This document shows positions 1 to 64,000 of a DNA stretch of 64,000 nt, one piece after another. Under the pieces are notes generated by a model. That model saw only the letters and a program-made list of their open reading frames with translations, was not told the origin of the DNA and ran no database searches. This DNA comes from a virus (taxonomy: Duplodnaviria > Heunggongvirae > Uroviricota > Caudoviricetes). The position numbers were made by a program, and so were the translations under genes. The stretch lies in IMG/VR virus record IMGVR_UViG_2541047715_000004; one strand, given 5' to 3'. Numbering within the stretch: the stretch's first letter is position 1; each line of letters opens with the position of its first letter.

Positions 1-233
1 AACTAGCGAAGAATGCCTTCAACGAGAAAACAGGCTGTCGAATGCTCGAAGCGTTCAAGAGAAACATCACGCTAATGAACCTGATTGAGACGAAGTTTCC
101 GCCTACCGAAATCGAAACAATCAAAGGCAATCGTGACGTGAAAGCATTCGAGCAACTGTGCTACGAGCTGAATTTCCGTTCGTTCCTTGAAGACCTTGAA
201 GTGTTTGTTCTTCCATTCGAAAGGTATTGCTAA
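1..233 (+). CDS. hypothetical protein, 5' end probably outside window
   Basis: Listed ORF 42-233; same frame stays open back to position 3. Confidence 0.35.
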   Translation, partial: LAKNAFNEKTGCRMLEAFKRNITLMNLIETKFPPTEIETIKGNRDVKAFEQLCYELNFRSFLEDLEVFVLPFERYC

Positions 234-499
234 TGCTTAAATCGATTATTAATGGCGCTACAACCACCCCCACCCAACTGGCAAAAGAGATTGTCTTTTA
301 TCACGGTGAGTACGCTGTCATCGCACTGCCGTCAATTCTAGGCGCTGCCGGAATGAAAGCGACAGATCGCGAGTTTGGATTAGTCAGCGAGCAGGTCGTA
401 AAAATCCTCGCTCGTGTATCCAGACTCCTTAATCACGATGCGATTGTATTCGACGAATCCGCCGCTTTAAAACGAATCAACGAAACAAAAGGAGCCTGA
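227..499 (+). CDS. hypothetical protein
   Basis: 90-aa ORF, 4-bp overlap with upstream ORF, same strand as neighbours. Confidence 0.4.
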   Translation: MLMLKSIINGATTTPTQLAKEIVFYHGEYAVIALPSILGAAGMKATDREFGLVSEQVVKILARVSRLLNHDAIVFDESAALKRINETKGA

Positions 500-501
500 T
501 C

Positions 502-2841
502 ATGGCAAAAGGAAAATCCGCACTGGCACTTGCTCTGAAAAAGAAAATCGGTAGCAACGACGAAATTCAGAAAGTAACTCATTGGATTGACACAGGCTTT
601 CCTCCGTTAAACAAAGCTATTTCCGGTCGTTACGATGGCGGTTTCCCATGTGGTCGTATCGTAGAAGTATTCGGGCCACCAAGCGCGGGGAAATGTGTTA
701 CCGCAGACACCATGCTGCTGACGGAGCGTGGAATGGTAACAGTGAAAGAGTTGTTTGAGATTGAAGGGTACAAAGCGACATGCACTACTCGCGATGTAGA
801 GCATAACGTTGGACTCATCAATGAAAATGGCGTGATAGAGAAGACCTCACACCTGACATGGAACAACCGTCGCAAATTCAAGCGTATTAAGCTGGCATCA
901 GGCGGTTATATCGAGGCTACGTTCCGTCACCCAATCCGTGTGGTTGACGACTTAGGTAATGTCGTCTGGCGACATGCTGAAAAAATCAGTGTAGGCGACA
1001 CGATTCCTTCAATGGTTGGCACACATCAATTCGGCGATCAGCACCTGGATGCCAATATCGCAAAACTGATGGGCTATTTAATTGCTGACGGATACGTGGC
1101 CTCTGAAAATTCAGTGAATTTTTCTAACACAGATCCTTTCATCAAGGATGAGTACTACCGCCTCATTTCGCTGGTATCAGACAAGATGCCAGTTACGAGA
1201 AAACATAACGGCTCGGAAGACCATGTGCTGTTTAGCAAAGAGGTGCGTTCGCTGCTTTTTAAAGAATATGGTCTGGAGTATGAGAAAGCTGCTGGCAAGC
1301 AGGTTCCGTTGAGTGTGCGTCGCGCCAATAGCGAGGCTCAAATTGCATTCCTTCGCGGCTACTTTGAGCTGGAATGCCACGTCAATGATGGTCGCTGCAT
1401 TGAGGTTGTGAGCGCGAGTGGGCTGCTGCTACAGCAAATTCGCCTCATGCTCCTGAATCTGGGGATTACGTCAACTATCTCTGAAAAACACGTCGCGGGT
1501 TATGAAAATACATATTACCGGCTGTCATTCAGTGGCTCTAATTACGACCTTTTTCTGTCAACGATTGGTTTCGAATCTCCGGCACGTTTATCAGTGGCAA
1601 CCAAACGGGACATTGGTTTTGACCGCACTTACTCAGGCTATGTTCCGCACATCAGCGGCTTAGTGAAATCACTCTACGAGTCGCTCACCAAGACCACCCG
1701 TGAAGACTACGCTCTGGTAGACCACGTTATTGGCCGCGGCGATCGTGTCGGAATAGACAAACTGCGAGAAATCTATGTCTCCTTCATTGGCAGAAAGAAT
1801 CGTTTTAACGAGCATCTGTTTGCACAACTGGCAGCGGTAATTGGCTCTAACTTGTTCTACGACGAAGTCGTGGCTATTGAGGAAGGTGAAGCACCAACGT
1901 TCGACGTAGCGATGCCGGAAACACACTCTTTCTGGTCTAACGGGATTATCAGCCACAACACATTCCTTGCAACAGCAGCGATGATCTCCGCTCAAAAACA
2001 AGATGGTCTGGCGGTATTCCTCGATCATGAAAACAGTTTTGACGTTGGCCTGGCTGTAGCCAATGGCCTGAACGCAGATGAGGATGACGGTCAGTGGGTA
2101 TACAAGCAGCCAGATACCTTCGAAGACTCTGTAGAGTTGATCGGCACAATACTTAAATTGGTTCGTGATGAAGAGCTTATCCCCGAATCAGCACCTATCT
2201 GTATCGTGGCTGACTCTCTTGCGTCTATGGTTCCGAACTCCAAAGCCGAGAAGTTCGAAAAGATGGCTGAAGGCACAGCCAAAGACAAAGATCAGCTAAA
2301 CATGAACGACAATACGGCACTGGCTCGTGCGACGAGTGCGAACTTCCCTACTCTGGCTTTGTGGGCACGCAAATACAACGCCTGCATCATCTTCTTGAAT
2401 CAGGTTCGCACAAAAATCGGTGTAATGTTTGGCGACCCTACTACGTCGCCAGGTGGAGATTCACCGAAGTTCTACGCTTCTGTACGTATCCGTCTTGGTG
2501 CATCGGTGATGAAGGATGGTAAAGAGAAGATCGGCCAGGACGTAGGCGCAGAATGCATCAAAAACAAAGTTGCACCACCGTATGGCAAATGCACCTGGAA
2601 ATTCTACTTCGATCCTACTCGTGGCCTCGACGTTATCGAATCGCTCGTCGAGTACATGCTGGAAGAAGGATACCTGCCAAAGAACGCCAGCGGGCGAGTT
2701 GAAATTGGTGACAAGAAATACACCAAATCGCAGATCGTCGAGATGTATCGGGAGAAGCCACTGGCTGAAATCATTGCGGCTTTGCAGGCAATCGACGACC
2801 GAAGAGCAAAAGACAACCCCACCGAGCCAGTAGAAGAGTAA
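502..2841 (+). CDS. recA: RecA-family recombinase interrupted by an intein
   Basis: Extein motifs GRIVEVFGPPSAGK..T and LNQVRTKIGVMFGDPTTSPGGDSPKFYASVRIRL closely parallel E. coli RecA P-loop and L2 region; 779 aa because of a 422-aa insertion. Confidence 0.85.
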   Translation: MAKGKSALALALKKKIGSNDEIQKVTHWIDTGFPPLNKAISGRYDGGFPCGRIVEVFGPPSAGKCVTADTMLLTERGMVTVKELFEIEGYKATCTTRDVEHNVGLINENGVIEKTSHLTWNNRRKFKRIKLASGGYIEATFRHPIRVVDDLGNVVWRHAEKISVGDTIPSMVGTHQFGDQHLDANIAKLMGYLIADGYVASENSVNFSNTDPFIKDEYYRLISLVSDKMPVTRKHNGSEDHVLFSKEVRSLLFKEYGLEYEKAAGKQVPLSVRRANSEAQIAFLRGYFELECHVNDGRCIEVVSASGLLLQQIRLMLLNLGITSTISEKHVAGYENTYYRLSFSGSNYDLFLSTIGFESPARLSVATKRDIGFDRTYSGYVPHISGLVKSLYESLTKTTREDYALVDHVIGRGDRVGIDKLREIYVSFIGRKNRFNEHLFAQLAAVIGSNLFYDEVVAIEEGEAPTFDVAMPETHSFWSNGIISHNTFLATAAMISAQKQDGLAVFLDHENSFDVGLAVANGLNADEDDGQWVYKQPDTFEDSVELIGTILKLVRDEELIPESAPICIVADSLASMVPNSKAEKFEKMAEGTAKDKDQLNMNDNTALARATSANFPTLALWARKYNACIIFLNQVRTKIGVMFGDPTTSPGGDSPKFYASVRIRLGASVMKDGKEKIGQDVGAECIKNKVAPPYGKCTWKFYFDPTRGLDVIESLVEYMLEEGYLPKNASGRVEIGDKKYTKSQIVEMYREKPLAEIIAALQAIDDRRAKDNPTEPVEE
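694..1959 (+). mobile_element. intein with LAGLIDADG homing-endonuclease domain inserted in RecA Walker A motif
   Basis: Starts with Cys (TGT at 694) right after GPPSAGK, ends with His-Asn (1954-1959), +1 extein residue Thr; internal LMGYLIADGYV and LRGYFELECH motifs. Confidence 0.8.
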
Positions 2842-2845
2842 ACAC

Positions 2846-2870
2846 AAGGCGTCCTGTGGACGCCTTTTTA
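2846..2870 (+). terminator. rho-independent terminator
   Basis: Hairpin aaggcgtcc-tgtg-ggacgcctt followed by T-run. Confidence 0.6.
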
Positions 2871-2932
2871 TCTCTTGAAAATATATAAGTACTTACTTAT
2901 TATTTTCGCATAAAAACCACATAGGAAAACAC

Positions 2933-3133
2933 ATGATCAAAATCTATCTATTGGCAGTAGCCACAGGCCTTTCAGTGGCTCTCATCTACGGTTTACTGGT
3001 TCCGTCGCTGATTTCTACCAAGAGTGATTTAGCCGTCATGTTTGGAGTTGTCGTTGGTTTTGGTGCTCCTGTAATCGGTCTTATTGCTGGTCGTAAGTTT
3101 ATCAACTCATTAATCAAAGCAAAGGGGAAATAA
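2933..3133 (+). CDS. small hydrophobic membrane protein
   Basis: 66 aa, two predicted hydrophobic segments; directly upstream of SPFH gene. Confidence 0.45.
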   Translation: MIKIYLLAVATGLSVALIYGLLVPSLISTKSDLAVMFGVVVGFGAPVIGLIAGRKFINSLIKAKGK

Positions 3134-3136
3134 GTA

Positions 3137-3967
3137 ATGAAGAAAGGTTTACTTGCAGTTGCTCTGGCGGCTATTTGCACAATGGGTCTTACTGGCTGTG
3201 ATCGCGTGGAGCCTGGATACGTTGGCATCAAAGTAAACAAATTAGGTGAAGACAAAGGGATTGGTGAAGTGGTTGGCGTTGGTCGCCAATGGACAGGTCT
3301 TAACACCGAACTTTACGTATTCCCGACCTTCAAACAAATGAAGACCTACGACGAGCCGTTCACATTCCAGATGAGTGACGGTACTGCTATTGGTCACAAA
3401 ATTGGCGTTGCGTATCTGGTTAATCGTGACAAGGTAACGACGGTGTTCCAGACCTATCGCAAAGGCGTAGACGATATCACCGAATCAGATCTGCGTCAGA
3501 AAATTGCCGACTCTCTAAACCGTTTGGCCAGCCGTATGACCACTGACTCATTTATCGACGGTGGTAAGGCACAATTGCTGGACAACGCACTGAAAGATAT
3601 TCAGAAAGAGATGTCTCCGGTTGGTATTGAGGTACTGAGCCTGTCATGGGTTGGAAAGCCTGATTACCCAAAAACTGTCATTGAATCTATTAACGCCAAA
3701 GTAACGGCTAACCAGCGTACTCTGCAACGTCAGCAGGAAGTTGAACAACGTAAAGCTGAGGCGAATATGCTACGTGAACAGGCTAATGGTGAAGCTGATG
3801 CTATCCGTGCTCGTGCGCAAGCAGAAGCAGACGCCATTCGTCTGCGCGGTGAAGCTCTGCGTCAAAACCCGAACGTTATGGAACTGGAAGCCATCAATAA
3901 ATGGAATGGCCAGTTACCGCAGTACATGACTCAAGGGGCTAACACTCCTTTCATTACAGTGAAATAA
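3137..3967 (+). CDS. SPFH/band-7 domain lipoprotein
   Basis: Signal peptide with lipobox LTGC; central region and C-terminal coiled-coil (EADAIRARAQAEADAIRLRGEA) typical of SPFH family. Confidence 0.65.
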   Translation: MKKGLLAVALAAICTMGLTGCDRVEPGYVGIKVNKLGEDKGIGEVVGVGRQWTGLNTELYVFPTFKQMKTYDEPFTFQMSDGTAIGHKIGVAYLVNRDKVTTVFQTYRKGVDDITESDLRQKIADSLNRLASRMTTDSFIDGGKAQLLDNALKDIQKEMSPVGIEVLSLSWVGKPDYPKTVIESINAKVTANQRTLQRQQEVEQRKAEANMLREQANGEADAIRARAQAEADAIRLRGEALRQNPNVMELEAINKWNGQLPQYMTQGANTPFITVK

Positions 3968-3983
3968 CTCCCCTAAAAAGTTC

Positions 3984-4008
3984 AGGCGTCCAGTTGGACG
4001 CCTTTTTT
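3984..4008 (+). terminator. rho-independent terminator
   Basis: Hairpin ggcgtcc-agtt-ggacgcc followed by TTTTTT. Confidence 0.65.
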
Positions 4009-4058
4009 ATCGCAATTATCTTATTAAGAAAACAATTTGTTTAAAAGGATAAGAAAAC

Positions 4059-4484
4059 ATGGCAGCTATTAAGAAACTCTACGATGCCGCAAACGTGGCT
4101 CTGGATGTTATTGATGATGAAGTAGCAAAAGGCTTTCCTGAACCTGATTGGGCGCATCAGCTACGAAACGCTATCGCAGAAATGACCCCACCAGATCCAA
4201 CCCCCGACGAGACAGACTGGCAGCGATTCATCCGTATGTACGCTCAGGAAATAGGTCCAACGCCAACGGCAGAGCAGGCAATGCTGCTGAAATACTTCAA
4301 AGAGGCGGGAGAGGATTTACCAATTGATGACTCAGCATATTGGTTCCACTGCGCATGGCGTAAGTATGACGTGATATTCACACAAGGCATGGGAAGCAAA
4401 GATATGGTTGTGTGGCATCTACTCCATATAGACACAGCCGTTGACAGAGTTATTGAACAGTTTTTCCCTAAACAAGAAGATTGA
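4059..4484 (+). CDS. hypothetical protein
   Basis: 141-aa ORF preceded by GAAAACAATTTGTTT motif and RBS. Confidence 0.5.
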   Translation: MAAIKKLYDAANVALDVIDDEVAKGFPEPDWAHQLRNAIAEMTPPDPTPDETDWQRFIRMYAQEIGPTPTAEQAMLLKYFKEAGEDLPIDDSAYWFHCAWRKYDVIFTQGMGSKDMVVWHLLHIDTAVDRVIEQFFPKQED

Positions 4485-4539
4485 TCGCCTATTCATAACT
4501 AACAAAATAAGTAAACACTAACCACAAAAGGAAAAACAC

Positions 4540-4815
4540 ATGAGAGTTTTAGTTCGAATCGTTACCAGCACTGTCTATGACGTGTTTCCGCTTTTTATGG
4601 TCAAAGCCGATGGCCTTAACGACGAAGAAACTGACGCGCTGATCCAGCGTATTCTCGTTGAATATACAGGTCATGACGCTGATTCAGTGATGGTTGATGA
4701 TGATGGTGTTTGTTGGCATAACGGCAACTGTTGGTACGTAGAAGAGACTCAACAAATCAGTGATGAAGATGCCGAACATCTTGAGCGTATTTTAAGCATC
4801 AGCACTTTTGAGTGA
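4540..4815 (+). CDS. hypothetical protein
   Basis: 91-aa ORF with conserved AGGAAAAACACATG start context. Confidence 0.5.
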   Translation: MRVLVRIVTSTVYDVFPLFMVKADGLNDEETDALIQRILVEYTGHDADSVMVDDDGVCWHNGNCWYVEETQQISDEDAEHLERILSISTFE

Positions 4816-5030
4816 GTTTACAGTAAAATTTATATAAGTTAGTATCTACCTATCATGAAGATTTTTATTGAATACTTGTTACTCATCGTTTCAATAGCTT
4901 TTGTCATCGACTGCATTTTCACTGGTGTCATTCGTAAAGTCTTTTCCCCGGTGCACGACGTAGTCATAAACGCTTTGGCTATCGTGCTCGTATTTAATTC
5001 AGCATTTGATGTAATCAAAGAGGTGGCAGC

Positions 5031-5366
5031 ATGAAGGCCATCCCATTCGCGCTGTTGTTCCTTTCTTCGATCGTTGTGGCCGACACCACTGTTTATCAGT
5101 GTGAAATGTCTGTAGCCGACGTTAAGAATGGCGCTCTTACCGACGTCATAAAAGCACCATATGGAGCGATGGTCGTAGACAGCGGCGACCAGTTCTATGT
5201 TGTGCGTGACGATCGAGTGTTGTCATCCCCATATCTCACAAATCGTAATGGCAAATTAACCGGCGTCGGAGAAGACCACTTCGTATACAACAAATACAAG
5301 GGCTTCTATGGCGTTCACGCTTCTCAGCAAAGCTACCTTTTCGATGACTGCAAGGAGGTTGGATAA
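5031..5366 (+). CDS. hypothetical secreted protein
   Basis: N-terminal signal-peptide-like segment MKAIPFALLFLSSIVVA. Confidence 0.45.
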   Translation: MKAIPFALLFLSSIVVADTTVYQCEMSVADVKNGALTDVIKAPYGAMVVDSGDQFYVVRDDRVLSSPYLTNRNGKLTGVGEDHFVYNKYKGFYGVHASQQSYLFDDCKEVG

Positions 5367-5578
5367 TGGCATTAACACTGGCAGGTCTGGAAATCGAGAA
5401 AACAAGCGGATACTGGCGTGCTAAGGGTTTCAAGCAGCCTGGCATTCTTGAGCGTCTGGAACGTGAAGATGGGTATATCGTCCACCAGCGGCGTGAATGG
5501 CGTATGTACGATCCAGAAACAGGAAAACTGACTACAAAAGCCGGAACACTTTGGGGTCTGTTGAAGAAAATACACTAA
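5366..5578 (+). CDS. hypothetical protein
   Basis: 70-aa ORF, start overlaps upstream stop. Confidence 0.4.
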   Translation: MALTLAGLEIEKTSGYWRAKGFKQPGILERLEREDGYIVHQRREWRMYDPETGKLTTKAGTLWGLLKKIH

Positions 5579-5625
5579 ATGCAAACTGACTGCGGCACGT
5601 TCCGCAGTCATATTTCATAGTCGTC

Positions 5626-6158
5626 ACCGCTGACAGCATACACAATCAACTGCCGCTGATAGCATATCGAGAGTCTATCTCACCGCTCACAGCATACTTT
5701 ACTCGATTTTTTACCGCTGACAGCATACTTAAGACATTGCATGAATAATGTGTACCGGTATGGGTATAACCAGAACAAAATTACCGCTGGCAGCATACGA
5801 AGGTCTGACATATGCCATTAATTACCGCTGATAGCATATCCAAACAAAAATTCCTCAATAAAACACCGCTGACAGCATACGTTCTATCAGGGAGCAGCAG
5901 GCAATAAATACCTTTCACTACAAGTAATCAGCGCAATGGGAATAGAATGTTAGTGAGCGCAAACCTATATGGAATGCACTCTTCGAGGTTAGTAACCACT
6001 GGGGAGGTATAAAAGAGCATTGAGTGGTGATAGATGATTTACCGCTCACAGCATACGTTTATCTCACTATACCGCTGGTAGCATATCTTTAACCGTTCAC
6101 AGCATACTTTTCAGAAAAATAGCCGCTGATAGCATACATTTCACCGCTGACAGCATAT
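5626..6158. repeat. iteron array (about 12 copies of ACCGCTGACAGCATAC-like 16-mer) downstream of rep
   Basis: Copies starting near 5626, 5653, 5682, 5713, 5783, 5824, 5865, 6041, 6071, 6092, 6122, 6143. Confidence 0.85.
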
Positions 6159-7252
6159 CAAAGCAGTTTGAGACTATTGGAAAGGATCTCAATCATCTTG
6201 ATATTTTCAGGCGTCAAATTCTGCGAAAGTTCGGTTATCTTATTGATAATGTTCTGTTTGGCATCAATTTCCCCGGCTTTCTCATCTGGTTTTTTGGGTT
6301 CGATGTCTTCAGGTTTTGGCGGTGCGACTTTGAGTTTTGGATTGCGGCTGTGAATCTGGATATAGATCGACCGCCCACGCTTAATCTCGCTGTATTCGAG
6401 ATAGCCCAAATCTTGGAGAGCTTTTAAGCCGTTACGTATAGTCTGATTCTGCGAGCTGACATTCCTGCTACTCAAATTGAGTCGCGCACGCAATCGAGCA
6501 AGCGATACCGGCGCAGGCTTGGTTGGAAGACTTTCGATGAAGGTGTACAGAGCCTGTGCTGTTTCTTTGCGTGGTAGCTTATTGATAACCTTTAACTGCA
6601 AAAGAACCTTATGGTCAAAGCGATATAGTTCGGCCAGCTTCGGTTCTGCATAGAACACCACCGTATCTTTCTGCTCGTTGTAGTCCACGCTATTGATGAG
6701 GTGCACCATCAGAAGCGAGATCTTGTTAGAGCCGTCGACGTTCTTTTCTTCATACGTTCTCTGGAAAGACAGAGTTGTACGCATGATCTTCAAAAGACTG
6801 TTTGTAAGCCGGTCGCGGAGTGTTTTGCGGATCTGTGACGATGGATAGCCACAAAACTTCGCAAATTTCGTGATGCTTAACTCGACACGACCATTAGGTT
6901 CGCCGTATTCTGCCAGCGAACGCACAACGCCCACCCACGTTTTGAAATCATGATCCATGTCCAGGCGAGGACCGGTTATCTTGATATCGGAATAGCCTTC
7001 AGAACGGGCTACTTCGAGCTGGACAAGCTCCTTTGAAGCATCGATCTCATTTGGCTTGTTACGTTTACTGTATTTTGTTCCCTTAAGCGTGGGGACGAAC
7101 AACCCCAGTCGCATCAACGCAATTGGTTGGACTGTATTGTTGCTATTAGGGACAAGTTCCCCTGTGTACAATTCAAGGGAACCTTCTTCAAAGTTGTCGA
7201 TGTTATCTTCTACTTCTTTGTTATTTTTACCTTTTTTATTTTTTGTGGACAT
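6158..7252 (-). CDS. repA: iteron-binding plasmid replication initiator (RepA-like)
   Basis: Flanked on both sides by iterons; start taken at internal Met (MSTKNKK...) because the first 40 codons of the listed ORF are just translated iterons. Confidence 0.65.
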   Translation of the reverse strand: MSTKNKKGKNNKEVEDNIDNFEEGSLELYTGELVPNSNNTVQPIALMRLGLFVPTLKGTKYSKRNKPNEIDASKELVQLEVARSEGYSDIKITGPRLDMDHDFKTWVGVVRSLAEYGEPNGRVELSITKFAKFCGYPSSQIRKTLRDRLTNSLLKIMRTTLSFQRTYEEKNVDGSNKISLLMVHLINSVDYNEQKDTVVFYAEPKLAELYRFDHKVLLQLKVINKLPRKETAQALYTFIESLPTKPAPVSLARLRARLNLSSRNVSSQNQTIRNGLKALQDLGYLEYSEIKRGRSIYIQIHSRNPKLKVAPPKPEDIEPKKPDEKAGEIDAKQNIINKITELSQNLTPENIKMIEILSNSLKLL

Positions 7253-7272
7253 GTGGACACCTTTGTCATTCA

Positions 7273-7374
7273 ACCGCTGACAGCATACTTGATTTGCCGC
7301 TGACAGAATACTAAAAACAGTTGGCAGCATACGGTGAACCGCTGACAGACTATCAATTACCGCTGACAGCATAC
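7273..7374. repeat. iteron array upstream of rep (4-5 copies)
   Basis: ACCGCTGACAGCATAC at 7273 and 7359, variants at 7296, 7338, partial at 7321. Confidence 0.8.
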
Positions 7375-7409
7375 ATGAACATGACTTCAGACCAGTCGTG
7401 GCGCGGCTT

Positions 7410-7495
7410 ACAGCGATCGGGGATCTTATTTGATCTATATAAGGATCTATCTATGGATCTCTTTATTAGGATCTATCCTGTGGATATGTGAATAA
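7410..7495. promoter_or_regulatory. putative plasmid origin core: GATC cluster plus DnaA box
   Basis: Six GATC sites within 7415-7473; TGTGGATAT (reverse complement ATATCCACA, one mismatch to TTATCCACA) at 7480-7488; AT-rich. Confidence 0.55.
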
Positions 7496-7573
7496 TTAAA
7501 ACAGGCATTTACTACCTTCGGCGCACCTGGTGGGTTATCGTTGCCTCGGCTAACAATCACAGAAAAATGACAT

Positions 7574-8218
7574 ATGGATCTAAAACGCACGCGCTGGGTT
7601 CGTCGTCTTGAAGACGGCTCCTACACTATCGAATCAAATTCCAACCTGAATAAGCAGAAGTTGCTTTGTGACATCTGCGGTATAGCGGCGAAGTGCCCGA
7701 TCTACGAAACCAGAATTAAACTTGATAAGGCTGGTGTGAATTTTCATTTAAACAGTTGCATCAGGTACGTTCCATTACTCGCATTTCGTAAACCGATCAT
7801 CGGATTGGATGCTCCCTACTTCAACACACTCCGTTCAGGTGTGACGTGGCGAGATCGTTTATCACCAGACAAGCTGATTTGCCTCGTATCCGCAGACACA
7901 GGGAAAATCATCCGTTTTGGGAAAGTAGACAAGGTTTACTCAGGCCCAGTAGACGAAATGTTGCGGAAACACAGCCGGTTTAATCATCTCTGTATGGGTG
8001 GTGAGAAAATCGAGAAAGTAGAAGAAGTGATCCGCAAATCCTACGGACACTTTCTGACCAAAGATAGCCTGCTCACCGCAATCTACATCAGACATGTAAA
8101 ACGTGAGTTCGACCTCGAATACCACAGCGAAGAAGAGCTTAACCTTGTTGACCCACGTCCAAAAGCTGGCGTCATAAGCATAAACGCAGCGCGTAAAAAG
8201 CCCACTGACGCGCTGTAA
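7574..8218 (+). CDS. hypothetical protein
   Basis: 214-aa ORF next to origin region. Confidence 0.45.
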   Translation: MDLKRTRWVRRLEDGSYTIESNSNLNKQKLLCDICGIAAKCPIYETRIKLDKAGVNFHLNSCIRYVPLLAFRKPIIGLDAPYFNTLRSGVTWRDRLSPDKLICLVSADTGKIIRFGKVDKVYSGPVDEMLRKHSRFNHLCMGGEKIEKVEEVIRKSYGHFLTKDSLLTAIYIRHVKREFDLEYHSEEELNLVDPRPKAGVISINAARKKPTDAL

Positions 8219-8472
8219 CCCTCCAGATCGTATATTGGCGTAGATAGAATCTACGCCCCCTCAAAATAGCTCTCATAGCGTTCTACAGTGATCCTGTCTT
8301 ATTTTTAGTCATACAGACAAGCAAAGTTGCGCCACGATAAATAGGTATATACTTACTTATAAATTTTGTATATTAAGGCGCTCGTTTCATTCCTAATATA
8401 CCGTTATGCATAGTTGTTTACCTCCTCATTGCTCTTAGAATTTGTATCAAAATAACCACAAAGGAAAAATAC

Positions 8473-9558
8473 ATGACTTTGCCATACGGCGTCATTTCTG
8501 ACTGCCACTACCACAAATGGGATGCGTTCTCCACGACGAACGCTGAGGGGCTTAACTCCAGACTTGAAATACAGTTGGAAGCAACGAAAGAAGCAGCCAT
8601 CGCCATGAAGAAGGCCGGTTGTAAGTACATGTTGGTTGCCGGTGATACATTTCACGTCCGAGGAACTGTGTCCCCTTCTGTTTTGCATTACGTAACTGAA
8701 ACGTACAAGTGGATTATCAACGAGCTTGATCTGACAGTAGTAATGCTGGCCGGTAATCACGATCTTGAAACCAACGATTCAGTATATAGCGCCAACGCAG
8801 CAGCATCGCTGAGTTCTATCGGCGTGGTAATCGTATGTGGCAAGCGCCCACACTCAATAAAAATTGGTGATGTGACTGTCCACCTGATTAGCTGGCGTAA
8901 CAATCATGCGGAGCTTATCAGCGATCTGAAAGCATTACGTAAGAGCGTAGAAGGTGATAATCATGACGTTGTTATCCATACATCCATTAACAAAGCCATT
9001 CCAACAATGCCTGACGTCGGTATCGATGCGCAGGAGTTAAAGGATATCGGCTTTCGTCTCGTGCTTAGTGGGCATTACCACAACCACAAAGAGGTCATTC
9101 CTGGAGTTATCAGTGTCGGTGCACTGACTCATCAAAATTGGGGAGATGTTGGATCTCTGGCTGGCTACATGATCGTAAACCCGGACGGCAGTTTCAGTCA
9201 CTACGAAACCAGTGCGCCTAAATTCATTAACCTGGAAGATGATGTTGCTGATGACCAAATTCGCGGCAACTACGTGCGTTTCCGCGCCGTAATTGAGAAC
9301 GATGAAGAAGGCATTAAGTACCAGAACATCCTCAAAACAATGGGTGCAAAAGGTGTCGTGTGCAACTTCATCCGTAAGTCATCAATGATGGAAGGGACAG
9401 CCAGCACAACTGAAACCAGCAAAATCGATAGCCTGGGAGAGTCGGTATCTGCTTATTGCAAGATTGTCCACGATACTGACGGCGGATTTGATCTGAGCAA
9501 ATTGGATATTTTGTGTCAGGAAATCCTCACCGAAGCGGAGAGTTCGGAGGCTGTGTGA
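8473..9558 (+). CDS. SbcD/Mre11-like calcineurin-fold nuclease
   Basis: Phosphoesterase motifs VAGDTFHV, LAGNHDLE, SGHYH; followed by Rad50-like ATPase. Confidence 0.7.
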   Translation: MTLPYGVISDCHYHKWDAFSTTNAEGLNSRLEIQLEATKEAAIAMKKAGCKYMLVAGDTFHVRGTVSPSVLHYVTETYKWIINELDLTVVMLAGNHDLETNDSVYSANAAASLSSIGVVIVCGKRPHSIKIGDVTVHLISWRNNHAELISDLKALRKSVEGDNHDVVIHTSINKAIPTMPDVGIDAQELKDIGFRLVLSGHYHNHKEVIPGVISVGALTHQNWGDVGSLAGYMIVNPDGSFSHYETSAPKFINLEDDVADDQIRGNYVRFRAVIENDEEGIKYQNILKTMGAKGVVCNFIRKSSMMEGTASTTETSKIDSLGESVSAYCKIVHDTDGGFDLSKLDILCQEILTEAESSEAV

Positions 9559-9791
9559 AGCAAAGTCGTTATGGGAGCTTTCGAGACTTTGCCATCACGA
9601 TGAAAAGACTTGAACGAGGCCAGACGGTGATGTTTCACAAGCCCTACCCGCCACAAGGAAATCCCGTAGCGTTTTATCTTGGAAGGTTAACAAGAAAAGG
9701 CGTATTGAGGCGCAGATCCTTCCCGGCGCATACGGAGTTCAGATTGAAAGAAGGCCAAAAGCTAACACACGGTATCAGAGGTGTTATATGA
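9513..9791 (+). CDS. small basic ORF bridging nuclease and ATPase genes (uncertain)
   Basis: 92-aa ORF overlapping both neighbours. Confidence 0.2.
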   Translation: MSGNPHRSGEFGGCVKQSRYGSFRDFAITMKRLERGQTVMFHKPYPPQGNPVAFYLGRLTRKGVLRRRSFPAHTEFRLKEGQKLTHGIRGVI

Positions 9792-11704
9792 AGTTTTTAA
9801 AGCTCCAGGTTGAGAATTTTATGGCTATCGCCAGCGCGGAGGTCGAGTTAGATCAGCGTGGTTTAGTGCTTATTCAGGGTGTTAATAGTGATGATAGTTC
9901 CGCATCAAGTAATGGCTCAGGAAAGTCAACTCTAATGAATAGCCTGATGTGGTGTCTTTATGGCGAAACAGCTCATGGTGTGAAGGGTGACGATGTGTTG
10001 TCTACCGACCATGAAAAGAACTGTCGTGTTGCAGTAACCATCGAGGATGAAGGCAAGAGATACGCAATCATTCGTCACCGTAAACACAAAGAGTTCAAAA
10101 ATCGTCTTATCGTTCGTGGTGAAGATGGCGATATGACGAAAGGCAAAGATGCGCTGACGCAGGAGTTCGTCGAGCGTCTGATCGGTGCATCTAAAGAGGT
10201 TTTCATGGCTTCCATCTATGCGAGCCAAGAAGCTATGCCAGATTTACCTGGAATGTCCGACAAAAACCTCAAAACCATCGTAGAAGAAGCCGCTGGCGTT
10301 GACAGACTGACACGCGCCTACGCTATTGCTCGTGAGCGAGCTAATGCAGCTGCCGCACGTATGGATGTGGTTAAAACCAAATTGGAGTCGACAATCTCGA
10401 CCATTGAGGCAACACAGTCAGAAATTGAGTCAGCGAAAGCCTCCTCTGAATCATGGGAGCAAGAGCGTTCTAAACGTTATGACGATGCCCTGGCTGGGCT
10501 GGCCAGTGCCGAAGTTGAGTTAACGGAAGTTGAACTTGAGATCCGCACTCTTCCCGAACAGATACGTGATACCGAGAAGGCAATCGAAAGTGAGCGCAAA
10601 AAGTTAGCCTCAAAAGAAGAACATGACGCCAAGTTGCTCAAAGTTCGTGGTGCGATAACTGATATTCGGGCAAGCATCAAAGCTACAGAAAATAGTCAGG
10701 CTGATGCAATGAGCCGCGCGCGCAATTTTAAGACCAAAGCAGAAGAGGTTGGTACTAAAGTAGGATCACCATGCCCTACTTGTGGCAAAGCCTACTGCGA
10801 AGAAGATCTATCAACGGTGAAGGAGAATTTCATTGAACAAGCACGTCAGGAAATTGGTCAGGCGAAGACACTTGCAGAGGCAATGGCTAAACACAAAACG
10901 AATCTTGAGAAAGCGTTAAGCATTGAGTCTGCCCTTGTTAAAACGACACCTGATGTAACGGCTATCATTGCCCGGATTGAAGAGCTTACGAAACAACTCT
11001 CATCTTTGCGTCATCGTGAGAAGGAGGTTGTTGCTATTGAGTCTCTTGTGACTCGTGCTCGTACTGAGGTCGATCGTATATCAAAAGAGATTAATCCGTT
11101 TATTGCTCTTATCGCCAGACACGAAGATAACTTGGTATCCAGTAAGTCTACCTTCAAGTCCTTAAAAGATGAGTTGAAGGCTATTCAGGAACAAACGTTG
11201 CTATTGGAAAAAGCTCGTCAGGTCTACTCTCCTGCCGGGGTGCGTTCTCATATTTTGACGTCTGTTACGCCTTTCCTGAATACACGCACTGCCGAGTATC
11301 TCAATACGTTGTCTGACGGGAATATTACTGCTGAGTGGTCGACGATGGATGTCACTAAAAAAGGTGAGTATCGCGACAAATTCAACATTAGTGTGCAGAA
11401 GAAAGGTTCAAGTAAGTCGTTCCAGACCCTCTCTGGTGGTGAGAAGCGGAAGGTTCGCATTGCGTGTTCTTTGGCATTGCAGGATCTGGTTAGTAACCGG
11501 GCGAGTAAAAACATCGATTTGTTTATCGGCGACGAAATTGACGATGCACTCGATACAGCCGGTCTTGAACGCCTCATGGGTATTCTGGAGTCCAAAGCTC
11601 GCGAGCGAGGTACTGTGCTGATTATCTCCCATAAAGAGATGAAGTCATGGTTCCGGGAAACTATTACGCTGGAAGTTAAAGAGGGGCGCAGCTATGTCGT
11701 TTAA
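9788..11704 (+). CDS. SbcC/Rad50-like SMC ATPase
   Basis: N-terminal Walker A GSGKST, central coiled coil with CPTCG zinc-hook-like motif, C-terminal LSGGEKRK signature and DEID Walker B. Confidence 0.8.
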   Translation: MKFLKLQVENFMAIASAEVELDQRGLVLIQGVNSDDSSASSNGSGKSTLMNSLMWCLYGETAHGVKGDDVLSTDHEKNCRVAVTIEDEGKRYAIIRHRKHKEFKNRLIVRGEDGDMTKGKDALTQEFVERLIGASKEVFMASIYASQEAMPDLPGMSDKNLKTIVEEAAGVDRLTRAYAIARERANAAAARMDVVKTKLESTISTIEATQSEIESAKASSESWEQERSKRYDDALAGLASAEVELTEVELEIRTLPEQIRDTEKAIESERKKLASKEEHDAKLLKVRGAITDIRASIKATENSQADAMSRARNFKTKAEEVGTKVGSPCPTCGKAYCEEDLSTVKENFIEQARQEIGQAKTLAEAMAKHKTNLEKALSIESALVKTTPDVTAIIARIEELTKQLSSLRHREKEVVAIESLVTRARTEVDRISKEINPFIALIARHEDNLVSSKSTFKSLKDELKAIQEQTLLLEKARQVYSPAGVRSHILTSVTPFLNTRTAEYLNTLSDGNITAEWSTMDVTKKGEYRDKFNISVQKKGSSKSFQTLSGGEKRKVRIACSLALQDLVSNRASKNIDLFIGDEIDDALDTAGLERLMGILESKARERGTVLIISHKEMKSWFRETITLEVKEGRSYVV

Positions 11705-12437
11705 ATTAAGCCGCTCGCAGTTTTTGCAGGTATTTGCAGTGATGCAGTCGATAAAACTGATCAATGGGCATACTTCCAATGGTGCGGCTCCACGTATTCT
11801 GTGGGGCAGCAACAATATTGACGGAGTACAATTCGCCGCGTTGCTTGGTCTAATATCCGAGACGCCATTGATGCAAAGTTTGAAATCACTACCACCTGGA
11901 TGTATTGCGCCGATCCTGATTAATCCTTTTGTTGAGGGGGGATATCTTCCCAACGTCGGGCCTGGGTTTATTGCATCCCATGAAACTGAAGATCTTAACA
12001 TTAATAGCGAAGGGTTCTTTGGGGGAATGGGTGCGCATCACTGTATGGCTTTCACGAACCTTATTCGACTTGCCAATAAGCGGGTGGATAGTTTGGCATC
12101 GCCAGGTGATGCTTTTACTGGTTTCCTTATCCAAAGGAGGGATAAAAAGTACAGTGCGGACAAACTACAGTTTGTTGGTAAGTATGGAGAAATGGTAGAA
12201 ATCGAACTTCAGCTCCCTCATGTTTTAGCAAACGATAGTGCAGACAGTCGGAGGCTATTGGGCATCATGCGTCATTTCATAGCAAGTGGTGTTAAACATG
12301 CCGCAGATAAACGTGTCACGCAGGAAAATGAGTATTCAGACTTTGCAAACTATCCCCAACCAACGTTGCAAACGGCAATAGTAGCCAATTCGTTGGAGGC
12401 GAGATTATTGGAAAACCCTATATGGGGAACATGGTAA
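11694..12437 (+). CDS. hypothetical protein
   Basis: 247-aa ORF, start overlaps upstream stop. Confidence 0.45.
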   Translation: MSFKLSRSQFLQVFAVMQSIKLINGHTSNGAAPRILWGSNNIDGVQFAALLGLISETPLMQSLKSLPPGCIAPILINPFVEGGYLPNVGPGFIASHETEDLNINSEGFFGGMGAHHCMAFTNLIRLANKRVDSLASPGDAFTGFLIQRRDKKYSADKLQFVGKYGEMVEIELQLPHVLANDSADSRRLLGIMRHFIASGVKHAADKRVTQENEYSDFANYPQPTLQTAIVANSLEARLLENPIWGTW

Positions 12438-12446
12438 GGAGACTAT

Positions 12447-13016
12447 ATGAGTAAAAAAATCAGCGTAGTTGGTGTTGATCCCTCTATGAGCAACTTTGGG
12501 CTTGCTGTGGGCACTTTAGACCTTGAAACGGACGAACTTGAGATTCACGGCCTTACTCTTGTTGAGACTAAAGCGGGGAGTAACAAAAAGACCGTTCGTG
12601 TGAACAGTGACGATCTGCGCCGCGCCAGTGAAATATGGCGTGTTGCGAAGCCAATCATTGATAAGGCAAATATGGTTTTTTGTGAGCTACCGGTTGGGAG
12701 CCAAAACTCTCGTTCGCAGACGTCTTACGGTATTTGTATCGGTGTACTTGCGTGTGTGGATAAGCCATTGATCCAGGTTACTCCAAACGAAATCAAGCAT
12801 TTTGTCGGCAATAAACTTACTACATCGAAAGAAGAGATTATCCAGTGGGCTACGAAAAAACACCCTAAAGCACCGTGGCTGCGTCGTAAGCAATCTGGAC
12901 AGGATGTTCTCGTGAACAAAAACGAACATTTGGCTGATGCGGTGGCTGCCATCCATACCGGTATGCAAACAGATCAGTTCCGCCAGGTGCGCGATGTTCT
13001 TAAGTCTCTCATTTGA
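12447..13016 (+). CDS. RuvC-like Holliday-junction resolvase
   Basis: N-terminal VVGVDPSMSNFGLAV and C-terminal ADAVAA resemble RuvC catalytic motifs. Confidence 0.5.
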   Translation: MSKKISVVGVDPSMSNFGLAVGTLDLETDELEIHGLTLVETKAGSNKKTVRVNSDDLRRASEIWRVAKPIIDKANMVFCELPVGSQNSRSQTSYGICIGVLACVDKPLIQVTPNEIKHFVGNKLTTSKEEIIQWATKKHPKAPWLRRKQSGQDVLVNKNEHLADAVAAIHTGMQTDQFRQVRDVLKSLI

Positions 13017-13050
13017 TTTCATTGATAGGTAAGTGCTTATCTATTAACAT

Positions 13051-13080
13051 GGGCCACTATATTTAGTGGCCCTCTTTATT
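13051..13080 (+). terminator. rho-independent terminator
   Basis: Hairpin gggccactatatttagtggccc followed by T-rich run. Confidence 0.5.
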
Positions 13081-13089
13081 TGGTGATAC

Positions 13090-15405
13090 ATGATAAGCAT
13101 CGTAAAACGTAACGGCCAAACAGAGCCGTTATCCGAAGAAAAATACAACCGCGTCGTAATGTATGGCGTAGAAGGCATTCGTGGTGTAAGCGCATCCGCT
13201 GTAGCAATGGGAGCTGCGGCCAGCATTTTTGATGGGATTACCACCAGCCAGTTGCATGAGGCTTTGGTTAAATCTGCCGCTGATTTGATCTCACCAGAAG
13301 CACCAAATTACTCACAGGTGGCTGCCCGCCTGAACATTTTTAAAATCCGCAAAGATGCCTTCGGTCGTTACGACTATCCGAACTTCTACCAACACATTGT
13401 CAAGAACGTTAACAAGGGCGTTTATGACAAGGATTTGCTGACACATTATTCGTTTGAAGAGATCGAAGAACTCGGCAATTACATTAAGCCGAAACGTGAC
13501 GATCTTTTTGGCTATGCAGCTACGGTGCAGTTGCAAAGCAAATACCTCGTTCAAAACCGTGTTACTGGTGAGATTCACGAAGGCCCGCAACATATCTATA
13601 TGCTGGTGGGCATGTGTCTGTTCCAGAATTGGGAAGACGACTGCGCGGGCAAAACACGTATGGAGATGGTCAAAGGTTTCTATGACGTTACAAGTACGTT
13701 CAAACTGTCTCTGCCCACACCAATCATGGCTGGCGTCCGTACTCCAACCCGTCAGTTCTCCAGTTGTGTGCTGATTGAGTCTGGCGATAGTCTGAAAGGG
13801 ATTAGTGCAGCTTCAGCCGCAATTATCGACTACGTTTCACGTCGTGCTGGAATTGGTATTGGTTTTGGCCGTATCCGTGCGCTGGGCAGTGAGATCCGCA
13901 ATGGTGAAGCCACCCATACCGGAGTTATTCCATTCCTGAAGCATTTCCAGACTGCTGTTAAATCTTGCTCGCAAGGTGGTGTTCGTGGTGGCGCAGCAAC
14001 AGCGTTTTACCCGATCTGGCATCTTGAAGTTGAAAGTCTGCTGGTGGTGAAAAATAACCGTGGTATTGATGAAAACCGCGTTCGCCATCTTGATTACGGC
14101 GTCATGAGTAACCGTCTAATGTACCGTCGACTCGTCAGAAGCGAGAACATCACTCTGTTCAGCCCGCATGATGTGCCTGATATGTACGAAGCCTTCTTCA
14201 CAGACCAGGATCTGTTTGAAAAGCTGTACCATAAATACGAAGCCGATGATTCAATTCGCAAGAAGTCAGTACCTGCCATTGAGCTGTTCTCATCTCTGAT
14301 GCAGGAACGAGCGTCCACGGGCCGAATTTATATTGCGAACGTCGATCATATTAATGAGCATGGCGCTTTCATTCCTGCTCTTGCACCTGTCCGCCAGTCA
14401 AACCTGTGCATGGAGATCACTCTACCCACTCGTCCACTGGCATTTACCGACGACCCGAACGGTGAGATCGCGCTATGCACTTTATCCGCTTTTAACCTCG
14501 GAGCCATCCGTTCACTGGAGTCTCTTAAAGAGGTGGCGTTCTATGCCGTTGCTGCACTGGATTCGTTACTGGATTATCAAGACTATCCGATGGAGGCAGC
14601 CGAAGTGCCTGCCAAAGCTCGTCGTAGCTTGGGAATTGGTGTAACCAACTTTGCTTATTACCTGGCAAAGAATGGCGTTCGTTATTCTGATACCGCTGGC
14701 AATAAACTGGTGCATGAAACGTTCGAAGCTATCCAGTATTACCTTCTTGATGCCAGCTGCCGACTTGCTGAAGCAAAAGGTGAGTGTGACTGGTTTGAGC
14801 AGACCAAGTACGCAATTGGTCAGTTGCCGATCGACCATTACCGTTCTTCATTAGACGAAAGTGGCGAAACCAACTTTGAGTTAAAGATGCCGTGGGAAGA
14901 ACTGCGTGAACGTATTGCAAAATACGGCCTTCGCAACTCCACACTGACGGCACAAATGCCATGCGAGACTTCCAGCCAGATCACTAATTCCACCAACGGC
15001 ATCGAACCGCCTCGTGGCCCGGTGTCGGTGAAATCTTCTAAGGACGGCATCGTTAAGATGGTCGTGCCTGAGTTTGAAAAACTGAAGGAACAGTATGAAT
15101 ACCTGTGGGATATGCCGGACAACCGCGGCTATCTGACAAAGGTGGCGATCATCCAGAAGTTCTTTGACCAGGCTATTTCAGCCAATACCAACTATGACCC
15201 TTCTCGCTTTGAAGGCGATAAAGTCCCAATGATGACGCTACTGTCAGATTTGCTTCTCGCCTACAAGATGGGAGTTAAAACGCTTTACTACCACAACACC
15301 AGAGATGGGGCAGGAAAGCGTGATGACGACGAACCGCAGAATCCACTGACGCAAGCTGTAGCCGTCGAGCCAGAAGATGAGTGCGACGGAGCCTGCAAAA
15401 TCTGA
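13090..15405 (+). CDS. nrdA: ribonucleotide reductase class Ia large subunit
   Basis: Collinear with E. coli NrdA along its length, e.g. TPTRQFSSCVLIE, CSQGGVRGGAAT, NLCMEI, C-terminal CDGACKI. Confidence 0.92.
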   Translation: MISIVKRNGQTEPLSEEKYNRVVMYGVEGIRGVSASAVAMGAAASIFDGITTSQLHEALVKSAADLISPEAPNYSQVAARLNIFKIRKDAFGRYDYPNFYQHIVKNVNKGVYDKDLLTHYSFEEIEELGNYIKPKRDDLFGYAATVQLQSKYLVQNRVTGEIHEGPQHIYMLVGMCLFQNWEDDCAGKTRMEMVKGFYDVTSTFKLSLPTPIMAGVRTPTRQFSSCVLIESGDSLKGISAASAAIIDYVSRRAGIGIGFGRIRALGSEIRNGEATHTGVIPFLKHFQTAVKSCSQGGVRGGAATAFYPIWHLEVESLLVVKNNRGIDENRVRHLDYGVMSNRLMYRRLVRSENITLFSPHDVPDMYEAFFTDQDLFEKLYHKYEADDSIRKKSVPAIELFSSLMQERASTGRIYIANVDHINEHGAFIPALAPVRQSNLCMEITLPTRPLAFTDDPNGEIALCTLSAFNLGAIRSLESLKEVAFYAVAALDSLLDYQDYPMEAAEVPAKARRSLGIGVTNFAYYLAKNGVRYSDTAGNKLVHETFEAIQYYLLDASCRLAEAKGECDWFEQTKYAIGQLPIDHYRSSLDESGETNFELKMPWEELRERIAKYGLRNSTLTAQMPCETSSQITNSTNGIEPPRGPVSVKSSKDGIVKMVVPEFEKLKEQYEYLWDMPDNRGYLTKVAIIQKFFDQAISANTNYDPSRFEGDKVPMMTLLSDLLLAYKMGVKTLYYHNTRDGAGKRDDDEPQNPLTQAVAVEPEDECDGACKI

Positions 15406-15410
15406 CATAT

Positions 15411-15442
15411 GGTGGGGGATATCCCCACCTTCTCTTTGATTT
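15411..15442 (+). terminator. rho-independent terminator
   Basis: Hairpin ggtggggg-atat-ccccacc followed by T-rich run. Confidence 0.5.
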
Positions 15443-15511
15443 GTAAGCCTTGTTTAAACACATAAGATAACAACTTGTTTAAACGCACCAAAAAAGAAAA
15501 AGGAAAAACAC

Positions 15512-16654
15512 ATGTCATATTCAACGTTCCGTTTGGGTGCTAATGATGCAACCAAAGAGCCTATGTTCCTCGGACAATCTGTCAACGTGGCACGTTACGA
15601 TCAGCAAAAATACCGTGATTTTGAAAAGTTGATTGAACGTCAATTGTCTTTCTTCTGGCGGCCGGAAGAAGTTGATATTTCGAGTGATCGTATCGACTTC
15701 AACACGAAGCTGCGGGACCACGAACGTCACATTTTTCTGAGCAATCTCCGTTATCAAACGTTACTCGATTCAGTTCAGGGACGTAGCCCAAATGCAACGC
15801 TTCTGCCGCTTATCTCTATTCCTGAACTGGAAACGTGGGTTGAAACATGGTCTTTCTCTGAGACTATCCATAGCCGCAGCTACACCCACATTATTCGTGG
15901 CATGGTGGACGATCCGAGTATTGTTTTTGACGGTATTGTTACGGATGAAGAAATCATCAACCGAGCGATCAGTATCTCTGCTGAATATGACAGGCTTTAT
16001 GGGATGACCTGCGAGCGCCAGTCGTTAGGTGAGAAAGAGTTTGAACGTCTGTACGTAAATGAATATGGCTGGGAGCCATACCCTTTGCACCGTCAGCTTT
16101 TCCGCACGTTGGTGTCCATTAATGCGCTTGAGGCGATCCGTTTCTATGTAAGTTTTGCATGTACGTTTGCCTTTGGCGAACGGAAGTTGCTTGAGGGTAA
16201 CACCAAAATTATGCGCTTTATTGCCCGTGATGAAGCTCTGCATTGCGAAGGAACTGAACGCATGATCCGCTTCATGCGTACCGGTCGCGAAGGCTTATTG
16301 TGGAAAGAGATTGCTGCTGATGAAGAAAACGTCATTTACGACACCATGAAATCAGTCGCCGAACAAGAAATGAACTGGGCAGACTATCTCTTCAAAGACG
16401 GTTCGATGATTGGTTTAAACGCGGATATTCTGAAGACCTATGTAAAATACCGCACCAATCTGGCTATGAATCGTCTTGGCCTGAAGGCTTTATTTCCAGA
16501 AGTTACCACAGATCCGCTGGTCTGGATGAACAAGTGGTTGTTAACCGACACACTGCAAATTGCACCACAAGAGGCAGAGCAAAGCACATATCTGGTAGGT
16601 CAGATCGATTCTACCGTGGATAAGGCTTCTCTAAGCCAGTTTGCAGACCTGTAA
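15512..16654 (+). CDS. nrdB: ribonucleotide reductase class Ia small subunit
   Basis: Strong similarity to E. coli NrdB ([43 protein letters not shown]). Confidence 0.92.
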
Positions 16655-16731
16655 ACCGATACAAAGCATTATGTGGCCTGGCAACGCTGGGCCACAATGG
16701 ATCACAAGAATTAAGAAGGAACAAAACTAGT

Positions 16732-17601
16732 ATGAACTTTACCAAACTGACTGACCACCTGAAACTTGCCACCGATCGACTCATTGGATTTAAGCCAGAA
16801 CCATATGAGTTGCATGAAGGCCATGGTGTAGCCACTGAAAGTATTTACAAGATGGTCGATCAGTTTCATGAACTCTTCCAGCATCCGAGACGCGTTATGC
16901 CGACACCAGAGCTGCTTCGTCTCCGTGCAAGCCTGATTCATGAAGAAGCTGTAGTGGAAGGTATTCCAGCCGCAATGAATGGGGATATTGAGCAACTGCT
17001 GGATGCAATGGCCGACTTTTTATACGTTGGTGTTGGTACGATGGTCGCCATCAAAGGTGGTATTTCTACCGGCATGACCTATTACACGCAGGAACAGAGC
17101 ATTGATCGCTTTATGCAGACAATTTTTGTGCCCGGTAACACTGTTTTCGATGATATGGCAATGCCATTTCAGGAAGCTCGTGAGGCGTCATGTATGCTCG
17201 AAGAGCTGGCAGATAAACTTGAGAACAAGACTGTTAAGGATTCTGAGCTGATTCAGGAACTGCGCCGTGTCATGAACAAAATCTATGTGGCGTGCATGAT
17301 GACCTATCGACTGGCTGATTTCCTCGGTATCAATGTAGTCGAGCTGGTTGGCGAAATTCATCGGTCTAACATGACAAAATTATGGCCTGCTGATGTAGAG
17401 GAACGTCGCCAGGCTGTGGCCAACTGCAAATACGACTCTTCAGACCTGGGATTTCGCCATGCTGATGGTACCGATAAGATGATCGGTTTTCGAATTTCCG
17501 ATGGAAAGATTCTGAAGTCTCCAACCTATAGTGATGTCGATTTATCCTCCTTTGTTGAGCAAGCTAAAGCCTCAGCAATGTACGGAATGATCAAAAAATA
17601 A
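16732..17601 (+). CDS. putative MazG-like all-alpha NTP pyrophosphohydrolase
   Basis: Two EExxE...D-like acidic helix motifs (LIHEEAVVEG...DIEQLLDAMAD; QEAREASCMLEELADKLE). Confidence 0.35.
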   Translation: MNFTKLTDHLKLATDRLIGFKPEPYELHEGHGVATESIYKMVDQFHELFQHPRRVMPTPELLRLRASLIHEEAVVEGIPAAMNGDIEQLLDAMADFLYVGVGTMVAIKGGISTGMTYYTQEQSIDRFMQTIFVPGNTVFDDMAMPFQEAREASCMLEELADKLENKTVKDSELIQELRRVMNKIYVACMMTYRLADFLGINVVELVGEIHRSNMTKLWPADVEERRQAVANCKYDSSDLGFRHADGTDKMIGFRISDGKILKSPTYSDVDLSSFVEQAKASAMYGMIKK

Positions 17602-17669
17602 TTGTAGGTAGTTATCTATCTGTGTATATTTAACATGCGTAATAAAACTCTGGAATGACTATTCGTTTT

Positions 17670-17696
17670 GGTGGCCTATGGCCACCATTTTTTTAT
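17670..17696 (+). terminator. rho-independent terminator
   Basis: Hairpin ggtggcc-tat-ggccacc followed by TTTTTTT. Confidence 0.65.
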
Positions 17697-17771
17697 CTGT
17701 CTGGTCTTGTTCTCTCAATGAATGTAAACTCACACGATGAATAAGTAATTACTTATATTTGTGAGGTTTTT

Positions 17772-18875
17772 GTGTCACTCCTTTTGAATCGAGAGCATAC
17801 GAACGGTCAGGTAACAAACGCATCGTATGCAAAAGTTATTGAGACGGTGCTTAAAAGCGGCGTGCAGGCTGATGATCGCACAGGCACTGGTACTTTAAGC
17901 ACCTGCTACGTTCCCTCTTACTACATGCTTACTGGTGGGACTGTGCCGCTTATTTCTGGAAAGGCGGTAAATCTTAAGCCACTACTTGTCGAACTTGAGT
18001 GGTATCTGAAAGGCACGGGCAACATCCAATTTCTCAAGGATAACGGCGTTAAGATTTGGGATGCATGGGCCGATGAGAATGGCGATTTGGGGCCGGTTTA
18101 CGGTAAGCAGTGGCGTCGATGGGAAGATACCCGCATCGTGAGCCATAGTGAATATCTGAGCAAGATCGCTACTTTCCGTGAACGCGGGTACAAAGTCGAG
18201 GGATACCTGGGTATCAGTGAAGATCGCGTAGTGCTGTCCCGTGAAATCGATCAGCTACAGCGTATTGTCGATACACTGCGCACGAACCCTACCGATCGTC
18301 GCATCATGCTTAACGCATGGAACGTAGGCGAGCTTGAGGATATGAAACTGCCACCTTGCCACTTTGTCTTCTCTTTGTGGAGTCGTGAGCTGGATTTTGA
18401 AACCCGTTTAACGATGGCAACTGACATTGGTCTTCAACACAGTCGCCTCGGTTACGAGTCTATCTACACCAAGATGCTATACGATCTGGAGATGGACGGC
18501 AGTGTTACTGAAGCTGAACTGGATGAACTTGGAATCCCCAAACGCATCCTCAACTCCTGCCTCGTACAGCGTAGCGTAGACACTTTTGTTGGTATGCCAT
18601 TCAATATTGCTGGCTATGGCATTCTCACTCATTTTCTCGCGAAGATTACGGGTCACATGGCCGGTGCATTTGTGCATTTTGGCTTTGACGTGCATTTGTA
18701 CAACAACCACATGGAAGGTGTGTGTGAGCTAATGAAACGACAGGCTCCAGAGCATTCAGATCCGGTCGTTATTTTCCCTCATGAATGGTCAGAGTTGGAT
18801 GATTTCAAATGGGACGAGGTTTTAATTCTTGGCTATGACCCTCTACCGTGGATCAAGGTTCCAGTGGCGGTGTGA
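17772..18875 (+). CDS. thyA: thymidylate synthase homolog (ThyA fold, long variant, GTG start)
   Basis: ThyA motifs DRTGTGT, LxELxWYLKG, IWDAWA, GPVYGKQWRRW, PPCHFVF, QRSVDTFVGMPFNIAGY; about 60 extra residues between the PPCH and QRS motifs. Confidence 0.75.
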   Translation: MSLLLNREHTNGQVTNASYAKVIETVLKSGVQADDRTGTGTLSTCYVPSYYMLTGGTVPLISGKAVNLKPLLVELEWYLKGTGNIQFLKDNGVKIWDAWADENGDLGPVYGKQWRRWEDTRIVSHSEYLSKIATFRERGYKVEGYLGISEDRVVLSREIDQLQRIVDTLRTNPTDRRIMLNAWNVGELEDMKLPPCHFVFSLWSRELDFETRLTMATDIGLQHSRLGYESIYTKMLYDLEMDGSVTEAELDELGIPKRILNSCLVQRSVDTFVGMPFNIAGYGILTHFLAKITGHMAGAFVHFGFDVHLYNNHMEGVCELMKRQAPEHSDPVVIFPHEWSELDDFKWDEVLILGYDPLPWIKVPVAV

Positions 18876-18876
18876 T

Positions 18877-19290
18877 ATGGCAAGAGGTATGTATGTCTTA
18901 TGCGAAATTGAAGGTGTGCTGGCAAATGCCAGCCATCGTAAATCAGTATCTGACGCGGATGCAGGCCAGCTCATTGCCGGTGATGAACTCATTTTCCCCA
19001 CCAGCCGTATGTTGCGTGGTTTTGCTCGCTCAGGGGCTGAAGTGGTGCTTATCAGTAGCCGCTCTGAAACTCTTGAAGCGCCAACTAAACGATGGCTGAA
19101 AGATTTTGGCGTTGATTATGACTGGCTTCATCTTGTACCGAATGGCACCAGTTATGAGAAGCATATTAAGCGCACATTAGCGGAGCATAAAGGCGATCTG
19201 CTTATCGCTGCGCTGGTGCACGATCCTCGACTCCGTGCCGCTTTAGCCGACTCTCACCATCGACCGGTCATCTATGAGGTGAGCAAATGA
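18877..19290 (+). CDS. hypothetical protein, possibly degenerate HAD-like
   Basis: Start taken at ATG 18877 just after thyA stop; N-terminal CEIEGVLA resembles HAD motif I with Asp residues replaced. Confidence 0.35.
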   Translation: MARGMYVLCEIEGVLANASHRKSVSDADAGQLIAGDELIFPTSRMLRGFARSGAEVVLISSRSETLEAPTKRWLKDFGVDYDWLHLVPNGTSYEKHIKRTLAEHKGDLLIAALVHDPRLRAALADSHHRPVIYEVSK

Positions 19291-19763
19291 AGATGATCGC
19301 TGCTGTTGGCCGTAACTATGAGATCGGCATAGCGAATGAACTCCCCTGGCGTTGTTCTACCGATCTGAAGCTATTTAAGAGACTCACCAAAAACGCCACT
19401 GTCGTTATGGGGCGTAAAACGATGGAAAGTCTCAAACGCCCTCTTCCAGAGCGTCATAACCTCGTTTTGACGCGCTCTCATGGCTTTGTACCAAATGGAT
19501 TCTACCCTGCTGGTGTGGATGATGTGTTGCGATTACCAGAGCCTGTGTGGGTGATTGGCGGGGAACAAATTTACTCGCTATTCATGCCGCATGTTGAAGA
19601 GATTTGGCTCTCCCACATCGGCGTTGATGTACCAAACGCCGATGCATTCTTCCCGGCAAGCATGATGCGTAACTTAGGCTTTGTGCCTGTTGAAACAGCT
19701 TATACCCAACGAGCCAGCGAGGAAGAGCCTGGCTTTTCGCAGATCGTATACAGAAGGTCGTAA
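19287..19763 (+). CDS. folA: dihydrofolate reductase
   Basis: MIAAVGRNYEIGIANELPWR...VVMGRKT pattern typical of DHFR; follows thyA homolog. Confidence 0.8.
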   Translation: MKMIAAVGRNYEIGIANELPWRCSTDLKLFKRLTKNATVVMGRKTMESLKRPLPERHNLVLTRSHGFVPNGFYPAGVDDVLRLPEPVWVIGGEQIYSLFMPHVEEIWLSHIGVDVPNADAFFPASMMRNLGFVPVETAYTQRASEEEPGFSQIVYRRS

Positions 19764-20407
19764 TGGATTACCGGATTGGGATCACTGGTGCTCAGGGCAG
19801 TGGGAAAACAACCCTGGCAAAATATATCGACAAACATTACGGAATCCCTTACGTGGATGCTGGTGTCGGAAGTTTGATGAGCCGCCTCGGTGTTCGAGTA
19901 GGTGAGTCTATGCCTCTATATGAGCGGCTTCAGATTCAAATGGAAATAGCAAAGCATATAGAGCTACTTACGCGTGGTGTTGAAGGCTTTGTTATCGATC
20001 GCACACCTGCTGATGTTATGGCCTACACGTTGGATTTGGTCGGCCATACCAATGAAGATCGATGTATTGAGTTAGCCCTCGATATCGAAAAGTTTTGCCA
20101 CAAAACTGCTATTTCAAACTTTAACGCCATTGCTGGCTTACGCCCGGGAGTCGCTCTCTCAGAGCGAGATTACTTGCGATCACAACGAGCATCATTAGAC
20201 CGTCTGTATGTCGCTCGTATTGATGCGTTGATGTGCGGGGAACTGACAAAAATTCACCTGCATCCGCAAAGGGGGGATCTGCAAACCTTCGTCGTTTCCA
20301 ACCGATATCGCACGGTTGAAGCAAGAGCCAGATCAGTGATGAGAATGCTAGATAACGCTGTAGAAAAGATAGAAAACCGGTTCTGTGGCCGAGTGACCGT
20401 TCATTAG
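19763..20407 (+). CDS. P-loop nucleotide/nucleoside kinase
   Basis: Walker A GAQGSGKTT near N-terminus, small size; exact substrate unknown. Confidence 0.55.
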   Translation: MDYRIGITGAQGSGKTTLAKYIDKHYGIPYVDAGVGSLMSRLGVRVGESMPLYERLQIQMEIAKHIELLTRGVEGFVIDRTPADVMAYTLDLVGHTNEDRCIELALDIEKFCHKTAISNFNAIAGLRPGVALSERDYLRSQRASLDRLYVARIDALMCGELTKIHLHPQRGDLQTFVVSNRYRTVEARARSVMRMLDNAVEKIENRFCGRVTVH

Positions 20408-20468
20408 AAATTGTTCGCCTCTTCGACATTGCGACAATAAAACTCTCAAAATGGGTTAAGGATAAAAA

Positions 20469-20888
20469 ATGTTTAGTGAAATGTTGCTTGAAGATGAACT
20501 GGATCGGAAAACAACAGAGGCTTTGATTCGTGTAGCGGACGAACATTCCCGGTCGCTTATGAGCGATCGAGAGGCTCGTCTGGCTATTCGTGCCATATTC
20601 GAAACTGCGCAGGGGCTTGTTGGCGCACAAGTAGGTGAAGCCATTAACATCGCCATGTCTCAGTTCAGTGAAGACAGTAAAAAGCCTCTGTTTCCTATGC
20701 ATTTGATGCTGGCTGGTGGCACGGTGCTTTATATCTCTGTTTGTCTGGATAGCAACCAAATCAATATTCTCAACACTGCGTCAGGTAAGTGGAAAGATCC
20801 GATTGTCTGTGAAACCAGTGAAGAAACTTTGAAAAAAGCGGCTCAATTTGTACGTAGCGCACTACTTAAGGGCGCTAAGAAGTTGTAA
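20469..20888 (+). CDS. hypothetical protein
   Basis: 139-aa ORF with RBS. Confidence 0.45.
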   Translation: MFSEMLLEDELDRKTTEALIRVADEHSRSLMSDREARLAIRAIFETAQGLVGAQVGEAINIAMSQFSEDSKKPLFPMHLMLAGGTVLYISVCLDSNQINILNTASGKWKDPIVCETSEETLKKAAQFVRSALLKGAKKL

Positions 20889-20897
20889 GGAGTTCTG

Positions 20898-21455
20898 ATG
20901 ACAACGATTGTTGCAGGCATCGATATCGAGTCTACGGGACTGGATTTCCTTGCTGGTCATAAAATTATTGAAATCGCAATTACCCGCTATGAACTGGAGA
21001 CACAGAGACATATTGATAGTCTGGAGATGCGTTTTAACCCTCGCAGAAACATAGATCCGAAAGCTCAAGCCGTTCATGGCATTTCATTAGAACAGCTCGC
21101 AGCTGAACCTTTGTTGTCAAATCATGCCAGCGAAATTGGCGCTTATATGGGGGCATGTAGTGCGTGGATTGCTCATAACGGCGAAGCGTTTGATATACCA
21201 TTTATTCGACACGAGTTTTCAGGGTATGGAGTAAGACTGCCAGACGTTCCCGTTATAGATACTATGTTATCGGGATTGTGGGCCACAGAAGACGGTAAAC
21301 GTCCTCGCCTTGAAGAGTTGGCCTTCTCTCTTGGCTTTATATACGATCATGCCAAAGCACATAGTGCCTTATATGACACAAACTTAATGATGCAATGCTT
21401 CTTTAAGGCACGTAATAAGTACGGATTTTTTAAATTACCCTCTGAAATTGTGTAA
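20898..21455 (+). CDS. DnaQ-like DEDDh 3'-5' exonuclease
   Basis: Exo motifs GIDIESTG, HNGEAFDIPF, HSALYD. Confidence 0.7.
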   Translation: MTTIVAGIDIESTGLDFLAGHKIIEIAITRYELETQRHIDSLEMRFNPRRNIDPKAQAVHGISLEQLAAEPLLSNHASEIGAYMGACSAWIAHNGEAFDIPFIRHEFSGYGVRLPDVPVIDTMLSGLWATEDGKRPRLEELAFSLGFIYDHAKAHSALYDTNLMMQCFFKARNKYGFFKLPSEIV

Positions 21456-21460
21456 AACAA

Positions 21461-21500
21461 AAGCCTACTTTAAAGAGAGTTTAAAGTAGGCTTTCTTTTA
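21461..21500 (+). terminator. rho-independent terminator
   Basis: Hairpin aagcctactttaaa...tttaaagtaggctt followed by T-rich run. Confidence 0.6.
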
Positions 21501-21615
21501 AAGAACAGCCGCCTTTCAATCATTTCCTGCCTGTATTTAATACTTTTCCGCCTGATAGGTTTAGTCAAAATGTAGCTATCGAAACGCAAATGTAACCAAG
21601 CAGAAGGAGACTTAC

Positions 21616-22425
21616 ATGAGTTCGGTTGAAAATGTAATGACAAATGATGATCTGGACGAGCTGACAGCCATGTTGCAATCACTTGATGAACCAGTAAAAA
21701 AAGCCGCACAGGTTGAAAATACTGATGATATTGACGATCTGCTGCTCGGCCTCGATGCTGGCGTAGCCATGAGTTCTGATGATGTTGCCGAAGAACTGTT
21801 CAATGAAGAAAAAGCAGGTGATTTCAGCTCTGCTTTAAATGAGTTGGAGTTAGCGCATGAGCCTATAAACGTAATTAACGCTGAAAGTGTTGAATCTGCC
21901 GAAAACGAGCCAGAACAATTGGGATTGATTGAGGTTGAAGAGTGTGTTGATGTTAATGATGAATTAAAAGTTCAACAGTCAAATGATAGCAACACAAATA
22001 AAAAAGCGCGTACTGCAAGAGGTCCTCGTTTTACTTTAAGTGATAAAGATGATTCGTTTTTCAATAAAGCAGGCTTAGAAACAGATATTTTCTTAGACGC
22101 TTACGAAAACGCGCCTGTCAAAGCAAAGGATAAGATATTAAACCTTCTTAATTGGTTTAGCGGAGGTCCAGATATTAGTGTTTACACGGTAATTTCCATG
22201 AGACACCTTCTCACAGAAAAGAAGGCTACAAGTAATAGTATTAAGATTGCTTTAATGAGCAATCCAGAAAAACCGTATCCGCTTAACACTGCGTCAACTC
22301 AGGCTGGGCAAATGATGGCTGTATTTCCAGCGACAGGAATTGCCGTTAGAGACGGTGGAAATCTAACATTGAACGAAGAATCACCGATCGTTAAGAAGTT
22401 TGTAGCGGAGTACACTATTGGATGA
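21616..22425 (+). CDS. acidic hypothetical protein
   Basis: 269-aa ORF rich in Asp/Glu. Confidence 0.45.
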   Translation: MSSVENVMTNDDLDELTAMLQSLDEPVKKAAQVENTDDIDDLLLGLDAGVAMSSDDVAEELFNEEKAGDFSSALNELELAHEPINVINAESVESAENEPEQLGLIEVEECVDVNDELKVQQSNDSNTNKKARTARGPRFTLSDKDDSFFNKAGLETDIFLDAYENAPVKAKDKILNLLNWFSGGPDISVYTVISMRHLLTEKKATSNSIKIALMSNPEKPYPLNTASTQAGQMMAVFPATGIAVRDGGNLTLNEESPIVKKFVAEYTIG

Positions 22426-22502
22426 CGTCCCCCTACTGAAAATAAAGCCCATAGAGAGCTTTATAGTGCTGGGTAAGCCAATCACATATCCAGCACCACA
22501 AA

Positions 22503-22549
22503 AACGCGCCAGAGAGCTTCTCGTTTGCATTTCTGGCGCGTTTTATTTG
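22503..22549 (+). terminator. rho-independent terminator
   Basis: Hairpin acgcgccaga...tctggcgcgt followed by TTTATTT. Confidence 0.55.
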
Positions 22550-22608
22550 ATTGCCAGACATAAAATCAAATGCAAAAATAGGTAATCACTTACCTATCGA
22601 GAAAGACG

Positions 22609-23202
22609 ATGATTGCAGCCGAAAAAATCAAACAGCGAAAGCGCGACAACTCTCTTCGTGACCTCTGGAGAACACCTGACTGGCTGTTTTCTGCCATTCA
22701 ACGTTATCTTGGAGTGACATTTGATGTTGACGTTGCCTGCAACAAGGACAATGCGAAGCTGCCTAATTTCATAGGCGTTGAGCGTGATGCTTTGAAATCT
22801 GAATGGGGACAGCCAGGTACAATTGCCTTCCTCAATCCACCCTACTCCAAAATCTCCCCCTGGATTGATGCGGCTATACGTGAGCAGGCTCGCGGAGTTA
22901 CAACAGTGATGCTAATTCCTCAATCCCTCGATACAAAGTGGTATGAGCGTGCAACAGAGTGTGCGAATGAGACGATTATTCTGTCTGGTGGCCGCGTAGC
23001 GTTTGTCGAGCCTGACGTCAATTTGGGTCAGGTAGAAGTAAACATCAACCCCGGTGGCAGTATGCTCGTTGTTTTTCGAGGATTCTGTCAGGACGCTGGG
23101 CACTCTATAAGCAAGATCCCTTTGGACGTCATGAAAAGTCTGGGAGGGTATGATCCTGCGAATGTGATCAGGAAAAAAAGACAATCAAAGAAGGCTGCTT
23201 AG
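22609..23202 (+). CDS. phage-type DNA N6-adenine methyltransferase (Dam-like, NPPY family)
   Basis: LWRTPDWLF near N-terminus and FLNPPYS catalytic motif. Confidence 0.65.
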   Translation: MIAAEKIKQRKRDNSLRDLWRTPDWLFSAIQRYLGVTFDVDVACNKDNAKLPNFIGVERDALKSEWGQPGTIAFLNPPYSKISPWIDAAIREQARGVTTVMLIPQSLDTKWYERATECANETIILSGGRVAFVEPDVNLGQVEVNINPGGSMLVVFRGFCQDAGHSISKIPLDVMKSLGGYDPANVIRKKRQSKKAA

Positions 23203-23223
23203 TTTGTTCTGGCGTCTGTAATT

Positions 23224-23282
23224 AGCCTGCTTCTGTATATATAAATAACTACATATTAATTATTAATATACGGAAGCAGGCT
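23224..23282. repeat. palindromic element CCTGCTTCTGTATATA...TATACGGAAGCAGG (copy 1)
   Basis: 16-bp arms around an AT-rich loop; near-identical arms recur at 52944-52999. Confidence 0.6.
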
Positions 23283-23388
23283 GTTTTATATCAGAGACTC
23301 CCAGACCTGAACACCACTACAGAATCCACTAGAACCCCTTCCCAGACGCTTTAAAATCGATTTTATGAACCACTTTAAGGAAACCAAC

Positions 23389-23619
23389 ATGTCATACCCG
23401 ACTAATGTCGTTGCGCTCGTAGAGAGCGATTTTCTGGCCCAGGCTCGTGAAATGATGAAAGATCGTGAGCAGGCTTTCAACTTGTACGAATGGGCAATTA
23501 AGTGCTTGCATCTTGGGGAGCATCGCGAACTTGTTGAACAGCTTTTAGGTGAGTTGATCAACGAGGTGTTTGCCTTGAATGTTCAACTACATGGTCGAAA
23601 AAATAATCAATCGAAATGA
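23389..23619 (+). CDS. hypothetical protein
   Basis: Start taken at MSYPTN Met with AAGGAAA RBS. Confidence 0.4.
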   Translation: MSYPTNVVALVESDFLAQAREMMKDREQAFNLYEWAIKCLHLGEHRELVEQLLGELINEVFALNVQLHGRKNNQSK

Positions 23620-24205
23620 TAGATAAGTACAAACTATTCATAAAGTGAATTGTAAGTGCTAAGATCTGATAGTTTCCAGTCGTAGACTGGAGGCTCGACC
23701 TGATGGGTGGGGGTAAGCGTCACTGGCGTCAGGTTTAAAAAAGCTCACTACCAGCGTAGAACCGGCACCGTTTAGGGGTTGGGGAAGGGGGAACCAAAGT
23801 GAGCAGAGACAAGGGTCACTTTATGATTGTCGAGTCTGGGGTGTTTCGAGAGGTTGAATCCAGTACTCCCCTTCATAAAGTGTGGGAAGATCTCGGTTCT
23901 GGGGTGCTGTCATCCATAACTTCCCAAGCCTAAGCTGGCAGTAGACTTAGGTCATAACTTTTCAGGTTATGAAACGACCAGGTTGGTGAGGAAATTTTGT
24001 ACTCACCTCCCTGGGAGAGTATTACCTGAAAAGACAACCTCTCACTTCGTTCGAGGTGAACTTCACTCACTTCGTTCGTTCAGTTCAGGTTTATAAAAAC
24101 CTGTTCTGGGAAGTAATTTGTTTATTTTAATAATTATTAACACGCACGCGTGTGCGCACGCGCGAGGAAAAAAAAATCGGCGCGGCGCTTGATTCAGGAG
24201 TTTAT

Positions 24206-24796
24206 ATGACGACGAAGACACCAGCCCGATCGCAAGCAAAAACTCGCAAAAATGACAAAAACAAAAATTCTCCCCGCACCAATTCCACAACGCCTGTCGT
24301 AGAGTTCAATCCCCAGCTTAAAACCGTGAAAATCTTCAGTGATGGCTCTTGCCTTAAAAATCCGGGTGGCCCGGGCGGTTACGGTATAGTTCTCCAGTAT
24401 GGTGGTGAGGAACGCGAGTTCTCAGATGGTTTTCATAGCACCACCAATAACCGCATGGAGATGATGGGGGCACTTATCGGGCTGGAGCGTTTGAAATATC
24501 CATGCAACGTTATTTTGTACTCTGATAGCCAGTATCTGAAAAACGGCATGACACAGTGGATGAAATGGTGGAAACGCAATGGATGGATGACTTCTGACAA
24601 AAAACCGGTAAAGAATGTTGATCTGTGGAAGCGTCTGGATGAGGCCGCAAGTCGACATAATGTTCGCTGGAAGTGGGTTAAAGGTCACGCCGGGCATCGT
24701 GAAAATGAAATATGTGATCGACTCGCGAAGATCGCAGCTTTTTCAGCAGCAGATATGCCTCACAAGAAAGATATTGGTTTTGTTTATAACAAGTAG
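24206..24796 (+). CDS. rnhA: ribonuclease HI with N-terminal basic extension
   Basis: Core [21 protein letters not shown]...NNRMEMM...SDSQYL...[19 protein letters not shown] parallels E. coli RnhA; start taken at ATG 24206 with AGGAG RBS. Confidence 0.85.
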
Positions 24797-24944
24797 TAAG
24801 TAAGTGTTTACCTATCATTTTAAATCATGTATCTTATCAGCGTCAGGATGACAATGTGTCGGTAAGACACAGTTCCAGGATGGAACGAGAAAGGCGGCTG
24901 GCGATCGCCAGCCGCAACTCTTTCTGACACTGGATGGAGTCCAC

Positions 24945-25439
24945 ATGGCACGTCAAACCTATTTCACTTCTGCAACTAAACGTCCTCGTTCTTTACGTCA
25001 AATTTTGGCCGAATTGTTTAGCGGTCGTGTTATGTCACGTCTTGATGAACTAGAGACTACCGTTCGGTTGCTGAATGAACGTTTAGATAATCAAGCGTCA
25101 GTTGTTGCGAACGTGGGGGCGATTGTTGCCTCTGGTTCTTCACGCGAAGCGAAAAGTACACGGCCTTTAGTGAAGGAGAAAAACAACAAGGACAGTTCGA
25201 ATGGAAAATTTTCAAAGAAAGAGGCTGAAACCAATGGCCTACGTTCTCATTATAGTTTCACTGGCGACGGTAGCCGTTCCAGCCGGCCAGAGCCTTTTGA
25301 TGCCGGGTTCATCCATCACCACACCTCCGTCGACGACAATTACCACCACTCCAGTAGAGCGTCCTGTCACTCTGGATGGGATGACGGTGGATGCGATACC
25401 TCAAGTTCATCCAGTTACTCAGGATCATGTTGTGACTAA
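24945..25439 (+). CDS. hypothetical protein (3' extent uncertain)
   Basis: 164-aa ORF with low-complexity C-terminal half, overlapped out of frame by ORF 25201-25452 that encodes a hydrophobic segment. Confidence 0.3.
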   Translation: MARQTYFTSATKRPRSLRQILAELFSGRVMSRLDELETTVRLLNERLDNQASVVANVGAIVASGSSREAKSTRPLVKEKNNKDSSNGKFSKKEAETNGLRSHYSFTGDGSRSSRPEPFDAGFIHHHTSVDDNYHHSSRASCHSGWDDGGCDTSSSSSYSGSCCD

Positions 25440-25448
25440 GGTGGTTGT

Positions 25449-25637
25449 ATGAACTGGCTTTCAAATCACTTTGGGAAAATTTGGCTGGCAATTCTGGCTC
25501 TCATGGCCGCCGGTTGGGTATCCAACATTATAAAACTCGTTTGCTCAGGTGATCTCCAGTTTCAGGCTGGCATGACCTTGGCTCGTGTAGTTGGGATTTT
25601 TATTTTTCCAGTCGGTTCGGTACTTGGTTATTTCTGA
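25449..25637 (+). CDS. small membrane protein
   Basis: 62 aa, two hydrophobic helices. Confidence 0.4.
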   Translation: MNWLSNHFGKIWLAILALMAAGWVSNIIKLVCSGDLQFQAGMTLARVVGIFIFPVGSVLGYF

Positions 25638-25730
25638 CGGTTGTTAGTGCATATGCATTGACCGTCTTTGCGTAAGCAATTTATGTAACCAGAAAACAAT
25701 TTGTTTTGACAAATAGCAAAAGGAAAACAC

Positions 25731-26156
25731 ATGTTAGGTTTCTTCAAAAAGAAAACTCGTAAAGCTGTTATCGAAGTCAAAAAAATGGAGAACCGTGATG
25801 CGGTTGAAGCCACCGTGTGGGGCGGGTACATGATCTCCTATGCCAACGGTACATGCGATGCAAAAGAAATTTCCATTCTTGAGAAAACAATTGCAGCTCT
25901 GCCTGCATTTTCTCCTTTTGCTGGTGAGATTGCCCAGATGAGCGCCAATATCCGCGCTCAATACGAAGCCTCACCGCGCCGTGCTAATGCCCAGGCTTTA
26001 CGTGAGCTGGCGGATGTGGCCGGGACTGATGATGCAGTAGATGTACTGTGTCTGTGCCTTGATATTGCCGACCAGGACGGCATTGATGAACCAGAAGAGC
26101 AGGCGCTGAAAAAGATCGCCCAGGCGCTTCAGTTGTCACTGGATGCTTATCTCTAA
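25731..26156 (+). CDS. hypothetical protein
   Basis: 141-aa ORF with GAAAACAATTTGTTTT motif and conserved RBS upstream. Confidence 0.5.
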   Translation: MLGFFKKKTRKAVIEVKKMENRDAVEATVWGGYMISYANGTCDAKEISILEKTIAALPAFSPFAGEIAQMSANIRAQYEASPRRANAQALRELADVAGTDDAVDVLCLCLDIADQDGIDEPEEQALKKIAQALQLSLDAYL

Positions 26157-26315
26157 TGCTTGAGAGATTCCGGCTTGTGACCGTCATTGCTCTTCTGGTG
26201 ATAGCGGTGTTGGTGGATTTTACGGGAAAGATGATGTCTGTCATTTCTGATGGCGTCCTCATTGGTCTGGCGATCTACTTCGCTTATCCGCTAGTCCGTA
26301 AAGCAACGTGTTAAT
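26157..26315 (+). CDS. small membrane protein (below 60-aa ORF cutoff)
   Basis: 52 codons MLERFRLVTVIALLVIAVLV..., start overlaps upstream stop, followed by terminator. Confidence 0.3.
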
Positions 26316-26316
26316 G

Positions 26317-26346
26317 ACAAGGGCCAAATGGCCCTTGTGTTTCGTT
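26317..26346 (+). terminator. rho-independent terminator
   Basis: Hairpin acaagggcc-aaat-ggcccttgt followed by T-rich run. Confidence 0.55.
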
Positions 26347-26453
26347 GACCGAAATAGAGAGTTTGCACCTTTACGTTTAGCTTGCTCCCCTTTTATGCCA
26401 CATCACAATAAAGCCAATAAGAAAACAACTTGTTTAAGCATTAGGAAAAACAC

Positions 26454-27023
26454 ATGTGCAAGAAATGCAAAGCGATAGCTGATGAACAAAACGCCTTATT
26501 CGAAGAAATGGATGCTAATGAACTGGTCAAAATGTTAGCCATTCTTCGAGGAATAGAAGACGTTTCCATATTTGAGAGAGTGGTTACAGCACTTAATTTT
26601 GAGTCCACCTTTGAAGAGCCAACTCAGGTTGTAGCTTTAGCACATCATTTCGGTGTTCATTATCTTGCTGAAAAAGAGCGCGCTGATAAGTTGCAGGCGA
26701 CTTTGGATATGGTGAGCGAGACTCAACGAACTGATGACACTAACAAGAGTGAGGCGATTATTGCCAGCAAAGATCGTGAAATTGCTGGGCTTAAATCCTC
26801 TCTAACGATGTTGATGTCTGCGTTCAATCTTATGTCTTCTCAGGCGGGTTATAAAATGCCATCACTAAACAGCGATGATCCGATGGCCGTTCGTCAGCTT
26901 TTGGGAGCAATGGCCGACCAACTCGACGACACAAAGAGTCGCCTTGAAGACATGATGCGTGAGTTAAGCCATCGACATAACCTCGCAACACAACCACACA
27001 AAGTCTTTCAAAGCTCTAATTGA
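26454..27023 (+). CDS. hypothetical protein
   Basis: 189-aa ORF, motif and RBS upstream. Confidence 0.5.
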   Translation: MCKKCKAIADEQNALFEEMDANELVKMLAILRGIEDVSIFERVVTALNFESTFEEPTQVVALAHHFGVHYLAEKERADKLQATLDMVSETQRTDDTNKSEAIIASKDREIAGLKSSLTMLMSAFNLMSSQAGYKMPSLNSDDPMAVRQLLGAMADQLDDTKSRLEDMMRELSHRHNLATQPHKVFQSSN

Positions 27024-27027
27024 TCTG

Positions 27028-27058
27028 ATATGGCCGCATGATCGGCCATATTGTGTTG
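27028..27058 (+). terminator. rho-independent terminator
   Basis: Hairpin atatggccg-catga-tcggccatat followed by T-rich run. Confidence 0.5.
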
Positions 27059-27077
27059 ATAAAAACAAGGGTGAAAA

Positions 27078-27359
27078 ATGGCATACGGTACAGGGATTTA
27101 CAACAATAAAGGAATTAACGTTACTGGCTTCCTTACACCTATTTTTTTTCTTGATCGATTTACGGCGTCATCAGGCTCTAAGACGTACTCTAATCCGCCA
27201 CCGGGTAAATCACTACATGCCGTGTGGTCATTAATGCCTCTTAACAACGACAACTACATCAATTTACCTGTTCCAAATGTTACTATTAATGGAAATACGG
27301 TTAGTTGGTCAAATTTATATACGGGGCTTGGTTCTTACATATACACATACTGGGGATAA
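27078..27359 (+). CDS. hypothetical protein
   Basis: 93-aa ORF in AT-rich stretch. Confidence 0.35.
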   Translation: MAYGTGIYNNKGINVTGFLTPIFFLDRFTASSGSKTYSNPPPGKSLHAVWSLMPLNNDNYINLPVPNVTINGNTVSWSNLYTGLGSYIYTYWG

Positions 27360-27361
27360 TT

Positions 27362-27976
27362 ATGTTCGGGATGTCAATTACTCAATCAGATGGAAGTTTG
27401 TGGATGAGTCCTGAATTTACTCCGCAAAATCTGATTAATAAAGGGACAATGTCTACATCTAAAGGTTCTGTTTTTCAAACATCAATCCCATCAAACAAAT
27501 CATGCTTTTTCTTCATAAAAAGCAGCAATAAGGCGAACATGATGTTTATTCATGAACATAGTAACGGATACAATGCTCTCAGATTGCATCAGGTAAATGG
27601 TAGCCCCGGAACAATAACAGTTTATGCTTTTTCTGATATGGTGTTACCACATTCTGGCTATGGCATTGCCATGTATAACAGCGCAGGCGCAATGGTGTAT
27701 CACGGTGAGATGATGCCCCTTGATGCAAAACTTATCACTATTACTGACCCACAATTTACAATAGATATGGGGTATCCGTGCGCAGTAATGCCTGCTATGG
27801 TTGGGGTTTATAACTATAGACGAACCGATTACGACAGACCTGTCTATGTAACTATGACCGGTGCAACTGGAAACCAAGTATATAACGGTCAATGGTATTC
27901 CGGTAATGTCACATGGGATATTAAGAAGATTTATACAAACAAAATCCTGGTTATAAATACCTCAAAGTATGATTAG
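27362..27976 (+). CDS. hypothetical protein
   Basis: Start taken at internal Met MFGMSITQ after upstream stop. Confidence 0.4.
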   Translation: MFGMSITQSDGSLWMSPEFTPQNLINKGTMSTSKGSVFQTSIPSNKSCFFFIKSSNKANMMFIHEHSNGYNALRLHQVNGSPGTITVYAFSDMVLPHSGYGIAMYNSAGAMVYHGEMMPLDAKLITITDPQFTIDMGYPCAVMPAMVGVYNYRRTDYDRPVYVTMTGATGNQVYNGQWYSGNVTWDIKKIYTNKILVINTSKYD

Positions 27977-28079
27977 CAAATACCTTTATTTAAAGGATTG
28001 CCTGTTAATTTCTATTTAGCACCTTTTCATTTTTGAAATAATTGCACTATTAAACAAATCTTTTCTTAATGGTGCAATT

Positions 28080-28556
28080 ATGAATACAGCTCTTTCCATC
28101 ATCGACGATACCAACTCAAACACTGCTATCGATTATCGTCAGGAAATGAACGTCATCCACGAAATCGTAGCCGAGTGCGAGAAAGAGATCGCCTTCATGT
28201 ATCAGGTTCACGACTTCGTTTATGGCGACGAACGCCACAACATGATTAATCGCCTGCTGCAACTGAACCATCGACCAGATGAAGAACGCTCACGTTTGAA
28301 TCGAGCTTGGCTGGATAAAGTCGATCTGGAATGGGTGAAACAGAATATTTGGGCCGAGTACTGGAGGAAGGTCACGGATATGACTAACGTTTTGCTGATC
28401 ATGCCAGCTTCCCGTCGCGACGAGTGGCGTGAGCAGTTTATAGAGGGCAAACAGGAAGTCATCAAAACTGACAGAACCGGCTACCAGATGAAGGTTAAAG
28501 AGTTCGTTGGTGTACCTGAGTTCAAAGTGGATACAAACATCCCTACGATGGTTTGA
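28080..28556 (+). CDS. hypothetical protein
   Basis: 158-aa ORF preceded by inverted repeat TAATTGCAC...GTGCAATTA. Confidence 0.45.
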   Translation: MNTALSIIDDTNSNTAIDYRQEMNVIHEIVAECEKEIAFMYQVHDFVYGDERHNMINRLLQLNHRPDEERSRLNRAWLDKVDLEWVKQNIWAEYWRKVTDMTNVLLIMPASRRDEWREQFIEGKQEVIKTDRTGYQMKVKEFVGVPEFKVDTNIPTMV

Positions 28557-28614
28557 TCTGACAGCTATCTGCAATTTGCACAGATGTCTGCCAGATCTGG
28601 TTCAGATTAATACA

Positions 28615-31600
28615 CTATATCTGCCCACCTACTCCTTTGAACTTTTCAATAAACGTGACGATTTTCTGGAAAACGGTCTGTTTTTTCGTTTTATATTGCG
28701 GGTTTAACGGACTAAGTTTTGGTAATGTCTCGTTTAATTCTGTGCCATTTTCGGTGGCGTATTCGCGTTTTAAAGACGTGCGAATATAGCGTTTCGCCGC
28801 CTCTTCATTGAGATTTTCTTCTTTTATCAATGCTTCTGCTTCACGTTGCTGTTCGCGTTGAGCAAACGTAAAGAATGCCTCAATGATACTGGCTTTGTCT
28901 GGTAAATCATCCAGGTTCGTTTGCTGAATAAAATCGACCACCAGGCCCTCTTTCGCCCGGTTCCCCAGGCTTGAACGAATTAAGCGTTTGACCTCTTCGA
29001 TCATTTCGCCCTTGCCTTTATTTTGTCTGTTGTGTTCGAAAATCAGTCCAAGGATATAATCCAGGTTTATTTCCTGAGACTTCAGCAAATCGACCTCAAA
29101 AACTACGTCATCCCAGTCAGTGGTTGATTTCTCTTTTTTCTCAGCTTCTTTCTCACGGCGCTGCCAGTCGCGAATATCGTTATAGGCAGAACGATAATCC
29201 TGAATCTTGCGTTCAGCAGGGAGACGAATTGTTTGCAATTCAGCGAACTTTTCATCATCCACATAATGTTCTGCTTTGAATTTTTCTACCGCAACAGGAT
29301 CGCTAAGATCGATTTGTTGCAGGGCTTTCAGCGTGGCAAATTCATCATAGTTTTGCAGGATGTTCTCGGCACGCAGGTATTCACCAAACAGTTTTACGAA
29401 GTCTTTCTTCTCTTTTTCACTTTCAATACTGGCAGGGTCAGGGAACCGTTGTTCCAGTTCTGAAACTACTGCCATAAAGCCGCGTTTAGCTTCACCAGTG
29501 GCAGCATCTGTAAAGCCTTCCATATACTCAGCATAACTCTTTTCTAACACCACATTTTTAGTATTTTTATCACCAAACAGCGTTATGGCATCAATGGTTG
29601 AGCGTTCCAGATCCCGAAAAGTGACGATGTTACCGAAGGTTTTAGTAGCGTCATAAATGCGGTTGGTACGGGAGAATGCCTGCATCAGGCCGTGAAAACG
29701 CAAGTTTTTATCGACGAATAGCGTGTTCAATGTTGGAGCGTCGAAGCCGGTTAAAAACATCCCAACGACAATTAACAGATCGATATCCTGATTTTTAACC
29801 CGTTGGGCTAAATCACGATAGTAGTTCTGAAAACCGTTACTGTCGGTGCTGAAGTTAGTTTTAAAATAGCTGTTATACTCACGAATTGCAGCGTCAAGAA
29901 ACTCTTTAGCACTGCTGTCCATTGCGCTGGTATCAAAAGTTTCATCGGAAATTTCACCAATGGCATTTTGTTCTTCATTGGCGGCAAAGGAGAAGATTGT
30001 TGCAACACGCAGCGGTTTATAGGTAGCCGATTTATTAGCTGCTTCCTCTTGTAACCGTTTAAACGTCGCGTAATAGGCTTTCGCGGCATCCACGCTACTC
30101 ACTGCCAGCATGGCATTAAAGCCTTTGGAACCTGGGAAAGTACGGTGGGTCTTCTGGCGGAAGTTATTCAGAATATATTGCGTAATTTCCTGTATACGCA
30201 TGGGATGAAGAAATGCCTGCTGATTTTCAGCCGCACTCAGTTTTTTCTCGTCGGTTTCTGTCTCTAAAGATTTAAACTGTGGCCGCACATCGTTGTAGTC
30301 CACCTTGAATTTGAGCACTTTTTCATCACGAATCGCATCGGTAATTACATACGAATGCAATTCACGACCAAATACGCTGGCGGTCGTTTCTGAGCCTAAG
30401 GCGTTTTCCGGGAAAATAGGTGTGCCGGTAAAACCAAACTGATAATAGCGTTTGAATTTCTTCTTCAGGTTTTTCTGCGCTTCTCCAAACTGGCTGCGGT
30501 GACATTCATCAAATATAAACACCACTTGCTGATTGTATACAGGCAGGTCGCTTTCTGCTTTCATCAGGTTATTAAGTTTCTGAATAGTGGTGACGATAAT
30601 TTTGTTATCGTCCTTATCCAGATTGCGTTTAAGACCTGCGGTATTTTCCGAGCCGTTGACGCTGTCTGGCGAAAAACGCTTATATTCATTCATGGTCTGG
30701 TAATCGAGGTCTTTCCTGTCGACCACGAAGAAGACTTTATCAATAAAGTCCAGCTCTGTTGCCAGACGCGCGGCTTTAAAGCTGGTGAGGGTTTTACCTG
30801 AACCGGTAGTGTGCCAGATATACCCACCGCTTTCCGGTTTTGACCAGTTCTTCGCTGTAAAGGAACTCTTAATTTTCCACAGAATGCGCTCAGTGGCGGC
30901 AATCTGGTACGGTCGCATCACCAGTAGCGTTTGGCTAACATCGAATACGCTGTAGTTCACTAAGACATTAAGCAGGGTATGTTTCTGGAAAAAGGTGGCG
31001 GTAAAGTCTTTGAGGTCTTTAATCAGCGTGTTGTCTGATTTCGCCCAATTCATGGTGAAGTCAAAACTGTTTTTATCGCGCTTTGTCGTGTTGGCAAAGT
31101 AACGGGTATCGGTGCCGTTGGAAATGACAAACAGTTGCAGATACTTAAACAGAGAATTTTCGCTGTTAAAACTCTCTTTGCTGTAACGATGTATCTGGTT
31201 AAAGGCCTCACGAATCGCCACGCCGCGCTTTTTCAGTTCGATTTGTACCAGCGGTAAGCCATTAACCAGGATCGTGACGTCATAACGGTTAGCATGAGAA
31301 CCCGTCTGTTCAAACTGCTGGATAATCTGCACCTTGTTGCGCATGAGATTCTTTTTATCTATCAAATAGATGTTCTCAAGACGCTCGTCATCAAAAATAA
31401 AGTCGCAAATATAGTCGATATGGATTTTACGGGTCTTATCCAGGATGCCATCGCTCGGGTTATCCAGATACTGCTCCGTGAAACGCCGCCATTCGCTGTC
31501 ATTAAACACCACACCATTGAGGTTCTGAAGCTGTTCCCGAACGTTGGCCAGCATCGCCGACTGAGATTTTACGGAAATAAATTCATAGCCCTGATTCCGC

Positions 31601-31731
31601 AGATCCTGAATCAGTTCACGTTCCAGGTCCGATTCGCTCTGGTAGCTGTCGCCTGTTTGCTCGGCTTTGATGTACTTATCAAGAACGATAAAGTTATTGG
31701 ATTCAGCAATGGTGTGTGTCTGATGAGTCAT
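28615..31731 (-). CDS. hsdR: type I restriction enzyme R subunit (type IC, EcoR124-like)
   Basis: 1038 aa; N-terminus [22 protein letters not shown] matches my recollection of EcoR124I HsdR; helicase motifs [16 protein letters not shown]. Confidence 0.9.
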
Positions 31732-31852
31732 AGCGCATCCTTTGTGCCGTCTGGCAAGGGCCGGAAGGGCTTTAAGGGCGACTTCCGGCGTGTAAAAAAT
31801 AGTCTCTATATAGACCGGATGTTAAGGTGATCCGGTCGGTAGCAATGGTCAA

Positions 31853-33100
31853 TTAGTTACTGATAGTTTCAGGTTTGGGAAAACTGAACAGTAAATCACG
31901 ATAGTACTCGTATTGTTTCTGGCGCAACTCGATTTCACGCGGAAGACCTTCGGTGATGGAATTGGTCAAAGCATCAAATTTATCCAGTAATTTCACTATT
32001 TTTTGTTGTTCAACTAGCGATCTTTCAGGAGAATCAGGAAATGGTACTGGTATCATAAGTTTTCTTAAGTTATCATTATAAAGTCTTTTAATAGTTCCAC
32101 CTTCAGATATTCCCCATTTTGCTATTTTATAGAAATAGAATAAATATTTATTTAAAACTATTTTTTCATTATTTTCAATCCAGACAATATTGCTATCCTG
32201 GAAATATGATTCCCTACCATCAAATATAACAGTCCTGCCGATGGTCCCACTGGCAGAAATCAATACTTCGCCAACTTTAGGATAACTATATTTTTCTTTA
32301 AATTCATTAAATAGTTTTCTAGATATATAGGAATCGGGTTCCTTACCAAATGTCCCAATTTTATAAAATGGAATCTCTCCCTCAGAAGATGTTTGTGATT
32401 TTAGGATTCGTTTACACATACGAACTTCACCAATTTCCCCCAAAGCTTTCCACTCAACCTCACCCTCTTTAAAACTCAACAACTGGTCGCGATAGTAGTT
32501 GTATTGTTTTTTACGCATGCTAAGCTCAGCGGTAAGCTCAGCGGTAAGTGCAGTAAATTTATCCAGAATCCTGACGATTTCAGACTGGATAGCCAGCGAC
32601 TTTTCCGGGTTGTTGGGGCAAGGGATGGGGATAAGTAATTTACCTATATCTTTAGCATACAAATGATAAACAGTAGAACCTTTAACCATTTGCAATATCT
32701 TTTTTTTGTTATTTATTATGAAATTACTTAGATATCTACCATCAACACCAGAGCATCTAATAATCAAAATATCGCCGCCTAAAATAACGCCACTTTCTTG
32801 AATGCAACTAGCTGTAGCCAAACCTCTTGGTGTAACGTCTGACGTTGGCATTAGAACATCATTTTTTTCAGATAGAATTGACTCATTGATTGCTTGGTTT
32901 GTTTTTGAGCATACTTTGTCAATTATGGGACCATAATGAGTGAAAAGCTCACCGTAATGAATACAATATCTATTGCCATCTGGAGTTATTTTTTCTTTAG
33001 GTAAAGACTTCCCTTTTAAAAAAGTTGCTAATTTATTTAATGCTACCCACTCAACCTCAGCCCCATCCAGCAGTTTTTCCAGATAACTCAGCTCGCTCAT
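31853..33100 (-). CDS. hsdS: type I restriction-modification specificity subunit (type IC)
   Basis: Two target-recognition domains separated by conserved central region containing TAELTAEL; conserved C-terminal [22 protein letters not shown]. Confidence 0.9.
32522..32545 (-). repeat. 2 x 12-bp tandem repeat encoding TAEL-TAEL in hsdS central conserved region
   Basis: aagctcagcggt repeated twice on + strand (ACCGCTGAGCTT on coding strand). Confidence 0.85.
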
Positions 33101-34659
33101 GCCTGTACCTCGCTACCTTCAATCTCAGCAACAATCGCATCAATATCTTTACGCAACTGGTCGATTTTGCTGACCGTGGTTTTCAGCTCAGCATTCAGCT
33201 CAGCGATATCGATAATTTCGCGAGTATCTTTCGCTTCCACATAGCTGCTCACCGACAGGTTATAGTCATTCGCGACAACAGTCTCAAACGCAACAGATTT
33301 CGCCAGATGAGCAACATCTTCCTTGCTGGCAAATACCTGCATAATCTGTTCGATATGAGCATCGGTCAGAATGTTGTTGTTAGTCTCTTTTTTGAACAGT
33401 TCGCTGGCATCAATAAACTGAACTTTGGTATCCGTTTTATGTTTAGACAGCACCAGAATATTGACGGCAATAGTGGTGCCAAAGAACAGATTCGGTGCCA
33501 GTGAAATCACGGTTTCGACATAGTTATTGTCGACCAGATACTGACGGATTTTCTGCTCCGCGCCGCCACGGTAAAAAATGCCTGGGAAGCAGACAATCGC
33601 AGCGCGACCTTTGGCCGAAAGATAGTTCAGCGCATGTAATACAAACGCAAAGTCAGCTTTGGATTTGGGGGCCAGAACGCCAGCCGGGGCAAAACGTTCA
33701 TCGTTAATCAGCGTCGGGTCATCGCTGCCAATCCATTTCACCGAATACGGCGGGTTAGAAACGATGGCATCAAACGGTTTTTCATCTCTGAAGTGCGGCT
33801 CAGTCAGTGTATTACCCAGCTTGATATCAAACTTGTCGTAGTTGATGTTGTGCAAAAACATGTTCATACGCGCCAGGTTATAGGTCGTATGGTTGATTTC
33901 CTGACCAAAAAAACCTTCTTCGATGATATGGTCATCAAACTGTTTTTTCGCCTGCAACAACAGCGAACCGGAGCCTGCTGCCGGGTCGTAGATTTTGTTA
34001 ACGTGGGTCTGCCCGTGCATAGCCAGTTGTGCAATCAGCTTAGAGACGTGCTGCGGTGTAAAGAACTCGCCGCCGGACTTACCGGCATTCGCCGCATAGT
34101 TAGAAATCAGGAACTCATAGGCGTCACCGAACAGGTCAATCTGATGTTCATGGAAGTCACCAAGTTTTAGCCCTTCAACCCCTTTCAGAACCGCAGCCAA
34201 GCGGGCATTTTTATCTTTAACGGTGTTACCCAGGCGGTTACTGGTGGTATCGAAATCAGCAAACAAACCTTTGATGTCAGCTTCTGAAGGATAACCGTAA
34301 GCAGAACTTTCGATAGCAACGAAGATGCTGTTTAAATCTGCATTCAGTCTGTCATTAGTATTTGCTTTCGCAGCTACGTTGCAGAAAAGCTGACTGGGGT
34401 AGATGAAGTAGCCTTTAGTTTTGATGGCATCGTCTTTAATGTCATCAGTAATTACGCTGTCATCCAGTTTCGCATAACAGATACTGTCATCACCGGCTTC
34501 AATATAACTGGAAAAATTTTCGCTGATAAAACGGTAAAAAAGCGCGCCCAAAACGTACTGCTTAAAATCCCATCCATCGACTGAACCCCTGACATCGTTA
34601 GCAATTTGCCAGATCTGGCGATGAAGCTCTGCACGTTGTTGAATACTTGTCATTTTCAT
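33097..34659 (-). CDS. hsdM: type I restriction-modification methyltransferase subunit
   Basis: N6-adenine MTase motifs including NPPYS; stop overlaps hsdS start (ATGA). Confidence 0.9.
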
Positions 34660-34744
34660 CCACTTATTTCAGGTTTAAGTAATTGGATGTGATTCTACAG
34701 CAACTTGGATGCTTTAGCAGTTCGGACATTAGGTAACGAATGAC

Positions 34745-35009
34745 CTAATTAGAGCTTTTTGGAAAAGCGGTATTGTCGGTGCGATTTTAGCTATGTCTGG
34801 GTGTGCGATGGTGCAATACAATGACGGTGAAAAGGTTAGCATCCAGTTCGATGGCTGGTATTGGCTTGGATAGCCTGCCAAAAAACGCAGATAAAGCCTG
34901 TCAGCAATACGGAAAGTCTAAAGCTGTATATCTGCATAGCGCGAACGCTAACCCTCATCTTGCGCCTGGTACGGGTGTTCAGAATACCATCTGGAAATGT
35001 GAGCCTTAA
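34745..35009 (+). pseudogene. possible frameshifted small lipoprotein gene remnant
   Basis: Lipobox-like LAMSGC in one frame (ending at about 34866) continues in another frame as ORF 34803-35009; weak. Confidence 0.2.
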
Positions 35010-35011
35010 AC

Positions 35012-35263
35012 ATGAGCAACTGGAACATAGCAGCCAAAAGCCAGGAAGAAAGGAATAAAGTTAACGTTGACCTGGCTGCCAGGGGGGTTGCCTACAAAGA
35101 GCGATTGAACATACCCGTCATAGCGGAACAGGTAGCCCGTGAGCAACCTGAGAACCTGCGCACCTATTTCATGGAACGGCTACGGCACTACCGGCAGTTA
35201 AGCCTCCTGCTGCCAAAAGGAAACGATCCGGTATATCAGAAAGAAGATATAGCCAAAAAATAA
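35012..35263 (+). CDS. hypothetical protein
   Basis: 83-aa ORF upstream of the LexA box. Confidence 0.35.
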
Positions 35264-35323
35264 CGCGCCACCAGACGAGCGCAAAGCATCGCGCTATTGC
35301 ACACTTCAAGCATCTTTAATGTA

Positions 35324-35343
35324 TACTGTATGGATAAACAGTA
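35324..35343 (+). promoter_or_regulatory. LexA (SOS) box
   Basis: TACTGTATGGATAAACAGTA fits CTGT-N8-ACAG consensus, 19 bp upstream of the umuD-like start. Confidence 0.8.
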
Positions 35344-35361
35344 CTCTGAGGTGAAAACGCT

Positions 35362-35751
35362 ATGGGCTTCCCTTCTCCTGCGGCGGATTATGCTGAGAGC
35401 CGTATTTCTCTTGATCAGCAGATAATTAGACATCCTTCAGCGACCTACTTCATGAGGGCAGCTGATAGTCATCATCGTGAGGGAATATTACAGGGTGCAT
35501 TGCTGGTGGTCGATTCCTCACTTACCCCGGTTGATGGTTCTCTGCTTGTATGCGCTCTGGATGGGGAATATCGCGTAAAAAGATACCGGAAGTACCCACG
35601 TCAGCATCTGGAGGATTTAAGAACCGGTAAGAAGGAAGCATTGCCAAAGGATGACGATGGATGCACGGGCAGCAATGCCGTGTTTGGTGTGATCACTCAC
35701 ATTATCAACGACGCAAGAAGTGGCGAGTTTGATGATTGTCCCGTGATGTAG
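35362..35751 (+). CDS. UmuD'/HumD-like S24 peptidase-fold protein lacking the N-terminal arm
   Basis: Begins MGFPSPAADYAE, equivalent to E. coli UmuD residues right after the Cys24-Gly25 autocleavage site; no umuC partner follows. Confidence 0.65.
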   Translation: MGFPSPAADYAESRISLDQQIIRHPSATYFMRAADSHHREGILQGALLVVDSSLTPVDGSLLVCALDGEYRVKRYRKYPRQHLEDLRTGKKEALPKDDDGCTGSNAVFGVITHIINDARSGEFDDCPVM

Positions 35752-35762
35752 GAGAACTGATT

Positions 35763-35788
35763 AGGCGGTGCAATGCACCGCCTTTTAT
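35763..35788. terminator. bidirectional terminator hairpin
   Basis: Hairpin aggcggtgc-aat-gcaccgcct with T-run, between convergent umuD-like and mrp genes. Confidence 0.55.
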
Positions 35789-36888
35789 CACACTGCGCGG
35801 AATGCGATTTCGCCAGGTATTACTTCACCTTGCCAATACATTTGGGCGGCAACGCGATCTGCGAGGTCACGATAAATAGCCGTAAATTCGCTATCTGGAC
35901 GACTAATAACGGTTGGTGTTCCGTTATCCAGATCTTCACGAAGAGAGATATGAAGTGGCATTTGGCCTAACAACTGCGTGTTGTATTTCTCGGCCAGTTT
36001 CTGTGCGCCACCGGTGCCAAAAATTGGCTCGTGATGACCGCAGTTACTGCAAATATGCACACTCATGTTTTCGACGATACCCAGTACCGGCACTTCGACT
36101 TTTTCGAACATCACAATGCCTTTCTTCGCATCGATCAGCGCGATGTCTTGCGGCGTAGTTACCACAACCGCACCAGTTACAGGAATGTTCTGCGCCAGCG
36201 TCAACTGAATATCACCAGTGCCCGGCGGCATATCGAGAACGAGATAGTCCAGATCAGGCCATAGAGTTTCCTGCAACATCTGCATCAGCGCCTTGCTGGC
36301 CATCGGTCCACGCCACACCATTGCATTGTCGTCGGTGACCAGATAACCAATAGAGTTGGTTGCCAGGCCATGAGACATGATAGGTGCCATGTGAGTACCG
36401 TCAGGTGAGGTTGGACGTTGGTTTTCCGCGCCCAGCATGGTTGGAATTGATGGACCATAGATATCGGCATCCAAAATACCAACTTTCGCACCTTCAGCAG
36501 CCAACGCCAGTGCCAGGTTTACCGCCGTGGAGGATTTACCCACGCCGCCCTTGCCTGAGCTGACGGCGATAATGTTCTTAACGCCATTAATGCCTGGTTG
36601 GTTTTTGACGCGCTTAAGCGTGGCAATGTTGTACGACAGCTTCCAGTCAATAGCCTTTGCGCCAGTGATACGGAGCAGATCACCACTACATTGCTCTTTC
36701 AGGTCTTCAAAAGGCTTATTCCACACGAAAGGCATGATTAGTTCGACATGCAGTGTGTCATCCATCAACGCAACATGGTGTAACGCTTTAAGCGTAGTCA
36801 GGTTGTGTTTCAGGGTTGGGTGCTGAAAATTAGCCAGCGTACCGGCTACCATTGCTCTCAGGGCATCCGGCGATTTGGACTCGCTCAT
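35788..36888 (-). CDS. apbC: iron-sulfur cluster carrier ATPase Mrp/ApbC
   Basis: Deviant Walker A SGKGGVGKSS, CxxC motif ICSNCGHH; divergent from metG as in E. coli. Confidence 0.9.
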   Translation of the reverse strand: MSESKSPDALRAMVAGTLANFQHPTLKHNLTTLKALHHVALMDDTLHVELIMPFVWNKPFEDLKEQCSGDLLRITGAKAIDWKLSYNIATLKRVKNQPGINGVKNIIAVSSGKGGVGKSSTAVNLALALAAEGAKVGILDADIYGPSIPTMLGAENQRPTSPDGTHMAPIMSHGLATNSIGYLVTDDNAMVWRGPMASKALMQMLQETLWPDLDYLVLDMPPGTGDIQLTLAQNIPVTGAVVVTTPQDIALIDAKKGIVMFEKVEVPVLGIVENMSVHICSNCGHHEPIFGTGGAQKLAEKYNTQLLGQMPLHISLREDLDNGTPTVISRPDSEFTAIYRDLADRVAAQMYWQGEVIPGEIAFRAV

Positions 36889-37045
36889 CCCGTCTCCTTT
36901 ATTTTAATTTGCGCAATTGTCGCCTTGTAGTGTACTCCAGCTACGACATTTAATCATTTATGAGAAATGCTGTTATCACATGGCAGACATAAGGCCATTT
37001 TGTTACTATCAAGCCCCTTTTCACTACAAAGAAGTAATGCCTACT

Positions 37046-39079
37046 ATGACCCAAGTCGCGAAGAAAATTCTGGTGACGTGCGCGCTGCCGTACGCTAACG
37101 GCTCAATCCACCTCGGCCATATGCTGGAGCACATCCAGGCTGATGTCTGGGTTCGTTACCAGCGAATGCGCGGCCACGAGGTTAATTTCATCTGTGCCGA
37201 CGATGCCCACGGTACGCCGATCATGCTGAAAGCACAGCAGCTTGGTATCACACCGGAGCAGATGATTGGCGAAATGAGTCAGGAACACCAGACTGATTTC
37301 GCAGGCTTTAACATCAGCTATGACAACTATCACTCGACGCACAGCGAAGAGAACCGCCAGCTGTCTGAGCTTATCTATACTCGCCTGAAAGAGAACGGTT
37401 TTATTAAAAACCGCACTATCTCTCAGTTGTACGACCCGGAAAAAGGCATGTTCCTGCCGGATCGTTTTGTGAAAGGCACCTGCCCGAAATGTAAAGCGCC
37501 AGATCAATACGGCGATAACTGTGAAGTCTGCGGCGCAACATATAGCCCGACTGAATTGATCGAGCCGAAATCGGTGGTTTCTGGCGCTACCCCGGTAATG
37601 CGTGATTCCGAACACTTCTTCTTTGATCTGCCTTCTTTCAGCGAAATGTTGCAGGCATGGACCCGCAGCGGCGCGTTGCAGGAGCAGGTGGCGAACAAAA
37701 TGCAGGAATGGTTTGAATCCGGCCTGCAACAGTGGGATATCTCCCGAGATGCGCCTTACTTCGGTTTTGAAATTCCGAACGCGCCGGGCAAATATTTCTA
37801 CGTCTGGCTGGACGCGCCGATTGGCTACATGGGTTCCTTCAAGAATCTGTGCGACAAACGCGGCGACACTACCAGCTTCGACGAATACTGGAAGAAAGAC
37901 TCCACCGCCGAGCTGTACCACTTCATCGGTAAAGATATCGTTTACTTCCACAGCCTGTTCTGGCCTGCCATGCTGGAAGGCAGCAACTTCCGCAAGCCGA
38001 CCAACCTGTTTGTTCACGGCTATGTGACGGTGAACGGCGCGAAGATGTCCAAGTCTCGCGGCACCTTTATTAAAGCCAGCACCTGGCTGAATCATTTTGA
38101 CGCCGACAGCCTGCGTTACTACTACACTGCGAAACTCTCTTCGCGCATTGATGATATCGATCTCAACCTGGAAGATTTTGTTCAGCGCGTGAATGCCGAT
38201 ATCGTGAACAAAGTGGTTAACCTGGCCTCCCGTAATGCAGGTTTTATCAACAAACGTTTTGACGGCGTGCTGGCAAGCGAACTGGCTGACCCGCAACTGT
38301 ACAAAACCTTCACTGATGCCGCTGAAGTGATTGGTGAAGCGTGGGAAAGCCGCGAATTTGGCAAAGCTATCCGTGAAATCATGTCACTGGCTGACCTGGC
38401 TAACCGCTATGTTGATGAACAGGCTCCGTGGGTGGTGGCGAAGCAGGAAGGCCGCGATGCCGACCTGCAGGCGATTTGCTCTATGGGCATTAACCTGTTC
38501 CGCGTGCTGATGACGTACCTGAAACCGGTACTGCCGAAACTGACTGAACGTGCAGAAGCATTCCTGAATACAGAACTGACCTGGGATGGTATCCAGCAAC
38601 CGCTGCTGGGCCATAAAGTGAATCCGTTCAAGGCACTGTATAACCGTATCGATATGAAACAGGTGGAAGCACTGGTGGAAGCATCCAAAGAAGAAGTGAA
38701 AGCCACAGCTGCACAGGTAACTGGCCCACTGGCTGACGACCCGATTCAGGAAACCATCACCTTTGACGACTTCGCCAAAGTTGACCTGCGTGTGGCGCTG
38801 ATTGAAAACGCGGAGTTTGTCGAAGGTTCTGACAAACTGCTGCGTCTGACACTGGATCTCGGTGGTGAAAAGCGTAATGTCTTCTCAGGCATCCGTTCTG
38901 CTTATCCAGACCCACAGGCACTGATTGGTCGTCACACCATTATGGTGGCTAACCTGGCTCCGCGTAAAATGCGCTTCGGTATCTCCGAAGGCATGGTGAT
39001 GGCTGCTGGCCCCGGCGGGAAAGATATCTTCCTGTTAAGCCCGGATGCTGGTGCTAAACCAGGCCACCAGGTTAAGTAA
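37046..39079 (+). CDS. metG: methionyl-tRNA synthetase
   Basis: 677 aa, near-identical in pattern to E. coli MetG (HIGH motif [13 protein letters not shown], zinc knuckles CPKC...CEVC); true start ATG 37046 inside the longer listed ORF. Confidence 0.95.
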
Positions 39080-39240
39080 TTAAACAACCTCTGTTCGCAA
39101 TGCCCGGCAACACGCTGGGCATTTTCATATAGACACAACCCCTTCTGACTTTAACAAACCCTAAAACAATTTGTTTTCTACCTTTTGTTGATTGAGATAA
39201 TAAGCCACATAAGAAAACAAATTGTTTCGGAGTTGTTGAA

Positions 39241-39540
39241 ATGTTGAACATTACCCAAGCCTACCAGGTGGCATTGATCAGTTCATCTCATACATCAGAG
39301 GAAGATGCTCGCCGATTCATGATCGCAAGCAATGAGCTGGATTGGGTTTCACAAATTGATGGCGGTTGTATTGTCCACGCCGGGTTACAGGATGATGTCT
39401 GGAAAGATGACTTGCGTCGATATGGTATATCCGAAGGCGCGATTGCTAACATTCAGAAAGTACTTGATGTAGGCTTTGACTCTGTACATTTTGATTGTGG
39501 TGCACCGGTCGTTGAAGGGCTAGAGTGCTGGCAATGGTAA
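39241..39540 (+). CDS. hypothetical protein
   Basis: 99-aa ORF preceded by two GAAAACAA(n)TTGTTT motifs. Confidence 0.45.
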   Translation: MLNITQAYQVALISSSHTSEEDARRFMIASNELDWVSQIDGGCIVHAGLQDDVWKDDLRRYGISEGAIANIQKVLDVGFDSVHFDCGAPVVEGLECWQW

Positions 39541-39576
39541 TCCGGCAATCGCTTCATACTAGATAACGGAGAATTT

Positions 39577-39762
39577 ATGCTTAAAGAAGACTCATATCTA
39601 CTAAAGGCGCTTGAAATGCGTGGCGTTGAACCTACAGTGAAAAACGCTCACGATATCTACCTTCAGTTTTCACCGGAGCTGAAACGGCTCATAAATCAAT
39701 ACGGGGTTAATGACTCAAGTGTTAAAGCAATGATAGATGATGAATTAGACCATCTCATCTAA
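39577..39762 (+). CDS. hypothetical protein
   Basis: 61-aa ORF with RBS. Confidence 0.35.
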   Translation: MLKEDSYLLKALEMRGVEPTVKNAHDIYLQFSPELKRLINQYGVNDSSVKAMIDDELDHLI

Positions 39763-39914
39763 TCGTTTCCTATGATAATGGTTTTCACTTTGAGATTGTT
39801 ATTTTTCATAGCTAAAGCTGATGTTTGTGGAAGGTGGATTGATAAACGGATGCGTATTTAGGTTATACAAGTGAGAAAATTGATAATATATAAACGCGAT
39901 TTTTATGTGATGGA

Positions 39915-40484
39915 ATGGATGTGATGGAAACCCAGAACCAACAAACAAAACCTCTGAATAACATTTATGCGTGGATTCTAGCGTTCATGCCTTTCTTCTT
40001 TGGAGTATCGCCGGAAGAGTATACCAATTACGCTATTATAATTGGGGGTGTAACTACCATCGGTTTGTTAGTAGCTGACAGAATGGCTCTATCGGAGTCT
40101 GGCTGTGAACCACCTTCAATTCTATGGGGGGTATTCCTCCTGCCTGTCTATCTCTGGAAGCGCGCGACTATTACAAAAGGCAGCAGAGTGCCATTTATCA
40201 TAATCGTTGCGTCGCTGGCTTGGATTATCTTCATCGGCATCCCACACAAGGACGAGGTTGCTCTTGAAGAAGCAGCCTGCCCTCTCGTGACAACTATTCT
40301 GAAAGAGAATAACGGTTCGACTGCACCAAAATGTATGAAGGTGACAATAGAGGACAAGGTGACGGATAAGTTCTATAGAGCAACGGCTACACTAGACAAT
40401 GGTAATGACATTAACATTACTCTGGAACTTACCGGCGACAGGAACTTCTACGTCCGTGTTCCAAATGTTTATCTGAACAACTAA
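39915..40484 (+). CDS. hypothetical membrane protein
   Basis: Several hydrophobic segments; exact start uncertain. Confidence 0.4.
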   Translation: MDVMETQNQQTKPLNNIYAWILAFMPFFFGVSPEEYTNYAIIIGGVTTIGLLVADRMALSESGCEPPSILWGVFLLPVYLWKRATITKGSRVPFIIIVASLAWIIFIGIPHKDEVALEEAACPLVTTILKENNGSTAPKCMKVTIEDKVTDKFYRATATLDNGNDINITLELTGDRNFYVRVPNVYLNN

Positions 40485-40699
40485 CGGTTGTAACTTATTG
40501 ATAATGGCGGTCACAATTTGATTCTTTTCTATAAGAATCCGTTGATCGCCACTACTCCCCTACCATGCCCGCAATCACATCCTTAAATATCAATAAGTTA
40601 TAGTTGTTTATACAATCAAGAAAACAACTGAATAACAGATCAACGAAACATCAACGCTTTCACCCGATTTGGTCTAAAAAATTGACGTTTTCACACATC

Positions 40700-41340
40700 A
40701 CTGCTTATACCCGTAATTCTACACAGCAGACAGCGCCACAGCGTCCAATTTTCACCACAGACGACCCAACACACTACCAACAAAAACACATGCTCAAAAT
40801 CGTTCCCGTTGCGTTACATAACCATATAAACAACTTATTTTCAGGCATAACAAAACAACTAAATAACACATATGCCATTCCCAAAACAACCAACCTCGTT
40901 ATGGCAGGCTACCGAAAAGACCCACCTCTTCTTCCCAGGCTACCGGACAACCAACCTAACTTTCACAGGCAATCCGAAAACATTCATACGCGCGATACCC
41001 ACGACACGCCATTACCCAAACAGCGAAGAAACACCAGAATCACTGAAACCCCAACGAAGCCTGTAACCGCAAGGTTTCTCTCAATCCCAAAAGACACGAA
41101 GCATAACAATCACGGGAAACGCCATTACCCAATACACGAATAACTACAAAAGCCTTTCACACACTCCAGACAAACAACTCAAACACAATAACGAAAGGAA
41201 TCGCCCACCTGCCATTACTCCATACACGGAGAAGAACAATCACCAAAACGACGAGAACACCCCATAGAAGAACCACCGCAAAACTAACGAAACCACATAC
41301 ACCGACAGAGAAAACAACACACCCAATTCACCAACAGAAA
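40700..41340 (+). other. C+A-rich, G- and T-depleted tract (approximate bounds)
   Basis: Long runs such as caccacagacgacccaacacactaccaacaaaaacaca; ORF 40604-41143 translates to low-complexity T/P/N/K/H/Q-rich sequence. Confidence 0.6.
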
Positions 41341-41467
41341 TAGTCGCCGTATAGAACGTTCTGGAAGGAGTGAGCATTAACGCCTATAGAGAGGTTGAGA
41401 CAGATAAAACACGAAGAAAACACAACATGTATAGCGAAGAAGCCAGGTATGTATAAGTGGGGAGGGA

Positions 41468-41490
41468 AGGAGGGGTGTCGCCTCCTTTTT
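41468..41490 (+). terminator. putative terminator after CA-rich tract
   Basis: Hairpin ggagg-ggtgtcg-cctcc followed by TTTTT. Confidence 0.4.
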
Positions 41491-41553
41491 CGTATTTATT
41501 CAACTCCTGATTTTATCCCCCGTAAAACCCCTACGGTCAGCCTTCGGTCCATA

Positions 41554-41700
41554 CAGGGAAAAGGTTGCATCCCGCTACAGAAACGGCTGGGTTGCCTTCG
41601 GGGAACGGCTGGAGGTTTTCAGGGAAACGGTCGAGTTGCCTGTGTGGATTTCGGGAGAAGGCTCGATGCCGGTTCAGGAACGGTGGAGTACCGGTATAGC
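41554..41700. repeat. array of GGGAAACGG-like repeats at about 22-25 bp spacing
   Basis: cagggaaaagg, cagaaacggctgg, ggggaacggctgg, gggaaacggtcg, gggagaaggctcg, ggaacggtgg. Confidence 0.55.
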
Positions 41701-42047
41701 GAGAGGGAGAGTTGCGGCTATCCACCTGTAATCTGCGGGAAGAAGAGTGGCGCTCACGTGCAGGCGGACTAACTTACCGTTGGACTCCCTCTGAATGCCC
41801 AGTTACAGCGTAATTGTGCCAGACAGCCAACGGGTCACAATCGATTTCAGTAGGTTTTCGGGGAGATGATTATTCTGCCCACCAGCCACCTTCGGCCACT
41901 AAATCAGAATAATGTAAAAAGTGTTCTCGGTACTGAACCTGAAAACTCACTGCCAAAACCACATTCACCGGAATAAAATCCTTTTTCGCCTGTGCGTTAT
42001 TGCGATAATAACACCATCAAGAAAACATGTTGTTTAAGGATTGCTTT

Positions 42048-42377
42048 ATGTTTGCAAATATCGACATCAACCAAATCAAGAAATTGACTCAAAAAGAGTT
42101 TGACCAGTTCTATGAGCTGGAAGGTTGGTCTTCCACTCTGATCAATTCGCGGTGGGTGCTTGAGCTGATGACTCGTGATGACGCACCTGCTTTGATGATT
42201 TGCGACATGGGTGAAGATGCTGACTTTATGGATATGAGCGAATTTTGTGTGGACACATACAACCGCAGCCAGAAGTACTACTTCACATGCGATAGCGAGA
42301 ATGACGTGATTTCTAAGGTCTATCTTCACCTTGTCCAGCATTGGGACGTTCAGGAGTTTCTTGAAGTATTCGAGTAA
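42048..42377 (+). CDS. hypothetical protein
   Basis: Start taken at second ATG (MFANIDINQ); first ATG lies inside the upstream motif. Confidence 0.45.
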   Translation: MFANIDINQIKKLTQKEFDQFYELEGWSSTLINSRWVLELMTRDDAPALMICDMGEDADFMDMSEFCVDTYNRSQKYYFTCDSENDVISKVYLHLVQHWDVQEFLEVFE

Positions 42378-42530
42378 ACCTAACCAAAGCCAGCATTGCT
42401 GGCTTAATTTCTCTATAGCCGCAGGGAAGAACCTGCATATCGCTCATGCACCTGATCATTATGCTTTGTAGCCGTTTTCTTACTGGTATTATTTACGCCA
42501 TTGAGAAAACAAGTTGTTTACGGAGTTGTG

Positions 42531-42842
42531 ATGAAAAAATCATTGGTTCTTGGTCTGGACAAAGACCAGAAGAGAAAAGAGAAGCCTGCGCTGGTTGCTC
42601 AATTAACTTTGCTGGACATCGTTGCCAATGGAACCTCTATTCGTCTGTTCCGTGAAACAGCGGTGTCTTTCGATAAAAACACCTTTACTCGTTATGTAAT
42701 GAATGTTCGTCGCCAGCGTGGAAAAGGCTGGATGGCATTTCAAAGAATGTGGCCGGAACATCAGCTCGAACTGGCTTTGATGGAAGTTAACCGCGTGGCC
42801 CAGCAAGAAATTCAGAGAGCATCAGTGATGGCAATAGCCTGA
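42531..42842 (+). CDS. hypothetical protein
   Basis: Start taken at MKKSLVLG with GGAG RBS. Confidence 0.45.
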   Translation: MKKSLVLGLDKDQKRKEKPALVAQLTLLDIVANGTSIRLFRETAVSFDKNTFTRYVMNVRRQRGKGWMAFQRMWPEHQLELALMEVNRVAQQEIQRASVMAIA

Positions 42843-42877
42843 TAATGTGCAAGTGGTAATTAGTCGACAGTACGACA

Positions 42878-42907
42878 GCCCCGCCATCCTTACGGGGCTT
42901 TTTTGTA
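42878..42907 (+). terminator. rho-independent terminator
   Basis: Hairpin agccccg-ccatccttac-ggggct followed by TTTTTT. Confidence 0.65.
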
Positions 42908-42968
42908 TTGTAAGTACATACTTACGATCATAGAATATAAAAATAACCAATACACTACGGAGAGTGAA

Positions 42969-43364
42969 ATGACCGTTAAACGCGAAAAACTGACTGTTGA
43001 TGTTTACTATGCCTCTGAAACCGCCGAAGGTAAGAATGTGGCAAAAATCACCGTTGTTACGTACAACACCGAAACTGGTGCCGAAGTACAGGCCAGTACG
43101 ATCGTGCGTAAAGGTGATGCCTCCGGCGGCGAGTACGCGACTCAATACCAGTCCATTCTCGATGCAACTGACCCGCTGCTGCTGAAAATCGAGAACTACT
43201 TCCGCCAGGTTGATGAAGAGGTGTTTGAAACCATGATGAATATGGTTAACACCGTATTCGCCTCCAACCTGAATACCAACACTACCTGGATTGGTCAGTA
43301 CGGCCTGCGCATTACCTCTGGCATTCCTGCCGACACCTTAATCCCTGAAAGCGTATTCGCTTAA
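42969..43364 (+). CDS. hypothetical protein
   Basis: Start taken at MTVKREKLT with GGAGAG RBS. Confidence 0.45.
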   Translation: MTVKREKLTVDVYYASETAEGKNVAKITVVTYNTETGAEVQASTIVRKGDASGGEYATQYQSILDATDPLLLKIENYFRQVDEEVFETMMNMVNTVFASNLNTNTTWIGQYGLRITSGIPADTLIPESVFA

Positions 43365-43373
43365 TCCTCTTTA

Positions 43374-43400
43374 AATGGCGCGTAAACCGCGCCATTTTAT
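43374..43400 (+). terminator. rho-independent terminator
   Basis: Hairpin aatggcgcg-taaa-ccgcgccatt followed by T-rich run. Confidence 0.6.
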
Positions 43401-43481
43401 TAAGCCCGATAACAATTTGTTTTCTGCCTTATCTGATTTGTGAAAATGATTTCACTGAAGCAACTTAATAAGGAAACCATC

Positions 43482-43856
43482 ATGGGACTTGATATCTATA
43501 TCGAGACACAGCCTAAAAACGATCTGAATAACGAGGCATCCAGAAAGCAGGTTGCTTACTTCCGTAAGTTCAATGCGCTCGTTGGGTGGATGGAGCGCAA
43601 CGTAGGTGAAGTCGAAAATTGTGAGCTTTTAGAATTAACGATGAATGACATTTGTTTTCTGAAGGCTCATTTGATGCACATAAACGAAAGCAATTGCGAA
43701 GAGTACTTGCCTACCCGGGAAGGTTTTTTCTTCGGCAGTCAGGAGTACGATGAAGGTTACTGGCATGACGTGGATAAGCTGAAAAAACTTGTGGAAGACC
43801 TGATCAGGAACCACGACTTTCACAATAACAGACTGACCTTCTGCGCCTGGTGGTAA
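43482..43856 (+). CDS. hypothetical protein
   Basis: Start taken at MGLDIYIET with AAGGAAA RBS. Confidence 0.45.
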   Translation: MGLDIYIETQPKNDLNNEASRKQVAYFRKFNALVGWMERNVGEVENCELLELTMNDICFLKAHLMHINESNCEEYLPTREGFFFGSQEYDEGYWHDVDKLKKLVEDLIRNHDFHNNRLTFCAWW

Positions 43857-43858
43857 AT

Positions 43859-44002
43859 ATGGGCGATTTCAAGAAACGCCTGAAGGAAAGAGCCGAGATG
43901 GTCAGAAAGCAAAACGCCTCTTCTGTCATCAGATACGCAAGGCAGTTTAGTCGCAACAACAAATCAGTTGAGGAAAAGATCCTTAGCGTAATCGTGCGAT
44001 AA
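43859..44002 (+). CDS. small basic ORF (below 60-aa cutoff, uncertain)
   Basis: 47 codons MGDFKKRLKERAEMVRKQ..., followed by hairpin aaggccatcagcattggtggcctt. Confidence 0.2.
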   Translation: MGDFKKRLKERAEMVRKQNASSVIRYARQFSRNNKSVEEKILSVIVR

Positions 44003-44206
44003 TTATTAAGGCCATCAGCATTGGTGGCCTTAAATGACCATCTTGTTTCCCGCAGGCTAAAAACACCAACCTCTTACCTCCAGGCAACCGACAAACCCAC
44101 CTGTTCCCGTCCGGCTACCGCAACTTTCCACTTTGACGCCTTATTCGTACAACGATAATTAACGCCAACAAGAAAACAATTTGTTATTTACGATAAGGAA
44201 TTAATC

Positions 44207-44689
44207 ATGAATTTTATCGCTACTGTAAACGCACCCGCACATGGCAATATCGCTGTAACGTTCTCTGACATTGAAAAACGAGTACTTGGTGCATGGCGCG
44301 ACAATGAGACGGTAGAACTGTCAGCACAAGAAAAATGCATTATTGCACGCGACATCATTGGCAATCGTCGTTACTCGCGGGTATTTGAGAAAGCGTATGT
44401 GGTAAATTCTGGATTCGGAACGTTCGTCTTTCCGGTGCGCTCCGGGCGATTCTGCCAGTCCAAGCTGATTGAGTTCGCTACGCAGATTTCTGTCTGGATT
44501 AAAACTCAATCGTCGTTCAAATTTTCCGACGATGAAGCAGTATCGCAGGGGATGCGGATCGCCAACAATGCGATTAAATGCAAAAACATTACGTATACCG
44601 CTGGCGTTGATACATGGAAACTGTTTTGCGCTAACTTTATGCTGAATGTATACGCAAGCAACCGCATCCACATCCTTGATGGCGTGTAA
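44207..44689 (+). CDS. hypothetical protein
   Basis: 160-aa ORF with GAAAACAATTTGTT motif upstream. Confidence 0.5.
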   Translation: MNFIATVNAPAHGNIAVTFSDIEKRVLGAWRDNETVELSAQEKCIIARDIIGNRRYSRVFEKAYVVNSGFGTFVFPVRSGRFCQSKLIEFATQISVWIKTQSSFKFSDDEAVSQGMRIANNAIKCKNITYTAGVDTWKLFCANFMLNVYASNRIHILDGV

Positions 44690-44691
44690 CT

Positions 44692-44722
44692 GAGAAGAGG
44701 GCCAGAAACGGCCCTTTCTCTA
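44692..44722 (+). terminator. rho-independent terminator
   Basis: Hairpin gagaagagggcc-agaaac-ggccctttctc. Confidence 0.5.
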
Positions 44723-44741
44723 TAGCCACCAGCTGCCGCAG

Positions 44742-44830
44742 GGAAATTTTCAGAAACGGCGAGGAACGTATTCATGAGCCGACGGGGAACGGCCAGGATT
44801 TTTTCGGGAAACGGCTGCATTCGCCTTTAT
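44742..44830. repeat. second GGGAAACGG-like repeat cluster
   Basis: cagaaacggcgagg, ggggaacggccagg, gggaaacggctgc at about 22-bp spacing. Confidence 0.5.
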
Positions 44831-44939
44831 GTAGAAAAAACATCGGGAAGCTGGTGGAATCCAACCAGCGGTTGTCGGACAGGTGAGCGGGGAAAATTAT
44901 GATGACTTTCGTCGCCTGAGACATCCAGATTTCTTTCGT

Positions 44940-45065
44940 AGCGTAATCACATATGTGATTAAGTGGTGTGATTATGTGAAAAATCACGCGCACATAATAC
45001 GAGAGCGGATACGGAACAAAACAAAATGCCGATCCGCGCCGACAATTAAACGCGGATCACATAGC
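44940..45065. promoter_or_regulatory. cluster of palindromes (putative operator region)
   Basis: Perfect 16-bp palindrome AATCACATATGTGATT; ATTATGTG...CACATAAT; GATCCGCG...CGCGGATC. Confidence 0.35.
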
Positions 45066-45281
45066 AAGAATAAAAGCCAATGATTAACCATACACCATAA
45101 CGCAATATAACGCGATTTAAGCGCGTTAATGCGCTAAGTAATGGGTATGTACTGGTAAGGATATAAAAGCGCGTCTATGGCGTTATTTTGGCGCTTATTT
45201 TTATGTTGTTGGTGTGAGTCAAAGACAATAAAAAAAGCGCCATCATTGGCGCGTTATGGTGGAAGTATTGGAAACGAAAAA

Positions 45282-45300
45282 AGCGCCCATAGTGGGCGCT
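45282..45300 (-). terminator. terminator hairpin for minus-strand operon (repeated hairpin family)
   Basis: agcgccca-tag-tgggcgct with T-run on minus strand; the same 20-mer aaagcgcccatagtgggcgc recurs at 45549-45568. Confidence 0.5.
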
Positions 45301-45305
45301 CGATT

Positions 45306-45536
45306 TTATTTATGTAAACTGATTTCAAATCCCATTTCTACAAACGCTTTTAACATTAAAAATATATCAGCGTCATTCATGTCTGCTTTTTTTCGCTCCT
45401 GGTCGCTCAATAAGTCAATTTTGCGCGTCGTTTCATCTATAAGCTCGACTGCGCGCCCAGCGTAACCAGCGATCCCAGCGATGCGATTAACAAAATATTC
45501 ATTACGTACGTTAACGCCAGCGATAAGAATAAACAT
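45306..45536 (-). CDS. small hypothetical protein
   Basis: Start taken at MFILIAGV with AAGGAG RBS; second gene of a two-gene minus-strand operon. Confidence 0.4.
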   Translation of the reverse strand: MFILIAGVNVRNEYFVNRIAGIAGYAGRAVELIDETTRKIDLLSDQERKKADMNDADIFLMLKAFVEMGFEISLHK

Positions 45537-45583
45537 GATTAAGCTCCTTAAAAGCGCCCATAGTGGGCGCAAGATTCCATTAA

Positions 45584-46234
45584 TTACGCTTTGAAAGCAT
45601 CAGCCAGATAGTTATAGAAATCATTTTTAATGAAGCGATATTGCTGCGTACCAGCTTTTGCGCTTCCCATTCCTTTGACTTTCTCAACAAGTCCAAGACG
45701 TTCGCAAAGATTGATCAACTGGTTGGCTTGAGTATAGCCAGCGTCCAATTTAATTTCGCACGCTTTTTTAGCTTCATTCATTAAATCGAAAACAGCGCCA
45801 TTGGTGAACGTGTCGATCTCGTCGTTAATCATATCGATTAAAGCGAATACACGAGATCCTGACATATCAGCGATGGAATAAACGCATTTACCAGCTTTAA
45901 TTGATTTAACCAGATAGACCAGTTTTTCCAGTGAATAACTATTAGTCATTGCATCACGGAAAAATACTTCTGGCGCTTGTTTACTTGCTTTGATCGCATA
46001 GTAGAAAACAGAGCATAATTTTTCGTCTTCTACTGCGTTCACAACGTTGTTGATGAAGTAAGCAAGTTTAGTGGTCGCAGCTTGCATGTTTGCTTTGTCT
46101 GCTTTTGTGTGCGTACCATTTTTATAATGTTCGTTATATGTTTGAGTTGCCAGATCTGCTTTTTCGCGCAGCTCGTCGGATACAATGGCAGCAGCTTCAA
46201 TGATGGATTTTTTAGAAATGATAATGTTAGCCAT
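45584..46234 (-). CDS. hypothetical protein
   Basis: 216-aa ORF in AT-rich block with AT-rich upstream region 46235-46480. Confidence 0.5.
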   Translation of the reverse strand: MANIIISKKSIIEAAAIVSDELREKADLATQTYNEHYKNGTHTKADKANMQAATTKLAYFINNVVNAVEDEKLCSVFYYAIKASKQAPEVFFRDAMTNSYSLEKLVYLVKSIKAGKCVYSIADMSGSRVFALIDMINDEIDTFTNGAVFDLMNEAKKACEIKLDAGYTQANQLINLCERLGLVEKVKGMGSAKAGTQQYRFIKNDFYNYLADAFKA

Positions 46235-46531
46235 GATTTTATTCCTTAGTATAAATATTAAAATTTAACTCAAGAAAGAAAGTGTTTTGCACTCGTTCCT
46301 GATGCGTTCAATTATCGATACGCGAAAAAAGATTGCAAGTGTTTTTTTAAGTTTTTTTGCAGGGATGAAAGTCTTAGAAATAAAAGCGAGATCGTCGAAG
46401 GTGTTCCCTAAATAAATAATAAATTCCGGCTTTTGACCTTATATATTTATACGGGGGAGAATTGAATGAGTGTTAAACGAATGGCATGTAAAATAATAAC
46501 CGGACTTAGCCGGTTATTACCCTTATAGAAA

Positions 46532-47053
46532 TTAAAACGGAAGGATTCGTTCAACCCAATCGAAGAAAATAAGTATTTTTCTACCGTCTTCCAACTTAAG
46601 TGTGACTAGACAGGCGTCAACGCCATCTGACGTTCCCTCAATTTCGCGACCGTCTGCCATGTAGACCCTTATAGATTTGCCGTTTTGGTAAGCCTGACGA
46701 CATATCTTAAAAAAGTCACGACGTGATGGCTGATTAACCATCTGTTCATTGTTTAGCGTTAGTCGACCTGTGAATGAAGTGTCAACCTCTTCTATGCCCG
46801 ACTCAATTGTGCTAATGCGCTCAAGAGGGAGCCTTATACGATTTGTGTTGCTAAGCGGATCTGGTGTGAGGTTCAGCTTATTTCTTGCGCTCAATAGCCC
46901 GTAGACATACATGCAAAACACTTGGCCGTCTTCGAGAGTGACTCTTACAGGAAATTTTGCACTCCGCCAGAAGAGCAAGGTGCGCTCAGCATGTTCGTAG
47001 TCTCGCGGCCAGACTTCAGCCGGTATGCCGTAGGTGATGTCCAATGTTCTCAT
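46532..47053 (-). CDS. hypothetical protein
   Basis: 173-aa ORF overlapping upstream gene by ATGA; terminator hairpin aataaccggacttagccggttatt downstream. Confidence 0.5.
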   Translation of the reverse strand: MRTLDITYGIPAEVWPRDYEHAERTLLFWRSAKFPVRVTLEDGQVFCMYVYGLLSARNKLNLTPDPLSNTNRIRLPLERISTIESGIEEVDTSFTGRLTLNNEQMVNQPSRRDFFKICRQAYQNGKSIRVYMADGREIEGTSDGVDACLVTLKLEDGRKILIFFDWVERILPF

Positions 47054-47643
47054 TCTGATACTCTTAGAGGTGTTTTCAGCAACCCAAATTTAAATTCTTT
47101 GTTACCAACGACAAAGAAGGGAACCTCAACATAGATTTTTTTATCGACGGATTTAGAGTTAGCTGTTTTATGTATGTCACGAACGATACGTTTTGAGATA
47201 TTTTCATCGATAAACAATACCTTTCCACTTGTATTCCCTTCAGCCTTGGCGTAAGTAACGATAGGCTCTTCATTGCCAACCCTAATGTTTACTTGGCAAC
47301 CTGTTGTAGCCATTTCATCACAGTAAAGTGTGCCGTCTTGAACTTCCAAAACAATTCCAGATGGCTTCATGGCTTCGTCAGAGCTTACATTAACGTTTTC
47401 TGGTACAGCGGTCCCGTTAATTTGCAACCGTAATCTTTCTTTTCCTGCATTAAGTATTGTTTCTTCTGCGTTATCTGAGAATCTGAACCAGACTGGTTGA
47501 ATCAGACCTCGTGATTCGTATTTTAGTACGTCTTCAGAAGTATACATGCTGTACGTTTTTTGCATGTCGGAGACGATATCTGACAACGCATTTGCGGAAA
47601 ATGACGAGAGGTATATACAAGCAAGAAGTAACGAACGTTTCAT
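47050..47643 (-). CDS. hypothetical secreted protein
   Basis: N-terminal signal peptide MKRSLLLACIYLSSFSANA. Confidence 0.5.
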   Translation of the reverse strand: MKRSLLLACIYLSSFSANALSDIVSDMQKTYSMYTSEDVLKYESRGLIQPVWFRFSDNAEETILNAGKERLRLQINGTAVPENVNVSSDEAMKPSGIVLEVQDGTLYCDEMATTGCQVNIRVGNEEPIVTYAKAEGNTSGKVLFIDENISKRIVRDIHKTANSKSVDKKIYVEVPFFVVGNKEFKFGLLKTPLRVSE

Positions 47644-47823
47644 TTTTATACAGCGATTATTGCAAAGTAGAATTATAAATATCCAATAGTCTCAAACGAT
47701 AAGTTTTCAACTGTAAATAGCAGACGTGTTTCTCTAAAAGCTGTGCGGCAAAGGCGTTGTTGCCGCACTCTGTCTATTAGCTCTTCAAGTCTGGCAATTC
47801 TGAAATTGACTAAGAATCCAATA

Positions 47824-48102
47824 TTACGGCAGTTTGCTTAGAATTTGCTCTAAATCTTCCTTTGTCATATTAGAGTTCTCATAGATGCGCATGATTTTCT
47901 CACGAGCCTTAGCAGAGACTCCAACGGCAGATGAAACTTTGTCAAATTCAGCCATTGTCATCGCTTCCAGAATGGTATTGATAACTTCAGCCTTAGACAT
48001 TTTGATGTTTTTTTCTTTTAGTTTCATTTGAAACTTTCCAAGTTTGTCATTGGCCTTATCGGACAATGCCACCTGACAATAAGTTGTTTTCTTTTCGCTC
48101 AT
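47824..48102 (-). CDS. small hypothetical protein
   Basis: 92 aa, immediately downstream of helicase gene; terminator hairpin gtgcggcaa...ttgccgcac follows on minus strand. Confidence 0.45.
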   Translation of the reverse strand: MSEKKTTYCQVALSDKANDKLGKFQMKLKEKNIKMSKAEVINTILEAMTMAEFDKVSSAVGVSAKAREKIMRIYENSNMTKEDLEQILSKLP

Positions 48103-48104
48103 AA

Positions 48105-49664
48105 CTAATCTCGTTTCAGAACTCCAAAATCGAATGCGCCATCAATAGGCAATACACCTTCTGCAAAGCCAGGTGTGGTGTCGATGATGTGTTTTCGCTC
48201 ATAAGAGTGAGACAACAGGTATTTGTTGCTAATGTCAATGAAATCAGTGATAAAACACACGTTTGCCTGATTTTTTTTGGCTCGTAAGCCACGACCGACA
48301 CGCTGTCTCATTTCAACTTCTGCTTTCCCACCACCAGCAAGAATGACCGCACCAACGCTTGGCACATCAACACCGACATCCAGAATAGTCGAGCCTATTA
48401 AAACATCTATTTCTCCAGACGCTAAACTGTTCAGCTTTGCTTGCCTTGTCGCCTGGTTAGATTCCCCATAGATGAAGTCAACTCTAAGGCCGGACTCTTT
48501 CATCATTTCCATCAGGATTTGCCCGTGGCGTTTAAGACGAACCAGAGTCATACAATTGAGAGAATGTTGCTTATAGAGCAATGCTTCGCGAACAATGGCC
48601 TCGTTACGTCCCAAATTATACACGATCCCCAACTGATAAGCCTTTTGGTAGGCGGTGCTCATACCAACTCTAAAATTGAGGTGTTTGTTGGCAAGTTCGG
48701 CCTTGATTCTGGCCTCGTCTGGCTTGTAGGCAACTTTATGATAAAGGAAGTACGGCTTTGCCAGAATGCCTCGATCAATCAGGTACTTTTCTGTGACTTT
48801 AATTTCAATTCGCCCGGCCACCGCCATCAGGCGCATGTTGGCTTCCGTCGAATCCTTCATGAACGGCGTGGCTGTAAGCGCCAGACGATAGTCTGCGTTC
48901 ACACATAATCTGGCGATGTCATAGAAATTTGAGCCTGAAGACTCATGCGCCTCTTCCAGAATAAGAAGAGAGACACTTGAAAGGAAGCGTTTCACCAACT
49001 CCCGACGTTTGAGGTGGTAGCTCTTTTTATCTGGTGTTGCATCGCGTGGTGGTTCTTCGAGGAAACTTGCAAGAGTTTGAACTGTAGCGACGTTGATATG
49101 TCGTGATACCTGGAACTCACCCGAGCCAATGACTCCAACCTTTTGGTCTTTTAACCACGGTTCGCCATTTTCGGCGCGGTAGTCGATGGATCTCTGGAAG
49201 TTTTCGGCCATTTGAAACATCAGAACAGAGCGGGTTGTTAAAAATAATGTCATTCGACCGATACGTGCAGCTGCTTTGCAGGCAACATTAGATTTCCCGC
49301 CACCAGTAGCGATCTGCGCAATCATCATTCCCTCTCGAACCAGTGTTTCCACAGTCTGATCCTGATACGCATAATCAGGATTGTATGGGAATGGGTTAAC
49401 CGCCGGATTTGGTTTTCCAAGCGCCGGGGCTTTGTCTTTGCGGATATGAACACATTTGATGCCCGCCTTGTTCAAGTTCGCCGCTACAGGCTTGGCAAAG
49501 CCAGCAGGGAACGAGTTTTTACTCCAGTTGAACATCGTGCTTGTGCCCTTCCAGTCGCCAGTCTCGACTTCGTAGCTCAACATTTGCTGCACCAGTTGCT
49601 TTACCTTGTCATCTGCGCCAGAAATAAGCGCATTTACTGCGTTAGATACAATCCGAACAGTCAT
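48105..49664 (-). CDS. superfamily 2 DEAD/DEAH-type helicase
   Basis: Motif I ATGGGKS, motif II LILEEAH, motif III LTATP, motif VI QRVGRGLR. Confidence 0.7.
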   Translation of the reverse strand: MTVRIVSNAVNALISGADDKVKQLVQQMLSYEVETGDWKGTSTMFNWSKNSFPAGFAKPVAANLNKAGIKCVHIRKDKAPALGKPNPAVNPFPYNPDYAYQDQTVETLVREGMMIAQIATGGGKSNVACKAAARIGRMTLFLTTRSVLMFQMAENFQRSIDYRAENGEPWLKDQKVGVIGSGEFQVSRHINVATVQTLASFLEEPPRDATPDKKSYHLKRRELVKRFLSSVSLLILEEAHESSGSNFYDIARLCVNADYRLALTATPFMKDSTEANMRLMAVAGRIEIKVTEKYLIDRGILAKPYFLYHKVAYKPDEARIKAELANKHLNFRVGMSTAYQKAYQLGIVYNLGRNEAIVREALLYKQHSLNCMTLVRLKRHGQILMEMMKESGLRVDFIYGESNQATRQAKLNSLASGEIDVLIGSTILDVGVDVPSVGAVILAGGGKAEVEMRQRVGRGLRAKKNQANVCFITDFIDISNKYLLSHSYERKHIIDTTPGFAEGVLPIDGAFDFGVLKRD

Positions 49665-49746
49665 AAACCTCTTTCCTTAGTGCCTTTTGTATGTTATTTG
49701 GCTATTATAATAAGTAAGTGATTACTTAGTGGATTGTAGCAATAAA

Positions 49747-50427
49747 ATGGATGTAAAAATCACGATTTTGCAGGTTGATGTTGCCAACCTTCGCCCGAAT
49801 ACCTGGAACACCAATTCGGTTGGTGCGCAGAATTTTGAAAAACTGAAAGGTTCTATCGAAAAATTGGGCTTTTTTAAGCCAATTTTGGCTCGTGAACTTG
49901 AAGATGGATTTTTTGAAATCCTAGGCGGCGAACATCGCTGGCGTGCTGCTATTGAGCAAGGAATTTCAACGGTTCCGGTGCTTTCTGTGGGCAAAATTAG
50001 CGATGTCGTAGCTAAACAGATGTCACTGGTGGACAACGAGCGATACGGTGAAGACGACCAAATCGCATTGCAACGCTTCATTGAAGAAATTCAGTCAGAA
50101 CTTGACTATCAACTGTCTGAAATCGCCCCGTATGACGACGAAATCTCGATGGTTTTAGCAAAAGAGGCGGCAATCGACCTTGAAGCACTGGAGGCGTTGT
50201 CTCGTGGTAGTGATGAGCCTGTCGATACCGACAAACGAGAGAAAACCGAACGTGTGGGGGCGGAACATCAGACCATGCGCTTCAAAGTAACTTTCGATGC
50301 GTCAGATCGTGTTGCAGAAACCATAAAAAACATCATCAAAGAGCAGGCTATTAACACCGGTAATGAAATGGAGAACGCTGGTGAGGCTCTGGTGTGGCTG
50401 GTCGACTACTACAAGGAGCGTATGTAA
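49747..50427 (+). CDS. ParB/Srx-fold nuclease-domain protein
   Basis: ILGGEHRWRAA matches ParB box II type motif; start taken at MDVKITIL. Confidence 0.55.
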   Translation: MDVKITILQVDVANLRPNTWNTNSVGAQNFEKLKGSIEKLGFFKPILARELEDGFFEILGGEHRWRAAIEQGISTVPVLSVGKISDVVAKQMSLVDNERYGEDDQIALQRFIEEIQSELDYQLSEIAPYDDEISMVLAKEAAIDLEALEALSRGSDEPVDTDKREKTERVGAEHQTMRFKVTFDASDRVAETIKNIIKEQAINTGNEMENAGEALVWLVDYYKERM

Positions 50428-51095
50428 TGACCAAAAAGTTTGAAATCGTATATCGCGACCCGGCAGATCTTATTCCCTATGAGATGAATGCCAAAAAGCA
50501 TGATGAACAGCAGATCCGAGATCTGGCCGCAGCCATTAAAAAGCGCGGATTTGACCAGCCAATTACGGTCGATAAGAACGACGTAATTATTACTGGCCAC
50601 GGCCGCCGTGAGGCTGCAATTTTTGCTGGACTTGAGCGCGTGCCGGTTATTGTTCGCGATGATCTGAGTGATGACGAGGTACGTGCAAAGCGCCTTGAAG
50701 ATAACCGACTTGCCAGCATTGATTACGATGCAATTAAGCTACAGAAAGAGCTTGAGTCGCTTGTTCTGGACGATATCGAGGTTTTCGGCTTCGAAGAGCG
50801 TGAGTTGAATGTTCTCGTTGGCAGTATGACAGAAGAAATGGACACCGACTCGCTAGTTATCGATCTTGGCGAAGAAACTAAACGACAGAAGGATGAACAC
50901 ACCGAGATCAGTCGTGAAGTTGCAGCGGAAGAAGTACGTGTTGTCGACGTATTGGGCTTTAAAACGCTCCCTGCTGGCTCTGCCATTGTTGTTGGTGATT
51001 TGCTTGCCCATATGGAAGAAATGACGGGAGAAAGCGGGGTAGACGCATTTGTGGCATATGCGGAGAAGATCTCTTCCGGGGAGATGGCTGCATGA
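50427..51095 (+). CDS. second ParB/Srx-fold domain protein
   Basis: IITGHGRREAA motif; start taken at MTKKFEIVY, overlapping upstream stop. Confidence 0.55.
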   Translation: MTKKFEIVYRDPADLIPYEMNAKKHDEQQIRDLAAAIKKRGFDQPITVDKNDVIITGHGRREAAIFAGLERVPVIVRDDLSDDEVRAKRLEDNRLASIDYDAIKLQKELESLVLDDIEVFGFEERELNVLVGSMTEEMDTDSLVIDLGEETKRQKDEHTEISREVAAEEVRVVDVLGFKTLPAGSAIVVGDLLAHMEEMTGESGVDAFVAYAEKISSGEMAA

Positions 51096-51757
51096 GCAAA
51101 TACATCATCAACGTATCGTTTCAGACACGCGTAAATAAAACCACGCGCACGTTGGAAATCGCTGAGTCGTTCGGGCTTGGCCTGGACGAAAAAGAGTGGA
51201 CGCTTTACGACAATCTGGAGCTGGAAGTGAAGCAGGGCGATGTGGTGTACATCACCGGCCAATCCGGTTCCGGCAAATCCGTTGTGCTGCGCGAGTTGCA
51301 ACGACAGATGAAGGATGAAGGGCTGTCTGTAGCCTCCATCGATGATTTTACCTTCGATAATGAGGTTAACGTCATCGATCAGTTGGGCAAAACGACCAGT
51401 GATGCGCTTGGGTTGTTATCTATGGCTGGTCTGAACGATGCATATCTGTTTGTTCGCAAGCCTTCTGAAATGTCAGACGGCCAGAAATATCGTCTCAAGA
51501 TTGCCAAACTGATTGAGTCAGGCGCTAAAGTATGGGCTGCTGACGAGTTCGGCGCTGTTCTCGACCGTGTAACCGCTCAGGTTGTGGCGTCTAACCTCCA
51601 GCGTGCCGCTCGAAAGGTTGGTGCGACGGTAATGGTGGCGACGACTCACGAAGACCTGAAGAACGCGCTGCGCCCTGATATGCAGATCACCAAGCACTAC
51701 AAAGAACGCGTGAAGGTGGAATATCACAATGGTAGTCATGATGAGGTCCATTCATGA
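51092..51757 (+). CDS. small ABC-type P-loop ATPase
   Basis: Walker A GQSGSGKS, signature-like SDGQKYRL, Walker B VWAADEF, H-loop-like ATTHED. Confidence 0.55.
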   Translation: MSKYIINVSFQTRVNKTTRTLEIAESFGLGLDEKEWTLYDNLELEVKQGDVVYITGQSGSGKSVVLRELQRQMKDEGLSVASIDDFTFDNEVNVIDQLGKTTSDALGLLSMAGLNDAYLFVRKPSEMSDGQKYRLKIAKLIESGAKVWAADEFGAVLDRVTAQVVASNLQRAARKVGATVMVATTHEDLKNALRPDMQITKHYKERVKVEYHNGSHDEVHS

Positions 51758-52644
51758 CGGACATCATCATTAAACGCTACCGCCCTGAAGAGTTTCCGCG
51801 TCATCTGGACTTTCTGGAGCGAATGACTGTTACAAAGGGAACTGTAGAGGACTGGCACGCTCTTAAATCGCTTCACTACAAAACAGACGGCAAACCTTTC
51901 GCGCCAACATACTATCGCTGCGAACTGGATGACCGTCTGGTGGGCGTCGTGGTTATGGCTTACCCGAAACTTCTGCTGGCACCTCGCCATCGCATGTTTC
52001 CTAAGTTGAAACCAACTACCAATACCACCGTGGCTAACCAGTACTGGGGTCGGTACGTGAATAACAACTTTGCGGTGATCAGCCGCTCAGTTGTGGATAC
52101 TCAGTACCGTGGCGTAGGCGTCTCTTATCGAATGATTAACCTGGTTAGCAGGATGCATGACCGGCCAATCATTGAGATCCAGTCATCGATGAGCAAATAC
52201 AATCCCTTCGCCATGAAAGCAGGGTTTAAGTTCATCCGCCCTGAGCGACCGAAGAGCTATGAAAGTGCACTGCGTGTATTCCAGCGCCATTTCCGTTCCG
52301 ACCCGGGTGATAACGAGGCGATCGTCAAAGAGTTGTTCGCAATGAGCGAGTCTCGTCGTCGCCGTGCACTGCGTGATCTGGTGGCGGACTACCACAAGAA
52401 CAGTTCCCTGGCAAAAGCTGGGCGGAATCGTGGCACGACGATTCAGGACATTGCCGACAGTCTGGTGGACGAGGCCAGCATTGTGAAGCTGCTCAAGGAC
52501 ATTCACAACCTGAGCTTTACGTCTCCGTTGTATGGTGTGTACCGAAACCCTGACTTTGGCCGTCGACTGCCTGACACGCTGCCACTGCTGGCATTCGACA
52601 AACAACCTTTGGATAAACCGTTAGAAATTGCTTTACCGGCATAA
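51754..52644 (+). CDS. hypothetical protein, possibly GNAT-fold
   Basis: YRGVGVSYRM resembles acetyl-CoA binding motif R/QxxGxG/A; weak. Confidence 0.3.
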   Translation: MTDIIIKRYRPEEFPRHLDFLERMTVTKGTVEDWHALKSLHYKTDGKPFAPTYYRCELDDRLVGVVVMAYPKLLLAPRHRMFPKLKPTTNTTVANQYWGRYVNNNFAVISRSVVDTQYRGVGVSYRMINLVSRMHDRPIIEIQSSMSKYNPFAMKAGFKFIRPERPKSYESALRVFQRHFRSDPGDNEAIVKELFAMSESRRRRALRDLVADYHKNSSLAKAGRNRGTTIQDIADSLVDEASIVKLLKDIHNLSFTSPLYGVYRNPDFGRRLPDTLPLLAFDKQPLDKPLEIALPA

Positions 52645-52653
52645 GGATTTGCC

Positions 52654-52920
52654 ATGACGTTAACCGATAAACAAAAGGACATCATCAAAACGCTCAATCT
52701 CGGTTATGAGCGAGGTCATCTACTTGACCTGGACGAATTGCTTGAAGTTTTGCCGTACAAGACAACCAAGCAAAGTATCCAGTTCTCAATTCGCGCTCTG
52801 ATAAAAAAGGGGCTGGTGGAGAAAGGGCATACGCGCCAACGCAGTGACAATCGCTATCACCGCCGGACTCTTGGGTTAACCACTTTAGGTCGAGCCAAAG
52901 CGAAGTTACTGGTGATGTAA
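52654..52920 (+). CDS. small putative DNA-binding protein
   Basis: 88 aa, basic C-terminus; helix-turn-helix-like segment. Confidence 0.35.
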   Translation: MTLTDKQKDIIKTLNLGYERGHLLDLDELLEVLPYKTTKQSIQFSIRALIKKGLVEKGHTRQRSDNRYHRRTLGLTTLGRAKAKLLVM

Positions 52921-52943
52921 TCGGTCTGGGAGCTTATTTAAAG

Positions 52944-52999
52944 ACCTGCTTCTGTATATAAATAATAAGTAACTTATTAAATATATACGGAAGCAGGCT
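52944..52999. repeat. palindromic element CCTGCTTCTGTATATA...TATACGGAAGCAGG (copy 2)
   Basis: Near-identical arms to 23224-23282. Confidence 0.6.
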
Positions 53000-53113
53000 T
53001 CGTAAGACATGCCAGACCTAATTAAACACCCCAGAAAACAAGTTGGTTAGCAGATGCAGTAAACAAGTTGTTTTAGAGCGCATGGACGCGCTCTGTGTGT
53101 TTTAGAGGGATCT

Positions 53114-53746
53114 ATGACGGTCGAAAAAGACGAGGTAAAAACTCGCCTGACACCAGCGGAGTGGGCCGAAGCTGAAGCCAAATGGACGTCAGGCGAATAT
53201 ACACTCTCAAAGCTGGAGGAAGAGTACGGCATTCGTCGTGAAACACTCTCCAGACATTTCAAAAAGCGAGGATTAGAGAAAGGCGCGGACTCTGTTGGGA
53301 AGATGGTTCGTGAGTCTCTTAAATCTGACGCAGAGCTTCGCGCTAAAGCCCGTGCGGAAAAGATAGAAGAACGTCGTACACGTTATGACGGCTGGGCGTA
53401 TGCGTTGGGGCAGATGGTGATGGTCGAAGTCACTACGGCCAAACGTGAGGGTAAGCCTTTAGGGGCGATTGAGGATTCTCTCAAGAGCTTACAGAGAGCC
53501 AGTAATACCCTTGCAAAATGCTTTGAAGTTTCGTCCAAAGCATTGGGCATGGATCATGCGGAAAATGACGAGGAAGAAATTCCGAACCTGGTATTTGGTG
53601 AGCTTACGCCTTCCCAGGTGGCGAAATTACGTCAGGAAGACGACGAGCCTGAAATCATCGATGACGAATTGCTTGAGACGTTGGAAGAAGAAGCTCTAAG
53701 CGAATTTGATGCGACAGATGATGGAATTGAAGGGGAGGACGAATAA
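53114..53746 (+). CDS. putative terminase small subunit
   Basis: Position directly upstream of large terminase; N-terminal HTH-like segment, acidic C-terminus. Confidence 0.5.
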   Translation: MTVEKDEVKTRLTPAEWAEAEAKWTSGEYTLSKLEEEYGIRRETLSRHFKKRGLEKGADSVGKMVRESLKSDAELRAKARAEKIEERRTRYDGWAYALGQMVMVEVTTAKREGKPLGAIEDSLKSLQRASNTLAKCFEVSSKALGMDHAENDEEEIPNLVFGELTPSQVAKLRQEDDEPEIIDDELLETLEEEALSEFDATDDGIEGEDE

Positions 53747-55002
53747 TGGCAATCCCGTCCTCGCTCAGTCTTGTGCAACTGCATTCTGGACAGATGAAAG
53801 TCTTCCAGTCTCCGCATCGATTTAAAGTTGTTTGTGCTGGTCGACGCTGGGGAAAATCCCGGTTGTCGATCTCCACTATTATTCGTGCGGCGGCAAAGGA
53901 AAAAAAGCAAAGAGTCTGGTATGTCGCTCCTACTTACCAGATGGCTCGCCAGATTTTGTGGGACGATCTACAGGAAGTTCTGCCTCGTAAGTGGGTTAGG
54001 AAAAAGAACGACACCACGATGACAATCGTGTTGAAGAACGGTTCGGAGATCGCCCTCAAAGGTGCTGATAAGCCTGACACTCTGCGCGGCGTAGCGTTGC
54101 ATTTTGTAGTGCTTGATGAATTTCAGGATATGAAGGCTGACACCTGGTACAAGGTGTTACGACCTACTCTTTCATCGACACGCGGCGGTGCACTGATCAT
54201 TGGTACGCCAAAAGGCTTCTCGGAATTTCACAAACTGTGGACTATAGGCCAGAACGTAGAGCTGCAAAGAAAGGGACAGTGGAAGAGCTGGCAGTTTGTA
54301 ACTGCCGATTCTCCGTTTGTACCTACGGCGGAAATTGAAGCTGCTAAGAACGATATGGACCCGAAATCGTTCGCTCAGGAGTACCTGGCGAGCTTTGAGA
54401 ACATGTCCGGGCGCGTTTACTACCCGTTCGATCGTAACGTGCATGTAAAACCGCTTCAGTTCAACCCTCGGTTGCCTATATGGGTAGGGCAGGACTTCAA
54501 CATTGACCCGATGTCTTCAGTAATTTTGCAACCTCAGCCAAATGGTGAGCTATGGGCAATTGATGAATTGGTGCTCTTTTCCTCTAACACGGCAGAGGTT
54601 TGTGATGAGCTTGAGAGACGCTTCTGGCGCTGGAAATCACAGATAACGGTATTTCCAGATCCGGCAGGTGCTTATCGCCAACATGCTCGCGGGGAGTCTG
54701 ACGTCGACATATTCAAAGAGAAGGGATTCTTACGTGTCGATTATTCGAAAAAGCACCCGCCAATTGCGGATCGTGTTAATGCTGTTAACCGAATGCTGAT
54801 GTCCGCATCTGGAGATATCCGGCTGTATATCGATCCGAAGTGCAAGCATTTGATTGATTCACTGGAAAAAGTCATCTACAAGCCTGGAACACGAGATATG
54901 GATAAGACAGGTGGCATTGAGCATAGTGCAGACGCATTGGGCTATCCAGTACATCGTAGGTATCCAGTCAAAAACCGTGTTATTCTTGGTGGTTCTCGAT
55001 AG
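53746..55002 (+). CDS. terminase large subunit
   Basis: Walker A-like VVCAGRRWGKS, Walker B VVLDEF, C-terminal nuclease-like region with conserved Asp residues. Confidence 0.75.
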   Translation: MAIPSSLSLVQLHSGQMKVFQSPHRFKVVCAGRRWGKSRLSISTIIRAAAKEKKQRVWYVAPTYQMARQILWDDLQEVLPRKWVRKKNDTTMTIVLKNGSEIALKGADKPDTLRGVALHFVVLDEFQDMKADTWYKVLRPTLSSTRGGALIIGTPKGFSEFHKLWTIGQNVELQRKGQWKSWQFVTADSPFVPTAEIEAAKNDMDPKSFAQEYLASFENMSGRVYYPFDRNVHVKPLQFNPRLPIWVGQDFNIDPMSSVILQPQPNGELWAIDELVLFSSNTAEVCDELERRFWRWKSQITVFPDPAGAYRQHARGESDVDIFKEKGFLRVDYSKKHPPIADRVNAVNRMLMSASGDIRLYIDPKCKHLIDSLEKVIYKPGTRDMDKTGGIEHSADALGYPVHRRYPVKNRVILGGSR

Positions 55003-55028
55003 GTAAGTAATTATCTAAGGTTATTCAA

Positions 55029-56603
55029 ATGGAATTGAACGACAAACAAATTAAGGATCTGGTGGCGCGACGCCACCCGGAATACGAAAAGAAAAAAGAA
55101 CATTGGGACTTCCTCGCCAGCACTTACGCTGGCGGGCGTGGTTGGTTTACAGACAATATCTTTCGTTACTTTAAAGAGGGAGATCAGGAGTTTAAGGAGC
55201 GAGTTGAACGTGCTTATCGCTTCAACCACACTCGTGAGGTGGTAAACCTCATCAACAAATATCTCTTTAAAGAAGACATTCATAGAAATATCGAAGAGGC
55301 ACCAGAGCAGATCCGCAATTTCTGGAAACGTGCGACTCGCCAGAATGCCTCTATTGACTCATTTATGGCCGCTATTGATTTGCAGTCGTCTATTTACGGT
55401 CGCATATGGGTTGTTGTCGATAGCACGATGAGTGGTGATGTTGAGTCAGTAGCTGACGAGAAAAAGAAAGATGCTCGCGCCTACGCCTACTGGATTTCAC
55501 CTCAGCAAATGCTGGATGTGGCATGGGACGACGACGGGAATATGTTGTGGGCGTTAATTGTGGAAGTCGCTCGTGATGACGCAGATCCTTTTACTTCTAC
55601 AGGTCAGGAATACCAACGTTATCGTCTGTGGACACAAAACGAGTGGTATCTGTTCCGTGAGGAAGTGAAGAAGGGCGCTGGTGGAGCAGGTCGCCGTCAG
55701 GCAAAAGTTATTTTAGAGGATAGCGGTGAGCATAATCTCGGCGTAGTTCCTGTGTTTCCTGTTGATTGTATTGGAGAAAGTGAATCACCGTATTTCAGCC
55801 CATCGTTGATCGATGATATCGCTTATCTTGATCGTGCGGTTGCAAACTATCTGTCAAACCTTGATGCCATTATTCAGGATCAGACATTTAGCCAGTTGGC
55901 TATACCGGTACAGTCGCTTTTACCTGGTGATGAAAACCACACTAAAGTGCTTGAAATGGGCACAAAGCGAGTCTTCACCTACGATTCTGAAGGTGGAAAC
56001 CAGCCGTTTTATCTGTCACCAGACCCGAAACAAGCTCAGATGATCATCACTACGATTAAGACGGTGATTAACGAAATCTACCATTCAGTTGGTGTAGCTG
56101 GTGAGCGAACGAAGCAGGACAACGCACAGGGAATCGATAACTCATCTGGTGCCGCAAAAATGTATGACTTCCAGCGTGTAAATAGCTTGCTTGTCACAAA
56201 AGCAGAGCGTCTGGAAAGGGCTGAACGCCAAATCATGCTACTGGTTGCGAAATGGATGGGGGTAGATCTGGACGAAGACCACTCATTAATTGCGTATCCA
56301 GAAAGTTTCGATATTCGTGGCCTTACTGATGAATTTTCTGTTGCCGAGAAACTGTCGTTACTTCAGGCACCGGACTCTGTACGTCGTCACCAGATGGAAA
56401 TGCTGATTGAGAAGATTTTCCCGAACATCACTGAGGCGATGAAGAAGGAATTTGATAAAGATCTCTTGAATTTTCCGCCAAAAAATGATCTAAATACTCT
56501 TGAAAATAAGTCAGTACTTACTTATGATCAAGGCGCAGCCCAAGAAAGCGGGCAAGATCAACCCCGAGGGAATGGGGACTCATCTACTCAAGAGAACGAG
56601 TGA
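55029..56603 (+). CDS. portal protein
   Basis: 524 aa, immediately after terminase, before scaffold and capsid genes. Confidence 0.6.
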   Translation: MELNDKQIKDLVARRHPEYEKKKEHWDFLASTYAGGRGWFTDNIFRYFKEGDQEFKERVERAYRFNHTREVVNLINKYLFKEDIHRNIEEAPEQIRNFWKRATRQNASIDSFMAAIDLQSSIYGRIWVVVDSTMSGDVESVADEKKKDARAYAYWISPQQMLDVAWDDDGNMLWALIVEVARDDADPFTSTGQEYQRYRLWTQNEWYLFREEVKKGAGGAGRRQAKVILEDSGEHNLGVVPVFPVDCIGESESPYFSPSLIDDIAYLDRAVANYLSNLDAIIQDQTFSQLAIPVQSLLPGDENHTKVLEMGTKRVFTYDSEGGNQPFYLSPDPKQAQMIITTIKTVINEIYHSVGVAGERTKQDNAQGIDNSSGAAKMYDFQRVNSLLVTKAERLERAERQIMLLVAKWMGVDLDEDHSLIAYPESFDIRGLTDEFSVAEKLSLLQAPDSVRRHQMEMLIEKIFPNITEAMKKEFDKDLLNFPPKNDLNTLENKSVLTYDQGAAQESGQDQPRGNGDSSTQENE

Positions 56604-56624
56604 TAAGTAACAAAGGGAATTTTT

Positions 56625-57512
56625 ATGCAACTGTGGCAAATGCTTTTGGCCCGTCGTGGTCTGATGGGTGTTGCTGAAGCGCATGAGCGTGGAGGCGCTG
56701 GCGGTGTAGCTGCTGATAATGAGCAGAGTACACAAGATCCTGACAAACAGGGTGAACAAAAAGAGCAGCCGAAGGGCGATGACGAATACGCTGGCATGAC
56801 TCAGGAAGAGTTACTGGCCGAACTTCGTAAAACCAAGAAAGCTGGTGCTGAACTGCTGAAGGAGAACATGAAGCGCAAAGAGAAAGAGCGCACATTGGCC
56901 GATCAGCTTGCTCAGTACGGTGATATCGATCCGGCTCGTGCTCGCCAGCTTTTAGAAGCTGAACAGGCCGCAGAAAACGCACGTCGTGAGGCGGAGCAAG
57001 CTGAACTGGAGCGTCGTGGTGAGTTCGATGCTGTTAAAAAACAGATGATCGAAGCACACCAGGCAGAGCTGGCACAGCGTGACGAACGTTATGCAGCACT
57101 GGAAAGTGAAAACGCATCACTGAAATCTCAATTAGTCGAGATGACCGTGGGCGCTTCCTTCAGTAACTCTCTCTTCCTACGTGACAAAGTTCTGATGACC
57201 CCGGCAAAAGCCCGCGTGATCTACGGTTCTCATTTTGAAGTGGGTGAAGACGGTAGCGTAGTGGGTTATGACAAACCGGCAGGTCACAAAGAACGAGCTG
57301 TTCTGGTTGACGGTGAAGGTAAGCCGTTGCCGTTTGAATCCGCGATTGAACGCATTGTGCGGGCAGATCCGGAAGCTGACGCATTGATGCGTAGCGAAGC
57401 CAAGCAGGGTGTAGGCTCACATTCCAAATCGACCTACACAATATCCCAACCGAAGAACAAGTCGACTATGGATAAGTTGGCCTCCGGTCTGGGGAAAATT
57501 GGACTTAAGTAA
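56625..57512 (+). CDS. scaffolding protein
   Basis: Coiled-coil-rich, charged, between portal and capsid genes. Confidence 0.5.
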   Translation: MQLWQMLLARRGLMGVAEAHERGGAGGVAADNEQSTQDPDKQGEQKEQPKGDDEYAGMTQEELLAELRKTKKAGAELLKENMKRKEKERTLADQLAQYGDIDPARARQLLEAEQAAENARREAEQAELERRGEFDAVKKQMIEAHQAELAQRDERYAALESENASLKSQLVEMTVGASFSNSLFLRDKVLMTPAKARVIYGSHFEVGEDGSVVGYDKPAGHKERAVLVDGEGKPLPFESAIERIVRADPEADALMRSEAKQGVGSHSKSTYTISQPKNKSTMDKLASGLGKIGLK

Positions 57513-57537
57513 CATCTAAATCAAAGGGAATTGATAG

Positions 57538-58413
57538 ATGCCATTACTGCGTGAAGAAGCTGAAAAGCTGTCTAACAACGAACTTGAACAGGGTGTGATC
57601 GAAACTATCATCGATCGCGATGACCTGTTTGCCATCCTGCCTTTTATGAAAATTAATTCAAAGGCATATCTGTACAACCGTGAAAAAACGCTGAGTGAAG
57701 CTACCTTCATCGACGTTAACGACACCATCCCTGAAGGTGCAGCAACCTTCGAAGAATGCGTTGCGAAACTGCGTATTCTGGCTGGTGACGTAGACGTTGA
57801 TAAATTCCTGGCGACCACTATGGCCGACACCAACAACCAGTTGGCTATTCAGGTTCGTCAGAAAGTTAAAGGTCTGGCTCGTGCGTTCCGTCGCAACCTG
57901 ATTTTGGGTGACTCCAGCTCCAACAACAAGGCGTTTGACGGCATTCCACGCCTGATGCACGCAGATCAGAAGATCGATATCGCCGGTGCATCTATGACTT
58001 TCTCTATGTTCGACGAACTGGTCGATGCGGTGAAAGATCTTGGTGCTGACTGCATCATGATGCGTTCAGAGCACCTGCGTGCTTACCGTGCGCTGCTGCG
58101 TACAGTAAACGTAGGCCCGTCTGAAATCATGATGGAGAACTTCGGTCGTCCGATGCTGTGTCATAACGGCGTTCCGTTCATCATCAACGACTTCATCCCG
58201 ACCGATTCTGGCAAAGCAAGCATCTACTGCCTGCATCTGTCAGAAGAGAACGGCGTTACTGGTCTGTATGGCGGCGACAACGCAGGTATCGTTGTTGAAA
58301 ACATTGGCACTGTACAGAACAAAGACGCAGTACGTACCCGTGTGAAGTGGTACTGCTCTCTGGCGAATAAGCACGATAAGGCTATCGCTGCACTGACCAA
58401 TGTAAAAATTTAA
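57538..58413 (+). CDS. major capsid protein
   Basis: Position after scaffold, size 291 aa, followed by strong terminator. Confidence 0.55.
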   Translation: MPLLREEAEKLSNNELEQGVIETIIDRDDLFAILPFMKINSKAYLYNREKTLSEATFIDVNDTIPEGAATFEECVAKLRILAGDVDVDKFLATTMADTNNQLAIQVRQKVKGLARAFRRNLILGDSSSNNKAFDGIPRLMHADQKIDIAGASMTFSMFDELVDAVKDLGADCIMMRSEHLRAYRALLRTVNVGPSEIMMENFGRPMLCHNGVPFIINDFIPTDSGKASIYCLHLSEENGVTGLYGGDNAGIVVENIGTVQNKDAVRTRVKWYCSLANKHDKAIAALTNVKI

Positions 58414-58445
58414 TCAGTGCAGTAGATAAGTAATTATCTATGTTA

Positions 58446-58475
58446 AAGGGTGGGCTATACGCCCACCCTTTTTGT
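58446..58475 (+). terminator. rho-independent terminator
   Basis: Hairpin aagggtgggc-tata-cgcccaccctt followed by TTTTT. Confidence 0.7.
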
Positions 58476-58486
58476 AGGAGCAAGAA

Positions 58487-59407
58487 ATGCCAGAACAAAA
58501 GATGAAGATTACGGAAGAAGCATTTTCGGATTTTACGGGGCATATGTGCCGCGCCGGATTTACCAATTCTATCTCCGATGAACCTTTAACCGAGCGGCAA
58601 CAAAGTCAGCTATCTGCTTGTTTGCAGGCGGTTCCCCTCTCCCAATCCGTAAACATAACCCCGGCTTCACCGTCAGTTTTGGTTGGGAAAACTGTTCAAC
58701 TTAGTGCAGGTATTAGTATGGGTAAGAGTGCCAGTTCATTCACCTGGAAGTCAGCGAATGATCAAATTGCAACCGTTAACGGCACTGGATTAGTAACTGG
58801 TGTAGCACCAGGCAAAGTAAAAATTACTGCAACTGATCAGGAAACCCAGCTTTCCGCGTCAGTGGAAGTCACCGTAAATCCGGTAGCCGTTCAATCCGTA
58901 ACGGTAACGCCAGACTCAACCTCTGTTGAGAAAGGGAAATCAGTCAGTCTGAAAGCGAATGTTCAGCCGTCAAATGCGACGAATAAGGCTGTTACCTGGT
59001 CTTCAAAAAATGAAGATAAGGCAACGGTAGACCAGAGCGGGAACGTTACTGGTGTAGAAGTTGGCACTGCGACGATTGAGATCGTTTCCCAAGATGGCAG
59101 CAAAAAGGCAACTGCAACGGTGGAAGTAACTGCGCCTGTTGTGGCTGTTACCGCCGTCGAAATCGACCCAAATAGCACAACCGTTGAGGCAAACAAAACT
59201 GTTCAGCTGACCGCAAATGTCGAGCCGGCAGGAGCCACAAATAAAACCGTTACTTGGGAATCCAAAAATACCGAGTTTGCAACGGTTGACAGCGAAACCG
59301 GTGTTGTAACTGGTGTTGCGGCTGGTACTGCCACAATCGAGGTTACTACCCAAGATGGTAGCCACAAAGCGACAGCAACTGTAGAAGTTACTGCCGCACA
59401 GGAATAA
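58487..59407 (+). CDS. Ig-like (Big_2-type) repeat protein, likely capsid decoration
   Basis: Three repeats of VT..P.S..V...K.V.L.A.V.P..ATNK.VTW.S....ATVD..G.VTGV..GTATI. Confidence 0.55.
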   Translation: MPEQKMKITEEAFSDFTGHMCRAGFTNSISDEPLTERQQSQLSACLQAVPLSQSVNITPASPSVLVGKTVQLSAGISMGKSASSFTWKSANDQIATVNGTGLVTGVAPGKVKITATDQETQLSASVEVTVNPVAVQSVTVTPDSTSVEKGKSVSLKANVQPSNATNKAVTWSSKNEDKATVDQSGNVTGVEVGTATIEIVSQDGSKKATATVEVTAPVVAVTAVEIDPNSTTVEANKTVQLTANVEPAGATNKTVTWESKNTEFATVDSETGVVTGVAAGTATIEVTTQDGSHKATATVEVTAAQE

Positions 59408-59451
59408 CCGATATTGGGCGGCTTTCGCCGCCAAAGTGGAGAGAAAGCGTT

Positions 59452-59886
59452 ATGAAACCAGCAAAAATTGTTTTATTAGAACCGCAATTTTCCGGTTATT
59501 CGGGAATGTTGTGCGGCGTTCAGTTCGAGAACGGGGTGTCCGTAGCGGAGTTGCCTTTTATCGATCAGCAAAGGATTTGTGCCTCAATGCGAGCATCAAC
59601 AGTAGAGGGCAAAAATGTTTCTCCGTCTGCCGCATACAGTGATCGTGGTGGATTGACAGCAGACCTGATTACCGAGCCAGCAGCGCCTGACATTGTGCCA
59701 ATGAAACGTGGGACACCAGATGAACCGGCCAAACAGATCCAGACTTTCACACGAGAAGAACTGGAGTCAATTGCAGACAACGAAGGTATTGCCGGTCTAC
59801 GAGTTATTGGTAATCAGGTTGGTGTCAAAGCGAAAGGAATTGTCGAAATGATTGACGGCATCCTGAAAGCACAAGGTGGTGAGTAA
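59452..59886 (+). CDS. hypothetical structural protein
   Basis: 144-aa ORF in head/tail module. Confidence 0.4.
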   Translation: MKPAKIVLLEPQFSGYSGMLCGVQFENGVSVAELPFIDQQRICASMRASTVEGKNVSPSAAYSDRGGLTADLITEPAAPDIVPMKRGTPDEPAKQIQTFTREELESIADNEGIAGLRVIGNQVGVKAKGIVEMIDGILKAQGGE

Positions 59887-60719
59887 TGGCGCAGATCGAC
59901 TCGTATCGTAGCGGTGAAGCTGTTTCCCTTTCATTTGCCTTCAACGTGCTGGATATCGAATCTGCTACCTACACAGTAAAGGACAGCACCGGGGCTATTC
60001 TCGTTGATGGCGAGCCGCTAGAAATTACCAGCGGTCAAATGTCGATTCCGGTTGTCGTGTCGGCTGAATATAACCAGCTCTCTGAGAAAGAGCGAGATCT
60101 GCGGTACGTCATTGTGAAGGCTGTTGCATCGGGTCTGACGCATGAAGAGCGGCAAATGTATGTTCTGCTGAATAGTTTTGAACTGTCGATACCAGAACAG
60201 TCGTTTGCAACTGTCGCTGATGCTCAAATGCAGGCGATCGATATGCTGAATGGGGACACTTTGCTGTCGGATGGTGAAGGCTTAATGCGCAAGCGTCTCA
60301 TTGAGGCTACCAGACGAATTAAAACTTTACCGTTCTCAATCCGCAAAATTCTACGTATCGACTTTGACCGATACGATCGCCCTCAAAATATGCTGAATGT
60401 GTATGATATTCCGTGGGGAGCAGATGGAGCGTACCGGCATGATTTAGTCGATTGGGAAAAGATGACGCAGGAGAAGTTTGAAGAGTTCCCTGACTACTTC
60501 AAAGAAGCGTTGATGCTTGCCGTTGTCAACGAAGCGTGTGAGATCGCAAATGGCAATGATGTAGCCGCAGCACGAGAGGATGGCATTTTGTCAGAGTCCA
60601 TCGGTGAAACAACCAACATGTACCGTACCGGTAAAGCTGCAAACGTGCATGTGGCTCGTAGCACCTGGCGCTTGCTGGTCAGTTACATCAACAACCGTAT
60701 GATTGTTCGCCGTGCGTAA
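59886..60719 (+). CDS. hypothetical structural protein
   Basis: 277-aa ORF, start overlaps upstream stop. Confidence 0.45.
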   Translation: MAQIDSYRSGEAVSLSFAFNVLDIESATYTVKDSTGAILVDGEPLEITSGQMSIPVVVSAEYNQLSEKERDLRYVIVKAVASGLTHEERQMYVLLNSFELSIPEQSFATVADAQMQAIDMLNGDTLLSDGEGLMRKRLIEATRRIKTLPFSIRKILRIDFDRYDRPQNMLNVYDIPWGADGAYRHDLVDWEKMTQEKFEEFPDYFKEALMLAVVNEACEIANGNDVAAAREDGILSESIGETTNMYRTGKAANVHVARSTWRLLVSYINNRMIVRRA

Positions 60720-60798
60720 CGCCAGTCGCATTATTTACTTTTGGTCTAAAGGGTTTTTGGCCAGTAATGAGAGCGACCGACAACAACAGGGAGAGAGC

Positions 60799-61143
60799 AT
60801 GAATATTTCATGGCAAACAGAAATTGCGATCTACCGCTTTGGCGCAAAGAACGTTTACGGTGAGGCGCAATTACAATTCGTCAGGAAGACGAATGTCGGC
60901 GTGGTTAAGTTCGAACAGAGTAATGAGAAATCGTCAGTTCGTGCTGATAGCTCTGGTAGTCGTGGTAAGGCGAGTCTGGAGCTGTTTGATGCTGTGTTAG
61001 TTGTCCCTTTAGAAGCGGCTGTACAACTTGATGATGTACTGATCCTTGAAGGTCAAAAATTAAAGGTGTCCAGTGTTCATCGCCGCTGGGGGCTACGAGG
61101 AAGACCTGGGCATCTTGAAGTAGGGGCGAATATATGGGTCTGA
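60799..61143 (+). CDS. hypothetical structural protein
   Basis: Start taken at MNISWQTEIA with GGAGAGAG RBS. Confidence 0.4.
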   Translation: MNISWQTEIAIYRFGAKNVYGEAQLQFVRKTNVGVVKFEQSNEKSSVRADSSGSRGKASLELFDAVLVVPLEAAVQLDDVLILEGQKLKVSSVHRRWGLRGRPGHLEVGANIWV

Positions 61144-61607
61144 AATACGATGCGCATCAGTTCAAACGTGCGGGGAATAGACTCAACAACAGCCAGAAAG
61201 CATTTAAGCGATATCTTATTCGGGACATGGAAAAGCTGGCGCGTTTGGTTGAGCGCCTCAGCCGTGCAATGGCCCCGCTGGAAACCGGATCTCTGGAGAC
61301 AGCTATCTTTGCCAGGGTGATTAAAGAAGGTTATTCAGGGCTGCGCATTGAGCTTTCTGTGTCTGGAGCAAAACCACGTCAGGGGCATCCGGGTGTAGAA
61401 GTAGGTGACTATGCTAAGTACATGGAGCTGGGTAAATACCGACTCGGTTATCTTTCTCGAATGAAGAACGTGACAAACCCACCAATTGCCGGTGTTAAAC
61501 CCCGTGTTGGGCCACACTTTCTGGAAAGAGCGGTGGAAATTAGCGAGAAGCAGTTCTCAGAAGCGATTCTTGAGGCTGCCAGAAAAGCCGGATTTACGAG
61601 AGGTTAA
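61134..61607 (+). CDS. hypothetical structural protein
   Basis: 157-aa ORF overlapping upstream gene end. Confidence 0.4.
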   Translation: MGLKYDAHQFKRAGNRLNNSQKAFKRYLIRDMEKLARLVERLSRAMAPLETGSLETAIFARVIKEGYSGLRIELSVSGAKPRQGHPGVEVGDYAKYMELGKYRLGYLSRMKNVTNPPIAGVKPRVGPHFLERAVEISEKQFSEAILEAARKAGFTRG

Positions 61608-61608
61608 T

Positions 61609-61992
61609 GTGTTTATTGAAGCGTTTGCAAGTTTGATGCAGAAGGCAAAGATTGGCACGGTCGGGACTGACATTTTCTGTCACTACTTGCCTGCCAATGT
61701 GAAATCTGGCGTCCTGCTTATTAATCCAAATACCGGCATCAGCATCGATCATGAGCTACAGGGCTTTTATCACGAATCATTCACAATCATTGTGCGTGGT
61801 TCGTCAATTACTACGACGGTTGAGAAAGCCAATAAAATCATTGAGATGTTTCCAGTAGAGGAAACGGAATCTGGTGGTGTGTATTTTCGACTTGTACGAC
61901 CGATGGCGATGCCAATCATTTATCCCAAAAATGATGGGGCATTAATAGAAGCAGGCATTCCTGTTGAATTTGCTGGCTATTTATTGAATTAA
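61609..61992 (+). CDS. hypothetical structural protein (GTG start)
   Basis: GAGAGG RBS then GTG at 61609; alternative start ATG 61633. Confidence 0.35.
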   Translation: MFIEAFASLMQKAKIGTVGTDIFCHYLPANVKSGVLLINPNTGISIDHELQGFYHESFTIIVRGSSITTTVEKANKIIEMFPVEETESGGVYFRLVRPMAMPIIYPKNDGALIEAGIPVEFAGYLLN

Positions 61993-62066
61993 CTCAATTG
62001 GTAAGTATATACTTACTATTAGCGCAATGAATGCGTAGAATTAACGGAAAAAGGAGTTTTCCATCA

Positions 62067-62813
62067 ATGTCTAATACCCATGTAAAAAACATCAAACTTG
62101 GTGCCTGTAAGGTGTCGTTTGGTGGTGTGGATTTGGGTTACACCAAAGGTGGTGTTCAGGTTGAAATCGCAACCGAAACGCTGAAAGTGACCGTAGACCA
62201 GCTGGGCCAGACCACGATCTCCGAGCTGATCCAGGGCCGCAACATCACCATTACTGCGCCGCTGGCTGAATCCGTGTTGAAAAACATGGTCGATCTGATG
62301 CCAGGTTCCACGCTGAGTTCTGGCGAAGATACCGTAACCATCACGTCTGCGCAGGGAGTGAACCTGATCGACGTTGCGAAAGAGTTGGTGCTGACCCCGC
62401 AGGATGCGACGGATTATGTTCTGACCATCCCTAAAGCAGCAACCGCGGGTAACTTCACCATGACCTACCAGTCTGACGACGTTCGCGTGTTCTCAGTTGA
62501 GTTTTCCGCTTACCCGGACGACGCTGGCGTGTTGGGGAAAATGAGCCTCCCAAAGCCGGTTGAGAGCGTCACGCTGACCCCGTCTTCACCGACCGTAAAA
62601 GTGGGCACTAAAGTTCAATTGAGCGCAACCTTCACCCCGGCCGATGCAACCAATAAGACTGGCGTGTGGAGCTCTGATGCGACTGATAAAGCGACCGTAG
62701 ATCAGAACGGACTGGTAACTGGTAAAGCTGTCGGTTCAGCCAATATCACCTTCACAACTAATGACGGTGCCAAGAAGGCGACCAAAGCCGTCTCTGTAAC
62801 TGCCGCAAGCTAA
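62067..62813 (+). CDS. putative major tail protein with C-terminal Ig-like domain
   Basis: Start at MSNTHVKN with AAGGAG RBS; C-terminal Big_2-like repeat; followed by chaperone and tape-measure genes. Confidence 0.5.
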   Translation: MSNTHVKNIKLGACKVSFGGVDLGYTKGGVQVEIATETLKVTVDQLGQTTISELIQGRNITITAPLAESVLKNMVDLMPGSTLSSGEDTVTITSAQGVNLIDVAKELVLTPQDATDYVLTIPKAATAGNFTMTYQSDDVRVFSVEFSAYPDDAGVLGKMSLPKPVESVTLTPSSPTVKVGTKVQLSATFTPADATNKTGVWSSDATDKATVDQNGLVTGKAVGSANITFTTNDGAKKATKAVSVTAAS

Positions 62814-62826
62814 ATTGTGATAACCC

Positions 62827-62858
62827 AAGAGGCCCATGGATGGGCCTCTGTATGAGTT
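62827..62858 (+). terminator. terminator-like hairpin
   Basis: Hairpin aagaggccca-tgga-tgggcctct. Confidence 0.45.
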
Positions 62859-62874
62859 TAAAAGGATTTAAACC

Positions 62875-63192
62875 ATGACCAAATTACTCGATCTCGACTC
62901 CATTCTGCCGCCGAAAAAAAGCATCAAATTTGGTGGCAAAGAATATCCCATCGTTGAAATGACCGTCGGCCTCTTTGTTTCCATCAAGCAGATGGAAGGC
63001 AAAGATCTCATGAACATGTCTCCTGTTGAGCAAGTGACAGCTTATGCAGATCTGGTTCGTAAGGTTATCCCTTCAGTACCTGACGAAGTTCTTGAAAAAC
63101 TGACTGTTCCGCAACTCCAGCAGATCTTCACCTTCGCTATGGAAGTGATTGATGAAGAAAACGAAAAAGCGGCTGGCGAAGGGGCAAAGTAA
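62875..63192 (+). CDS. putative tail assembly chaperone
   Basis: 105-aa acidic protein directly upstream of tape-measure gene; overlapping -1 frame open downstream. Confidence 0.45.
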   Translation: MTKLLDLDSILPPKKSIKFGGKEYPIVEMTVGLFVSIKQMEGKDLMNMSPVEQVTAYADLVRKVIPSVPDEVLEKLTVPQLQQIFTFAMEVIDEENEKAAGEGAK

Positions 63193-63272
63193 TTTCCCGC
63201 GATGAATCCGGGACAAGGACCGTCTCAATAGATCTCGGATTCTATTTCAGTCGTGTAGTTGCTCACTACGCC

Positions 63273-63542
63273 GTGTCGCCATTAGAGCTACTGAACGTTC
63301 CTCTCACGATGTTCTGGATGCTCAGTCGCAATATAGACCGTCTGCGTGCGGAAGAGGATGTCCGCAACTTACAAGTCGCTCGTGCGTCCCAGGCGGATGG
63401 CGAGGCTGTGAAGGCGTTCATGGAGGGTTTGCAACTCAGGATTGGAAGACCAGTCGTAACAGATAAAGTCTACGATCCAAGCCAGGATAAGGCAGACCCT
63501 GACGCCAAAGAGCAACTGATGCAAATATTTGGCAGAGGATGA
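63273..63542 (+). CDS. putative frameshift extension of tail assembly chaperone
   Basis: -1 frame relative to 62875 ORF, open from 63156 through 63542. Confidence 0.3.
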   Translation: MSPLELLNVPLTMFWMLSRNIDRLRAEEDVRNLQVARASQADGEAVKAFMEGLQLRIGRPVVTDKVYDPSQDKADPDAKEQLMQIFGRG

Positions 63543-63549
63543 CAAGGGA

Positions 63550-64000
63550 ATGTCACAAAACGTAGAGTTTATCCTGTCGCTGGAAGACAAACAGTTTACA
63601 GCGTCAATCGATCGTGCGGGGAAACTGCTTACTCGATTTGGTGAGCAGGTAACAAAGCCTGCTCAAAAAATCCAAACCTTTGAACGCTCTTTGGGTTCGG
63701 TCGCCCGTATCATTGGCGTTCTGGAAAGCAAGCTCGATTCTACGGCAGATAAACTACAGGATGTAGCTGCCGGTTTTGAGCTTGCTTCAGATGCTACGCG
63801 TAAAATGCGTGGCAACATCACCAGCCTCAATTCTGGTCTTAAAGCCCTGATTGAGCGCGTCGATACGACAGCTTCTTCAGTAGATAAACTCACCGCGTCA
63901 TTACGTAAAGTGCAATCAGAGCTAAATGATTTCTCTGATTGGGCGACCTATGCAAGCAAAAGCGCAAGCCGCTTTGGTACGGAGGTCAAAGAAGCCTCTG
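63550..64000 (+). CDS. tape measure protein, N-terminal part (runs past window end)
   Basis: ATG 63550 (MSQNVEFILSLEDKQF...), alpha-helical, no stop before position 64000. Confidence 0.5.
   Translation, partial: MSQNVEFILSLEDKQFTASIDRAGKLLTRFGEQVTKPAQKIQTFERSLGSVARIIGVLESKLDSTADKLQDVAAGFELASDATRKMRGNITSLNSGLKALIERVDTTASSVDKLTASLRKVQSELNDFSDWATYASKSASRFGTEVKEAS

What the first reader, a model, noticed from the sequence alone, without database searches (positions are those of the whole stretch)
44940..45065. Dense cluster of TGTGA/TCACA palindromes and a GATCCGCG inverted repeat in a non-coding gap
A perfect 16-bp palindrome AATCACATATGTGATT, ATTATGTG(N12)CACATAAT and GATCCGCG(N12)CGCGGATC lie between the plus-strand small-gene cassette and the minus-strand accessory operon. 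This resembles an operator-rich control region or small-RNA locus.
Basis: seen in the sequence. Interest (0 to 1): 0.4.

Follow-up and report, generated by a model that had tools for sequence, protein, structure and literature searches.

The report
Palindrome cluster in phage-plasmid spacer
The palindromes are real and under selection: one is a transcription terminator, and the others are probably protein-binding control sites in a conserved non-coding spacer of a widespread E. coli phage-plasmid, but their function is not proven.

Summary
The window is an SSU5/pHCM2/pLF82-type phage-plasmid of E. coli. The finding lies in a ~620-bp non-coding gap (44690-45305) between convergent operons. The gap is conserved in position and length in E. 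coli, Klebsiella, Enterobacter, Salmonella pHCM2, phage SSU5 and Yersinia pestis pMT1.

All three inverted repeats exist as described. The first extends to 18 bp. The cluster is the densest TGTGA/TCACA and inverted-repeat cluster in the 64 kb.

GATCCGCG-N12-CGCGGATC followed by a T-run is a minus-strand intrinsic terminator, the third in a row. Natural variants keep its pairing only on the minus strand.

The TGTGA palindromes are an Escherichia-specific elaboration of a family-conserved core, TGTGATTATGTGAA. Most relatives carry TAATCACATACGTGATTA, so the perfect palindrome is a strain-level variant. Across 21 distinct relatives, 44955-45000 never varies, stems and loops alike, which fits protein-binding or promoter DNA better than plain RNA stems.

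I found no CRP-geometry site, no Rfam match, no conserved ORF, and no second copy of the palindrome in the 109 kb of the plasmid searched.

Best reading, at low-to-moderate confidence: an operator/promoter-proximal control block of a small transcription unit shielded by terminators on both sides. Next to it lie 22-bp-period GGGAAACGG arrays and a gene for a winged-helix protein. RNA-hairpin and origin/centromere readings remain open.

The parts
44696..44724 (+). Terminator-like hairpin (AGAGGGCC-agaaac-GGCCCTTT plus a T-rich tail) directly after the stop of the 160-aa + strand gene. It forms the left boundary of the insulated spacer.
   Evidence: Read. The homologous GGGGCTGGAAACGCCCC+TTTCTTTT is conserved in all relatives. 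The simple scan did not call it, so this is an inference from the sequence.
44739..44815 (+). Array B of GGGRAACGG units (CAGAAACGG 44751, GGGGAACGG 44784, GGGAAACGG 44806, plus GGGAAAT 44741) on an 11/22-bp lattice. It is the most conserved part of the gap and is iteron-like.
   Evidence: The RNAalifold consensus structure is weak at -6.2 kcal/mol, which points to a sequence-motif (protein-binding) array rather than a folded RNA.
44772..44924 (-). 50-aa ORF annotated by PGAP as a hypothetical protein (WP_226126075.1). Judged not to be a gene.
   Evidence: Annotation seen. The ORF is frameshifted by homopolymer-length (A-run or T-run) polymorphisms in several of the 14 close relatives that were translated, and every substitution seen is nonsynonymous. 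It is not conserved in frame or length in other family members, and phage SSU5 has a stop after two codons.
44876..44903 (+). The only sigma70-like promoter match in the gap, CGGACA-16-TATGAT. It would start a + strand transcript near 44910 that runs through the palindromes.
   Evidence: 9 of 12 matches. It lies in the Escherichia-specific segment. The -10 varies among relatives: TATGAT, TATTAT, and CATGAT in Cyrano. This is a consensus match only.
44944..44961 (.). IR1, TAATCACAT/ATGTGATTA. It is a perfect 18-bp palindrome here. Its arms are copies of the core half-site TGTGATTA, and it is absent from non-Escherichia relatives.
   Evidence: The variant TAATCACATACGTGATTA is found in most relatives. 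It reads as an extra block of about 23 bp relative to the general type. There is no other copy in the window or in the 45 kb of the plasmid covered by L092.
44967..44980 (.). Family-conserved core TGTGATTATGTGAA, which reads TTCACATAATCACA on the - strand. It contains a -10-like CATAAT on the - strand and an extended -10-like TGtGATTAT on the + strand.
   Evidence: Conserved in the E. coli, RHB27, Klebsiella SB611, Y. pestis, pHCM2, SSU5 and Enterobacter types, with a variant CGTGATTATGTGCA in Cronobacter, and absent in the short Klebsiella NH25/K. oxytoca type. The promoter reading is my own inference from the sequence.
44971..44998 (.). IR2, ATTATGTG-N12-CACATAAT, with a nested GTGA-AAAA-TCAC repeat. 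It is invariant, loop included, in all 21 Escherichia-type variants.
45015..45059 (-). T3, a minus-strand Rho-independent terminator. On the - strand the hairpin GATCCGCG...CGCGGATC (up to 11 pairs) is followed by GCATTTTGTTTTG.
   Evidence: One search gives two overlapping terminator calls on the - strand and none on the +. Variants G45038A and A45050G give a G.U plus a new C-G pair only on the - strand. T3 is present only in the Escherichia and RHB27 types.
45097..45136 (.). 10-bp-period repeats ATAACGCAAT/ATAACGCGAT/TTAAGCGCGT/TAATGCGCTA, including the inverted repeat TAACGCGATT/AAGCGCGTTA. Relatives differ in copy number of the homologous AAACGCGCTA unit.
   Evidence: D14, I13. One search shows L029 with two extra units and a 10-nt indel of TCGCCAGATA units in L008/L013.
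45171..45205 (+). Plus-strand terminator-like hairpins (GGCGTTATTTTGGCGCT plus TATTTTTATG). They are the likely 3' end of any + strand transcript that starts inside the gap.
   Evidence: Homologous + strand terminators are present in Klebsiella and Cronobacter relatives, and the divergent L016 type also has a + strand terminator in the right half of its gap.
45229..45252 (-). T2, a minus-strand terminator (GCGCCAATGATGGCGC plus TTTTTTT).
45277..45310 (.). T1, a bidirectional terminator AAAAAAGCGCCCATAGTGGGCGCT. It ends the - strand operon, is invariant in the family, and is tandemly duplicated 2-3 times in some relatives.
   Evidence: One search found it in 75 IMG/VR contigs, with 2-3 tandem copies at 44-47-nt spacing in L026, L032, L053, L063 and L070.
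41556..41631 (+). Array A, a paralog of array B. It has four GGGRAACGG-type units at an exact 22-bp period (41556, 41578, 41600, 41622) and sits directly after a + strand terminator (41464-41490). Arrays A and B bracket the variable small-gene cassette 42027-44689.
   Evidence: A second array lies 2.4-4 kb upstream in the same orientation in many relatives. L046 has four perfect 22-bp units.
45584..46234 (-). Neighbouring 216-aa gene, predicted to fold as a long helical hairpin plus a C-terminal winged-helix domain. It is a candidate DNA-binding partner for conserved motifs in the gap, but no link has been shown.

Best explanation
The finding is the Escherichia-lineage version of the middle of a conserved non-coding spacer between two convergent operons of SSU5/pHCM2/pLF82-type phage-plasmids. 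The spacer is shielded from outside transcription on both sides. It has two kinds of part. (1) Well supported: GATCCGCG-N12-CGCGGATC with the T-run to its left is a Rho-independent terminator for the minus strand. It is the third after T1 and T2, arose in the Escherichia lineage from a non-pairing ancestral sequence, and stops leftward transcripts before they reach the palindromes. (2) Inferred: the TGTGA/TCACA palindromes (IR1 and IR2) are DNA-level binding sites for a dimeric regulator, that is, operators. They were built by inverted and direct duplication of the half-site TGTGATTA around a family-conserved core, TGTGATTATGTGAA, that looks like a -10 element (CATAAT on the minus strand, TGtGATTAT on the plus strand). 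They would control a short non-coding transcription unit that starts inside the spacer and ends at the spacer's own terminators. Candidates are the + strand sigma70-like promoter at 44876-44903 ending at 45171-45205, or a - strand start just right of IR1 ending at the hairpin at 44696-44717. The regulator is unknown. The adjacent 216-aa winged-helix protein is one candidate. Host CRP is not.
For: Identity of the element and conservation of the gap. Terminator: one search calls it on the - strand only, and the natural variants at 45038 and 45050 keep pairing (G.U plus a new C-G) only on the - strand. Selection on the palindrome block: 44955-45000 has no variable site among 21 distinct Escherichia-type sequences, and 44858-45007 has 1-4 variable sites per 30 nt against 1-2 in the coding flank, while 45008-45277 has 4-14. 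The 12-nt loop of IR2 is as invariant as its stems, whereas the loop of T3 varies. This suggests sequence-level constraint (protein or promoter) for IR1/IR2 and structure-level constraint for T3. The core TGTGATTATGTGAA is shared across otherwise diverged gap types. IR1's half-sites are 11 bp apart centre to centre, one helical turn, which is usual for HTH or winged-helix dimers (read; the general rule is from established knowledge). Insulation: terminators face inward on both sides, + strand terminators lie 440-520 nt downstream of the + gene's own terminator in the Klebsiella relatives, and one sigma70-like promoter lies inside the gap. The region is not coding. A winged-helix protein is encoded 0.5 kb away.
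Against: No transcript, transcription start or protein binding was observed; everything in part (2) is inference. The palindrome occurs only once in the 109 kb of the plasmid searched, whereas well-studied phage repressors usually have several operators. Promoter matches are weak: there is no good -35 for the CATAAT reading, the + strand promoter's -10 is CATGAT in Cyrano, and the scan finds no more promoters than shuffled sequence does. The recognition-helix region of the 216-aa protein is invariant across the family, while IR1/IR2 are lineage-specific, so it is not an obvious partner for them. Y. pestis sRNA-seq lists no sRNA in the homologous pMT1 gap, though phage genes may be silent there and pMT1 has the other gap type. 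Both strands fold better than shuffles (z -3.2 and -3.9), so an RNA role is not excluded.
Confidence: 0.4

Rival explanations
1. The inverted repeats work as RNA rather than DNA. They would be three successive stem-loops of a ~300-nt plus-strand non-coding RNA that starts near 44910, from the promoter at 44876-44903 or from the GGGAAACGG array region, and ends at the + strand terminators at 45171-45205. The RNA itself would be the functional product, for example a regulatory or immunity-type RNA. The lineage-specific middle segment would set its specificity.
For: There is a + strand promoter match in the gap, and + strand terminators in the right half are conserved in all gap types. The predicted RNA folds with IR1, IR2 and IR3 as separate hairpins, z = -2.85 and -3.24. 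The central C/T polymorphism of IR1 falls in what would be the loop, and the L060 change C44948T would give a G.U pair on the + strand. In other gap types, small hairpins with changed stems occur at similar places: GTGG..CCAC against GTGA..TCAC, and GCGC..GCGT against CTGC..GCAG with a G.U on the + strand. Paralogous array A sits just after a + strand terminator and upstream of a + strand operon, so the arrays could be promoter-upstream elements.
Against: No Rfam family matches. The loops of IR1/IR2 are as invariant as the stems. Covariation in the general type is mixed, with several common variants that break the pairs, and wobble pairs favour different strands in different hairpins. T3 is clearly selected on the opposite strand. 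No sRNA was reported in the pMT1 gap.
Confidence: 0.25
2. The whole spacer is a cis-acting DNA site for DNA handling rather than gene control. It could be an origin for lytic replication, a centromere-like site or a replication barrier. The 22-bp-period GGGAAACGG arrays would bind a plasmid protein, and the AT-rich TGTGA palindrome block would serve as an unwinding or auxiliary binding region.
For: The arrays have an exact 22-bp period, a conserved half and a variable half, and copy number varies between relatives. Other repeats show 10-11-bp periodicity. The region 44940-45000 is AT-rich at 35% GC and lies next to a G-rich stretch. The segment is insulated from transcription on both sides. 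The gap is conserved in every family member, including pMT1. The adjacent winged-helix protein's weak structural neighbours include Orc1/Cdc6 winged-helix domains, RTP and TubR.
Against: The plasmid's RepA iterons (ACCGCTGACAGCATAC) are unrelated and lie about 37 kb away. DnaA-box-like matches are no more frequent than chance across the window. No initiator, partition ATPase or terminase gene is adjacent; the replication and partition genes lie elsewhere in the plasmid. The palindromes themselves are lineage-specific, whereas the arrays are family-wide. GC skew shows no switch here. The structural matches are weak and generic for winged helices.
Confidence: 0.2
3. The TGTGA/TCACA motifs are binding sites for host CRP, as the first reader suggested testing, and place the region under catabolite control.
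For: Only the presence of the pentamers TGTGA and TCACA.
Against: No pair has the CRP spacing TGTGA-N6-TCACA, even allowing 2 mismatches; the nearest matches in the window are at 43439 and 46769. IR1 has the half-sites in the opposite order with 2 bp between them (TCACA-TA-TGTGA), and the other pairs are spaced 4, 11 or more bp apart.
Confidence: 0.03
4. The palindromes have no function of their own. They would be a by-product of local duplication and inversion in a spacer whose only role is to hold terminators between convergent operons.
For: IR1 looks like an inverted duplication of the neighbouring TGTGATTA. The gap shows much repeat expansion and contraction. The block is missing from most genera.
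Against: There is no variable site in 44955-45000 among 21 distinct sequences, while the neighbouring terminator region varies 3-7 times more. The block is kept in about 184 Escherichia/Shigella plasmids. However, a recent common origin of this segment could also produce low diversity.
Confidence: 0.12

Closest known systems
Rho-independent (intrinsic) terminators, including tandem and bidirectional terminators between convergent operons
   Same: IR3 is a GC-rich hairpin of 8-11 pairs followed within 2 nt by a T-run on the minus strand. Natural variation preserves its pairing on that strand. It sits in series with two further terminators at the end of the minus-strand operon.
   Different: It lies about 250 nt beyond the operon's first terminator and is specific to the Escherichia and RHB27 types. 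It therefore looks like an added shield for the segment to its left rather than the operon's main terminator.
Dyad-symmetric operators of phage and plasmid HTH or winged-helix repressors, such as the lambda OR/OL 17-bp sites and BlaI/MecI dyads (from general knowledge)
   Same: IR1 is a 16-18-bp dyad with half-sites one helical turn apart. Several related half-sites are packed within 55 bp next to -10-like sequences. The sequence is strictly conserved within the lineage.
   Different: No cognate repressor gene is adjacent in the usual divergent arrangement. The site is unique in the 109 kb of the plasmid searched. It lies between two 3' ends, and no binding has been shown.
CRP (cAMP receptor protein) sites
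   Same: They share the pentamers TGTGA and TCACA.
   Different: Both the spacing and the order of the half-sites are wrong. No TGTGA-N6-TCACA match with <=2 mismatches lies in or near the region.
Iteron arrays of plasmid origins, such as the 22-bp iterons of R6K, and repeat-type centromeres such as tubC bound by winged-helix TubR (from general knowledge)
   Same: The neighbouring GGGRAACGG arrays have an exact 22-bp period, a conserved half and a variable half, and variable copy number. A winged-helix protein is encoded next to array B.
   Different: They are unrelated to the plasmid's own RepA iterons. No initiator or partition ATPase is adjacent, and nothing links the palindromes functionally to the arrays.
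Non-coding RNA immunity or regulatory loci of other phage-plasmids and satellites, namely P1 c4, P4 CI RNA and N15 CA RNA (from general knowledge; analogy only)
   Same: It is a small non-coding unit with its own terminators in a temperate phage-plasmid. A lineage-specific variable middle is flanked by conserved sequence.
   Different: There is no sequence or Rfam similarity, no demonstrated transcript, no identified target, and no adjacent antirepressor gene.

Membership tests
Rho-independent terminator (IR3, 45015-45059, minus strand) | GC-rich hairpin followed directly by a U-run on the transcribed strand | tested here: met
   11 pairs (6 G-C), loop of 8, tail GCATTTTGTT on the - strand, plus an overlapping second call. 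There is no call on the + strand.
Rho-independent terminator (IR3) | Natural variation preserves pairing on the transcribed strand | tested here: met
   In L072/L080, G45038A gives a G.U and A45050G gives a new C-G pair on the - strand. On the + strand the first change gives an A-C mismatch. Only a few variants were available.
Rho-independent terminator (IR3) | Transcript 3' ends map to the U-run | not testable with these tools
   No transcript data are available for this plasmid.
CRP binding site | TGTGA-N6-TCACA dyad (22-bp consensus) | tested here: not met
   no match with <=2 mismatches between 43455 and 46768. The spacings present are 2, 4 and 11 or more bp.
Repressor operator cluster (HTH or winged-helix dimer) | Dyad symmetry with half-sites about one helical turn apart | tested here: met
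   TAATCAC-N4-GTGATTA has half-site centres 11 bp apart.
Repressor operator cluster (HTH or winged-helix dimer) | Overlap with or close proximity to a promoter | tested here: inconclusive
   One sigma70-like match lies 40 bp upstream on the + strand. A -10-like CATAAT lies within the conserved core on the - strand, read by eye. Neither is verified, and the promoter count is not above shuffled sequence.
Repressor operator cluster (HTH or winged-helix dimer) | Further copies of the operator elsewhere in the element | tested here: not met
   No other TAATCAC-N4-GTGATTA with <=2 mismatches in the 64-kb window or in the 45 kb covered by L092. About 7 kb of the plasmid was not searched.
Repressor operator cluster (HTH or winged-helix dimer) | A cognate DNA-binding protein binds the site | not testable with these tools
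   The 216-aa winged-helix neighbour is only a candidate, and its recognition helix is family-invariant.
Known RNA families (Rfam 15) | Covariance-model match at the gathering score | tested here: not met
   There are 0 matches in the window. In 44600-45400 only sub-threshold chance-level matches appear, all right of 45060.
Small protein-coding gene (PGAP's 50-aa ORF, 44772-44924, minus strand) | Reading frame conserved among relatives | tested here: not met
   Frameshifts in close relatives and only nonsynonymous changes. The ORF has a different length or frame, or an immediate stop, in other types.
DnaA-box cluster or oriC-type origin | Several TTWTNCACA boxes beyond chance | tested here: inconclusive
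   Two boxes (0 and 1 mismatch) at 44954-44983 on the - strand. The window total of 137 equals the shuffle expectation of 144, and the region was chosen for its TGTGA content in the first place.
Iteron array of the plasmid's RepA replicon | Sequence related to the RepA iterons | tested here: not met
   The RepA iterons are ACCGCTGACAGCATAC at 5626-6162 and 7273-7378. They are unrelated to the TGTGATTA and GGGAAACGG units.

The most novel reading that the evidence does not exclude
The conserved 620-bp spacer, with its two 22-bp-period GGGAAACGG arrays bracketing a variable gene cassette, could be an undescribed cis-acting or RNA-based control locus of the SSU5/pHCM2/pMT1/pLF82 phage-plasmid family. 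Examples would be the lytic replication origin, or a non-coding immunity or switch unit. In that case the lineage-specific palindrome block (Escherichia type against general type against short type) would set specificity between related phage-plasmids, much as heteroimmunity regions do in P1/P7.
Probability: 0.15. Interest if true: 0.6.

Novelty: new member of a known kind. Interest (0 to 1): 0.33.

Why it matters
SSU5-type phage-plasmids are common in clinical Enterobacteriaceae. They include pLF82/Cyrano of adherent-invasive E. coli, pHCM2 of S. Typhi, Klebsiella IncFIB(K)-type phage-plasmids and the backbone of Y. pestis pMT1. Their regulation has hardly been studied. This work maps a conserved non-coding region under selection into defined parts: terminators, a conserved core, lineage-specific palindromes and iteron-like arrays. 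It removes a spurious annotated ORF and names testable sites and a candidate DNA-binding protein. If the block controls a switch, an origin or compatibility between related elements, it would be a handle on their stability and induction. If not, it remains an ordinary terminator and operator-like spacer.

Tried and rejected
- **Rfam.** Gathering threshold on the whole window and E-value mode on 44600-45400 gave nothing meaningful. tRNA/tmRNA search was negative.
- **Small protein on the minus strand (PGAP's 50-aa ORF).** Rejected: frameshifted in close relatives and not conserved elsewhere. Plus-strand ORFs in the gap are not conserved either.
- **CRP site.** Rejected on spacing.
- **Other copies of the palindrome as a regulon.** None in the window or in the 45 kb of L092.
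- **Link to the plasmid's RepA iterons.** Rejected.
- **DnaA boxes.** Not enriched.
- **XerCD dif/cer-like site, Tus Ter site, IHF, Fur, FNR, sigma54, sigma28 and sigmaE promoters.** Compared by eye with consensus sequences recalled from memory. None fitted. No tool test was run.
- **Origin of the Escherichia-specific segment in another element.** BLAST finds it only in Escherichia/Shigella SSU5-like plasmids.
- **Published Y. pestis sRNA-seq.** The two pMT1 intergenic sRNAs (sR082, sR083) map elsewhere.
- **Literature on SSU5, Cyrano and phage-plasmids.** Nothing on this region.
- **Folded-RNA reading of the GGGAAACGG element.** RNAalifold support is weak. Alifold of the general-type middle region on both strands gave no convincing covarying structure.
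- **Resemblance of CCGTGGG to the Salmonella fliC leader, with a link to the FljA-like neighbour.** This rested on a recalled sequence only, sits in a different structural context, and was not pursued.
- **GC-skew switch at the gap.** None.
Full report
**What the window is.** The 621 bases around the finding match 461 plasmids by megablast and 784 in the more sensitive mode. Nearly all are non-mobilizable IncFIB-typed plasmids of about 105-120 kb from Escherichia, Klebsiella, Enterobacter, Salmonella, Citrobacter, Cronobacter and Yersinia pestis. They also match phages Cyrano (pLF82), PhiR41_1 and, in part, Salmonella phage SSU5. One E. coli plasmid is 100% identical, and its annotation shows terminase, portal, capsid and tail genes. 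The window is therefore an SSU5/pHCM2/pLF82-type phage-plasmid.

**Where the finding sits.** A + strand 160-aa ORF ends at 44689 and a - strand operon ends at 45306. The finding lies in the roughly 620-bp gap between these two 3' ends. A gap of the same position and similar length exists in every family member examined, including Y. pestis pMT1, S. Typhi pHCM2 and phage SSU5.

**Check of the observation.** All three repeats are present at the stated coordinates, and the first extends to a perfect 18-bp palindrome, TAATCACATATGTGATTA at 44944-44961.
- The 126 bp hold five TGTGA/TCACA pentamers against 1.7 per kb in the window. This is the densest such stretch.
- They also hold four perfect inverted repeats with arms of at least 8 bp, which is the top cluster in the window. 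In 100 shuffles the largest cluster was 1 or 2 in 99 cases and 3 once.
- The perfect palindrome is a strain-level detail. Of the 21 distinct Escherichia-type versions recovered, most, including Cyrano and PhiR41_1, read TAATCACATACGTGATTA. The conserved unit is therefore TAATCAC-N4-GTGATTA.

**The third repeat is a terminator.** On the minus strand, GATCCGCG...CGCGGATC forms a hairpin of up to 11 pairs followed by GCATTTTGTTTTG. The scan calls it twice on the minus strand and not at all on the plus strand. Two natural variants, at 45038 and 45050, weaken one pair to G.U and create a new C-G pair on the minus strand, while the first gives a mismatch on the plus strand.
- It is the third minus-strand terminator after the bidirectional hairpin at 45281-45301 and the one at 45237-45252.
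- In non-Escherichia relatives the homologous sequence (GCCGACACGTCCCGAAGGATAGCGCGGATC) neither pairs nor has a T-run. The terminator is therefore a derived feature of the Escherichia and RHB27 gap types.

**The TGTGA palindromes.** Alignment of 11 and then 73 distinct gap sequences shows three types of middle segment.
- The Escherichia type carries IR1 and IR2.
- A general type (Y. pestis, Salmonella, SSU5, Enterobacter, some Klebsiella, Cronobacter) shares only the core TGTGATTATGTGAA and the sequence to its left.
- A short type (other Klebsiella) lacks even the core.
- Relative to the general type, IR1 is an extra block of about 23 bp whose arms repeat the core's TGTGATTA, one copy inverted.
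- The Escherichia-type block occurs only in Escherichia/Shigella plasmids of this family (223 PLSDB records).
- Among the 21 distinct versions, no site varies in 44955-45000. The interval 44858-45007 has 1-4 variable sites per 30 nt, the coding flank has 1-2, and 45008-45277 has 4-14.
- The 12-nt loop of IR2 is as invariant as its arms, whereas the loop of the terminator hairpin varies. That pattern fits constraint on the DNA sequence itself (protein binding or a promoter) better than constraint on RNA pairing alone. Low diversity from a recent common origin cannot be excluded.

**What the palindromes are not.**
- No pair of pentamers has CRP spacing, even with two mismatches.
- No Rfam family matches, and there are no tRNA or tmRNA genes.
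- The 50-aa minus-strand ORF that PGAP annotates at 44772-44924 is frameshifted by homopolymer-length polymorphisms in close relatives. It shows only nonsynonymous changes and is not conserved in other types.
- The palindrome has no second copy in the window or in the 45 kb of the plasmid fetched as L092.
- The plasmid's RepA iterons are unrelated.
- DnaA-box-like matches are not enriched.

**Anatomy of the whole gap.** From left to right, the gap holds the following features.
- A terminator-like hairpin lies after the 160-aa gene (44696-44724; read).
- A very conserved array of GGGRAACGG units follows on an 11/22-bp lattice, with units at 44751, 44784 and 44806.
- Next comes the variable middle, which in this lineage carries the gap's only sigma70-like promoter match (44876-44903, + strand), then IR1, the core and IR2.
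- The minus-strand terminator T3 follows.
- Then come 10-bp-period TAACGC repeats.
- Plus-strand terminator-like hairpins lie at 45171-45205. They have counterparts in Klebsiella and Cronobacter relatives, and the divergent L016 type also has a + strand terminator in the right half of its gap.
- Last come the two terminators of the minus-strand operon.

The segment 44725-45015 is thus shielded from transcription entering from either side. Plus-strand terminators sit several hundred bases beyond the + gene's own terminator. Both facts suggest that transcription starts inside the gap. This is inference; no transcript data exist for this plasmid. A Y. pestis sRNA-seq study lists two intergenic sRNAs on pMT1, and both map elsewhere.

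**The neighbouring arrays.** The GGGAAACGG array has a paralog 3.2 kb upstream, with four units at an exact 22-bp period (41556-41631). It also lies directly after a + strand terminator.
- Many relatives have this second array 2.4-4 kb upstream in the same orientation, and one relative has four perfect 22-bp units.
- The two arrays bracket the + strand small-gene cassette, whose length (2.4-4 kb between the arrays) and annotated genes differ between relatives.
- RNAalifold gives the array only a weak consensus structure. It behaves like a row of protein-binding sites with iteron-like periodicity.
- Homology between the two copies does not extend into the palindrome region.

**Neighbouring proteins.**
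- The 173-aa gene at 46532-47053 is a clear FljA-type "repressor of phase-1 flagellin" (PF03614, E = 1.4e-68). Proteins of this type block fliC mRNA translation (PMC2652032).
- The 216-aa gene at 45584-46234 has no Pfam or PDB sequence match and is confined to this plasmid family. Its AlphaFold2 model (pLDDT 82.6) shows a long helical hairpin followed by a helix-strand-helix-helix-strand-strand domain.

**Most likely mechanism.** I commit to a two-part reading. IR3 is a minus-strand intrinsic terminator (well supported). IR1, IR2 and the core form an operator/promoter-proximal block that controls a short non-coding transcription unit nested in an insulated spacer (inferred). Overall confidence is about 0.4.

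**Rival readings.**
- The repeats could be stem-loops of a ~300-nt plus-strand RNA (0.25). The fold is plausible, but the loops are invariant and covariation is mixed.
- The spacer could be a cis-acting DNA site, such as an origin, centromere or barrier, working with the 22-bp arrays (0.2).
- The palindromes could be a functionless by-product (0.12).
- They could be CRP sites (0.03).

**Novelty.** Terminators and dyad operators are ordinary kinds of element, so I class the finding as a new member of a known kind, with modest interest. I found no description of this spacer or its arrays in the searchable literature. Its conservation across a clinically important family makes it worth a transcript map and a binding assay.

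Noticed in passing
window 41556-41631 and 44739-44815: Two paralogous arrays of GGGRAACGG units bracket the + strand small-gene cassette (42027-44689). Array A has an exact 22-bp period and array B sits on an 11/22-bp lattice. Each lies directly after a + strand terminator. The pair is conserved in many relatives, and one relative (L046 6313-6387) has four perfect 22-bp units. The arrays look iteron-like, and their binding protein is unknown.
   Followed up: partly
window 40500-41490: About 1.5 kb carries no annotated gene in the identical RefSeq plasmid. The stretch 40900-41330 is extremely A/C-rich and G/T-poor on the + strand, and the region ends at a strong + strand terminator (41464-41490). 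It could be a long non-coding transcript or a Rho-loading region.
   Followed up: no
window 45584-46234 (- strand): A 216-aa family-specific protein has no Pfam or PDB sequence match. It is predicted (pLDDT 82.6) to fold as a long helical hairpin plus a C-terminal winged-helix domain. Residues 167-174 are invariant or nearly so across the family.
   Followed up: yes
window 46532-47053 (- strand): A 173-aa FljA-type 'repressor of phase-1 flagellin' (PF03614, E = 1.4e-68) is conserved next to the gap in the whole family. FljA-type proteins block fliC mRNA translation, so the phage-plasmid may silence host flagellin.
   Followed up: partly
window 44772-44924 (- strand): The RefSeq/PGAP hypothetical protein WP_226126075.1 (50 aa) annotated here in many E. 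coli plasmids is very likely spurious. It is frameshifted by homopolymer-length variation in close relatives and is not conserved in other genera.
   Followed up: yes
window 45277-45300; loci L026, L032, L053, L063, L070: The bidirectional terminator AAAAAGCGCCCATAGTGGGCGCT is invariant across the family (75 IMG/VR contigs). In some relatives it is tandemly duplicated two or three times at 44-47-nt spacing.
   Followed up: partly
window 45097-45136; L029 and L008/L013 in the alignment: Short 10-11-bp-period repeats (TAACGCNNNT here; AAACGCGCTA and TCGCCAGATA in relatives) vary in copy number between relatives. They could give phased A-tracts (bent DNA) or reflect slippage.
   Followed up: no
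window 5626-6162, 7273-7378, 7479-7495: These are the plasmid replicon's iterons, 13 or more copies of ACCGCTGACAGCATAC in two clusters, together with two adjacent DnaA boxes (ATATCCACA, TTATTCACA). A separate set of five TACTCAC-N4-GTGGATA-like dyads lies just downstream of repA (L092 1128-1659).
   Followed up: partly
[not shown]
   Followed up: partly
window 24894-24915: A perfect 22-bp palindrome, GCGGCTGGCGATCGCCAGCCGC, is the longest in the window. It was not examined.
   Followed up: no
L006 (CP057434.1) and relatives L020, L048, L050, L068, L079: A recombinant 'RHB27' gap type combines the general-type left and middle parts with the Escherichia-type right part, which includes the T3 terminator. 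This shows that the spacer evolves by modular exchange.
   Followed up: partly

Follow-up and report, generated by a model that had tools for sequence, protein, structure and literature searches.

The two-gene operon described here is part of the conserved backbone of SSU5-type phage-plasmids, in which its larger gene is core and vertically inherited, and it is not a recently acquired defense cassette. The DNA that we analyzed, a stretch of 64,000 nucleotides referred to below as the window, is an SSU5-like phage-plasmid. With a little more confidence than doubt, we read the operon as encoding a DNA-binding regulator of the induction or infection phase, under a conserved control region of its own and followed by a leaky terminator and small genes that can be exchanged. 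The anatomy of the operon, its conservation and modularity, the lack of expression in lysogens of a close relative, and the fold predicted for its larger protein are the direct basis of this reading, and from them we infer DNA binding, the timing of expression, the leakiness of the hairpin, and the mechanism of recombination.

The first-pass annotation had described two minus-strand genes of 216 aa and 76 aa without recognizable domains, lying in an AT-rich segment with its own upstream region and terminator, and these descriptions hold. The ORFs bear out both genes (Table 1), and a promoter-like site and hairpins support the view that the two genes form a separate transcription unit, equipped with a control region and terminators of its own. 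Pfam, NCBIfam, and PADLOC searches with both proteins and three neighbors returned nothing for the two genes, and PHROGs places them only in families of unknown function (1513 and 1585). Extended mechanically to an upstream TTG, the small ORF would be 88 aa long; it contains a 9-nt tandem repeat at 45451-45480. The AT-richness is real but moderate (GC of 0.384 for 45100-46530 versus 0.459 for the window); the segment is within the lowest 1.1% of 1430-bp windows by GC, and only 31.5-33 kb is equally low. A UvsW-like helicase gene and ParB-like genes neighbor the operon, a fljA-like gene lies upstream, and a convergent 160-aa gene faces its 3' side.

Table 1. Features of the operon and its surroundings, in window coordinates
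Feature	Position	Strand	Basis
Terminator hairpin of the fljA-like gene, AATAACCGG-CTAAGT-CCGGTTATT then UAUUUU	46495-46518	minus	-15.3 kcal/mol, z -3.9
Direct repeats TCTATAAGGGT (46519-46529) and degenerate ATATATAAGGT (46436-46446)	46435-46529	minus	
Two conserved non-coding blocks, TTTAGGGAACACCTTCGA (46395-46412) and TTATTTCTAAGACTTTCAT (46365-46383)	46365-46412	minus	
Predicted sigma-70-type promoter	46311-46362	minus	consensus scan, sequence
Leader of ~70 nt, ribosome-binding site TAAGGAAT	46235-46304	minus	
216-aa gene (PHROG 1513)	45584-46234	minus	ORF
Intercistronic hairpin GCGCCCA-CUA-UGGGCGC then UUUU; first 20-mer copy	45550-45570	minus	-13.2 kcal/mol
76-aa gene A (PHROG 1585), the exchangeable small-gene slot	45306-45536	minus	ORF, counted from ATG
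Predicted terminator T1, AGCGCCCA-CUA-UGGGCGCU then UUUUUU; second 20-mer copy	45276-45300 (stem 45282-45300)	minus	scan; -15.5 kcal/mol, z -4.6
Predicted terminator T2, GCGCCA-AUGA-UGGCGC then UUUUUUU	45230-45252 (stem 45237-45252)	minus	scan; -10.7 kcal/mol
Further GCGC-rich stems, convergent intergenic region	45110-45195	.	
Distal terminator-like hairpin UGAUCCGCG...CGCGGAUCG then GCAUUUUGUU	45030-45059	minus	scan; -18.3 kcal/mol

The operon region is 96% identical to that of Escherichia phage PhiR41_1, 93% to that of Cyrano, and 82% to that of SSU5. We counted 815 PLSDB plasmids of ~103-115 kb with the 216-aa gene, from Escherichia, Klebsiella, Yersinia pestis (pMT1), Salmonella, Enterobacter, Pectobacterium, Providencia, and Moellerella. 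Its genus counts parallel those of the large terminase, and it occurs in essentially every Enterobacterales SSU5-type phage-plasmid, at the same syntenic position throughout the lineage. Values of dN/dS between 0.06 and 0.13, at dS of 0.8-2, indicate strong purifying selection. The GC content of the gene is 0.375-0.415 in every lineage whatever the flanks, so its AT-richness is an old property and no sign of recent import. The same genes have been catalogued as hypothetical (PHROG 1513, 1585, and 6145; SSU5_120 and SSU5_119; CYRAN_113 and CYRAN_112; pMT1 WP_002211799). Our literature search found no functional study of them, their PHROG identifiers are absent from the tyPPing supplements, and the locus does not figure in the paper on integrons in phages. 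A heteroresistance preprint concerns another phage-plasmid family.

Remote homology searches with the 216-aa protein ended within the SSU5-type lineage, outside which it has no homologues detectable by sequence. A profile search of 1.84 billion proteins matched 23 cluster representatives, none from outside the lineage; tblastn queries from its most distant members found phage-plasmids of ~103-110 kb only; and PDB sequence searches, by single protein and by profile, gave no match. Structure prediction served one protein of the two. The AlphaFold model of the 76-aa A protein was poor (pLDDT 54) and was set aside. The AlphaFold2 model of the 216-aa protein (pLDDT 82.8) consists of a long N-terminal helical hairpin with further helices and a C-terminal winged helix, in the order helix-strand-helix-helix-strand-strand, whose third helix begins with the invariant residues T168 and Q169. 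Foldseek aligned it with RTP, TubR, MukE/F, PadR, and CzrA (probability of 0.97-1.0, target TM of 0.5-0.6), and its matches also include the winged-helix domain of Cdc6/Orc1; all of them have E > 0.01 and span only ~90 residues. The weak sub-threshold Pfam matches of single members (DUF2250, FtsK_gamma, ANAPC2, and Linker_histone) are to winged-helix families only. On the strength of this model, the protein is most likely a dimeric, lineage-specific winged-helix DNA-binding regulator of transcription or replication.

By sequence comparison, the control region upstream of the 216-aa gene is shared even by the deepest branches and is found at this locus only. Its 5' boundary, and that of the transcription unit, is the terminator hairpin of the fljA-like gene, which is kept in relatives with at least 74% protein identity. 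The direct repeats next to it are kept in all relatives down to Pectobacterium and Providencia; a third copy of TCTATAAGGGT, also exact, lies at 46665-46675 within the fljA-like CDS, and the window has the exact 11-mer nowhere else, while in the ~100 kb of Cyrano it is confined to the homologous sites. Both non-coding blocks are found lineage-wide despite the dS of 0.8-2 in the adjacent gene, and neither recurs outside the locus. The predicted promoter has a -35 element TTGCAA (46333-46338), a spacer of 16 nt, and a -10 element GATAAT (46311-46316), all on the minus strand, with an A-rich UP-like tract directly upstream of the -35 element; its layout and position are the same in all relatives. 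Behind the ~200 nt of lineage-wide control sequence, this promoter and its A-rich tract would drive the operon. Most relatives carry a dyad, (A/G)TCGAAAGC-N6-GCTAACGA(T/C), right after the -10 element; it is absent from the window's lineage, in Cyrano 18 of its 24 positions are self-complementary, and no additional copies occur elsewhere in Cyrano or the window.

Several other interpretations of the control sequences were considered and set aside. As an RNA structure, the leader element is too weak (7 pairs, -6.3 kcal/mol, with a compensatory change at one pair only). TATAAGGGT as a general phage promoter failed in that, with one mismatch allowed, it is no commoner in the window than expected by chance, and exact copies are found here only. 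The likeness of the conserved upstream block to the P1 C1 operator (11/17 by eye) was judged an AT-rich coincidence, and a comparison of the operon promoter with the CYRAN_45 immunity region for a common operator returned only chance-level 11-mers.

As far as sequence can tell, the hairpins of the operon are Rho-independent terminators, with the T1 stem-loop duplicated around the small gene. T1 (U6), T2 (U7), and the hairpin at 45030-45059 each combine a GC-rich stem-loop with a U-tract; the intercistronic copy has UUUU only, followed at once by the AAGGAG ribosome-binding site at 45544-45549. A hairpin cluster and a repeated 20-mer had already been noted on first inspection. We found stems at 45110-45135 (two overlapping), ~45167-45195, 45237-45252, and 45282-45300, and exactly two copies of the 20-mer (AAAGCGCCCATAGTGGGCGC) in the window, at 45280-45299 and 45551-45570, 1-2 nt from the coordinates first given; the chance expectation for such matches is zero, even allowing 3 mismatches. 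T2 stands in tandem behind T1 and recurs, with variation in loop and stem, in nearly every relative. The plus strand of the 45110-45195 stretch has GGCGTTATTTTGGCGCT and then a T-run, facing the convergent 160-aa gene. Stems of the GCGCC type are confined to the operon region; elsewhere in the window, terminators have other stems. A search of Rfam over 43800-47800 (E up to 1) gave two chance-level matches only. Nearly all of the ~90 relatives examined have a hairpin behind the 216-aa gene and a second one behind the final small gene, and the intercistronic stem, 9-16 nt past the stop codon, is identical in nearly all relatives from 100% to 61% protein identity. The Pectobacterium element carries a different canonical terminator in the same place, which means that structure and position, not sequence, are conserved there. 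T1 and T2 would stop operon transcription ahead of the convergent genes. The extra T1 stem-loop after the 216-aa gene, with its short U-tract running into the next ribosome-binding site, is probably a leaky terminator or a 3' stabilizer, in which case the 216-aa protein would outnumber the small one.

The operon is off in the carrier state of a close relative. In lysogens of Cyrano, which is 93% identical, and in uninduced samples only, CYRAN_113 and CYRAN_112 had log2(FPKM+5) values of 2.32-2.78 in LB, or ~0 FPKM, below the median of the element and beside neighbors at 18-114 (PMC9928086 S1 Table). From this lysogen silence alone, use of the operon after induction or infection appears plausible. 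Silencing of an AT-rich promoter by H-NS would give the same lysogen silence. Measurable reads were obtained solely in macrophages, where the ratio of the small to the large gene was ~0.4-0.5 at 6 h and >1 at 1 h (PMC9928086 S1 Table); this inconsistency between the two time points runs counter to the reading that we prefer.

What varies in this operon is the small-gene slot, which holds gene A, gene B, B plus A, A' plus A, or nothing. Family B, unrelated to A, replaces it in many relatives, and the contents differ even among relatives with 216-aa proteins at least 98% identical. The 67-aa B protein is labeled "MIT family metal ion transporter CorA", an implausible name given that the protein is short, soluble, and helical. 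In the eight relatives that have no small gene, the hairpin after the 216-aa gene runs directly into a full T-run (TTTTTT), and one relative (L059) corresponds to SSU5 with precisely the inter-hairpin stretch removed. As direct repeats, the hairpin copies may also serve as recombination joints for gain, loss, or swap of a small gene of family A or B.

A conserved predicted helix-turn-helix-type protein beside rapidly exchanged small ORFs, each preceded by a strong ribosome-binding site, in a locus that is silent in lysogens and that in most relatives (the window excepted) has a unique dyad right after the -10 element, brings to mind anti-defense loci of the acr-aca type. Here a winged-helix autoregulator would control a strong early promoter, and A and B would be counter-defense payloads delivered at the start of infection. 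We consider this unlikely. The gene order is reversed, with the regulator first; a protein of 216 aa with a large, conserved helical N-terminal half exceeds what an Aca-type role needs; family B, found in the deepest branches, looks ancestral rather than like a shuffled payload; eight relatives do without any small gene; neither A nor B has a homologue in any other phage or one of known function; and the model of A is poor. Similarly doubtful, to our minds, is a broader version in which the operon is an autoregulated counter-defense or host-takeover locus, with the winged-helix protein acting on its own promoter and the duplicated hairpin as the recombination joint for payload swaps; if true, this would amount to a mini-cassette system that is bounded by hairpins and differs from integrons.

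The invariance of the T1 stem across lineages in which synonymous sites are saturated bears on the role of the hairpin itself and speaks against the reading that we prefer. A terminator constrained by structure only would be expected to show compensatory changes, and the invariant stem may hint at a sequence-specific constraint or at frequent recombination. The palindrome GCGCCCA-N3-TGGGCGC could then be primarily a sequence-specific binding site, as DNA or as an RNA hairpin, that controls read-through or marks the locus, with the 216-aa protein as the simplest binder. Both 7-nt arms stay unchanged from 100% to 61% protein identity, the central 3 nt vary freely (CTA, TAG, TTG, TTA, CAA, ATA, TAA, and TCA), and the palindrome occurs nowhere else in the window or in the ~100 kb of Cyrano. 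However, every copy is exactly at a terminator position, with a U-run or what is left of one behind it, the neighboring T2 hairpin behaves alike, Pectobacterium and Serratia-like relatives keep a hairpin there with a different sequence, and invariant arms can also arise by recombination between copies and elements. We regard a primary role as a binding site as quite improbable.

The winged helix is also compatible with a replication or partition module, in which an initiator or centromere-binding protein would act on direct repeats, TCTATAAGGGT upstream and GCCGTTTC downstream. Conserved, locus-specific repeats on both sides, the UvsW-like and ParB-like neighbors, and the structural matches to TubR, RTP, and Cdc6/Orc1 point this way, but none of those matches reaches significance, and all are generic for winged helices. 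The repeats, 11 nt long and irregularly spaced (146 and 84 nt), are unlike iterons; no Rep-family match was found, and these elements encode RepA and ParA at other loci. A maintenance gene, moreover, should be on in the carrier state, in which the operon is off, and we consider such a module very unlikely.

We give least credence, and very little, to an acquired accessory cassette for anti-phage defense of the carrier cell or a toxin-antitoxin pair, which the first-pass annotation had proposed: the AT-rich segment, two orphan proteins without domains, a two-gene layout with a small partner, and the real toxin-antitoxin modules borne elsewhere by the same phage-plasmids would fit it, but the 216-aa gene is core, syntenic, under purifying selection, and low in GC in every lineage, PADLOC (E up to 0.1) found no match among both proteins and their neighbors, and the small partner is dispensable and replaceable by an unrelated family. 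Transcripts of both genes at ~0 FPKM in lysogens argue against either role, the more so as the KacT, RelE, and HicAB modules and the moron genes of Cyrano are expressed there (PMC9928086 S1 Table). The two genes show neither the obligate co-occurrence and carrier-state expression nor the domains of toxins and antitoxins, and instead of the variable distribution of a defense island, only the small-gene slot varies. Exchange of that slot between near-identical relatives, between copies of the same hairpin, is the part of the proposal that stands.

SSU5-type phage-plasmids, among them pMT1 of Yersinia pestis and pHCM2-like plasmids, abound in clinical Klebsiella, E. coli, Enterobacter, and Salmonella. 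Core and lysogen-silent, with a control region that is unusually well conserved and specific to the locus and with a product predicted to bind DNA, the operon is a reasonable candidate for part of the switch by which these elements pass from plasmid maintenance to lytic growth and back, or for a role in early host takeover. In practical terms, what our analysis offers is mostly negative: the hairpins are, as predicted here, terminators, the AT-richness is no evidence of recent acquisition, and the locus should not be counted among defense-island candidates.

A regulator with a leaky terminator and exchangeable small genes, the reading that we prefer, shares traits with several known systems. 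The predicted C-terminal fold of the 216-aa protein follows the helix-strand-helix-helix-strand-strand order of the MarR/PadR/ArsR-type and TubR/RTP-type winged helices and has a recognition-helix-plus-wing motif (...TQANQLINLCERLGLVEK...). Unlike members of those families, it has no significant sequence or profile match to them, with no Pfam family above threshold, and its highly conserved helical N-terminal half of ~120 residues has no counterpart in them. With acr-aca operons it shares a conserved predicted DNA-binding protein and exchanged small ORFs in one early-type operon and, in most relatives, a dyad at the promoter; the operon differs in that its regulator comes first rather than last and is much larger, and in that its small-gene repertoire comprises two families only. 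Integron cassettes have attC sites of ~57-141 bp with imperfect inverted repeats and extrahelical bases, unlike the repeat of the operon, which is a perfect palindrome of 17-21 nt with a 3-nt loop (as judged without an attC-specific model), and no integron integrase lies in the operon neighborhood. There is a likeness, too, to tandem Rho-independent terminators and to attenuators that lie between cistrons (the partial rplL-rpoB terminator of E. coli is one), which likewise have GC-rich stems of 6-9 bp, loops of 3-4 nt, and U-runs at the 3' ends of genes. Also shared are a copy placed between two cistrons, with a shortened U-tract, and a position between convergent genes, where some hairpins could work on either strand. 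In contrast to known examples of either, the predicted terminator stem of this operon is unusually invariant across the lineage, and the same stem-loop is used two or three times, bracketing exchangeable genes.

The matches of 44900-46700 identify the window as part of a phage-plasmid of the SSU5 type. Identity over this stretch is 96% with Escherichia phage PhiR41_1, 93% with phage Cyrano (pLF82, a plasmid of E. coli LF82) and 82% with Salmonella phage SSU5; in PLSDB, 778 plasmids match, for the most part non-mobilizable records of ~105 to 115 kb. The segment holds, as the first-pass annotation had proposed, two minus-strand ORFs of 216 aa (the large gene) and 76 aa (the small gene) without recognizable domains; neither protein has a match in Pfam, NCBIfam or PADLOC, and PHROGs assigns them to families 1513 and 1585, both of unknown function. 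The curated Cyrano record lists them as CYRAN_113 and CYRAN_112, SSU5 has the large gene as SSU5_120, and public catalogues already include both as hypothetical proteins. The two genes end a minus-strand block consisting of a UvsW-like helicase, a 92-aa gene, a 197-aa gene and an fljA-like regulator, which is convergent with a long plus-strand series of hypothetical genes. The Cyrano homologue of the 92-aa gene, CYRAN_117, is among the element's most expressed lysogen genes (12-fold over background). The product of the fljA-like gene is a full-length homologue of the Salmonella phase-1 flagellin repressor FljA. In Cyrano the counterpart is CYRAN_114, which lysogens express and which is up in DMEM and macrophages (PMC9928086 S1 Table); these points suggest that the element may modulate host flagellin.

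The large gene is present in 815 plasmids by tblastn (Klebsiella 346, Escherichia 217, Enterobacter 91, Yersinia 62, including pMT1 of Y. pestis CO92, Salmonella 49, Citrobacter 25 and Cronobacter 10) and recurs at 33 to 42% identity in Pectobacterium, Providencia and Moellerella plasmids of 103 to 108 kb. The window's large terminase is found at ≥60% identity in 803 plasmids with nearly the same genus counts, which places the large gene in essentially every element and makes it, by distribution, a core gene of the SSU5-type lineage. No homologue was found outside this lineage, either among 5.8 billion proteins (102 clusters, all on SSU5-type contigs) or among 1.84 billion (23 representatives). 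Pairwise dN/dS is 0.06 to 0.13 at dS of 0.8 to 2. The segment had been taken for an acquired accessory cassette, AT-rich and with its own upstream region and terminator. The base composition (GC of 0.384 at 45100-46530 versus 0.459 for the window, in the lowest 1.1% of equal-length windows), upstream region and terminator all held up, but acquisition did not, because the large gene is an old core gene whose GC is low in every lineage. Its GC is 0.375 to 0.415 in ten lineages whatever the flanks (0.44 to 0.51), so low GC is a lasting trait of the large gene, and we rejected AT-richness as a sign of recent import. The sole other stretch of the window that is equally AT-rich (~31500-33500, GC of ~0.37) overlaps two ORFs on the minus strand (1038 and 415 aa).

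Features of the operon and its surroundings, in window coordinates
Feature	Position	Strand	Energy or basis
92-aa gene	47824-48102	-	
fljA-like gene	46532-47053	-	PF03614, E 1.4e-68
Direct repeats TCTATAAGGGT, two exact and one degenerate	46665-46675, 46519-46529, 46436-46446	-	
fljA-like gene's own terminator	46495-46518	-	-15.3 kcal/mol
Non-coding sequence after this terminator	~200 nt	-	
Sigma-70-like promoter TTGCAA-16-GATAAT, A-rich tract directly before	46338-46311	-	consensus scan and sequence
Leader of ~70 nt, 3' end TAAGGAAT-N6-ATG	between promoter and 216-aa gene	-	
216-aa gene	45584-46234	-	ORF
47-nt spacer: hairpin GCGCCCA-CUA-UGGGCGC, UUUU, AAGGAG	between 216-aa and 76-aa genes	-	-13.2 kcal/mol
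76-aa gene	45306-45536	-	ORF
9-nt tandem repeat encoding IAG-IAG-YAG, in 76-aa gene	45451-45480		
T1: intercistronic stem-loop plus one extra pair, then U6	45283-45299, 3' of 76-aa gene	-	-15.5 kcal/mol
T2: 45 nt past T1, then U7	45237-45252	-	-10.7 kcal/mol
Further hairpins, some with plus-strand T-runs	convergent intergenic region		scan
Perfect 16-bp palindrome AATCACATATGTGATT, then further TGTGATTA and AATCAC half-sites, in a large non-coding region	44945-44990		
Four copies of GCCGTTTC(C/T) (GAAACGGC on the plus strand), just past the terminator of the convergent 160-aa gene	~44700-44830		

The GC hairpins first noticed here are genuine, with four to five GCGC-rich stems within 45110-45300 and an additional one at 45030-45059. 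The repeated 20-mer AAAGCGCCCATAGTGGGCGC, for which the chance expectation in the window is none, has exactly two copies as reported, although they lie at 45280-45299 and 45551-45570, 1 to 2 nt from the positions first assigned. GCGC-type stems are restricted to this neighborhood, and other terminators in the window have other stems. In a comparison of ~90 related loci, the GCGCCCA/UGGGCGC stem stands 9 to 16 nt past the large-gene stop codon in nearly every relative whose protein identity is 61% or more, the operon is closed by a second copy followed by U5-6, and T2 comes next in almost all. Eight relatives (L059, L061, L063, L064, L075, L076, L080 and L082) lack the small gene, and in these the single hairpin runs directly into the U-run; L059 equals SSU5 on both flanks, and what it lacks is precisely the stretch that separates the two hairpin copies. 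Where two A-type small genes are present (L029 and L031) there are three hairpin copies, one behind each gene. Serratia-like and Pectobacterium relatives have a hairpin of different sequence at the equivalent position, so structure and position are what is conserved there. By structure and position the hairpins are ordinary intrinsic terminators with an attenuator-like intercistronic copy. Among near-identical genomes the loops of T1 and T2 often stand as reverse complements of one another (CTA/TAG, ATGA/TCAT, TTGT/ACAA and TTGA/TCAA; L003, L013, L016, L036, L081 and others), with 118 CTA copies versus 18 TAG at T1, a pattern implying that the palindrome center inverts frequently.

The slot between the two hairpin copies holds gene A, the 76-aa gene, alone in the window and Cyrano, B alone in SSU5 and many Klebsiella elements, and B+A in PhiR41_1 and most E. 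coli elements; other relatives have A'+A, B+A', a 50%-identical A variant or nothing. Its content differs even between elements whose large proteins are ≥98% identical. A and A' belong to PHROG 1585. PHROG 6145 takes in B and also the small gene found in the deepest branches (L004 and L005), which suggests that B was probably the ancestral occupant. A is restricted to the SSU5-type lineage, carries a variable IAG repeat at which homologues differ by 3- or 6-residue deletions, and gives a poor AlphaFold model (pLDDT of 54). B is a 67-aa helical protein (SSU5_119; L001 4123-4326) whose SSU5 label, "MIT family metal ion transporter CorA," was carried over into PHROGs and is almost certainly a misannotation. 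A metagenomic relative (L007/L008, 4001-5100) with a 216-aa homologue close to one found in Serratia quinivorans has the 215-aa gene, together with its promoter, in inverted orientation to the helicase block; the small gene is absent, and TATAAGG-type repeats lie downstream of the 215-aa gene, not upstream.

The 300 nt of non-coding sequence upstream of the large gene contains blocks kept to the deepest branches (Pectobacterium, Providencia and Moellerella): ATATATAAGG followed ~25 nt on by AATTTATTtAGGGAACACCTtC, a further block TTTTCTAAGACTTT, and the A-tract with the promoter. Most lineages also have a 24-nt dyad, (A/G)TCGAAAGC-N6-GCTAACGA(T/C), starting a few bases past the -10 element; in Cyrano 18 of its 24 positions are self-complementary, there is one A-T to G-C double change, and in the window's lineage other sequence replaces it. 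All of these blocks are unique to the large-gene locus in the window and Cyrano, and we found no sequence shared between them and the CYRAN_45 immunity region. The TCTATAAGGGT repeats, of which the copy at 46665-46675 lies within the fljA-like CDS and uses an AGG codon, are kept in all relatives, including Pectobacterium and Providencia, with no copies elsewhere in the window or Cyrano. The GCCGTTTC(C/T) array, which even the remotest relatives (L004, L005 and Pectobacterium) retain, looks like a set of protein-binding sites. The AATCACATATGTGATT palindrome and half-site region is only partly conserved in SSU5.

LF82 RNA-seq values come from a published reanalysis (PMC9928086 S1 Table) of uninduced samples and are given as log2(FPKM+5), so that 2.32 is zero. 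In LB stationary phase CYRAN_112 stood at 2.32 and 2.32 and CYRAN_113 at 2.78 and 2.32, both under the element's median, with the flanking CYRAN_111, 114, 115 and 117 at 18 to 114 normalized counts (PMC9928086). CYRAN_113 reached ~40 to 46 FPKM at 6 h in macrophages only, alongside other replication-type genes (PMC9928086 S1 Table). The simplest reading, which we consider somewhat probable as a whole, is a backbone operon that would stay off while the element is a plasmid and come into use upon induction or infection. The main product would be a lineage-specific winged-helix DNA-binding protein, and the hairpins would act as transcription terminators, with the intercistronic copy, most of its U-tract lost, probably passing a fraction of transcripts to the small gene. 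Direct repetition of the hairpin would explain small-gene loss as in L059 and is probably also the way in which the small gene is exchanged. We are far more certain of the transcriptional anatomy than of what the protein does.

Among the alternatives, an acr-aca-like counter-defense locus is improbable. It is a little less probable still that the palindrome is a specific protein-binding site. In favor of such a site, the T1 stem is unchanged across lineages with saturated synonymous sites, an oddity for a terminator, and GCGCCCA-N3-TGGGCGC has no further copy elsewhere in the window or in the ~100 kb of Cyrano. We doubt strongly that the locus is a replication or partition module. The defense or toxin-antitoxin cassette first suggested is very unlikely, being contradicted by the core status of the large gene, its dispensable partner and an operon silent in lysogens (both genes are missing from the list of lysogen-expressed genes, which includes the element's toxin-antitoxin modules [PMC9928086]), and the locus is not a defense-island candidate.

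The AlphaFold2 model of the 216-aa protein (19-sequence alignment; pLDDT of 82.8) has a very confident helical hairpin at residues 8 to 68, three helices in a region that includes the most conserved stretch (residues 76 to 112), and a C-terminal order of helix, strand, helix, helix, strand, strand, helix. Structure searches returned no match to the whole protein. The C-terminal ~90 residues align repeatedly to winged-helix DNA binders, with Foldseek probabilities of 0.97 to 1.0 to RTP, TubR, MukE/F, PadR/LmrR and CzrA, all at E > 0.02, and with similar matches in BFVD. Weak Pfam matches in family members are to winged-helix families only, and the family-wide invariant residues include T168, Q169 and G181, in or just past the putative recognition helix. 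Together these make DNA binding by the predicted fold a reasonable inference. The locus is a plausible regulator candidate for a phage-plasmid lineage that is widespread in the clinic. The 216-aa protein falls outside the sequence profiles of MarR/PadR/TubR-type winged-helix proteins, and its likeness to them lies in the predicted fold only.

Follow-up and report, generated by a model that had tools for sequence, protein, structure and literature searches.

Two adjacent minus-strand genes, here called gene A (197 aa) and gene B (173 aa), lie next to genes for a DEAD/ResIII helicase, a 92-aa protein and two ParB-like proteins in the stretch of viral DNA that we analyzed (hereafter the window; 64,000 nucleotides of record IMGVR_UViG_2541047715_000004). 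Matching sequences occur in Escherichia phages CMS-2020a, PhiR41_1, and Cyrano as well as in Salmonella phage SSU5, and the 647 bases queried from 47054 to 47700, which cover gene A and its upstream region, are 100% identical to the 114-kb E. coli plasmid NZ_CP010144.1. The neighbors stand in the same order in SSU5, Cyrano (= pLF82), Klebsiella plasmids, and Yersinia pestis pMT, and on this gene order we assign the window to the SSU5/pHCM2/pMT1-type phage-plasmids of E. coli. Phage-plasmids of this type abound in clinical E. coli, Shigella, Klebsiella, Salmonella, and Yersinia pestis. Genes A and B make up a bicistronic accessory operon within the plasmid-maintenance arm of the element, ordinary in its build, and its features are listed in Table 1. 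No match to Rfam was found between 44000 and 50000.

Table 1 Genes and sequence signals of the gene A/gene B operon, with coordinates in the window.
Feature	Coordinates	Strand	Description
Gene A	47050..47643	-	197-aa exported protein (predicted), phrog_18942
Gene B	46532..47053	-	173-aa FljA-family protein, PF03614 Flag1_repress, phrog_1444
ATGA stop/start overlap of genes A and B	47050..47053	-	sequence
AAGAG Shine-Dalgarno-like element for gene B	47061-47065	-	inside gene A, 7 nt upstream of the gene B start
Intrinsic-terminator-like hairpin, AAGGGUAAUAACCGG-N6-CCGGUUAUUAUUUU	46490..46523	-	directly after the gene B stop
Hairpin after the upstream 92-aa gene (stop at 47824)	47743..47768	-	-22.1 kcal/mol, z = -4.2
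Candidate sigma-70-like promoter, TGGATA-18-AATAAT with TG	47656..47685	-	upstream of gene A; 9/12 matches, weak

The open reading frame list and the sequence bear out the two overlapping minus-strand genes described in the first-pass annotation, an earlier reading of this DNA. Homologs of both frames were found at 46-99% identity, with dN/dS values of 0.09-0.24 for gene A and 0.05-0.22 for gene B, which marks both as genuine genes kept by purifying selection. The 4-nt overlap itself is unremarkable, since an overlap of this length recurs in the window in four or more other pairs of same-strand genes. The pair had also been credited with a terminator of its own, and this holds: the hairpin directly after gene B has a 14-bp stem followed by a U-run (-15.3 kcal/mol, z = -3.2), is nearly invariant after the gene B stop in ~25 related loci from six genera, and carries one compensatory A-U to G-C change (loci L010/L011). 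It is a terminator that belongs to the core gene B. Conservation of the hairpin exceeds that of the coding sequence and could reflect a role beyond termination. As a repeated operator, the terminator palindrome (46494-46519) found no support in the window, where it occurs in a single copy with two extra half-sites of doubtful meaning.

On the upstream side, the hairpin at 47743-47768, which a second scan also listed as an inverted repeat, probably terminates the helicase/92-aa transcript, and such a terminator would bound the pair's own unit on its upstream side. The promoter-like site at 47685..47656 does not rise above chance: five sites of this kind were counted in the region, whereas shuffled sequences would give 7.9. 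No sigma-28 consensus was found upstream of gene A. Furthermore, no promoter is conserved upstream of gene A across lineages, and the upstream regions are unrelated between lineages.

The product of gene B had been described as cytoplasmic-looking, in agreement with the lack of any hydrophobic segment. It should be noted, however, that the first-pass annotation missed the known family to which sequence comparison assigns this protein, namely FljA/Flag1_repress. Residues 5-170 align to positions 1-170 of the 170-position profile PF03614 (E = 1.4e-68, 230.5 bits against a cut-off of 24), and the match to phrog_1444 has E = 1.1e-89. Gene B shares 34% identity over 172 aa with FljA of the Salmonella hin-flagellin-fljA locus (E = 5e-36) and 37% identity over its whole length with the flagellin-linked repressor of an E. 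coli plasmid (E = 9e-38). The FljA sequence used as a probe for these annotated FljA genes had no exact database entry and served for nothing else. The motifs YG..AE.WPRDY, SRRDFF.IC, and FDWV.RI are common to gene B and flagellin-linked FljA, and the conserved N-terminal motif of gene B reads ITYGxPAEVWPRDY. The FljA-type annotation is already known from public records, which name the protein 'putative repressor of phase 1 flagellin' in SSU5 and 'repressor of fliC' in S. Typhi. Our literature search found no paper tying FljA homologs to SSU5-type phage-plasmids.

The AlphaFold2 model of gene B, built from 26 sequences, reached a pLDDT of 82.5 and a pTM of 0.79, and shows two tandem units of one helix and five strands after a disordered, highly conserved N-terminus. 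The model has the marks of the Sm/Hfq-like fold, with an N-terminal helix and a five-stranded bent beta-sheet superposable on Hfq/Sm, and its fold matches were Hfq and the Sm-like ligand-binding part of WYL-domain transcription factors. In Pfam, the LSM/Hfq families were hit with E = 0.08-0.09, which is below threshold. We found no solved structure for the FljA family. Gene B would differ from Hfq, from Sm/LSm proteins, and from the Sm-like WYL domains in having two Sm-like domains fused in one chain. The predicted tandem fold fits an RNA-binding translational repressor and would provide a structural rationale for how FljA works. With FljA(z66), fliC mRNA accumulates while FliC protein is absent, and the plasmid that encodes it makes motile E. 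coli non-motile (PMC2652032). Binding to the 5' untranslated region of fliC mRNA, with a block of translation, is known only for flagellin-linked members of the family (PMC2652032). Sequences resembling the fliC leader occur in the window only as chance-level 9-12-mers.

A tblastn search of PLSDB with FljA found 824 plasmids that fall into two very unequal groups. Sixteen carry the flagellin-linked type (at least 59% identity to FljA), and the remaining ~808 carry the phage-plasmid clade, at ~35-37% identity. The hosts of the latter are Klebsiella (340), Escherichia (224), Enterobacter (91), Yersinia (62), Salmonella (60), Citrobacter (27), Cronobacter (10), and Shigella (6). The neighboring 216-aa core gene occurs in 815 PLSDB plasmids with almost the same host split; gene B is thus essentially universal in this group and is a core gene of SSU5-type phage-plasmids. 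The exact 173-aa protein was present on at least 1000 contigs. A scan of genome contigs with a FljA-like alignment, using patterns too strict for chromosomal fljA, returned six phage-plasmid-like loci. No flagellin gene lies beside gene B in any of the phage-plasmid loci examined. By sequence and fold, then, gene B is a member of the FljA family that belongs to a distinct clade without flagellin linkage.

Gene A presents a different picture. Its N-terminus, MKRSLLLACIYLSSFSANA|LSD, has a basic n-region, a hydrophobic core, and an A-x-A before the likely cleavage site, so that inspection of the sequence agrees with the earlier description of a signal-peptide protein. The signal peptide would comprise residues 1-19, with cleavage predicted after ANA, and residues 5-15 form the highest Kyte-Doolittle window of the protein. 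The signal-peptide pattern is kept in nine of ten homologs, and an A-x-A (or T-x-A) precedes L/V/I-S-D in all full-length ones; the distant homolog P0100 has a signal peptide of its own. We infer export through Sec with cleavage of the signal peptidase I type. C108 and C116 are invariant among the homologs, P0100 included, and would fit a periplasmic disulfide. A lipobox (L-x-x-C with an invariant Cys) is absent. Cys9 is confined to the E. coli alleles, gives way to other residues in the Klebsiella and Salmonella homologs, and stands only nine residues from the N-terminus, and a lipoprotein, for which the first-pass annotation had proposed a check, is therefore not what gene A encodes. Outer-membrane barrels typically end in an aromatic residue; the C-terminus of gene A reads …LRVSE, without an aromatic end.

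Sequence and structure searches returned little beyond the family itself. Gene A has no match in Pfam, NCBIfam, or PADLOC, none among PDB sequences, and a single PHROG match, to the unannotated phrog_18942. A profile search of 5.8 billion proteins gave 15-17 clusters, enterobacterial wherever the source is named and mostly on ~100-113 kb contigs. An exhaustive HMMER profile search of 1.84 billion representatives gave eight gene A entries, including P0100 (E = 3.5e-6). For deeper homology, both large protein searches added only fragments and P0100, and gene A appears to be without detectable relatives outside these elements. Members of the family occur in 65 plasmids of PLSDB and in one phage record, or ~8% of the elements with gene B; among 50,697 phage records searched by tblastn, CMS-2020a was the only hit. 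The exact 197-aa protein nevertheless turns up often in E. coli and Shigella, on 221 contigs. The structural model was poor (pLDDT 51), and the fold searches, which the first-pass annotation had suggested as a route to homology, returned nothing meaningful. Remote homology to the SSU5/pMT1 lipoproteins was considered and rejected (hhalign probability 1.8%). Neither gene shows homology to virion assembly proteins, which the first-pass annotation had named as a finding that would refute its reading, as no structural PHROG was matched by gene A or gene B and none was indicated by Pfam.

The proposal that the two proteins are partners stands in one sense and is doubtful in another. The genes form one coupled transcription unit, and wherever the context of a close homolog of gene A was sequenced (seven loci at 46-93% identity, found in E. 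coli, Klebsiella, Salmonella, and metagenomes), gene A immediately precedes gene B, so that a functional link is conceivable. At the junction, the related loci have the 4-nt ATGA overlap, a 1-nt TAATG overlap, or a 6-nt gap. A dedicated pairing is disfavored by the distribution, with gene B found without gene A in more than 90% of the elements, and by the recombination of alleles. In loci L005 and L006, gene A is identical and gene B only 75% identical; in L005 and L023, gene B is 96% identical and gene A 55% identical. Between the window and CMS-2020a, gene A differs by 7% and gene B by 14%. Alleles that recombine independently in this manner argue that A and B are not a co-evolving dedicated pair. 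A toxin-antitoxin reading of the two genes was also rejected, gene B being mostly alone and gene A exported by prediction.

Further evidence against a dedicated partnership comes from the breakpoints of homology, from the occupants of the slot in relatives, and from the GC content of gene A. Homology between the window and PhiR41_1, in which gene B is 99% identical, breaks at 47041, 12 nt inside gene B, and picks up again at 47820, where the 92-aa gene ends, and homology with CMS-2020a ends at the gene A start codon. The same slot holds phrog_890 lipoproteins in SSU5, pMT, and Klebsiella plasmids, a 266-aa lipoprotein with a 117-aa secreted protein in PhiR41_1, the same lipoprotein in Cyrano, and cytoplasmic proteins in other relatives. 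One Klebsiella plasmid has only a remnant of gene A beside an intact gene B, and in a divergent element P0100 lies on the opposite strand, away from gene B, where a cytoplasmic 183-aa gene overlaps gene B instead. On the simplest reading, the slot is a recombination hotspot bounded by the 5' end of gene B and the 92-aa gene, and it seems to specialize in envelope proteins. Any minus-strand gene that lands there would be co-transcribed with gene B. Among the features of a moron, gene A has an atypical GC content (39.2%, against 46.4% for gene B and 45.9% for the window) and variable presence; its promoter is a weak consensus match, and its terminator is shared with the core gene B.

Building on the gene structure, family membership, fold, distribution, hotspot, and recombination described above, we propose, with a probability of about 0.6, that the pair is an accessory operon in which gene B encodes a FljA-type RNA-binding translational repressor, most likely of host flagellin mRNA and conditionally, and gene A is an independent exported cargo. 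By homology, the gene B product would bind an mRNA leader and block its translation, and the 5' untranslated region of host fliC mRNA, as the only known target of the family, would make conditional silencing of host flagellin its most likely task. Gene A would be a low-GC cargo inserted by recombination between gene B and the former promoter of gene B, a position from which it would be co-transcribed and translationally coupled with gene B. Its product would be exported by Sec, cleaved by signal peptidase I, and probably present as a disulfide-bonded, beta-rich periplasmic protein that may act at the envelope independently of gene B. If gene B does silence flagellin, host motility, H-antigen, innate recognition of flagellin, and sensitivity to flagellum-dependent phages would be altered, and a flagellin repressor could in principle protect the host against such phages.

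The host range of the clade bears most directly on the choice of target. Klebsiella pneumoniae, Y. pestis, and Shigella are non-motile, and Klebsiella, Yersinia, and Shigella together supply most carriers of the clade. Gene B is intact in its carriers, with dN/dS of ~0.1, and the upkeep of an intact gene by purifying selection in hosts without flagella is the main argument for targets other than, or in addition to, fliC. This distribution favors an alternative that we hold to be somewhat unlikely, in which gene B regulates RNAs of the phage-plasmid itself or host mRNAs other than flagellin, for example by blocking translation of replication, partition, or early lytic mRNAs, and the flagellin role of FljA is a specialized offshoot. 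The alternative would also explain a clade that is universal in the elements, sits among helicase and ParB maintenance genes, never adjoins a flagellin gene, and has only 34-37% identity to flagellin-linked FljA. However, gene B retains the motifs most conserved in FljA, and the window offers neither a fliC-leader-like site nor any other repeated candidate site. Furthermore, one Klebsiella locus and one E. coli locus share 96% identity in gene B; the phage-plasmids may move between motile and non-motile genera, and with such movement selection on gene B could come from the motile hosts. If gene B binds RNAs other than fliC, it would be an uncharacterized post-transcriptional regulator central to phage-plasmid biology.

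Published data on Cyrano and its host E. coli LF82 touch on the same question. LF82, which carries the Cyrano ortholog of gene B, swims in LB soft agar in a fliC-dependent manner (PMC10595154), which excludes constitutive silencing of flagellin and counts in favor of targets other than flagellin. In the RNA-seq table of PMC9928086, given as log2(fpkm+5) with two replicates per condition, the FljA-like gene CYRAN_114 has values of 4.16/4.19 in LB overnight, 7.07/7.39 and 6.87/7.07 after 1 h and 6 h in DMEM, and 8.11/8.06 and 7.98/8.07 after 1 h and 6 h in macrophages. The adjacent lipoprotein gene CYRAN_115 has values of 4.98/4.68, 7.87/8.17 and 9.21/9.15, and 9.43/9.24 and 8.67/8.78 under the same conditions (PMC9928086). 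The ortholog of gene B is thus expressed from the resident element under host-like conditions, ~15-fold up in macrophages. In LB it has 18 normalized reads against an element median of 9.8, below the five-fold cut-off that the authors set for morons (PMC9928086). The flagellar genes of LF82 are down in macrophages (PMC10595154). Motility in LB together with low expression of the ortholog in LB is compatible with the conditional flagellin silencing that we prefer. The allele in the window has a different upstream region, and its regulation may differ from that in Cyrano.

A surface-acting role of gene A, such as the superinfection exclusion or immunity suggested by the first-pass annotation, is conceivable. 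What points to it, and only indirectly, is the presence of lipoproteins and other exported proteins in this slot in relatives, together with the protection from flagellum-dependent phages that a flagellin repressor might confer. The extension of this role to both genes, as a dedicated module against the flagellum or superinfecting phages, appears improbable to us. Here, gene B would stop the production of new flagellin, gene A would act in the periplasm on the flagellar apparatus or a receptor, and together they would block incoming phages. The fixed position of gene A immediately upstream of gene B in seven of seven contexts, the exported lipoprotein found directly upstream of gene B in SSU5 and pMT1 as well, and the richness of the slot in envelope proteins are what such a module would lead one to expect. 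Against this are the predominance of gene B without gene A, the shuffling of alleles at the junction, the gene A remnant beside an intact gene B, and the divergent element in which the distant homolog of gene A lies on the opposite strand and a cytoplasmic gene overlaps gene B. In addition, neither gene A (by PADLOC, phage records, and fold search) nor gene B shows a likeness by sequence or fold to known exclusion or defense families.

A DNA-binding transcriptional regulator with gene A as one regulated product, as suggested by the 'transcriptional regulator' of most database records, by the WYL-domain transcription factors among the fold matches, and by older literature in which FljA was described as a transcriptional repressor, is highly improbable, given that neither Pfam nor the model revealed a helix-turn-helix or other DNA-binding domain in gene B, that the matches were Hfq and the Sm-like ligand-binding part of the WYL proteins, and that fliC mRNA was present without its protein in the FljA(z66) experiments (PMC2652032).

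Gene B can be set beside the described members of its family. FljA of the Salmonella hin-fljB-fljA locus, FljA(z66) of pBSSB1, and the flagellin-linked repressors of E. coli share the full-length Pfam family and the signature motifs with gene B, and are of similar size (175-179 aa, against 173 aa). Like fljA, gene B comes second in a two-gene operon, behind a gene whose product leaves the cytoplasm, if the predicted export of gene A is correct. Unlike fljA, it belongs to a separate clade, has no invertase switch, and is a core gene of phage-plasmids. Moreover, its upstream neighbor is a predicted Sec-exported orphan instead of flagellin, and most hosts of its clade lack flagella. We also entertain, as an unlikely but wider scheme, that the phage FljA-like clade consists of tandem-Sm RNA regulators mainly directed at targets other than flagellin, with Salmonella FljA as a domesticated offshoot, in the way that Hin is akin to phage invertases, or else that the clade conditionally silences flagellin inside animal hosts and gene A is a new kind of periplasmic modifier of the lysogen envelope.

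Phage morons that encode envelope proteins include the lipoproteins Cor and Llp and the periplasmic Sim of phage-plasmid P1, which acts in superinfection exclusion. Gene A resembles them as a small, predicted exported protein of low GC content and variable presence, in a slot that bears lipoproteins in relatives. It differs from them in having no sequence or fold similarity to any of the three and in not being a lipoprotein, and it would add one more orphan exported protein to a hotspot of envelope proteins.

The interval between the gene for the 92-aa protein and the FljA-like gene (window 47054-47823) is a recombination hotspot, on comparison with related loci L001-L010 and L024-L032. The exported proteins in this slot differ among phage-plasmids and include phrog_890 lipoproteins, a 266-aa lipoprotein, and secreted proteins of 117 aa and 99 aa; in some phage-plasmids the slot also houses cytoplasmic proteins of unknown function.

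Downstream of the FljA-like gene, a hairpin (46490-46523) is near-invariant across six genera (~25 related loci, L001-L028), and the coding sequence beside it shows only ~60-70% protein identity. This conservation exceeds what a terminator alone would need, and the hairpin may serve as a binding site for a protein or an RNA. Its palindrome occurs once in the window, and the half-site AATAACCGG has further copies at 50643 and 59492.

The structural model of the 46532-47053 product predicts that the FljA/Flag1_repress family consists of two fused Sm/Hfq-like domains, with an N-terminal motif predicted to be disordered yet highly conserved. A PDB sequence search found no solved structure of this family. 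As annotated, the FljA-like copy of phage-plasmid SSU5 (SSU5_121, L003:4043-4489) is 148 aa long. It lacks the conserved N-terminal ITYG..AEVWPRDY motif, which is present in every other member, probably because its start was mis-called or the allele is truncated.

FljA-like loci of the enterobacterial phage-plasmid type also turned up in two bins whose labels read 'Candidatus Fimivivens' and 'Bacillota bacterium' (L017, L018), and one FljA-like protein (P0094) bears the label Gemella morbillorum. These non-enterobacterial labels probably result from mis-binning or contamination. Another locus (L012) lies in a 5.2-Mb E. coli chromosome (CP125919.1, 386158-396682). Its FljA-like gene (P0088) is degraded, being 48% identical with many substitutions, and is surrounded by short remnants of phage-plasmid genes, which together suggest an integrated, decaying SSU5-type element.

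The conserved helicase adjoining the gene pair has matches both to PADLOC model PbeA and to generic DEAD/ResIII/Helicase_C domains, and its counterpart in the related Escherichia phage-plasmid Cyrano is labelled UvsW helicase.

Coordinates of the helicase and of the restriction-modification block in the window
Feature	Position	Strand	Remark
hsdR	28615-31731	minus	
hsdS	31853-33100	minus	
hsdM	33097-34659	minus	
apbC/mrp	35788-36888	minus	housekeeping-type gene copy
metG (methionyl-tRNA synthetase)	36917-39079	plus	housekeeping-type gene copy
conserved helicase	48105-49664		PADLOC model PbeA, E = 6.6e-23

The phage-plasmid encodes a complete type I restriction-modification system, and copies of two housekeeping-type genes, apbC/mrp and metG, adjoin the hsd genes. 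The entire block (28615-39079) is shared at 97-99% identity by 38 E. coli plasmids, with sizes of ~110-200 kb among the matches listed. A MetRS gene is also present in Cyrano.

Follow-up and report, generated by a model that had tools for sequence, protein, structure and literature searches.

The helicase UvsW of bacteriophage T4 (PDB 2OCA and 1RIF; Pfam UvsW_N, PF21241, with ResIII/Helicase_C) is the closest known relative of the helicase described here. UvsW promotes branch migration, unwinds R-loops and reactivates forks, D10 of phage T5 is a branch-migration enzyme, and UvsW, D10 and XPB are one another's closest relatives (PMC5180179). In T4-like phages a conserved 76-aa ORF, uvsW.1, lies directly 3′ of uvsW and is followed by a conserved terminator (PMC1524935). 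UvsW relatives occur in T4-like, Herelleviridae and Ackermannviridae phages. The 76-aa UvsW.1 protein was reportedly found by Kerr et al. in 2007 to be an HRDC-like four-helix bundle. Phage-plasmid P1 carries many operators controlled by C1, which are asymmetric in sequence, one of them lying before the ban helicase operon. SSU5-like phage-plasmids, which may carry resistance genes, are common in Enterobacteriaceae, among them clinical E. coli, Klebsiella and Salmonella. To our knowledge, the lytic replication of these elements is essentially unstudied. A literature search on the helicase of SSU5 and of phage-plasmids gave nothing, and the paper on phage Cyrano (PMC9928086) is silent on the gene.

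The element and its helicase gene pair

The window (the whole 64,000-nt stretch of DNA analysed) is 97–98% identical at the nucleotide level to the E. coli phages Cyrano/pLF82 and PhiR41_1; the Cyrano alignment covers 93% of window positions 1–25000 at 98.5% identity. SSU5 is 76.5% identical to the window in the helicase region. Cyrano is the same element as pLF82 and produces siphovirus virions (PMC9928086). Based on this near-identity and on a gene order common to SSU5, pLF82 and pHCM2-type elements, we class the element as an SSU5-like phage-plasmid of E. coli. The helicase gene and its surroundings on the downstream side comprise the following features.

48105–49664, minus strand: predicted UvsW-family SF2 (DExH-type) DNA helicase, 519-aa ORF with an ATG start
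47824–48102, minus strand: predicted ribbon-helix-helix (RHH; CopG/ParG-like) protein with a C-terminal two-helix extension, PHROG 1466, 92-aa ORF with an ATG start
47743–47768, no strand assigned: GC-rich hairpin with a 9-bp stem, a terminator-like site in the scan, 3′ of the 92-aa ORF

Both ORFs of the initial annotation were recovered on the minus strand, and codon differences and homologues mark both as real genes. In comparison with SSU5, the helicase shows 249 synonymous and 39 non-synonymous codon differences and the 92-aa ORF 34 and 36, respectively; against Cyrano, the 92-aa ORF shows 20 synonymous and 10 non-synonymous differences. Searches returned 1918 helicase homologues at E ≤ 1e-10, and homologues of the 92-aa ORF were also found. 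Only 2 nt separate the helicase stop codon TAG from the next ATG, and the hairpin beyond the 92-aa ORF, which reads GTGCGGCAACAACGCCTTTGCCGCAC then AGCTTTTAG on the minus strand, is likely the end of the transcription unit, where it would act as a terminator. This hairpin and the 2-nt gap make a bicistronic unit plausible. The initial annotation, which gave the 92-aa protein no identity, had presented the two genes as co-transcribed; we keep this as plausible, and the pairing itself is conserved. Among 81 SSU5-like (close) loci, 79 have an RHH gene 3′ of the helicase in the same orientation, as do 63 of 81 distant loci, and the pair recurs across a broad range of ~100-kb phages. Many of the distant loci have a gene for a small membrane protein between the two, so that the coupling is not tight in general.

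Family assignment of the helicase

The helicase passed the Pfam cut-offs for ResIII (1e-14), DEAD (3e-14) and Helicase_C (5e-13). The motifs ATGGGKS, LEEAHE, TATP and QRVGRGLR are present and invariant in 30 homologues, so that motifs I, II, III and VI of an SF2 motor are intact across the ResIII/DEAD N-lobe and Helicase_C. The protein had been described as a DEAH-type helicase; the SF2 assignment stands, but motif II is EEAH, not a literal DEAH, which makes the helicase a DExH-type variant, while T4 UvsW has DECH at this position. The N-terminal extension, put earlier at about 110 aa, does exist; the length before the motor is rather ~95–100 aa, made up of a folded domain (residues 1–77) and a linker.

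49380–49664, minus strand: predicted UvsW_N-like beta/alpha domain (aa 1–77) and linker, together aa 1 to ~95 of the helicase, from AF2 and profile

The AF2 model of this domain has strands at residues 3–7 and 11–15, a helix at 19–28, strands at 30–35, 38–43 and 51–53, a helix at 54–66 and a strand at 71–75. The family profile aligns with UvsW residues 15–112, including the G-W-x-G-R...FP-x-G motif, and superposition on 1RIF (N-domain and first motor domain) matched 244 of 282 residues. Pfam UvsW_N (cut-off 25.3 bits) was passed by the homologues P0063, P0069 and P0098 (48–51% identity) with 34.2, 28.8 and 27.9 bits; the window helicase itself gave no direct match to this model, either as the whole protein or as the N-terminal 98 aa alone.

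Searching the PDB with the helicase profile retrieved T4 UvsW at E 1e-27, colinear over UvsW residues 15–461, and BLASTP against T4 UvsW gave E 4e-16 over residues 36–502 at ~21% identity. A tblastn search of the window with T4 UvsW returned only a 16-aa fragment, inside the helicase. By profile, UvsW is the nearest characterised relative, before XPB, RecG and others, and the depositor's annotation is likewise 'UvsW helicase'. Whether the protein was UvsW/RecG-like or ResIII-like had been left to profile searches, and these place it in the UvsW family, with a predicted UvsW_N-like N-terminal domain. We assign the 519-aa protein to the UvsW-family SF2 helicases, with a predicted DNA-binding domain of the UvsW_N type, two RecA-like motor domains and intact catalytic motifs; it is an ordinary recombination/repair-type helicase related to T4 UvsW. 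T5 D10 is similar by description, as it lies in the UvsW/XPB neighbourhood of SF2 and a role in recombination-dependent replication has been proposed for it (PMC5180179). Both D10 and the window helicase fall in the broad PHROG class 'DNA helicase', a likeness from which the sequence-dependent unwinding of D10 cannot be inferred for the window helicase.

Recombination genes and proposed role

The earlier observation that no polymerase or primase is visible in the window is strictly true, yet the window does encode RepA (Rep3_N), a DnaQ-like exonuclease, RNase H, a RecA with an intein, and SbcD-like and SbcC-like proteins (SbcCD). The recombination genes lie 25–47 kb from the helicase in the window and are not its neighbours. 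The Cyrano record (98.5% identical) annotates UvsY, a gp32-like SSB, RuvC and Pol III alpha, and the gene for the last of these ends ~4.3 kb before the position where the window begins. With window genes and Cyrano annotations taken together, a UvsX/UvsY/gp32/gp46-47-type set co-occurs with the helicase. The recombination set of the element would be a complete one in the style of T4, with a UvsW-type helicase among its members, which predicts recombination-dependent replication in a temperate siphovirus-plasmid, in contrast to the virulent myovirus T4.

The best joint explanation of the locus, which we consider reasonably probable, is a UvsW-like recombination helicase with an RHH regulator or accessory and a palindrome-bearing promoter. 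By analogy with T4 UvsW and T5 D10, branched DNA is most likely the substrate on which the helicase would translocate; it would drive the migration of D-loops and Holliday junctions, reverse stalled forks and clear R-loops during lytic, recombination-dependent replication of the SSU5-like phage-plasmid. Its likely partners would be the element's own RecA/UvsX-like recombinase, UvsY-like mediator, gp32-like SSB, SbcCD (gp46/47-like) nuclease and RuvC-like resolvase. This outcome overturns no current view, and its main use lies in annotation and as a basis for experiments.

Gene order and the divergent ParB/ABC cluster

On its upstream side the helicase faces a cluster of genes on the other strand.

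49747–52920, plus strand: divergent cluster of two ParB-like proteins, an ABC-type ATPase, a 296-aa protein and an 88-aa winged-helix protein (context, outside the unit)

The divergence reported initially holds, with the ParB-like genes starting 82 nt away on the opposite strand, as counted from the ATG at 49747 that the Cyrano record gives as the start. Comparison of the neighbourhoods revealed that the helicase is tightly syntenic with the ParB/ABC/terminase cluster: a divergent ParB-like gene lies less than 300 nt from the helicase (median 65 nt) in 66 of 76 distant loci, and homologues of the ABC-type ATPase, the 296-aa and the 88-aa protein come next in most of these 66. In Pseudomonas phage hairong the order is helicase / ParB, ParB, ABC ... 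TerL, portal, and the order is equal in metagenomic, Methylomicrobium-associated and Vreelandella contigs. Assignment to a known replicative helicase family in conserved synteny with replication genes would have counted against the initial annotation, and this holds only by half: the family is known, but the conserved synteny is with the cluster of ParB, ParB and ABC ATPase that leads to the terminase and not with replication genes.

This synteny, the single palindrome between the helicase unit and the ParB unit, and the SSU5 and Cyrano records, which physically end just past the ParB/ABC cluster that precedes the terminase, would also suit a reading in which the helicase and the whole cluster form one DNA-transaction module and the protein is not a general recombination helicase. 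We regard such a module as rather unlikely. Gene order is shared genome-wide in these phages, so that neighbours at the edge of a module do not have to act together. The T4 locus, the sole relative's locus examined, has UvsW away from any ParB/ABC-type cluster, which sets it apart from the window helicase, and neither a fusion nor any other physical link turned up. Clearing of branches before packaging would, moreover, itself be a UvsW-type activity. Examples of what a joint module might do are processing or resolution of branched concatemers before packaging, handling of a pac/cos site, and a DNA-modification or partition-like function.

The predicted ribbon-helix-helix protein

The 92-aa protein matched phrog_1466 (E 1e-45), a PHROG of unknown function. 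Its family profile with the window protein as first row (A7) had CopG as the best PDB match (E 7e-4, profile positions 7–47), followed by Reg576, MazE7 and ParG, and the sister-subfamily profile (A6) also retrieved CopG (E 1.9e-4) together with MazE7, Reg576 and ParG. One family member, L088, passed Pfam ParG (22.1 bits; cut-off 21.4). The first HMM iteration from SSU5-type small proteins missed the distant ones at E < 1e-3; the link between close and distant RHH proteins was built from hand-picked seeds and checked independently by hhalign, in which the A4 and A6 subfamily profiles matched with a probability of 95% (E 4e-8). No significant match came from the single sequence or from the A4 profile by itself; single-sequence searches of the PDB and Pfam returned noise (designed helical repeats, and the SRP54 M-domain below threshold), and the RHH half alone gave no relevant Pfam match. 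The AF2 model (pLDDT 84) shows an extended N-terminus and helices at residues 15–30, 37–47, 50–76 and 81–89.

By profile, the family has the N-terminal beta-strand, helix A, tight turn and helix B of the fold. Based on these results we assign the 92-aa protein as a ribbon-helix-helix protein whose C-terminus forms a helical tail, predicted to dimerise and to bind DNA. Its ~45 N-terminal residues span the whole CopG RHH (E 2e-4 to 7e-4), and the small gene at a regulated operon is a further likeness to CopG/ParG/Arc-MetJ proteins. In contrast to CopG-type proteins, it carries an extra C-terminal helical extension of ~45 residues, which ends in a conserved motif of its own, (M/L)(T/S)xE(D/Q)LExLL; the inter-helix turn is K-x-S-K or L-T-Q-G, not always G-x-S, and the gene is not first in its operon, unlike those of usual autoregulators. 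Most likely, the protein would be a small DNA-binding regulator or accessory of its own operon. PHROG 1466 gains a fold assignment and the status of a conserved helicase companion.

The position of the gene, directly after the helicase and before a hairpin, equals that of uvsW.1, and the sizes of the two products are similar. The 92-aa protein could, on this ground, be a counterpart of T4 UvsW.1, that is, an accessory protein, small and helical, with the helicase and/or structured DNA as its binding target, and not a transcription factor. The linkage kept across the clade would fit such a role, and the conserved C-terminal motif could serve as a protein-contact peptide. Homology to UvsW.1 was rejected, as hhalign gave a probability of 0.1% for both subfamily profiles, UvsW.1 was absent from the fold-search matches, and no sequence or fold similarity was detected; the small ORFs 3′ of the two helicases are unrelated. 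No helicase–RHH fusions were present among the homologues examined, and the Pseudomonas Nickievirus phage hairong has the helicase and lacks the RHH partner. A UvsW.1-like accessory is, in our judgement, unlikely, and we continue with the RHH protein as a regulator or accessory of its own operon.

The intergenic palindrome and candidate promoter

The region between the helicase and the ParB-like genes contains two further features.

49711–49728, no strand assigned: 18-bp palindrome TAAGTAAGTGATTACTTA, an inverted repeat with 7-nt arms and a 4-nt spacer
49704–49712, minus strand: candidate −10-like hexamers TATTAT / TATAAT for the helicase operon, read from the sequence

With up to 3 mismatches allowed, the palindrome pattern had 22 matches in the window against 2.8 expected, and none of 100 shuffles had as many. 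It is conserved in SSU5-like loci, and in distant relatives TAAGTCA-N4-TGACTTA stands at the equal place upstream of the helicase. The copy at 49711–49728 is one of a dispersed operator-like motif, a putative operator. At least 10 further operons of the window have the palindrome in front of them, with copies for example at 2882, 13026, 22579 and 56507; joint regulation of the helicase with the other lytic genes is therefore probable, and the motif offers a handle on how these genes are controlled. The −10-like hexamers overlap the end of the palindrome in a register equal to that of other copies. In a sigma-70 consensus scan the stretch between the helicase and ParB genes yielded no promoter, because the −35 element is poor. 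The promoter of the helicase operon would have the palindrome in its spacer and −10 region, and repression may act through this palindrome. As with the C1 operators of P1, one motif has many promoter-region copies across a phage-plasmid, one of them before a helicase operon; the sequence differs and is palindromic here, and the likeness would be one of analogy, not homology. A direct repeat of 10 nt, TTCCTTAGTG/TTACTTAGTG, in the same intergenic region lacks conservation in SSU5-type sequences and was treated as chance.

We also compared candidate binders with the two half-site types, GTAA and GTCA. The beta-strand residues of the RHH proteins do not cleanly follow these types. In the 88-aa winged-helix protein (52654–52920), all of the 13 distinct sequences of the GTAA type read 'IKKG', and those from GTCA-type loci mostly have other residues there, a pattern that is confounded by phylogeny, has an exception in L160 and allows no conclusion on the palindrome binder. 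It is decidedly unlikely that the RHH protein is a sequence-specific partner dedicated to the helicase and recognises the palindromes at 10 or more operon promoters, including its own. If it were, the protein would be the clade's global regulator of lytic genes, or would bring the helicase to R-loops near promoters or to origins; this would amount to a sequence-targeted UvsW system without described precedent.

Other SF2 helicase families

The motor of archaeal/eukaryotic XPB (Rad25) is nearly as similar to the window helicase as that of UvsW. Single-sequence phmmer put archaeal XPBII first (E 2e-12) with UvsW behind it (5.5e-8), and matches to NCBIfam repair_heli_XPB (E 1e-13) and Pfam ERCC3_RAD25_C (E 9e-5) were found, both under their cut-offs. 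On this reading the protein would be a translocase of the XPB/Rad25 type, active in repair or associated with transcription, and no orthologue of UvsW. We find this very improbable: the XPB matches are restricted to the motor and come with no TFIIH/NER context, whereas the family profile ranks UvsW first with an alignment from residue 15 that takes in the N-terminal domain, and homologues carry Pfam UvsW_N. We retain the UvsW-family assignment.

The initial annotation had offered replication or defence/anti-defence as alternatives, and the second of these found no support, a Pbe or Dnd-associated helicase-nuclease restriction system, or a toxin-antitoxin pair whose antitoxin is the RHH protein, being extremely improbable: matches to PADLOC PbeA (E 7e-23), type IV restriction helicase models and NCBIfam dnd_restrict_1 (E 3e-16) are limited to the shared SF2 motor (far under the family cut-offs for PbeA and dnd_restrict_1, with 59.6 bits against 600 in the latter; residues 97–481 for the PbeA models, whose first ~250 positions are unmatched), the N-terminus is predicted to be UvsW_N-like and neither a nuclease nor a sensor domain is present, PbeB-D and other partner genes are missing from the neighbourhood, the gene position is fixed in a large phage clade, unlike that of mobile defence islands, and, although RHH proteins are often antitoxins and MazE7, ParD and VapB are among the weak matches, the RHH gene is 3′ and not 5′ of its partner and the helicase is no known toxin type. 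Pbe and Dnd-associated restriction helicases were rejected as identities, with no full-length match above cut-off. Where homologues of the UvsW-family helicase are longer than the window protein, the extra length comes not from C-terminal extensions but from internal insertions near residues 202–211 or 34.

Organization of the helicase locus

The initial annotation had described a 519-aa helicase ORF and a 92-aa ORF facing away from a ParB-like cluster, and this layout was correct; the two ORFs lie on the minus strand. Two bases, TT, separate the helicase stop codon (TAG) from the ATG of the 92-aa ORF. The cluster begins on the opposite strand, at a distance of 82 nt from the start of the helicase. 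The features of the locus are as follows.

47050..47643, minus strand, 197-aa protein, signal-peptide-like at its N-terminus; a separate gene beyond the hairpin, directly after the helicase operon (phrog_18942, database label 'unknown function')
47743-47768, GC-rich hairpin 3' of the 92-aa ORF (sequence and terminator scan)
47824-48102, minus strand, 92-aa small protein
48105-49664, minus strand, 519-aa helicase
49711-49728, perfect 18-bp palindrome TAAGTAA-GTGA-TTACTTA in the helicase/ParB intergenic region (inverted-repeat scan)
49747..52920, plus strand, divergent cluster of two ParB_N proteins, an ABC-type ATPase, a 296-aa protein and an 88-aa winged-helix-like protein (Pfam/PHROGs)

Family assignment of the helicase

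Pfam detected ResIII, DEAD and Helicase_C domains in the helicase, and PHROGs placed it in phrog_16 ('DNA helicase'). In a single-sequence search, the nearest solved proteins were archaeal XPBII (2e-12), Rad25, RecG and T4 UvsW (5.5e-8). When a profile built from 30 helicase homologues was used, T4 UvsW came at the top (E 1e-27) with XPBII behind it (2e-24); the alignment spanned UvsW residues 15 to 461, including the N-terminal domain, where a conserved G-W-D-G-R ... P-F/A-G motif was found. Pairwise BLASTP against T4 UvsW gave 21% identity over residues 36-502 (E 4e-16). An AlphaFold2 model based on the same homologue alignment was confident (pLDDT 89, pTM 0.85), and 244 of its residues aligned to 1RIF; because that structure comprises the N-terminal domain and only the first motor domain, we infer that the modelled N-terminal domain superposes on its counterpart in 1RIF. 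The Pfam gathering score for UvsW_N was passed by homologues 48–51% identical to the window helicase; the helicase itself gave no UvsW_N match, either as the full protein or as its N-terminal part, and the domain evidence is therefore indirect. The helicase has complete catalytic motifs I, II, III and VI, which do not vary within the family. The protein had been called a DEAH-type helicase with an N-terminal extension of about 110 aa; both the helicase and the extension stand, but motif II reads LEEAHE and about 95–100 aa precede the motor.

On this evidence, we conclude that the 519-aa protein is a UvsW-family helicase, with a small margin over XPB. Such a margin is expected, since UvsW, T5 D10 and XPB are mutually closest among characterised relatives (PMC5180179). 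The helicase is an additional member of a known family and is already so named in one public record: that of Escherichia phage Cyrano labels the pair 'UvsW helicase' and 'hypothetical protein', and RefSeq SSU5 labels it 'DEAD/DEAH box helicase' and 'hypothetical protein'.

Replicon gene content and proposed function

For the helicase region, identity to Escherichia phages PhiR41_1, CMS-2020a and Cyrano is 96.5–97.1%; to Salmonella phage SSU5 it is 76.5%. Window positions 1-25000 align with Cyrano at 98.5%, and 39001-64000 with CMS-2020a and PhiR41_1 at 94–97%. Cyrano and plasmid pLF82 of E. coli LF82 are one and the same, an SSU5-like phage-plasmid from which siphovirus particles are produced (PMC9928086).

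The earlier remark that no polymerase or primase is visible remains accurate as to a polymerase gene, which is absent from the window, but RepA, RecA, SbcD-like and SbcC-like proteins, a DnaQ-like exonuclease and RNase H are present, together with Dam. RecA (502..2841, plus strand; 779 aa in total) is interrupted by a LAGLIDADG homing-endonuclease intein. The Cyrano annotation lists a UvsY-like mediator, a gp32-like SSB, a RuvC-like resolvase and Pol III alpha. This is a T4-type gene set for recombination-dependent replication, the process in which UvsW performs branch migration, fork reactivation and R-loop removal (PMC5180179). Given this set in the same replicon and the role of UvsW, the helicase would act in a UvsW-like manner in recombination-dependent replication, as its family membership and the gene content suggest. 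The alternative that helicase and partner form a defence module was unsupported.

The small partner and its linkage to the helicase

PHROGs placed the 92-aa protein in phrog_1466 (database label 'unknown function'). Its close relatives were confined to SSU5-like elements, and its profile retrieved only 27 clusters from 1.84 billion representatives. In its sequence, a short strand of alternating hydrophobic residues (CQVALS) is followed by a helix, which a K-M-S-K turn joins to a second helix (AEVINTILEAM); this is the pattern of a predicted ribbon-helix-helix (RHH) protein, with two further helices beyond it. Small ORFs of the same design lie just downstream of the helicase in distant loci; a profile of 23 of them matched the SSU5-type profile over its full length in hhalign (probability 95%, E 4e-8). 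The best solved relative of the distant profile was the CopG repressor (E 1.9e-4); MazE7, Reg576, ORF56 and ParG, all of them RHH proteins, came next. With a merged profile that had the window protein at its head, CopG was again first (E 7e-4), with the whole RHH covered, and one family member passed the Pfam ParG model. The small protein holds the same position after the helicase as T4 UvsW.1, a conserved ORF of unassigned function downstream of uvsW (PMC1524935); kinship between the two was ruled out by profile comparison.

Among SSU5-like loci having the small gene, it directly follows the helicase in 79 of 81. The distant set comprised 81 loci with helicases 47–83% identical to the reference helicase P0106; an RHH homologue was found in 63, always downstream and on the same strand. 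It directly adjoins the helicase in 15 of these loci, is preceded in most of the others by a gene for a ~63-aa predicted membrane protein (gap 220–900 nt), and lies 1.5–4.2 kb away in a few. The intervening protein (MNHALLLNLAI...PYGLL...acidic...IGF) occurs in many distant relatives (L096-L121 and others, e.g. the L099:3406-3597 region). No RHH gene was found in Pseudomonas phage hairong (Nickievirus; helicase 40% identical), and no helicase-RHH fusion was seen among the homologues examined. The RHH assignment and its clade-wide linkage to the helicase are a modest addition. Compared with Cyrano, nucleotide identity is 88.5% for the small ORF and 97.9% for the adjoining helicase, a difference that points to a recombination boundary or to faster evolution from the helicase 3' end.

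The divergent ParB cluster

Of 76 distant loci, 66 have a ParB-like gene lying divergently within 300 nt of the helicase; after it come the ABC ATPase, homologues of the 296-aa and 88-aa proteins, and then terminase and portal. As this arrangement is conserved across loci, the helicase marks a constant border between modules in a large clade of phages of ~100 kb; the adjacency may reflect either a joint function or mere conserved genome order. The position of the cluster just upstream of terminase/portal is conserved across the whole clade, and the linear records of SSU5 and Cyrano end right after it. Pfam gave no match for the 296-aa protein, which the Cyrano annotation relates to MK0520 (an ATPase–acetyltransferase fusion).

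In a Methylomicrobium-associated contig (L087), a 796-aa gene with intein-splicing and LAGLIDADG domains occupies the terminase position (443-2833, minus strand), and a small Tad2-like gene (PF11195; 5437-5727) lies inside the ParB/ABC cluster. A related element (L088) is possibly integrated in Vreelandella, since it lies within a 4.2-Mb chromosome record; it carries an MmeI-type restriction-modification gene (11417-14143, minus strand) 1.8 kb downstream of the helicase.

A dispersed palindrome

The window was searched for the intergenic palindrome with up to 3 mismatches, and 22 matches were observed against 2.8 expected (0 of 100 shuffles reached this number). The dispersed 18-mer has the consensus TA(A/G)GTAAGTNNTTAC(C/T)TA. 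Besides 49711, good copies start at 2882, 8342, 13026, 17738, 22579, 24797, 55000, 56507, 58423 and 61998, all intergenic and just upstream of recombination, nucleotide-metabolism and virion-protein genes. The last two bases of each good copy begin a -10-like hexamer, and in two copies TTGAAA lies exactly one base upstream; the palindrome therefore fills the promoter spacer, a textbook position for a repressor. In the copy at 49711, the corresponding -10 (TATTAT/TATAAT) is oriented towards the helicase. The palindrome is conserved in SSU5-type sequences, and in distant relatives TAAGTCA-N4-TGACTTA occupies the same place ahead of the helicase, with TATACT or ACTATAAT after it. It looks like a candidate genome-wide operator/promoter element of the phage-plasmid, which would tie the helicase operon to other lytic operons, again a modest addition.

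In the 88-aa protein (52654..52920, plus strand), the presumed recognition-helix region reads RALIKKG in all loci with GTAA half-sites in the palindrome ahead of the helicase (homologues from L001-L168) and is mostly different (xH, xR) in those with GTCA half-sites. These residues may covary with the half-sites, a comparison confounded by phylogeny. In the RHH protein, the beta-strand residues showed no clean correspondence with the two half-site types.

Downstream of the operon, the accessory region at the 197-aa gene differs among Cyrano, SSU5 and the window. Next to it, a 173-aa protein (46532..47053, minus strand) has a full-length Pfam Flag1_repress match (FljA, phase-1 flagellin repressor; E 1e-68); carried on a phage-plasmid, this FljA-like protein could alter host flagellar expression.
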